A model generated the notes under the pieces. It ran no database searches and was not told the origin of the DNA. It was given only the letters and a program-made list of their open reading frames with translations. A program made the translations under genes and the position numbers. A stretch of DNA of 20,000 nt, taken from IMG/VR virus record IMGVR_UViG_3300013121_000015, positions 113,179 to 133,178 of that record; one strand, given 5' to 3'. Each line of letters opens with the position of its first letter. Within the stretch, counting starts at the first letter, position 1. The DNA comes from an uncultured virus (IMG/VR IMGVR_UViG_3300013121_000015). Taxonomy: Duplodnaviria > Heunggongvirae > Uroviricota > Caudoviricetes. Positions 1 to 20,000 of the stretch are shown here, piece after piece.

Positions 1-258
1 CCGCCCTGGACCGCCGAGGGTGAGGACGGTCCCGAGCTGTGGCTGCCCCGGTGGTCGCGCCCGATGTCGCTCGTCGAGTGGCGGGCGCTCGTGACAGCGG
101 GCCCGCCCCGGGTCGGGGCTAACCATCGGCCCGCCCGGACGTCCCTGGACTGGGCGCGGGCCTGCGCGAGCGTGGCGGCGCCGCTCCAGGAGGGGATGGG
201 TTTTACCCGCTACCGGTACGTGGACAGCCGTGGAGGCGGACTTTGGGCCGCCGTGTAA
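1..258 (+). CDS. 3' part of hypothetical protein (5'-truncated by window)
   Basis: Frame 1 is open from base 1 to TAA at 256-258 and is followed by an AT-rich promoter region. Confidence 0.5.
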   Translation, partial: PPWTAEGEDGPELWLPRWSRPMSLVEWRALVTAGPPRVGANHRPARTSLDWARACASVAAPLQEGMGFTRYRYVDSRGGGLWAAV

Positions 259-277
259 ATATTTTCGCGCGCGCCTA

Positions 278-306
278 TTGCGTATTTCTGCGCGCGCATA
301 TAAGGT
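278..306 (+). promoter_or_regulatory. sigma70-type promoter (TTGCGT-17 nt-TAAGGT) overlapped by tandem repeats
   Basis: TTGCGT at 278-283, 17-nt spacer, TAAGGT at 301-306, in an AT-rich patch. Followed by hairpin GGGGGC/GCCCCC (317-334) and SD AAGGAG. Confidence 0.65.
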
Positions 307-346
307 AGTGACATCAGGGGGCGCTGAGGCCCCCAAGGAGAATCCG

Positions 347-544
347 ATGACCCGCACCGAGACCCGCACCGACGCCCTCCACATCCTGCGCGCCTCCAGC
401 CTCGCCGACCTCTTCCCCGGTGCCGTCGTCCGCGAGGCGGACGAGACCGTCTCCGACGAGGACCGCGACGAGGTGGACGCCGCCGCCCGCTCCCTCGGCC
501 TCGTCGTCGAGGAGTCTGAGGACGGCGAGTGGGTCATCGGCTGA
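347..544 (+). CDS. small acidic hypothetical phage protein (65 aa)
   Basis: AAGGAG just upstream of ATG 347; strong GC3 codon bias; directly downstream of the promoter. Confidence 0.8.
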   Translation: MTRTETRTDALHILRASSLADLFPGAVVREADETVSDEDRDEVDAAARSLGLVVEESEDGEWVIG

Positions 545-665
545 CCGGTCGCGTCCGAGGCCCTCTCGGGCACCACGACCCCCACGCCAGCCGCCTTCTC
601 GCGGCGGGGGTTGACGACGCGGATACACCGCGTCGCACCGTGAAAAGACACGGATAGCGCTGGCC

Positions 666-1253
666 GTGAGTTCGATGACCATCCGTAAACTGATTGAGTC
701 CGCTCCTGACCCCGTGCGAGCCGTCGGCGCCCGGCTCTGTTCGCCCACAGACGGTGACGCGCAGCTGTGTTTTCGGCTCTGGTTCGAGGCCGCCTTGGCG
801 GCGAGCGAGGCGGCATATGCCGCCCATCTTTCGGCGCGCAGGTCCATCGAGACTTTGGCGCGGGAGCTGACCCCGCGTCAGCTTGCCATCGTGACCGCCG
901 ACCGGGCGGCCATCGACGAGAAAACGCCCGCGTTGCTGGCGGCCTTGCGCCGCTTTGGCGATGCGTTGTGGACAGAACGAACCTCCCACCCGATGGTGGT
1001 GGAGGCGGCCAAAGAGGTGATGGACCTGCCGCTGCCGTGGGAGGTCGCCGGTTCGGCGTTCGGCCTGCGCGCCCTCGTGGCACTGATCCACGCCGTCCTA
1101 TCGCGGCGGGAGCCCCTCCACAATCACCAGTGGATGGCACATGACGCCATCCACTACGCCGGACAGCCCGACGCGGCACGGGCGGGGATGTTGGCTGGCC
1201 TCGACCGCTTCATGGCGGTCCGCACGACCCATCCGGCGTGGGCCCACGGCTGA
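666..1253 (+). CDS. hypothetical helical protein (~195 aa; start 666 or 675)
   Basis: Protein-like composition and same orientation as neighbours; contains HDAIH near the C-terminus. Confidence 0.65.
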   Translation: MSSMTIRKLIESAPDPVRAVGARLCSPTDGDAQLCFRLWFEAALAASEAAYAAHLSARRSIETLARELTPRQLAIVTADRAAIDEKTPALLAALRRFGDALWTERTSHPMVVEAAKEVMDLPLPWEVAGSAFGLRALVALIHAVLSRREPLHNHQWMAHDAIHYAGQPDAARAGMLAGLDRFMAVRTTHPAWAHG

Positions 1254-1358
1254 CCCCTGCCCCATCTCGGGGCGCCCTGGCCAGGATTGGCCCGAAGACC
1301 CACGCCGAAGCCCCAACGGCGCGGATCACTCTAGGGGCAAGAATCAGGAGCTACTACC

Positions 1359-1733
1359 ATGGAAACTTACGAGTCTTTCGCCATTCGTTGCCTTGACGCC
1401 CTGAGCGGCGCCATCTTTCTCCCTGACACGACCCTGACGGTCGTGGTCGCCTCGATGGTGGAGGGATCGTTCCCTCCACCGGCTGGACAGATCATCTGCT
1501 CCGCCCGCAGAGGCAACCTCTTCTTCTCCTGCTCCGGCTACCCTGCCGAGCGGGCCGAGGACGGCGTTGACCTCGGCTATGCCGAGGCCGAACTCATCGT
1601 CTTCGAGGGCGCCCACGAGGCGCTCGGCTATCTGCTGGAGACCATCGGCGCGGGCCGGGTCTCCACCGTCCTCGGGTCGGTCGAGGATCCCCTGACCGGC
1701 TCGGGCTTTCGGGCGCTGTGGGGGGCGTCATGA
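1359..1733 (+). CDS. hypothetical protein (124 aa)
   Basis: SD CAGGAG before ATG; ATGA overlap with the next ORF. Confidence 0.75.
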   Translation: METYESFAIRCLDALSGAIFLPDTTLTVVVASMVEGSFPPPAGQIICSARRGNLFFSCSGYPAERAEDGVDLGYAEAELIVFEGAHEALGYLLETIGAGRVSTVLGSVEDPLTGSGFRALWGAS

Positions 1734-1975
1734 GGCCCCGTCGGTCGGTTTCTTTGATCGTGTTCGTTGAGGGGCCGCGCCCCGACGGACGGGGTTGGCT
1801 GGAGTGTCTTGACGAGCGGTGGTGGTATCGCCGCTTCCGCACGATGATGCGCGCCGAGGGCGTTATGGCGCATCTTCGCCGTGCTGGCCACCAGGGTGAC
1901 CTGTGGCGGAAGGTTGAGCAATCCACATCGACGGGCGGGATCAGCCGCGTCGAGAAGACGTGGACATGGGGTTGA
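1730..1975 (+). CDS. small basic, Trp-rich hypothetical protein (81 aa)
   Basis: ATGA translational coupling at 1730-1733. Confidence 0.6.
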   Translation: MRPRRSVSLIVFVEGPRPDGRGWLECLDERWWYRRFRTMMRAEGVMAHLRRAGHQGDLWRKVEQSTSTGGISRVEKTWTWG

Positions 1976-1995
1976 CCCTCCGCGCCCTCCGGGGC

Positions 1996-2073
1996 GCCCC
2001 GTCGCGGGCTGCTGCTGCCCGCCTGACGAGCCCTCCAGTCGAGGGCCAGCCCCAGCAGGGGCGAAACGGGAGC
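1996..2073 (+). ncRNA. type III hammerhead ribozyme (with atypical, extended stem II)
   Basis: GUC 2001-2003; stem I GCGGGC/GCCCGC (2004-2022); CUGACGA 2023-2029; G2030-C2062 closes stem II; GAAA 2063-2066; stem III GC-CCCGU/ACGGG-A-GC. Confidence 0.75.
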
Positions 2074-2077
2074 AAGT

Positions 2078-2338
2078 ATGGACGAACAGACCCTCAGCGC
2101 TGTGTACCCGCTCGTGACGTTGGGGGCGACGCGCACCCCGGATACGCGCAGCCAGTTTGTGATCCACCTCCTGCGCGATCAGGAGTTGATCGCGCAGCGG
2201 CTCCAGGACATGCGCCAGCGGGCGCGAGCGGGGAGAGGCTACCCGAAGGGGTGGCTGGACGATCTACGGGCGGTGCGGGAGCGCCTCGCTGCGGTGGGCT
2301 GCCCGGAGGCAGGCCCCCTGCCGCCCATTGAGGACTGA
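2078..2338 (+). CDS. hypothetical helical protein (86 aa)
   Basis: SD GGGAG 2068-2072 before ATG 2078; protein-like composition. Confidence 0.7.
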   Translation: MDEQTLSAVYPLVTLGATRTPDTRSQFVIHLLRDQELIAQRLQDMRQRARAGRGYPKGWLDDLRAVRERLAAVGCPEAGPLPPIED

Positions 2339-2385
2339 CCCTCATCCCTCGCCCCTGGTGCGCCGGGGGCCTGAGCAGAGGATCA
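2335..2385 (+). repeat. intergenic direct repeat, copy 1 (51 bp, contains GC hairpin)
   Basis: 2348-2385 is identical to 2960-2997 (38 nt); 48/51 identity when the upstream CTGACCCTC is included. Confidence 0.95.
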
Positions 2386-2452
2386 CACCTCGCCCGTTCG
2401 GGCCATGTCCTGATGCGGCCGGCGATCCGCTTTCCATCGCCAAGGAGATACC

Positions 2453-2950
2453 ATGTCCACACGCCCCGATCCCCAGGCCGCCGGCCTCGCGGCCGTCACC
2501 GTCGCGGGCCTCACACCCGCCGATCTTGTTCTGCCGTGGGGCGCCACGGCAGAACAGACCCACCGCTGGAAGGCGGCCACAGCCACTTTTTGGGCCGCCT
2601 ACGACGCGGCCGTCGAAGGCAACATCTTCGCCCGGGACACGGACGGGGAGGTGCGCTGGATCCCGGCGGTCTACGTCGGGCAGTCCAGCAAAGGCGCCTG
2701 CTACGGTGCCGCCGACTGTTCATTCTCTCGTCGGGGCGTGTACCGCCTCGACACCGGGCGGCCCGTGTGGGCCGACGTGGACGCGAACGGGCACATGCTG
2801 GAGTACCTGCATGTGCGGATCTCCGAGGAGGAGATCGTGCCCGAGCCTCTTCCCTCACCGGAGGAGATGGCGGTGGCCTATGCCGCCACCATGCGCGACC
2901 GCATGTGGAACACGGCGCAGGCGCTCGGCGCTGGTGTTGTCATCGCCTGA
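2453..2950 (+). CDS. hypothetical protein (165 aa) flanked by direct repeats
   Basis: SD AAGGAG before ATG 2453; strong GC3 bias. Confidence 0.8.
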   Translation: MSTRPDPQAAGLAAVTVAGLTPADLVLPWGATAEQTHRWKAATATFWAAYDAAVEGNIFARDTDGEVRWIPAVYVGQSSKGACYGAADCSFSRRGVYRLDTGRPVWADVDANGHMLEYLHVRISEEEIVPEPLPSPEEMAVAYAATMRDRMWNTAQALGAGVVIA

Positions 2951-2997
2951 CCCTCGCCTCTCGCCCCTGGTGCGCCGGGGGCCTGAGCAGAGGATCA
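2947..2997 (+). repeat. intergenic direct repeat, copy 2
   Basis: Matches 2335-2385; both copies begin at the stop codon of the preceding gene. Confidence 0.95.
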
Positions 2998-3061
2998 ACC
3001 CGTGCTCGCCGGTCCGCGAGACGTGCTGTTCGGCCATGTGAGAGCCGATAGAGGAGCTACG

Positions 3062-3472
3062 ATGTACCCACTCGCAATCCACCCTCTCCTGGTACCAGTC
3101 GCCCGTGCCCTGGAGAGCGCCCACGGCGTATCGGGCCTCACCGTGGAGCCGATTCGTGAGGTTCGCACGGTCTGGGGCTCGTCGCCCCGGGGCACGCTCA
3201 GTGCGGCGAATCTCGTGGGCCCAGGCGCCCACTACACGGACGGTACGACAGAGAGGGGGTTCGCATCCTTAGTATGCGTCTCCCTCGGCAACGATGCCGA
3301 GCCCCGTAGGACGGGGCTGAGCGGCACGAACAGCGATGGCTCCCTGTGGTGGCAGACGGAGACCACCCACCGGGAGATGGTGGTCGTCGTCCGTGCCCCC
3401 GCCGAGGGGTGGACGATGGAGCAGTTCCAGTCCGCCATTCGGGAGGCCGGCGGGGCGGTCGGCTCGGGCTGA
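3062..3472 (+). CDS. hypothetical protein (136 aa)
   Basis: SD GAGGAG upstream of ATG 3062, preferred over the 3002 start in the ORF track. Confidence 0.75.
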   Translation: MYPLAIHPLLVPVARALESAHGVSGLTVEPIREVRTVWGSSPRGTLSAANLVGPGAHYTDGTTERGFASLVCVSLGNDAEPRRTGLSGTNSDGSLWWQTETTHREMVVVVRAPAEGWTMEQFQSAIREAGGAVGSG

Positions 3473-3530
3473 ATCTTCATCGTTCCCCGCCCATTTCGGG
3501 CTCGCTGGCCGAGAACGGCCTGGATTTCCG

Positions 3531-3881
3531 ATGTCTCAGCCCGCCGTCCTCCGTCCGCTCTACCTACACAGCCCGGTGCTGTGGCAGGGGCGCCCCTGCA
3601 CGGTCGTCGCCCTGGAGGGCCCTGACGCGATGGTTGCTGGCCCCCGCACGGGCCAGGGCTGGGTCAAGCTTGACGAACTGACCCTGGACTACTCCCAGCC
3701 CGTCGCGCGCTGGCAGGCGGCGTTGTGGGTAGTTGCGGAGAGCGCCCGGCTCGCCACCCACCTCGCGCTGAGCGAGGAGGAACTGGCGCTGATCCAGCAG
3801 GTCCAGTGGGGAGAGGACTGCTCCGGTGAGGACGTGGAGGAACTGCGCGCGATGGTCGCCCGGCTCCAGCCTACGACCTGA
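3531..3881 (+). CDS. hypothetical protein (116 aa)
   Basis: Protein-like from MSQPAVLRP; the upstream extension overlaps the previous gene. Confidence 0.65.
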   Translation: MSQPAVLRPLYLHSPVLWQGRPCTVVALEGPDAMVAGPRTGQGWVKLDELTLDYSQPVARWQAALWVVAESARLATHLALSEEELALIQQVQWGEDCSGEDVEELRAMVARLQPTT

Positions 3882-4233
3882 CGTCGGGGTGGTACGGGTC
3901 AGGCGCAGGCGGGCTGGGCTGGTCGCCGTCTTCCTCCACCGCCCCACCAGCCGCCCACCACAGGGCCAGCCAGGAGAGCCAAGAGAGGCCCGCCAGCGCG
4001 CGCTCGACGCCTTCACGGTCAAGTTCGCTCAGGCTCCACCACCAGGGCTCCAGGCGGTCGGGGATGGCGGCCCAGCCGCGCGCCATCCACCCGAGCACCC
4101 GGACCTCGCGCCGGGTCAGGCGAGGCGAGGGCAGGTGTACCGCAGGCTCGCCCTGACTGACGTGCAGGCGCACGCCGTGGATGCCTTCGGAGTGGTCGTG
4201 GCCGATCCCGTAATCCTTCACTTTTCCGCCCAT
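3871..4233 (-). CDS. hypothetical Trp-rich protein (120 aa)
   Basis: SD GGAGGG before ATG 4233; converges on the + strand cluster. Confidence 0.6.
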   Translation of the reverse strand: MGGKVKDYGIGHDHSEGIHGVRLHVSQGEPAVHLPSPRLTRREVRVLGWMARGWAAIPDRLEPWWWSLSELDREGVERALAGLSWLSWLALWWAAGGAVEEDGDQPSPPAPDPYHPDVRS

Positions 4234-4289
4234 GGCCAGACCCTCCGTGATCTCGGTCTGGCGGTCGTACCCCAGCGTCAGCCCAGGCG

Positions 4290-4430
4290 TCAATGCACCG
4301 TGACCTGCTGCACGTCGCTGGGCACGTCGGAAGGCACCGGATCGACGGCCGGTCGGCTGGCGCGCGCGTCCTGGGCACGGTGGAGCAGGCCCAGGATCTC
4401 GCCGATCAGGATCAGGGCGGTGGCGCTCAT
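4290..4430 (-). CDS. small protein with hydrophobic N-terminus (46 aa)
   Basis: SD GGAG and ATGA overlap with the upstream gene stop; sequence begins MSATALILIGEILGLL. Confidence 0.55.
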   Translation of the reverse strand: MSATALILIGEILGLLHRAQDARASRPAVDPVPSDVPSDVQQVTVH

Positions 4431-4762
4431 CGTGGACTCCTGACGACCAGCACCGCGCACAGGCTGGCCAGTCCGAGAAGGCGGACCCACCACGGGGACC
4501 GCGGCACTGGCGGCGGTACAGGCGGGCTGCGCTGGTCCGGTAGGGTGGGGCGGACCTGTTCGAGCACCAGCACGCGGTTGGCCAGCTCGCGCACGATCTG
4601 CTCCTGGTCCCTCATCGCCCGGCGCAACCGCGTCAACGTCCGGCGCGTCAGCTCCAGCTCGGCGCGCGTCTCGGCCCGCTCCCGCTCCGCCATCAGCAGG
4701 TCGTTGTTCAGCCTGGACACGCCGTCGCGGATCTCGGTCAGGTACGGCAGAAACTCGTCCAT
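4427..4762 (-). CDS. coiled-coil protein with Pro-rich linker and C-terminal TM anchor (111 aa)
   Basis: Strong SD GGAGGAGG; heptad-like N-terminal two-thirds; TM segment WWVRLLGLASLCAVLVV. Confidence 0.75.
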   Translation of the reverse strand: MDEFLPYLTEIRDGVSRLNNDLLMAERERAETRAELELTRRTLTRLRRAMRDQEQIVRELANRVLVLEQVRPTLPDQRSPPVPPPVPRSPWWVRLLGLASLCAVLVVRSPR

Positions 4763-4843
4763 TCATCCCTCCTCCGGTGCGGCAAATGGCGCACAGGACG
4801 ACGTGGCGCGACCGGGGGCGTCCTGGGCGCGGTCGGCGGTCAT
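4763..4843 (-). CDS. possible 26-aa coupling peptide
   Basis: ATGA overlap at 4840-4843 and TGA immediately adjacent to the next ATG; fills the gap exactly. Confidence 0.3.
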   Translation of the reverse strand: MTADRAQDAPGRATSSCAPFAAPEEG

Positions 4844-5031
4844 GGCCCCACCGTGCCAGCAAACGTCTGGACCGCCTGGAGAGCCTGGATGGCCGCGGGA
4901 CCACCCGCGATGGCCGCCAGCGCGCCCAGGATGGCCACGCTCAGCAAAACTCCGATCAGCCGTCGCAGGAAGAGGATCTCCTGGTCCCTGACGTGATCGG
5001 CCTCGTCGATGGTTGCCTGTGGACGGCTCAT
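4840..5031 (-). CDS. small single-TM membrane protein (63 aa), holin-like position
   Basis: Hydrophobic helix LIGVLLSVAILGALAAIAG; ATGA overlap with the tail-fibre gene stop. Confidence 0.65.
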   Translation of the reverse strand: MSRPQATIDEADHVRDQEILFLRRLIGVLLSVAILGALAAIAGGPAAIQALQAVQTFAGTVGP

Positions 5032-6410
5032 AGCAACTCTCCCATCGGCGGCCAGAAGTCCGCCGTCACGTTGGTCACCGTGGCCGCACCACCAGCCAGG
5101 GTATTGCGGTACGCGAAAAACCCGAAGGCCGGCGTAGACCAGCTCGCGCCGATCGTGCCGCCTCCGGACACGTCGTTATAGCCTCCGCTCACGCTGCCAT
5201 AGCAGGAGTACGCCTTCGGTAGTGTACCTGGGGCGAAGATGTTGATTTGAAGGTTGCCCGTGGAGGTCAGGGCTGCCGGTCCGGCCGCAGTATCATTGAC
5301 CGAGCAACCGCCACTGAGGGTCGCGGCGCTCTTTCCGATGGTACCCCACACTCCCCAGGACGACGGCGACCCGGATTGGCCGAACCAGAAGCCGGTCTGG
5401 TGGTAGGAGGCCGTCTCCTGGCTGCCCGCGTACGTGATCCGGATGGACGACGGCCCGCTGGGCGTCCACGTCACGGACGCGCCGGACGCGTTCTTGAGGT
5501 TGCCAGTGCCGTCCAGCTTCCAGAAGTCGAGCCGGCCAGTGGAGGGCTTGTTCGACGTCGTTCCGTAGCCGGCCGGGAGGCTGTAGCCGGACCCGCTCGG
5601 CACGATAGTCGCGGACGCGTCGGCCTGCGAAGTGTCTGGCGCGACGGGCGATCCGATGTTGACCCAGCTCCCCGCGATCTTCTGCTGGAGAACCGCGAGC
5701 GGGCTGCCGCTGCTCACGTAGGCATGGACCCGAACGCCCGTTACGGCAGTGCCGGGTTGAACCGACCCCCAGGCGCTGGAGCTGGTGCGCATCCAGGCCG
5801 TGATGCCGTGGCCCGCCACCGTCACAGCGCTACAGGCTGCGCCCGCCGAACCGCCGTCGCAGGTGCCTGAGTCTGAGGGGTCGCCCGTGACCGTGCAGGC
5901 GGATGCTGAATCGCACAGGAAAGTGATGGTCTGCCCATCGGCGTAGCCGGACAAGGCCGGGAGGTTCAGGGTGACGGTTCCCGACCCGGTGACGCGCACC
6001 ACACCGGCTGCGGGCGTGCAGGGGCTGGAGCAGGCGATGGAGCCCGCGCCGGCCCAGACGATGGCGTCCCGCGCCCCCGCCGCGGTGCTGCTCCCGGTGC
6101 CACCGTAGCCGACCGCTACTGCCGTGCCCTGCCAGGCCCCCGTCCCCACCGTGCCCAGCGTCGTGATGCTGCCGGAGCCCGTCCAGGTGCTCGGGTTGAC
6201 CGCGCCCCAGGAGGTCAGGTCCGCGTCATACGCCTGGACATCCGACCCGACCGCAACCCCGAGCGCTGTCCTGGCGCCCGCAGCCGTCGTCGCCCCGGTG
6301 CCGCCCTGCGAGACCGCGACGACCCGGGTGTACCCGAGCAGACCCGCGAGGGACAGCAGGACGATCCCGAGGGTGAGGAGACGCCGACGAAAGGTGGAGG
6401 TGTGCGCCAT
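5028..6410 (-). CDS. tail-fibre-like protein (460 aa) with N-terminal signal/TM segment
   Basis: Motifs typical of phage fibre shafts: VSQGGTGATTAAGARTALG, GSDVQAYDADL, TLGTVGTGAWQGTAVAVGYGGTG. G/S/T-rich. TGATG coupling to the upstream gene. Confidence 0.75.
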   Translation of the reverse strand: MAHTSTFRRRLLTLGIVLLSLAGLLGYTRVVAVSQGGTGATTAAGARTALGVAVGSDVQAYDADLTSWGAVNPSTWTGSGSITTLGTVGTGAWQGTAVAVGYGGTGSSTAAGARDAIVWAGAGSIACSSPCTPAAGVVRVTGSGTVTLNLPALSGYADGQTITFLCDSASACTVTGDPSDSGTCDGGSAGAACSAVTVAGHGITAWMRTSSSAWGSVQPGTAVTGVRVHAYVSSGSPLAVLQQKIAGSWVNIGSPVAPDTSQADASATIVPSGSGYSLPAGYGTTSNKPSTGRLDFWKLDGTGNLKNASGASVTWTPSGPSSIRITYAGSQETASYHQTGFWFGQSGSPSSWGVWGTIGKSAATLSGGCSVNDTAAGPAALTSTGNLQINIFAPGTLPKAYSCYGSVSGGYNDVSGGGTIGASWSTPAFGFFAYRNTLAGGAATVTNVTADFWPPMGELL

Positions 6411-6913
6411 CAGTACACCACGATGTTGGAGCCGTCAGACTCGTAGATGTGGGCGTCGCCCGGGTTCAAGGTCATGGTCAGGTCCCCGCCCACGGTCTCA
6501 GACCCGTTCCCGTCCACGGTCACGACCACGCCGGACCCGACCGCGGCAGCGTTGGCGATCCGCACGCTCCGACCAGCCCAGCCGGTCGCCGCCGGCAGCG
6601 TGAAGGTCAGCGTGGCCGTGCCCTCGAAGCTAGTTCCAGCCTGGATGTTCGCCAGCGTGATCGGGTAGCTGCTGGCCTTGGACGAGACCGCCCGGACCGA
6701 CGGCTCGACCACGGTGGCGCCGTCCTGGCCCAGCAGGCGCAGGACCTCGTTGTTGAACCCCCGCATGGTGGTACTCCTCTCCGCGTCGCCGCGCAGGCGT
6801 CGCAGCGCGCGCAGGACCCGCTCGTTGAAGGGCACGCCGACCCGAACCGTGACCGGTCGCCCGCGCGCGGCGCACAGGGCTTCCAGAGCATTCAGTCCGG
6901 CCAGGGTCAGCAC
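6410..6913 (-). CDS. small tail-fibre-associated protein (167 aa)
   Basis: SD AGGAGG before GTG. C-terminal TFTLPAA...VTVDGNGSETVGG...YESDGSN beta domain is commonly seen in phage fibre proteins. Confidence 0.7.
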   Translation of the reverse strand: MLTLAGLNALEALCAARGRPVTVRVGVPFNERVLRALRRLRGDAERSTTMRGFNNEVLRLLGQDGATVVEPSVRAVSSKASSYPITLANIQAGTSFEGTATLTFTLPAATGWAGRSVRIANAAAVGSGVVVTVDGNGSETVGGDLTMTLNPGDAHIYESDGSNIVVY

Positions 6914-7004
6914 GATGCCTCCTGCGCGCGGGCTATCGTGCTCTCCGGATCTGTCGATTCCAGAGGTGGTCTACCGTGGTAGACATTTTTCTCGCGTGGA
7001 GGGC

Positions 7005-7034
7005 TTGCGCATGATTACGATATCGTAATAGTGT
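7005..7034 (+). promoter_or_regulatory. sigma70-type promoter with perfect 16-bp palindromic operator
   Basis: TTGCGC 7005-7010, 18-nt spacer, TAGTGT 7029-7034; ATTACGATATCGTAAT at 7014-7029. Confidence 0.7.
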
Positions 7035-7078
7035 GCAGGCATGAGCAGCGCCGGGCTGGCGCTGACGAGGAGGTACCC

Positions 7079-7453
7079 GTGGACCAGTTCTTCACTATGA
7101 ACGGCCAGACCTACCTGACCGACCAGGAGACCCTGGGCTTGCTCCGGGAGATCATCCCCTCGGCCCGGCAGACCCAGGACTGGTCCGCCGTGGCTGCCGT
7201 GATGGCCCTCGGCCTCCAGGGTGGGCGTATCGTGGCGCTCGTCGCACGCCGCTACGTACCGGCGGACCGGGACTCCACCGCGCCGGAACTGCACGTCGCA
7301 GATCCGAGGGCGGGAGACGTGGTCTACCTGCACGACGACCGGGACGGGTCCTGGCTCCCGCTCCTCCGCCGCAACCTCGACGGGTACGTGCTGGCGGACC
7401 CGGACCGCGACCGTCTGACCCTCACGCAGACGCACGCCCAGGACTCCGCATGA
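7079..7453 (+). CDS. hypothetical protein (124 aa)
   Basis: SD GAGGAGG before GTG 7079; ATGA coupling to the next gene. Confidence 0.75.
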   Translation: MDQFFTMNGQTYLTDQETLGLLREIIPSARQTQDWSAVAAVMALGLQGGRIVALVARRYVPADRDSTAPELHVADPRAGDVVYLHDDRDGSWLPLLRRNLDGYVLADPDRDRLTLTQTHAQDSA

Positions 7454-7767
7454 CGACCACCGGCTACACCACCCGGGGCCGGGGGTCCGGCGCGTGCGGC
7501 CACGTCCACCCGGACAAGTCCGACGCCCAGGCGTGCCTCGACGTGTTCCGGGCGGGCTGCGAACTCCGGGGCGTCCCCTGCGACCGCAAGGTCGTGCCGT
7601 GGCGTCCGAAGGGCCGCAAGCCCCAGGGCGACCGCACCCGGGACGCGCAGGTACTCGTGCGCCTCACCGCGGACGAGATCCAGGCCCTCGACCAGATCCG
7701 GGGCGACCTCTCCCGCGCCGGCTGGTGCCACGCGGTACTCGCGCCGACCTTGCGGGCTCGGACCTGA
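7450..7767 (+). CDS. Cys/His-rich domain fused to a ribbon-helix-helix (CopG/MobC-like) DNA-binding domain
   Basis: C-terminal RTRDAQVLVRLTADEIQALDQIRGDLSRAGW fits the RHH pattern; N-terminal CGHVH..C..C..C. Confidence 0.65.
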   Translation: MTTTGYTTRGRGSGACGHVHPDKSDAQACLDVFRAGCELRGVPCDRKVVPWRPKGRKPQGDRTRDAQVLVRLTADEIQALDQIRGDLSRAGWCHAVLAPTLRART

Positions 7768-7826
7768 TTCGGGTAGACCTTTCTCGACGCTGATCTCTCT
7801 CCTGTTCCAGTCCCTCGGAGGACACC

Positions 7827-8966
7827 ATGCACCACGCCACCCTGACCACCATGATCTTCGCGCTCACCGCTGGACTCGCCTCGGGTTGCCGGGGTGGGCA
7901 GGAGCAGGAGTGTCCCGGCTGGGAGTCGGGACAGCAGGACACGGGGGACGAGGCTGGCGAGGAGACCCCGTACCTGGACGTCATCGCAGAGATCGACCTG
8001 TCCTCCAACGACACCTACGGCCAGATCGTCTGGTACGACGCCGGGAAGGCGTTCGCGGTCAGCTTCCCTGGAGCCACGGACGGAGCCGGTAGGGTGGCAC
8101 TGCTGAGCGCCACGGGCGAGACCCTGGCCTCCGTCACGGGGCCGTCCACCTCTACCGGACTCGGCGCCACCCTGACCGTCGTCGATGACCTGCTCGTCTC
8201 TGGTGCGACTGATGGCACCGTGTACGCATGGTCGATGGAGACGGGCGACTCCGGACAGGTGGACGATCTCGCCGTGGCAACCGTGACGGGTGCTGGCGCA
8301 GCTCCAGCCGTCGCGCAGGTCGCCGACGAGCTGTGGATCGCGGACTCTGGGTCAGGGTCGCTCTACGCCGTCGATCTCGCCGATCTGCGAGACCAGGACC
8401 TCGGCACGCTGACGCCGGTGTCCAGACCGTGCGGCGACGTGAGTGGGTGCGGGATCTCCATGGTCGCCGCACCGGACGACTCGGGCGCGCTCCTCGGCCT
8501 CACCGGAGGCTACGCGCAGCATGTAAACGCGCGTGGCCAGCCGGACTGGTACGCCGCTGGCGGCTTCGTGCTGGCCGGCAGCGTGCCGGACGCGCCCGCT
8601 GGCGAGACCAGCGTGTCCATGGACAGCGAGGGCTTCCTTGTGGGCGGCTACCGCGACGGTCCCGCGCTTCCGCCGTCTGGGCGCTGGATCGCGGCGGACG
8701 GCTACGAGGCAGGCGACGTCGAGCCCTACCTGACGGCGGCCACCACTGGGATCCTGGACGGCGTCGAGTACCGGGCGGTCAGCATGACGGGCACGCTCTG
8801 GCGGCTCGGCGTGGACCCCAAGAGCGGCGACGGGCTCCTGACCGGTGACGCTGTGGATACGGCTTGCGCAATGCCGATCATCGCGAACAACGGGTGGGCG
8901 AAGATCGCTGTGATCTGCTCTGGCGAGACCGCGGCCACGATCTATGAGATTGGCTGGAAGAACTGA
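7827..8966 (+). CDS. lipoprotein with predicted beta-propeller (FG-GAP-like repeats), 379 aa
   Basis: SD GGAGG; lipobox LASG-C21; acidic linker; AVSFPG..GAGRVALL and GLGATL..DLLVSGA..GTVYAW resemble FG-GAP blades. Confidence 0.75.
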   Translation: MHHATLTTMIFALTAGLASGCRGGQEQECPGWESGQQDTGDEAGEETPYLDVIAEIDLSSNDTYGQIVWYDAGKAFAVSFPGATDGAGRVALLSATGETLASVTGPSTSTGLGATLTVVDDLLVSGATDGTVYAWSMETGDSGQVDDLAVATVTGAGAAPAVAQVADELWIADSGSGSLYAVDLADLRDQDLGTLTPVSRPCGDVSGCGISMVAAPDDSGALLGLTGGYAQHVNARGQPDWYAAGGFVLAGSVPDAPAGETSVSMDSEGFLVGGYRDGPALPPSGRWIAADGYEAGDVEPYLTAATTGILDGVEYRAVSMTGTLWRLGVDPKSGDGLLTGDAVDTACAMPIIANNGWAKIAVICSGETAATIYEIGWKN

Positions 8967-9335
8967 CCGACTGCGCCCTTCGCGTCTTGACTTGCTGGCC
9001 GACCTTCTGACTCTCTGTCAGATCGTCGGCCAGAATGCTTAGGGTGTACCGGCATTCCGTATAGGCGCATCGAAAAGTGCGCCCCGAAGGTGGACACGGG
9101 TCGCCGGGTGAGCGAAGATGGTCCCACAACGAGAACGGGCCGACCCGGAGTCTTCACCTCCGAGCCGGCCCTGAGCCGAGGGACCGATGTACGCGACCCC
9201 CACAGCCTGCCCTGGAGCCTACCAGGGCAGCCGCCAGCACGCCAGCACGCGCACCTGAGACCCCGGCTCGGGTGGACGGGTCCTTGCCCGCCACTCCGAC
9301 CACCCGACCACCCGGCGGGCAGGAGCGCGACCCAC

Positions 9336-9899
9336 ATGACGATGACCGACACCTCCTCGACCTTGACGACCGCGACGACCCCGACCGCCACCACGGCCCC
9401 CTGGACCTACGCCGACGTGCGCGGCGCGTATCAGGGCGACAGGCTGATCGCCTTCGCGGAGCGCCAGGGCCTCGCGACCGGAGACGCTGACCCGATCCCC
9501 CTGCCGGCCCTGCTGCGCGCCGGCTACCTGCGCGGCGAGCGGGACGCCTACTTCCGCCTGGGGCTCGTCGCTGGGCTCCTGGCGCGCTCGCACCGGGCGG
9601 TCCTGGTGCGCTGGGCCGGGGAGGTCTCGGCGCGCGCCCGCGCCCGCCTGGGGGCCCTGCCGGCGCGGGCGGACACCCTGGCGACCGTGATCGAGTCCGG
9701 CGCCGACCCGAGCCGCGCGGGCAGCGCCGTCCCGGACCTGCTGGGCCAGTTCGCCAGCGTCGCCGAGGTCCAGGCCAAGCGGGCCCAGGACGTGCGGGCC
9801 GGGGGCCGGGCCTACGGGCAGGTCTGGGCCTGGGGCGTGCGCCGGCTGGTCGCGCTGCTGGACGAGGCTGGGGTGTGCGCGCTCCAAGCCGCGGCGTGA
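9336..9899 (+). CDS. hypothetical Ala/Arg-rich helical protein (187 aa)
   Basis: SD AGGAG before ATG 9336; very strong GC3 bias from this start onward. Confidence 0.7.
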   Translation: MTMTDTSSTLTTATTPTATTAPWTYADVRGAYQGDRLIAFAERQGLATGDADPIPLPALLRAGYLRGERDAYFRLGLVAGLLARSHRAVLVRWAGEVSARARARLGALPARADTLATVIESGADPSRAGSAVPDLLGQFASVAEVQAKRAQDVRAGGRAYGQVWAWGVRRLVALLDEAGVCALQAAA

Positions 9900-9941
9900 G
9901 ATAGTCTCGCCCAGCTCATCCACCACGCGTGGAAGGAGTCA

Positions 9942-9967
9942 GGAGGCCGCCCCCGTGGGCGGTCTTC
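9942..9967 (+). terminator. probable terminator hairpin
   Basis: 11-bp stem GGAGGCCGCCC/GGGCGGTCTTC with G-U pairs, downstream of the 9899 stop; weak U-tract. Confidence 0.45.
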
Positions 9968-10150
9968 GCGCTTCTGGACGGTCGCCAACGCGCCGTGCGG
10001 TGGGTGAGGACGGTGCTGGCGGTCCGGGGGACGGGGACGAGGGCGGCTGGCGGCGTAGTGGTTGCTGGATCTTCAGGTTTCCCTTAATCAGCCCTGGTCC
10101 CCATGGACTTGGGGGCTGAGGAACCGAAACCCGGCCGCTGGAGCACGCAC

Positions 10151-11134
10151 ATGTCCAAGGTGCATGTATTTGGGGTGCGCGTTGAAGAGAATGAAGAATA
10201 CCCCTTTGATACGTTCCTCTTGGACAAGATCGGGTTGAAGAAGAGCACGCCGATCCAGGACTTCGGCTCCACCGTCGGACCTGCACATCAGCGCCTCATG
10301 TGGCTCGGCTGGCTGGACCAGGAGCGTGGTCTGCTGGCTGGGATGATCTGCACCCCGAAGCGGGAGAGCAGCTATTCAGTGCTCACCGAGGGCCACGACG
10401 GGGAGCAGACCATCAAGTTGCTTGATCTGAACTCGGATGCGCGCGAGTTGAACTTCTTCCTCTACTCCTCCAAGCTCCGCGCCCTGGTCTACCAGCACAA
10501 GCACGGGACGCTCGGACCCCACGGGTTCATGGACCTGCTCAGGGTCCATTACAACCAGGGGAAGAAGGACCTCAAGAAAGAGGAATTGGAGCAGTACACT
10601 GGCAAGAAGAAGGGGGAGCAGGCCATCCGAAGCCGCTACAAGCACCCCCTGCGTCACTCCGTGCTGGCCCGGGAGGGAGCCCTTGCCGAGTTCGTCGGCA
10701 ACCTGGAGCGTGGCAAGATCATCATCGACATCGAGTGCAACTACCAGGACGATGATCGTGACGGGCTGGGCGCCTTCATCGCGAAGCGCAGGGAGGTCAT
10801 CACGCTCAAGACCATCGATCCGACCCTCCGGGAACGGTTCGCCCAGGCGCTCAGTCGGTTCACGAAAACGGCGGGCCCCAAGGCGCGGATCAAGGGACGC
10901 ACCGAGGAGGGCGAGGAGGAGTCGCTGTACCTGGATGACGCGCTCAACAAGCTCGCCCTGCACACCTTCGAGCACGACGCATGGATGGAGCATCTGTCAG
11001 GGGAAGCGTCTTTCAAGTTCGACACTTTCCCGATGGATTCCAGGACGCTGGACGTGCTTGCACCCATCCAGGCCCTGCACGATATTCTGATCGAGCGCGA
11101 TGCCGAACTGGCCTTGCCGACCGGCGAGCACTAA
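10151..11134 (+). CDS. soluble protein, putative RexA/RdgC-like (DUF4747/DUF6731-like) component of a two-gene defence module (327 aa)
   Basis: SD GGAG before ATG 10151; lower GC, Lys/Glu-rich; ELNFFLY...LVYQHKH...FMDLL pattern recalled from RdgC-fold exclusion proteins; paired with a TM gene. Confidence 0.55.
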   Translation: MSKVHVFGVRVEENEEYPFDTFLLDKIGLKKSTPIQDFGSTVGPAHQRLMWLGWLDQERGLLAGMICTPKRESSYSVLTEGHDGEQTIKLLDLNSDARELNFFLYSSKLRALVYQHKHGTLGPHGFMDLLRVHYNQGKKDLKKEELEQYTGKKKGEQAIRSRYKHPLRHSVLAREGALAEFVGNLERGKIIIDIECNYQDDDRDGLGAFIAKRREVITLKTIDPTLRERFAQALSRFTKTAGPKARIKGRTEEGEEESLYLDDALNKLALHTFEHDAWMEHLSGEASFKFDTFPMDSRTLDVLAPIQALHDILIERDAELALPTGEH

Positions 11135-11168
11135 GCCACCCCAGGACGCGCCAGAGAAGGAGCAGGTG

Positions 11169-11642
11169 ATGAGCACCATCTGGGACCTGTTCATGGAGGG
11201 GTATCGGGAGCTGACCGGGCCCGGCTACGCCACGATCCGAGGGTCGCTGTTCAGCGGCTTCCTGTCGCTCGGCGGCCTGGTGCTGGCGTCCTTGACCTTC
11301 ACCACCACCCGGGTCGGGGAGTTGATGAAGCAGCCCCCAGCGCAGGAGCGGTTCCGGCGCGTGTTGAAGTTCAACCCCCAGGCGTCGCTGGTCTCACCGC
11401 TTCGCAAGAGCGCCATCCTGACCAAGCGCGCCGCGGTGCTCTGCTTCTTCACCGCGCTGTGCCAGATCACGCTCGGAATGCCTGCCAGCGCGACGCTGCG
11501 GGGCTTCTGCGTGACCATGGCCATCGTCACAGGTGTCTACGTCGCGCACCTCGCCTGGCGCAGCGTCAACGTCTACCACGCGTGGTTGGACGAGTACGAC
11601 CAGAACATTCGCGAAGAGGCCCAGCAGCGGAAGGCGTCGTAG
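11169..11642 (+). CDS. 3-TM membrane protein (157 aa), putative effector
   Basis: SD AAGGAG; hydrophobic segments SLFSGFLSLGGLVLASLTF, AAVLCFFTALCQITLG and GFCVTMAIVTGVYVAHLAW. Confidence 0.75.
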   Translation: MSTIWDLFMEGYRELTGPGYATIRGSLFSGFLSLGGLVLASLTFTTTRVGELMKQPPAQERFRRVLKFNPQASLVSPLRKSAILTKRAAVLCFFTALCQITLGMPASATLRGFCVTMAIVTGVYVAHLAWRSVNVYHAWLDEYDQNIREEAQQRKAS

Positions 11643-11650
11643 ACCCGTCG

Positions 11651-12055
11651 ATGAGTCCGGGAAGTCGCACCCCCTACCCCGGCCTGACGCCCGCCCAGCT
11701 CCTCGTGGCCCAGGCGCTGGCCGCCAGCCCCCGCTGGACGTCCCGCCCGGGCCTGTGCGCCCTCCGCGCTGACGGGTCCCTGGTCGAGTCCAGGACCGCC
11801 GCGGACTGGCCTGCGGGGGGCGTGCCCTACCTGCCCGACGCGATCATGATCGGGCACCTGCTGGACCTGCTCGACAAGGCGTGCTCTCCGGTCGCGCAGG
11901 TCGAGTTCGGGACGCGGCGCGGCGGTCGGGTCTACTGCACGCTCCGGGCCATGGGCGGGTACGAGCGGACCTGGGAAGGCGACCTCTTCGCCGAAGTCCT
12001 GGGCGCCGCGCTGGTCGCCAGGTGGCAGGCGATGGACCGCCAGCGCGCGCGCTGA
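11651..12055 (+). CDS. hypothetical phage protein (134 aa)
   Basis: ATG 8 nt after the previous stop; W..RPG...PYLPD...GHLLDLL...EVL..AL pattern resembles a recurrent phage hypothetical family. Confidence 0.65.
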   Translation: MSPGSRTPYPGLTPAQLLVAQALAASPRWTSRPGLCALRADGSLVESRTAADWPAGGVPYLPDAIMIGHLLDLLDKACSPVAQVEFGTRRGGRVYCTLRAMGGYERTWEGDLFAEVLGAALVARWQAMDRQRAR

Positions 12056-12121
12056 CTTTCTCGTCACAGACCCGACCCCTGGGGCCATGTAAGGATGACG
12101 GCTGCCACCGTCGCCTGGGAC

Positions 12122-12165
12122 GAGCCGGGGCGGGTGTTTGTTGGTTGTCGAGCCCGCCCCGGCTC
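12122..12165. terminator. 13-bp perfect inverted repeat between convergent genes
   Basis: GAGCCGGGGCGGG (12122-12134) and CCCGCCCCGGCTC (12153-12165). Confidence 0.6.
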
Positions 12166-12177
12166 TACGGCACCGTC

Positions 12178-13824
12178 CTACCCCAGCAGCGACAGCCCCT
12201 TCCAGCGGGGCGCCCACACGTCGAACGTGACCTGACACCCGCCCCGGGTCCAGGACAGCTCCACGATGGTCGCGTGGACGTTCGTGAAGGCTGCGCGCGC
12301 CGGGTCCGTGTAGTACCCGCTCATCCCGGGTCGGAGGGTGAGGAAGGCGGCAGGGAACGCGCTCCAGGTCACGCGGTAGCGGGGGACCGCCCGGTGCATG
12401 ACGGTCCAGGCGAGCACGTACCGGGCCAGGGCGTCCGAGAAGATCAGGGGCGAGTCCAGGGTGTCGGCCACGCGCCGCCCGTCGTACCGCTCCGACAGGG
12501 CGCACAGCGGGCTGGTGGACGCGTCGATCTGGATCGTGGACGCGTAGTCGTCGTCCTGGGCGTCGTAGTTGTAGCGCAACTCGAAGCTGTTGTACCGGTC
12601 GTCCCGGCTGGACTCCGTATAGTCCGACTCCCGGAAGATCAGCGGGCCCGTCCCACCGGTCAGCCGGAACTCGACGCCGCGCCCGCCCGCTCCGAACGCG
12701 CGAGACAGCACGACCGGCCCCACGCCGCGCCCGCTGTAGGTCAGGTGGATCATCGGGAAGGACTGGAGGAACGTGCCCTCGACGTAGGAGAGCATGTCCA
12801 CGCCCTCGTCTCCGGAGCTGTTGATCAGCACCTTCGGGGCGAGTCCTGGCATCCGGGTCTGGGCACGCGCGAAGAGCTCGCCGTCCAGCCCGAGCGCGCC
12901 GAACCCCGTGAACCGCCGGTACAGGTGCTGGATCACCTCGACCGCCGACATGGCCCGCTCGCTGGAGTCCAGCGCCACGTCCACGTACACCGCGTCGTCG
13001 GTCGTCCAGGTCGCCGTGCTGGACGAGAAGTCGATGTACCGGACCCGACCGCCGAGCCCGTCCACGCCCGCCGTGTCCGTGGCGGGGGCGTAGGTGCCCG
13101 ACGCGACCTCGCCGTTGACGTAGGTGGCGCTGGCGGTCAGGGTCTGGGCCGGCTCCCCCAGGTACAGGTACTTCGGGTCCGCCGCGTCCTCGTAGACCAG
13201 CGGCGCCGCGACCTTCGGGTAGCCGTTGAGCACGTAGGGGTACCGCTGCCCGATGGCGCTGTCCGCCGCGCTGGGCCACCGGTCGGTGTCCACGGCCAGG
13301 CGCGGGACCTGCGCGGACTGCGTCGTCCGGAAGTCCGACACCTGGATCTGAACTTCCCCGGCCCGGTCTTCGCCCCAGTCCAGCCCGCCCGCGATCTCGC
13401 CGCGCATGACCACCCAGCGCAGGTCGTAGTCGTCTCCGTCCCGCTGGAAGCTGATCTCCGCGATGCCTGACAGCGTCGCGCCCTGGGCCAGCGCCGTGTG
13501 GAGTCCCAGGGGCTCACACGCCAGCTTGAGCGTGATGGTCCGAGCCTGGGCCGCCTGCTGGAATGGCTCCAGCGTGGTCTTGATCTCGGGCTCGTCCTGG
13601 AGCGCCGGCACGTACCGCCGCACGATCCGCGTGTCCGAGGCGCTGGTAGTCGTCATCGGGACGGCGGCGACCCAGTACCGGCGGTCGCCCAGGTTGAGTT
13701 CCACGGTCATCCGGACGCGGCGCAGCCCCGGATCCGCGCGCAAGATGGCGCCCCAATGGGCGTTGATGCGACCGTGCGCCCCGGACGTGCGCAACCAGTC
13801 TCGCATCGGGCGGGCGAGGTACAT
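12178..13824 (-). CDS. phage tail tip/hub-like structural protein (548 aa)
   Basis: True start MYLARPM at 13824 (SD GAGGAGG, TGATG coupling). Layout is typical of tail proteins (G..YPYVLNG; YNSFELRYNYD; LSERYDGRR; FLTLRPG). Confidence 0.7.
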   Translation of the reverse strand: MYLARPMRDWLRTSGAHGRINAHWGAILRADPGLRRVRMTVELNLGDRRYWVAAVPMTTTSASDTRIVRRYVPALQDEPEIKTTLEPFQQAAQARTITLKLACEPLGLHTALAQGATLSGIAEISFQRDGDDYDLRWVVMRGEIAGGLDWGEDRAGEVQIQVSDFRTTQSAQVPRLAVDTDRWPSAADSAIGQRYPYVLNGYPKVAAPLVYEDAADPKYLYLGEPAQTLTASATYVNGEVASGTYAPATDTAGVDGLGGRVRYIDFSSSTATWTTDDAVYVDVALDSSERAMSAVEVIQHLYRRFTGFGALGLDGELFARAQTRMPGLAPKVLINSSGDEGVDMLSYVEGTFLQSFPMIHLTYSGRGVGPVVLSRAFGAGGRGVEFRLTGGTGPLIFRESDYTESSRDDRYNSFELRYNYDAQDDDYASTIQIDASTSPLCALSERYDGRRVADTLDSPLIFSDALARYVLAWTVMHRAVPRYRVTWSAFPAAFLTLRPGMSGYYTDPARAAFTNVHATIVELSWTRGGCQVTFDVWAPRWKGLSLLG

Positions 13825-16800
13825 CAGCCCTCCTCGTCGAGGCGCAGCTTGAGGGTGCTGACCGAGAAGAACCGCCGCGAGCCTTCTTCGCCCTTGTACG
13901 GCACGCCCTGGTCGAGCGCGGTCCCGTCTCGGTTCAACACGCCGAACACGACGTGCGACCGCGCCCGCCACGTCGAGTCCATGATCAGCCCGACCGGGCG
14001 GGTGTACCCGTCGTGCGCCACCCGGAGCAGGTCGCGGATCATGCGGCCGACCTCGCCGCGACTGCCGGTGGGCGCCTCGGGGTCCACGCAGGTCACCTCC
14101 ATCCCGACGGACCGCGTGGACGGCCCGTCGTTGACGCGGTGCTCGATCCCGCTCTTGGCGCGGGCGGTCGTCATCATGGGCTCTTCGGTGTCCGTGTAGT
14201 CCACCTTGAGCGGTCCGTTCTGGCGGTTGAACTCCAGGTAGTGACCAGGCACGAGCGACCCGAGCCGGTGGGTGGACGTGGAGGTCCCGAGCGACGACCC
14301 CACCGCGGACAGGTCCGGGAAGACCAGCCGGAAGTACCGGTAGCGGTACCGGGACGCCGCGAGCAGCACCATGCGGTCCGCGTACAGGCACGCCTTGGCG
14401 CCCACAGTCACGCCGGCAGACGCGAGGTCCACGCCGTCCGCGACCGCCACCCAGCCGTCCTCGGAGAACTGGTCCGCGCGCACCGCGTAGGTCTTGCCGG
14501 TCGCGGTCCCCGCGACCGTAAACCGCAGGTACGTACCCAGCAACTCGCCGCGCCACGGCGCGAAGACCTCGCCCGTCGCCGCCTCGAGCTGGACGGCGCA
14601 CCCGTCCACGGCGATCACGGTCAGGTCGTCCCAGAGCGTCGCGTCCAGCTCCAGGCTCTCCGCTGGTCTGGTCCAGGAGTCGGAGTCGCTGAACTCTACC
14701 GTGCAGGTCCGGTCCACCGTGCCGACCAGCAGCATCGCCTCGACCTGCCAGCGCGCGCCGGTGCCGCTGTCGGCGTCTGCCTGGAACACAATGTCCTGCT
14801 CGGTCAGGGCGGTGCTCTCCCAGTAGTAGGAGGGAGAGTCCAGGCCCAGGTTGACCACGCCGCGCTGGTAGGCGAGCGCCGCGGTGAACGTGTCGCCCAG
14901 GAATGCGCCGCCTCCGCCCCATCCGACAGATACACCGCCCGTCACCAGGATCGGCTCCAGGGTCATTGGGGCGCCGAAGAGCCGGTTCGGCTTGGAGGAG
15001 TCGGTGCGTTGTCCGAGCGTGTTCTGGCGGGAGATCAACCACTCGTAGACGATGATCGTGGAGGTGCCGACCAGGCCGGCGCCCGCGATGACGCCCACGC
15101 GGAAAATCTGACCGCTGATCGAGCCGGAGGAGAGGGTGTACGACCCGTACTCGGTCCAGGCTCCAAGGGGCGCCGAACTCGCCAAACGCCACGCGATCCA
15201 GACCGTGTTGCCGTAGAGCGCGACACGGACCTCAACTTCGGACGCCGAATCCGTGGTGGACACCGTCGCAACGGCGCTTCCAGCGATGTTATCGTATAGA
15301 ACGATCTGCGTCCCAGCCGTGCGCACGGTGAAGTCATACCCCGTGGTCGTCACGCTGGAGGTCGTCGGCGCCATCACGCGAAACCCGCAGTCCTCGGCGC
15401 TGGTGGAGCGCGTGGCCGTCTGCTTGAGCCTGACGCAGAACGTGAACCCATGGTTGCTCGTAGAACCCCACGCCTCGGCGTTCGTGGATGGAACCACGGT
15501 CAAGATGTTCCTTGCGAGACCCGTCCCAGATGCGGTGTAGGTGGTACCGTCCGCACTCCACGTCACCGTCCCGCCGCCCAGCGTGGATTCCGTGTAGGGG
15601 GTCGTAGCGGCGCCCGTGGCCGATCCGAGACACGACGCCCAGGCGTAGCTGACCAGCTTCGGACTCGCTGCGAGAAGTGTAGCAGCTACGTCGCGGTTGG
15701 ACCTGGAAAGCGGCTTCGGATCCCAGGCGCCGAACTCGAAGCACCAGTGACCCGCGACCATCGGATCTGCCCCGCCCGCCGCGTCCTGGTCGAGAATGCC
15801 GGCGCTGACGAACCCTCGCGTTCCAGCCCAGACCGCCCGCGGACGGTACGGCCCGTAGTCGATGACGCCGCTGAACCCGAGCGCATAGGCGCTGCTCCAG
15901 TTGCTCGGGTCGTTGACGTCCACGATGGAGACCTTCGCCATCGCGATGTCGTTCACGTCCGACCCGACGTACCAGATGTAGAGGTGGATGGCGTCCGGAA
16001 CGCGGCAGAACCAGAGTCCCTTGACCACGACGGCCGTTCCCGTCCCGGACATGTCGATTTCGAGCGCGGAGTTGACAGCGAAGTCGTCGAGACCCGTCGC
16101 AATCAGGATCGAGACCTTGGCGGTATCAGAACCCGTGCCCTTGAGGGTGGCCATCAAGAACGTGCCGCCGACGTCGCCAACACCGACGACGTCGAACGGA
16201 TGGGTGCCGAGGAACACATTGCTGGACGTCTCGTGACTGTAGGTCGTCGCGGCCGTGCAGACCTTCCAGGAGGACCCGCGGTCGGACGACCCGAACTGGT
16301 AAAGGAACGTCGAGGTCGTCGTGCTCGTCAGCGTCGGCAGGCAGAAGATCCGCTCATAGTCCCCAGACACGGAGTAGACGTGATCGGAGGCGCCCGCGTA
16401 CCAGGCCGCGCCAGACCCAGCCCTTACGGCGATGTTCGTGGCCGCTAACGTCCAGGTGGCCCCGTCCGTGGAGGTGTAAAGGTCGAGGTCGAGGAACCCG
16501 TCTCGGGACACCTGCACGACCATCCGGAGCGTGCCATCGACCGACTCGGCCATGGCCAGCCCCATCTCGGTGCCGGTGGCATCCCCATCGACGACGGTGA
16601 TCGTCGTGCTCGACCAGGACTGGAGCGTGCTTGCGGCGCCAGCGTACCGCACCTGGATCGTCGTGGAGTCCGATACCCAGGCCACGATCAGCAGGTTGTT
16701 GACCGCCGAGTAGCACAGGGCGTGACCGTAGAGCTTCGTCGCGGTCGTGGCGGGCTTGCTGCGCTGGAGGATCTGCCAGGCGTTTTGGCTCTTCCAGTCG

Positions 16801-19535
16801 GCGTCGGTCGTTTCGGTGGCCAGCCTGTAGATCCAGCCACCATTGAAGCTGAACCCAGACCCCACGTTGTAAACGCTTCCACCCCCCTGCGTCCTGAGCG
16901 TGAGCTCTGTCGTCCCGGTCGGTTCGCCCTCCTGGTAGGCGTAGGACCCGCCGCGGTTGGACGTGGCCGCCTCGACGAGCCCAAGCACGGCGCCCGCCTC
17001 GGACGTGGCGGACACGACGTTGCCGGAGCCCTCCCAGTGCGGGTCCTGGAGAATCAGGTACCCGACCGGCACGTCCAGGTCGTCGGGGTCGGAGTTGACC
17101 TGAATGGCCTCGCTGTCGGCGTAGATGCTGCCCAGGTCGATGGCCTGGAACCAGCCGGTGACGGACGAGCTGGAGTCGTTGCGATCCCGGAGCCAGGTCT
17201 GGGTGGTCGGCCCCGTCAGCCTGGACTGGACGACCGCCGACGCGACGGAGTCCGCCGCCAGCGAGCACGCCGTGTGCGCCATGGGCAGGCGCCGCCCGCA
17301 GGTGTAGGCGAGGCTGTTGTAGGTCCCGTAGTGCTCCGACCGGACCGGTGCGTCCACGGTCAGGGTGCCAGTCGTGCCGGTGTTGGACGCGAGGTAGACC
17401 TGATTGACCGCAAGGTCCGCGTGGACCAGCACCTCGGTCAGCACCTCGTAGGGGGACGCCGCGTTGGACCAGACGCCCACCGCGACCGTCGAGGGCGACG
17501 TGCCGACGGTGACGCCGTCTCCCAGCGTGGCGACTGCGCCGGTGTAGTTCTGGTTGGCGTTGGCGCCGTCCGCGACCGCCGAGGCGAACAGGGCCGCGCG
17601 CGCCGCCGTGACCGCGCCGCCGGTCAGGCTGGGGGCGCTGAACTCGCCCGTGGCGTCCAGGTCCGCGCCGCCGGCCACGGCTTCGACGGCCTGCCGGCGC
17701 AGCGTCCAGGCGCTCCCCCACTCGATCACGTAGGCGCACGCCGTCATGGCCTGCATGGTCGCCGAGGACCGCCTGTGGAGCCGCACGCCCGCCGTGCCGA
17801 AGGGACGCCCGTAGACCGCGCCCACGGCGTTGTGGCCCGAGGTGGACCCCGATCCGTCCGTGGTGACGCCGCCGCCGCGGTAGCCGACCAGGACCTGCAC
17901 GCGGTCGAGGTCGCCGTAGGTCACGCCCGACAGCGTGGTCTCCGCGATCTGCCGGTCTGCGCTGGTCCCGGACATGGTGACGTCCACGACGGACCGCAGC
18001 CGGAAGCCCTGCTGGTCCGGGGAGCGCAGGCACTCCACGACCGTCACGGTCCCAACCCAGTCCGCGCCCGCCGCCGCGCGGGTCAGGATCAACCCGTTGG
18101 AGCCCGTGGCTTCCAGGTCGCCCGTCCCAGCGGGGTCGGAGGTCACGCGCGCGTTGACGTCGTCCACGTCCTGGGTGGACGCGCTCGCCGTCGTGCCCTG
18201 GATCATCACGAAGTAGTGGTCTGCCAGCGTGTAGAGCAGGGCCAGGGTGTACGTCGTGCCCGTGAACTGACCCGAGCCGACCCGGTAGGACGTGACGCGG
18301 AAGACCGGCAGCTTGCCGGCGGGCGTGTCGATGGCCCCGAAGTCCACCGTCTCGATCCAGCCCGCCCAGGACGCGCTGGGCGACGTGTCCGCCGGGGTCG
18401 CCGTGACCGCCGTCGACGACGTGGGGCGCGCGTGGATCTGCGTCTCGGACACGTCGCCCGCCGCCGTGGACGTGATCCCCGCCATGCACAGCCCCAGCCG
18501 CTCACCGCGCGTGCTGGCGACGTACAGGAGCCCGTCTGCCGTGCGGTAGGTCTCCGCGACCTGGGGCGCCGCCACGGTCACGCTGGACGCCCCGGAGCCG
18601 CTGCCCGTGGCCCGGAAGTCGTACTCCGCGACGAGCTGCTGGTGCGTCAGCACGTAGACGCTCGCCGACCGCGTCGTGATCCCCGCCATGCCGCCGACCG
18701 CCACGGTCGTCTCGGTCGCGTTCTGCGTCACGCCGTCGCCGATGGTCGCGACCTGCCCGAGGAAGCTGGCGCCCGGGTTGTTGCCGTCCGTGTAGCTGGC
18801 CATCCAGACCCAGGAGTTCGCCCGGGTGATCGTGTAGGTCAGCGCGCCGGTCGAGTAGTGACTGGTCGAAGCCAGGGTCGCGCCGGTGTTCGTCCCGGTC
18901 ACGTTGACCCGCTGGACCAGCCACTCGGCGCCCCACTGGACGCAGTAGGTCACGAGGGTCGCCGCCGCGAGGTTGCTGGAGGCGCTGGCGTACCGCTCGA
19001 CGTTGATCGTCGCCGTGGAGCTCGGGTAGATCCGGGCACCGCCGGTCTGGAGCTGCGCACTGGATGCGCTGCCGGACATGCCCCCGCCCCGGTACCCACC
19101 GAACAGCACGACCCGGGTAGCGTCCGGCCACGCCGTCGCGCAGGTGTCCGTGGTGGTCTGGACGCCGGTCCCCACGCTCGCCGCGAGCGAGGTCGCCTGC
19201 ACGTCCAGGAGGCGGAAGCCGGCGCCGTCCTCGTCGCGCAGGCACTCCACGACCACGACCTTCATCGCGCAGGGGTTGGCCGCCGTGGCTCGGGTCAGCT
19301 CCAGGTAGTTCCCGTCGGCCAGGTTCAGGTCGCCCGTCCCGTAGGGGTCTGCCGTCACCCGGACCAGCATGTCCGAGAGGTTGTAGACTGCGCTCGCGGC
19401 CACGCCCCACTCGACCATCGCGAAGTAGTGGGTGGACAGCTCGTGCCGTAGGTGAAGCCGGTAGACCGATCCCGTGAAGTCCGAAGAGGTGATCTCGTAG
19501 GTCTCGACGCGGAAGACGGGGGAACGGCTGGCCAT
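13824..19535 (-). CDS. large multidomain virion/tail protein (1903 aa): two tandem ~400-aa repeats, Asp-box propeller, lectin-like region, tail-type C-terminus
   Basis: SD CAGGAG before ATG 19535; T/S/G/A/V-rich; duplicated PVFRV..Y...FTG..Y.L.L...VT.DP.GTGDL...VVECLR...GFRL; Asp-boxes STDGATW and SSDRGSSW; YRYRYFRL. Confidence 0.85.
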   Translation of the reverse strand: MASRSPVFRVETYEITSSDFTGSVYRLHLRHELSTHYFAMVEWGVAASAVYNLSDMLVRVTADPYGTGDLNLADGNYLELTRATAANPCAMKVVVVECLRDEDGAGFRLLDVQATSLAASVGTGVQTTTDTCATAWPDATRVVLFGGYRGGGMSGSASSAQLQTGGARIYPSSTATINVERYASASSNLAAATLVTYCVQWGAEWLVQRVNVTGTNTGATLASTSHYSTGALTYTITRANSWVWMASYTDGNNPGASFLGQVATIGDGVTQNATETTVAVGGMAGITTRSASVYVLTHQQLVAEYDFRATGSGSGASSVTVAAPQVAETYRTADGLLYVASTRGERLGLCMAGITSTAAGDVSETQIHARPTSSTAVTATPADTSPSASWAGWIETVDFGAIDTPAGKLPVFRVTSYRVGSGQFTGTTYTLALLYTLADHYFVMIQGTTASASTQDVDDVNARVTSDPAGTGDLEATGSNGLILTRAAAGADWVGTVTVVECLRSPDQQGFRLRSVVDVTMSGTSADRQIAETTLSGVTYGDLDRVQVLVGYRGGGVTTDGSGSTSGHNAVGAVYGRPFGTAGVRLHRRSSATMQAMTACAYVIEWGSAWTLRRQAVEAVAGGADLDATGEFSAPSLTGGAVTAARAALFASAVADGANANQNYTGAVATLGDGVTVGTSPSTVAVGVWSNAASPYEVLTEVLVHADLAVNQVYLASNTGTTGTLTVDAPVRSEHYGTYNSLAYTCGRRLPMAHTACSLAADSVASAVVQSRLTGPTTQTWLRDRNDSSSSVTGWFQAIDLGSIYADSEAIQVNSDPDDLDVPVGYLILQDPHWEGSGNVVSATSEAGAVLGLVEAATSNRGGSYAYQEGEPTGTTELTLRTQGGGSVYNVGSGFSFNGGWIYRLATETTDADWKSQNAWQILQRSKPATTATKLYGHALCYSAVNNLLIVAWVSDSTTIQVRYAGAASTLQSWSSTTITVVDGDATGTEMGLAMAESVDGTLRMVVQVSRDGFLDLDLYTSTDGATWTLAATNIAVRAGSGAAWYAGASDHVYSVSGDYERIFCLPTLTSTTTSTFLYQFGSSDRGSSWKVCTAATTYSHETSSNVFLGTHPFDVVGVGDVGGTFLMATLKGTGSDTAKVSILIATGLDDFAVNSALEIDMSGTGTAVVVKGLWFCRVPDAIHLYIWYVGSDVNDIAMAKVSIVDVNDPSNWSSAYALGFSGVIDYGPYRPRAVWAGTRGFVSAGILDQDAAGGADPMVAGHWCFEFGAWDPKPLSRSNRDVAATLLAASPKLVSYAWASCLGSATGAATTPYTESTLGGGTVTWSADGTTYTASGTGLARNILTVVPSTNAEAWGSTSNHGFTFCVRLKQTATRSTSAEDCGFRVMAPTTSSVTTTGYDFTVRTAGTQIVLYDNIAGSAVATVSTTDSASEVEVRVALYGNTVWIAWRLASSAPLGAWTEYGSYTLSSGSISGQIFRVGVIAGAGLVGTSTIIVYEWLISRQNTLGQRTDSSKPNRLFGAPMTLEPILVTGGVSVGWGGGGAFLGDTFTAALAYQRGVVNLGLDSPSYYWESTALTEQDIVFQADADSGTGARWQVEAMLLVGTVDRTCTVEFSDSDSWTRPAESLELDATLWDDLTVIAVDGCAVQLEAATGEVFAPWRGELLGTYLRFTVAGTATGKTYAVRADQFSEDGWVAVADGVDLASAGVTVGAKACLYADRMVLLAASRYRYRYFRLVFPDLSAVGSSLGTSTSTHRLGSLVPGHYLEFNRQNGPLKVDYTDTEEPMMTTARAKSGIEHRVNDGPSTRSVGMEVTCVDPEAPTGSRGEVGRMIRDLLRVAHDGYTRPVGLIMDSTWRARSHVVFGVLNRDGTALDQGVPYKGEEGSRRFFSVSTLKLRLDEEG

Positions 19536-19702
19536 GGGTCGGCTCCTGCGGCCGAGGTAGCCCGGGATCTGGATCTGGCCAGCGCGCCCACGGGACAAGG
19601 CCGGGAGTCGAGGTGTGCGCGGGTAGGGCTACCCCTGGGGTTGGAGGTGCCAGCCGTGCTTTCTCCGACCGACCTGGACCGCGCTGACCCGGATCCTCGC
19701 CC

Positions 19703-19955
19703 GTGCCGCCCGACGACACCAGCCCCGACGCCCACGCCGCGCACTACCGGTGGTTGCGGGGCTTGAGCTACGACGCGCGGTTGCGCATGGCGATCCAGCT
19801 CTCCGAGGACGTGCGGGAGTTGAGCCGGTGCGGGATCCGCACGCGCCACCCAGACTACACCAGCGAGCAGGTGGAGTGGGCGCTGCGCCGCCTCGTGCTG
19901 GGGGGATGACCTGTTCTGCGCCGCCTGGCCGGACGCGCCGGTGCTGCCGTCGTGA
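19703..19955 (+). pseudogene. Rv0078B/MenA1-like antitoxin-family gene with apparent +1 frameshift in G6 run (ORF as written 19703-19909)
   Basis: DTSPDA...LR.LS...RLRMAIQLSEDVREL..CGIRTRHPDY pattern. Removing one G at 19900-19905 gives LGDDLFCAAWPDAPVLPS* ending at 19955. Confidence 0.55.
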
Positions 19956-20000
19956 ACCGGGGACCAGCGCCCACCTGACGGAGCAGCAGATGTCCGCCCA

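What the first reader, a model, noticed from the sequence alone, without database searches (positions are those of the whole stretch)
1996..2080. Type III hammerhead ribozyme whose stem III hides the ribosome-binding site of the next gene
Seen: a complete catalytic core in the right order (GUC 2001-2003, stem I, CUGACGA, G-C closed stem II, GAAA, stem III). The 3' strand of stem III (2066-2073) contains the SD GGGAG, 5 nt before ATG 2078. Established: hammerheads cleave after NUH. Inference: cleavage after C2003 would free the 5' strand, expose the SD and cut the polycistronic mRNA. That would be a natural self-cleavage-activated translation switch, an architecture I know mainly from engineered ribozyme switches.
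Basis: partly seen in the sequence, partly recalled or inferred. Interest (0 to 1): 0.85.

Follow-up and report, generated by a model that had tools for sequence, protein, structure and literature searches.

The report
Phage hammerhead ribozyme overlapping a ribosome site
A self-cutting hammerhead RNA of an unusual build very probably sits between two small genes of a large GC-rich phage and shares three bases with the next gene's ribosome-binding site, but the evidence favours routine cutting of the long message over a translation switch.

Summary
Window 1998-2070 (+) carries every invariant hammerhead nucleotide in type III order, in the 102-nt gap between genes 1718-1975 and 2078-2338 of a 133-kb, 70% GC phage. 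It is the only such motif in the genome, and 300 random genomes gave none. Rfam Hammerhead_3 scores 33.4 bits, below its 48.5 cut-off.

I found 12 further distinct relatives in phage contigs, metagenomes and a Microvirga prophage. They keep the core while stems I, II and III covary; 0 of 500 shuffles reach the observed covariation.

The family is a structural variant. A 14-24 nt hairpin lies between CUGANGA and the true stem II, an insertion said to be absent from known hammerhead alignments (Eckert 2023). No member tested reaches Rfam's cut-off.

The Shine-Dalgarno GGGAG (2068-2072) shares three bases with stem III. That overlap occurs in only 3 of 12 sampled type III hammerheads with a nearby start codon. 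Folding models show no consistent unmasking after cleavage.

The most likely function is constitutive cutting of the polycistronic mRNA just ahead of the ribosome site. A cleavage-licensed translation cassette remains possible. In other metagenomes, contigs cover all or parts of the block 1973-2072 nearly unchanged, with different flanking sequence.

The parts
1718..1975 (+). Upstream gene, 85 aa, no known family; its stop codon TGA is 1973-1975
   Evidence: ORF list; GC3 phase; no Pfam or PHROG match
1973..2072 (+). 100-nt 'stop codon to SD' block, found nearly unchanged in other metagenomes with different flanking sequence
   Evidence: Logan contigs of a soil run (1973-2072, 4 differences) and a wastewater run (pieces 1973-2027, 1997-2057, 2028-2072, 1-3 differences each). 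Loose ends lie before 1973. A 1,690-nt contig goes from 2072 into 493 unrelated letters.
1976..1981 (+). CCCUCC just after the stop codon; its CUCC can pair with GGAG 2069-2072 in the non-hammerhead minimum-energy fold
   Evidence: MFE structures; inference only
1982..1997 (+). Hairpin P0: 6 bp with a UCCG loop, abutting stem III. It would be the 3'-terminal hairpin of the upstream cleavage product.
   Evidence: Folds; inside the conserved block; comparable hairpins in only some relatives
1998..2002 (+). Stem III, 5' strand (CCCGU), ending in U16.1
   Evidence: the inner four stem III pairs are paired in 9 of 9 aligned relatives, two of them covarying
2003..2004 (+). Predicted cleavage site: C17 (2003) | G1.1 (2004)
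   Evidence: Position in the hammerhead consensus; not tested
2004..2022 (+). Stem I hairpin: 6 bp with a 7-nt loop UGCUGCU (2010-2016)
   Evidence: all 6 pairs covary and are 100% paired in the 9-sequence alignment; 9 distinct stem I sequences among 11
2023..2029 (+). Core strand CUGACGA (C3-A9)
   Evidence: invariant except N7 in all relatives; a relative's C>T at 2027 is N7
2030..2048 (+). Inserted hairpin A (2030-2035/2041-2046) plus a 2-nt linker, between A9 and G10.1
   Evidence: Template parse of 11 relatives: inserts of 14-24 nt, always one or two hairpins. In L205 and L208 the base after CUGANGA is C, so it cannot be G10.1.
2049..2062 (+). True stem II: G10.1-C11.1 plus 3-4 further pairs; loop CAGCAG/AGCA complementary to loop I
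   Evidence: Pair 2 covaries (AU 8, GC 2, CG 1 of 11). Loop I to loop II complementarity is 3-5 bp in 11 of 11, without covariation.
2063..2066 (+). Core strand GAAA (G12-A15.1)
2066..2070 (+). Stem III, 3' strand (ACGGG)
2068..2072 (+). Shine-Dalgarno GGGAG of the next gene; G2068-G2070 lie inside stem III
   Evidence: 5-nt spacing to ATG 2078
2078..2338 (+). Downstream gene, 86 aa, no known family; two homologues at 87% and 83% identity that align with it over all 86 residues

Best explanation
Window 1998-2070 encodes a genuine, probably active type III hammerhead self-cleaving ribozyme.

It is transcribed as part of a polycistronic mRNA of small phage genes and cuts itself between C2003 and G2004.

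The upstream product ends in hairpin P0 followed by CCCGUC, with a 2',3'-cyclic phosphate (the chemistry is established for the class). The downstream product starts with a 5'-OH at G2004. It carries the folded ribozyme body as a leader directly ahead of GGGAG-N5-AUG.

The main job is constitutive processing and insulation of the next cistron, like a natural RiboJ. The 3-base overlap of the SD with stem III comes from the very short spacer, 12 nt from A15.1 to the AUG. It masks the site only until the 5-bp helix falls apart after cutting.

What the sequence data support: the motif, its non-random occurrence, covariation, and conservation in relatives. What is inferred: cleavage, the fate of the products, and the effect on translation.
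For: - Complete core and type III connectivity.
- One hit in the genome against 0 in 300 random genomes.
- 9-sequence alignment: 85.6% of cells paired against 69.8% shuffled; 16 pairs changed on both sides; 0 of 500 shuffles reach any of the five measures; sliding the partners drops pairing to 36-43%.
- 11 of 13 family members fit one strict template with an invariant core. Stem I pairs 1-5 and stem II pair 2 change on both sides.
- Differences seen in related metagenome contigs fall at N7 and in the inserted hairpin (2027, 2034, 2039), not in the core or stems I-III. One further difference is not listed.
- The hammerhead fold is within 2.7 kcal/mol of the MFE.
- The motif is on the sense strand and fills the gap between two co-directional genes. 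No promoter-like or terminator-like site lies there.
- 12 of 18 sampled type III hammerheads have an SD and a start codon 12-30 nt after A15.1.
- Published precedent (PMC3088659, passages read): hammerheads flank genes in prophages and cut roughly 2-kb polycistronic constructs. In the haloviruses HF1 and HF2 a hammerhead lies 13 nt before a start codon, with a mapped 5' end within 3 nt of the cleavage site.
Against: - No cleavage data exist.
- Rfam score is 33.4, below the 48.5 cut-off.
- A 19-nt insertion next to A9/G10.1 may slow catalysis. From recall, that position is part of a metal-binding site.
- This is the only hammerhead in the genome: no type I or II match at E <= 1. Published phage examples often come in clusters.
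- The loop-loop contact has no covariation.
- The near-identity of the block in relatives could reflect recent exchange and not selection.
Confidence: 0.62

Rival explanations
1. Cleavage-licensed translation cassette. The SD is held by sequence upstream of the cut: stem III strand 1998-2000, or CUCC 1978-1981 in the alternative fold. The next gene is then translated only from cut RNA. The whole stop-codon-to-SD block is a portable unit placed in front of different genes.
For: - 3 of 5 SD bases lie in stem III.
- Both the hammerhead fold and the MFE pair the SD with sequence 5' of the cut.
- The 5' product should dissociate, at -6 to -8 kcal/mol.
- The block ends at the last SD base. A relative's contig continues from there into 493 letters that do not align with the window.
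- The same overlap occurs in L061 and L082, with different stem III sequences.
- Earlier notes of this scan report the layout in other phages (unchecked leads).
Against: - The overlap is present in only 3 of 12 sampled cases with a nearby start. It is absent from the 8 other start-bearing members of this RNA's own subfamily.
- Modelled SD accessibility does not rise consistently after cleavage. For the window it rises in one context and falls in another. The mean change over 12 RNAs is about 0.
- Only 5 bp mask the site, and A2071 and G2072 are unpaired.
- Cleavage is expected to be fast and constitutive, so there is nothing to switch.
Confidence: 0.25
2. Conserved intergenic linker. The block is kept because it is a shared boundary at which related phages recombine gene modules. 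The ribozyme is a passenger or relic with little effect on expression.
For: - There are sharp limits of similarity at 1973 and 2072, with unrelated flanks in other metagenomes.
- The next two intergenic regions hold another shared 51-nt repeat, and all three begin with TGACCCTC.
Against: - Distant family members in unrelated contexts keep the catalytic core and covary in their stems. That needs selection on the RNA fold.
- The differences seen in close relatives avoid the core.
Confidence: 0.08
3. Chance motif or inactive look-alike in GC-rich DNA.
For: - The score is below Rfam's gathering score.
- The fold z-score of the region is unremarkable, at -0.54.
- Sub-threshold hits occur in 7 of 14 control genomes.
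Against: - 0 hits in 300 random genomes.
- 12 further distinct relatives, with covariation.
- The motif lies on the sense strand and fills most of an intergenic gap.
Confidence: 0.05

Closest known systems
Type III hammerhead ribozyme (Rfam RF00008) and the intergenic hammerheads of phages and prophages (Perreault et al. 2011, PMC3088659; passages read)
   Same: - Same catalytic core and three-helix junction, open at stem III.
- Intergenic, sense-strand position between small phage genes.
- A proposed loop-loop helix, with stem I two pairs longer than stem II. The paper's supplementary legend links that length difference to pseudoknots in type III.
   Different: - A 14-24 nt hairpin is inserted between CUGANGA and stem II.
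- Scores below the Rfam cut-off in all 13 members tested.
- A single copy in this genome, not a cluster.
HHphage of haloviruses HF1 and HF2 (Perreault et al. 2011, discussion passage read)
   Same: A hammerhead a few nucleotides (13) upstream of a start codon at the head of a cistron, with a mapped transcript 5' end near the cleavage site.
   Different: An archaeal virus; a core with an insertion near C3; salt-dependent activity. No SD overlap is described in the passages I read.
Engineered SD-masking hammerhead aptazymes (described in PMC7445771, passages read) and the RiboJ insulator (recalled, not looked up)
   Same: - A ribozyme helix contains the SD, and cleavage detaches the masking strand.
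- As with RiboJ, a type III ribozyme body stays at the 5' end of the downstream message.
   Different: - The engineered switches use an extended stem I of a type I hammerhead plus a ligand-binding aptamer.
- Here the SD is in stem III, only 3 bases are masked, and no aptamer is evident.
Permuted hammerheads and the 'block' rule (Eckert et al. 2023, PMC10085705; section 'An unexpected hammerhead ribozyme permutation' read)
   Same: A natural hammerhead variant that standard models miss.
   Different: - This is not a permutation; the order is the classic S-C-G of type III.
- It breaks that paper's working assumption that nothing longer than 1-2 nt separates CUGAnGA from its adjacent stems.
Self-cleaving ribozymes used for translation initiation by RNA viruses of fungi and plants (Lopez-Galiano et al. 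2026, PMC13725137; abstract read)
   Same: A viral ribozyme in a leader whose cleavage is tied to translation of the downstream ORF.
   Different: Those are eukaryotic, cap-independent systems in RNA virus genomes, mostly with type I hammerheads. This is a bacterial SD-dependent context in a DNA phage.

Membership tests
Hammerhead ribozyme, type III (RF00008) | Invariant core: C3 U4 G5 A6 N7 G8 A9, G12 A13 A14, the A15.1-U16.1 pair, and H17 at the cleavage site | tested here: met
   CUGACGA 2023-2029, GAAA 2063-2066, A2066-U2002, C2003
Hammerhead ribozyme, type III (RF00008) | Three helices around the core, with stems I and II closed and stem III open | tested here: met
   Descriptor hit; Infernal alignment over model positions 1-54
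Hammerhead ribozyme, type III (RF00008) | Score at or above Rfam's gathering threshold (48.5 bits) | tested here: not met
   33.4 bits; no match at gathering. Of 12 relatives, the best scores 34.8 bits and 4 are reported at E <= 1. The shortfall comes from the long insertion.
Hammerhead ribozyme, type III (RF00008) | Helices supported by covariation in relatives | tested here: met
   - Stem I: 6 of 6 pairs covary.
- Stem III: 2 of the 4 inner pairs covary.
- Stem II: pair 2 covaries.
- 0 of 500 shuffles reach the observed values.
Hammerhead ribozyme, type III (RF00008) | CUGANGA directly adjoins stem II (no more than 1-2 nt between), as stated for known alignments by Eckert 2023 | tested here: not met
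   There are 14-24 nt between A9 and the G-C-closed helix that adjoins GAAA in 11 of 11 template-fitting members, and 19 nt in the window. In the window alone a 5-bp continuous stem II is possible, but it costs about 16 kcal/mol.
Hammerhead ribozyme, type III (RF00008) | Tertiary contact between loops I and II | tested here: inconclusive
   Complementarity of 3-5 bp in 11 of 11 members (5 bp in the window), with no covarying pair. L133 lacks it.
Hammerhead ribozyme, type III (RF00008) | Site-specific self-cleavage | not testable with these tools
   Needs a transcription and cleavage assay. No RNA run holding the stretch was listed.
SD-masking ribozyme switch (engineered aptazyme type) | The SD is sequestered in a ribozyme helix whose other strand is removed by cleavage | tested here: met
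   G2068-G2070 pair with C1998-C2000, which lie 5' of the cut; duplex -8.4 kcal/mol. The masking is partial: 3 of 5 bases.
SD-masking ribozyme switch (engineered aptazyme type) | A sensor domain that makes cleavage conditional | tested here: inconclusive
   No Rfam riboswitch or aptamer match in 1900-2200. The inserted hairpin varies in sequence and in number between members, which argues against a conserved ligand pocket.
SD-masking ribozyme switch (engineered aptazyme type) | Translation output depends on cleavage | not testable with these tools
   Folding models give no consistent change.

The most novel reading that the evidence does not exclude
The 100-nt stop-codon-to-SD block (1973-2072) is a portable ribozyme-plus-ribosome-site cassette that phages place ahead of interchangeable cargo genes. 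Translation would be licensed only after self-cleavage. The hairpin inserted at the A9/G10.1 position would be a control point (a folding timer, or a protein or ion sensor). That would make it a natural counterpart of engineered hammerhead switches.
Probability: 0.12. Interest if true: 0.8.

Novelty: new variant of a known kind. Interest (0 to 1): 0.5.

Why it matters
What hammerheads do in phages has been open since they were found there in 2011. A 2019 review still says more work is needed (PMC6765202, passage read).

This locus offers a compact test case: a single ribozyme, a defined upstream hairpin, an SD that is part of the ribozyme, and relatives that carry the same block in front of other genes.

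Separately, the family has a whole hairpin between CUGANGA and stem II. This shows that the hammerhead core tolerates an interruption that current models and search descriptors assume does not occur. None of the 13 members tested passes Rfam's threshold, so hammerheads of this build are being missed in phage and metagenome annotation.

Tried and rejected
- The Rfam scan of the whole window at gathering threshold was blank. The evalue mode was needed.
- The window's first 8 kb gave no match in INPHARED phages by blastn.
- Close relatives of three proteins were sought in IMG/VR: the two flanking proteins and the 379-aa protein at 7827-8966. None was found.
- The downstream protein was sought in five other hammerhead-bearing virus records. 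None was found, so the ribozyme is not tied to that gene.
- Pfam and PHROGs on the ORFs of the window gave nothing informative near the ribozyme.
- No type I or type II hammerhead models matched in the genome at E <= 1.
- The look-up of sequencing runs listed no RNA holder, so in vivo 5' ends could not be examined.
- A search for relatives of the L061/L082 hammerhead found only those two.
- An upstream protective hairpin is not a general family feature. It is clear in about 6 of 14.
- MAFFT misaligned the variable stem II region. I used a reduced alignment and a template parse instead.
- I rejected the continuous stem II (2030-2034 with 2058-2062) as the main fold. It is about 16 kcal/mol worse and impossible in L135, L136, L205 and L208.
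- I also rejected an intrinsic terminator or a promoter in the gap.
- The second model hit in L134 is not a type III copy. Rfam gives it a weak type II match.
- Papers on a natural SD-masking hammerhead, or on a hairpin inserted beside CUGANGA, were sought. None turned up, within a library that lacks most subscription journals.

Full report
**Context**

The window is the last 20 kb of a 133,178-bp IMG/VR virus record with direct terminal repeats, 70% G+C. Third-position GC shows a run of small + strand genes: 230-544, 666-1253, 1359-1733, 1718-1975, 2078-2338, 2453-2950 and 3002-3472. None has a Pfam or PHROG match. The finding lies in the 102-nt gap between 1718-1975 and 2078-2338, on the sense strand. 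ATG 2078 is the first possible start in its frame. Two 86-aa homologues (87% and 83% identity) align with the 86-aa product over its full length.

**The observation**

- GUC 2001-2003
- a perfect 6-bp stem I (2004-2009/2017-2022) with a 7-nt loop
- CUGACGA 2023-2029
- GAAA 2063-2066
- stem III 1998-2002/2066-2070
- GGGAG 2068-2072
- ATG 2078

Stem III is 5 contiguous pairs, so three of the five SD bases are in it, not the whole 2066-2073.

Rfam's Hammerhead_3 aligns end to end at 33.4 bits (E 1.2e-5 on 301 nt). This is below the 48.5-bit cut-off because 24 nt must be treated as an insertion.

A descriptor scan of both strands of the genome finds this site and no other. It finds none in 300 Markov-random genomes of the same composition. 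No type I or type II hammerhead is present. No promoter-like or terminator-like site lies in the gap.

**Relatives**

Pattern scans built from the core and the stem II region gave the following.

| Source | Type III look-alikes |
|---|---|
| IMG/VR, first pattern | 7 of 133 matches (98 type I, 28 neither) |
| IMG/VR, second pattern | 4 of 4 loci |
| JGI metagenomes | 6 of 45 loci |
| GTDB genomes | 1 of 21 loci: a Microvirga lupini prophage, identical to the IMG/VR provirus L134 |
| IMG/VR, relaxed pattern | 6 of 6 loci, 3 of them new |

After removing duplicates, 12 distinct sequences besides the window's form one family: L133, L134, L135, L136, L151, L152, L168, L170, L179, L205, L207 and L208.

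On a 9-sequence alignment:
- 85.6% of cells pair, against 69.8% after shuffling.
- 16 pairs change on both sides.
- 0 of 500 shuffles reach any of the five measures.
- Sliding the partners by 1-3 columns drops pairing to 36-43%.
- All six stem I pairs covary and are 100% paired.
- The four inner stem III pairs are always paired, and two of them covary.

A strict template fits 11 of 13. L133 and L134 do not fit. Among the 11 there are 9 distinct stem I sequences and an invariant core. This is strong comparative evidence for a functional hammerhead fold.

**A structural variant**

In the 11 template-fitting members, the helix that directly precedes GAAA is a 4-bp, G-C-closed hairpin with loop YAGCAG. 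Its second pair covaries (A-U 8, G-C 2, C-G 1).

Between CUGANGA and that helix lie 14-24 nt. These form one hairpin, in three members with a GNRA loop, or two hairpins in L205. In L205 and L208 the base after CUGANGA is C, so the first hairpin cannot supply G10.1.

The second hairpin is therefore stem II. In the window it is 2049-2062, and 2030-2048 is an insertion between A9 and G10.1.

The window could also form a continuous stem II (2030-2034 with 2058-2062). That fold is about 16 kcal/mol worse than the two-hairpin hammerhead fold, which itself is within 2.7 kcal/mol of the MFE.

Loop I (UGNNGCU) is complementary to the stem II loop over 3-5 bp in 11 of 11 members, and 5 bp in the window. 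No pair covaries, so this contact is only proposed. Stem I is two pairs longer than stem II, a geometry that Perreault et al. associate with pseudoknots in type III (PMC3088659, supplementary legend passage).

Eckert et al. 2023 state that known hammerhead alignments have no insertion longer than one or two nucleotides between CUGAnGA and the adjacent stems (PMC10085705, section read). This family breaks that rule. None of the 12 relatives reaches Rfam's cut-off. The best scores 34.8 bits, and only 4 are reported at E <= 1.

My literature searches found no description of such an insertion. The library lacks most subscription journals.

**The ribosome-site question**

Of 18 type III hammerheads sampled, 12 have a recognisable SD and a start codon of a real-looking ORF 12-30 nt after A15.1. 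Placement just ahead of a cistron is therefore the recurring feature.

The SD overlaps stem III in only 3 of those 12: the window, plus L061 and L082, which belong to another subfamily. Among the family's 8 other members with a nearby start codon, the SD lies 7-18 nt after A15.1. The window simply has the shortest spacer, 12 nt.

The masking strand lies 5' of the cut and should leave after cleavage (duplex -8.4 kcal/mol, net about -6 kcal/mol).

Partition-function models do not show a dependable unmasking:

| Case | SD unpaired, uncleaved | SD unpaired, cleaved |
|---|---|---|
| Window, first context | 0.01-0.11 | 0.20 |
| Window, second context | 0.32 (0.37 with the hammerhead enforced) | 0.13 |
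| Mean change over 12 RNAs | | -0.01 to +0.02 |

In this GC-rich RNA the freed SD readily pairs with the coding region. I therefore rank the switch as a rival, not the best explanation.

**A conserved module**

Logan contigs were laid on 1400-2700.
- The block 1973-2072 is present with 4 differences in one soil-run contig.
- It is present in pieces, with 1-3 differences each, in a wastewater run.
- The sequence before 1973 differs (loose ends).
- One 1,690-nt wastewater contig runs from 2028-2072 into 493 letters that do not align, and then into sequence like 2365-2700. That joint has 45 letters on its shorter side. The soil-run joints have only 21 and 29 letters on the shorter side and are weak.
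- The listed differences are at 2027 (N7), 2034 and 2039 (the inserted hairpin). One further difference is not listed.

The block runs from the upstream stop codon to the last SD base. It includes a CCCUCC motif and a 6-bp UCCG-loop hairpin (1982-1997) that abuts stem III and would end the upstream product.

Similar upstream hairpins occur in about 6 of 14 type III hammerheads examined, so this is not a general rule.

The near-identity of the block may reflect recent module exchange as much as selection.

**Mechanism and ranking**

| Reading | Confidence |
|---|---|
| Constitutive self-cleavage that cuts the polycistronic RNA and leaves a structured 5'-OH leader directly ahead of the SD; brief, incidental masking | 0.62 |
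| Cleavage-licensed translation cassette | 0.25 |
| Recombination linker or relic | 0.08 |
| Chance motif | 0.05 |

None of it has been tested experimentally. No RNA run holding the stretch was listed.

**Earlier notes of this scan**

One search lists other phage windows where a type III hammerhead's stem III overlaps an SD. They agree that the layout recurs. They are unchecked leads, not evidence.

Noticed in passing
window 2335-2385 and 2947-2997: A 51-nt repeat, 94% identical, starts at the stop codons of two successive genes and folds into a GC-rich hairpin. All three intergenic regions, including the hammerhead block, begin with TGACCCTC. A related wastewater contig holds the element twice. 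It has no Rfam match.
   Followed up: partly
L134 1739-1811 (Microvirga lupini Lut6 prophage; L198 holds the same prophage's type III hammerhead): A possible type II hammerhead (RF02276, 22.6 bits, below the cut-off of 37) lies about 500 nt downstream of the type III family member. One or two small ORFs may therefore be bracketed by two ribozymes.
   Followed up: partly
L136, L151, L152 (downstream of the hammerhead): Three family members with GNRA-looped inserts are not followed by a start codon. They are followed by GC-rich, apparently structured non-coding sequence with recurring CATAGC-type motifs. They also share a long G/C hairpin upstream.
   Followed up: no
window 13824-19598 (-): A 1,924-codon ORF with third-position GC of 0.92, so very probably a real gene, has no Pfam match. 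It was not scanned against PHROGs.
   Followed up: partly
L002-L132 (IMG/VR): 98 of 133 matches to a simple core pattern are type I hammerheads with 10-15 nt between the fixed parts. Up to four copies occur in one 63.5-kb contig (L053-L056).
   Followed up: no
window 5028-6410 (-): The 460-aa ORF has a short N-terminal match to a PHROG tail-fibre family (E 3e-6). It is the only functional hint in the window.
   Followed up: no
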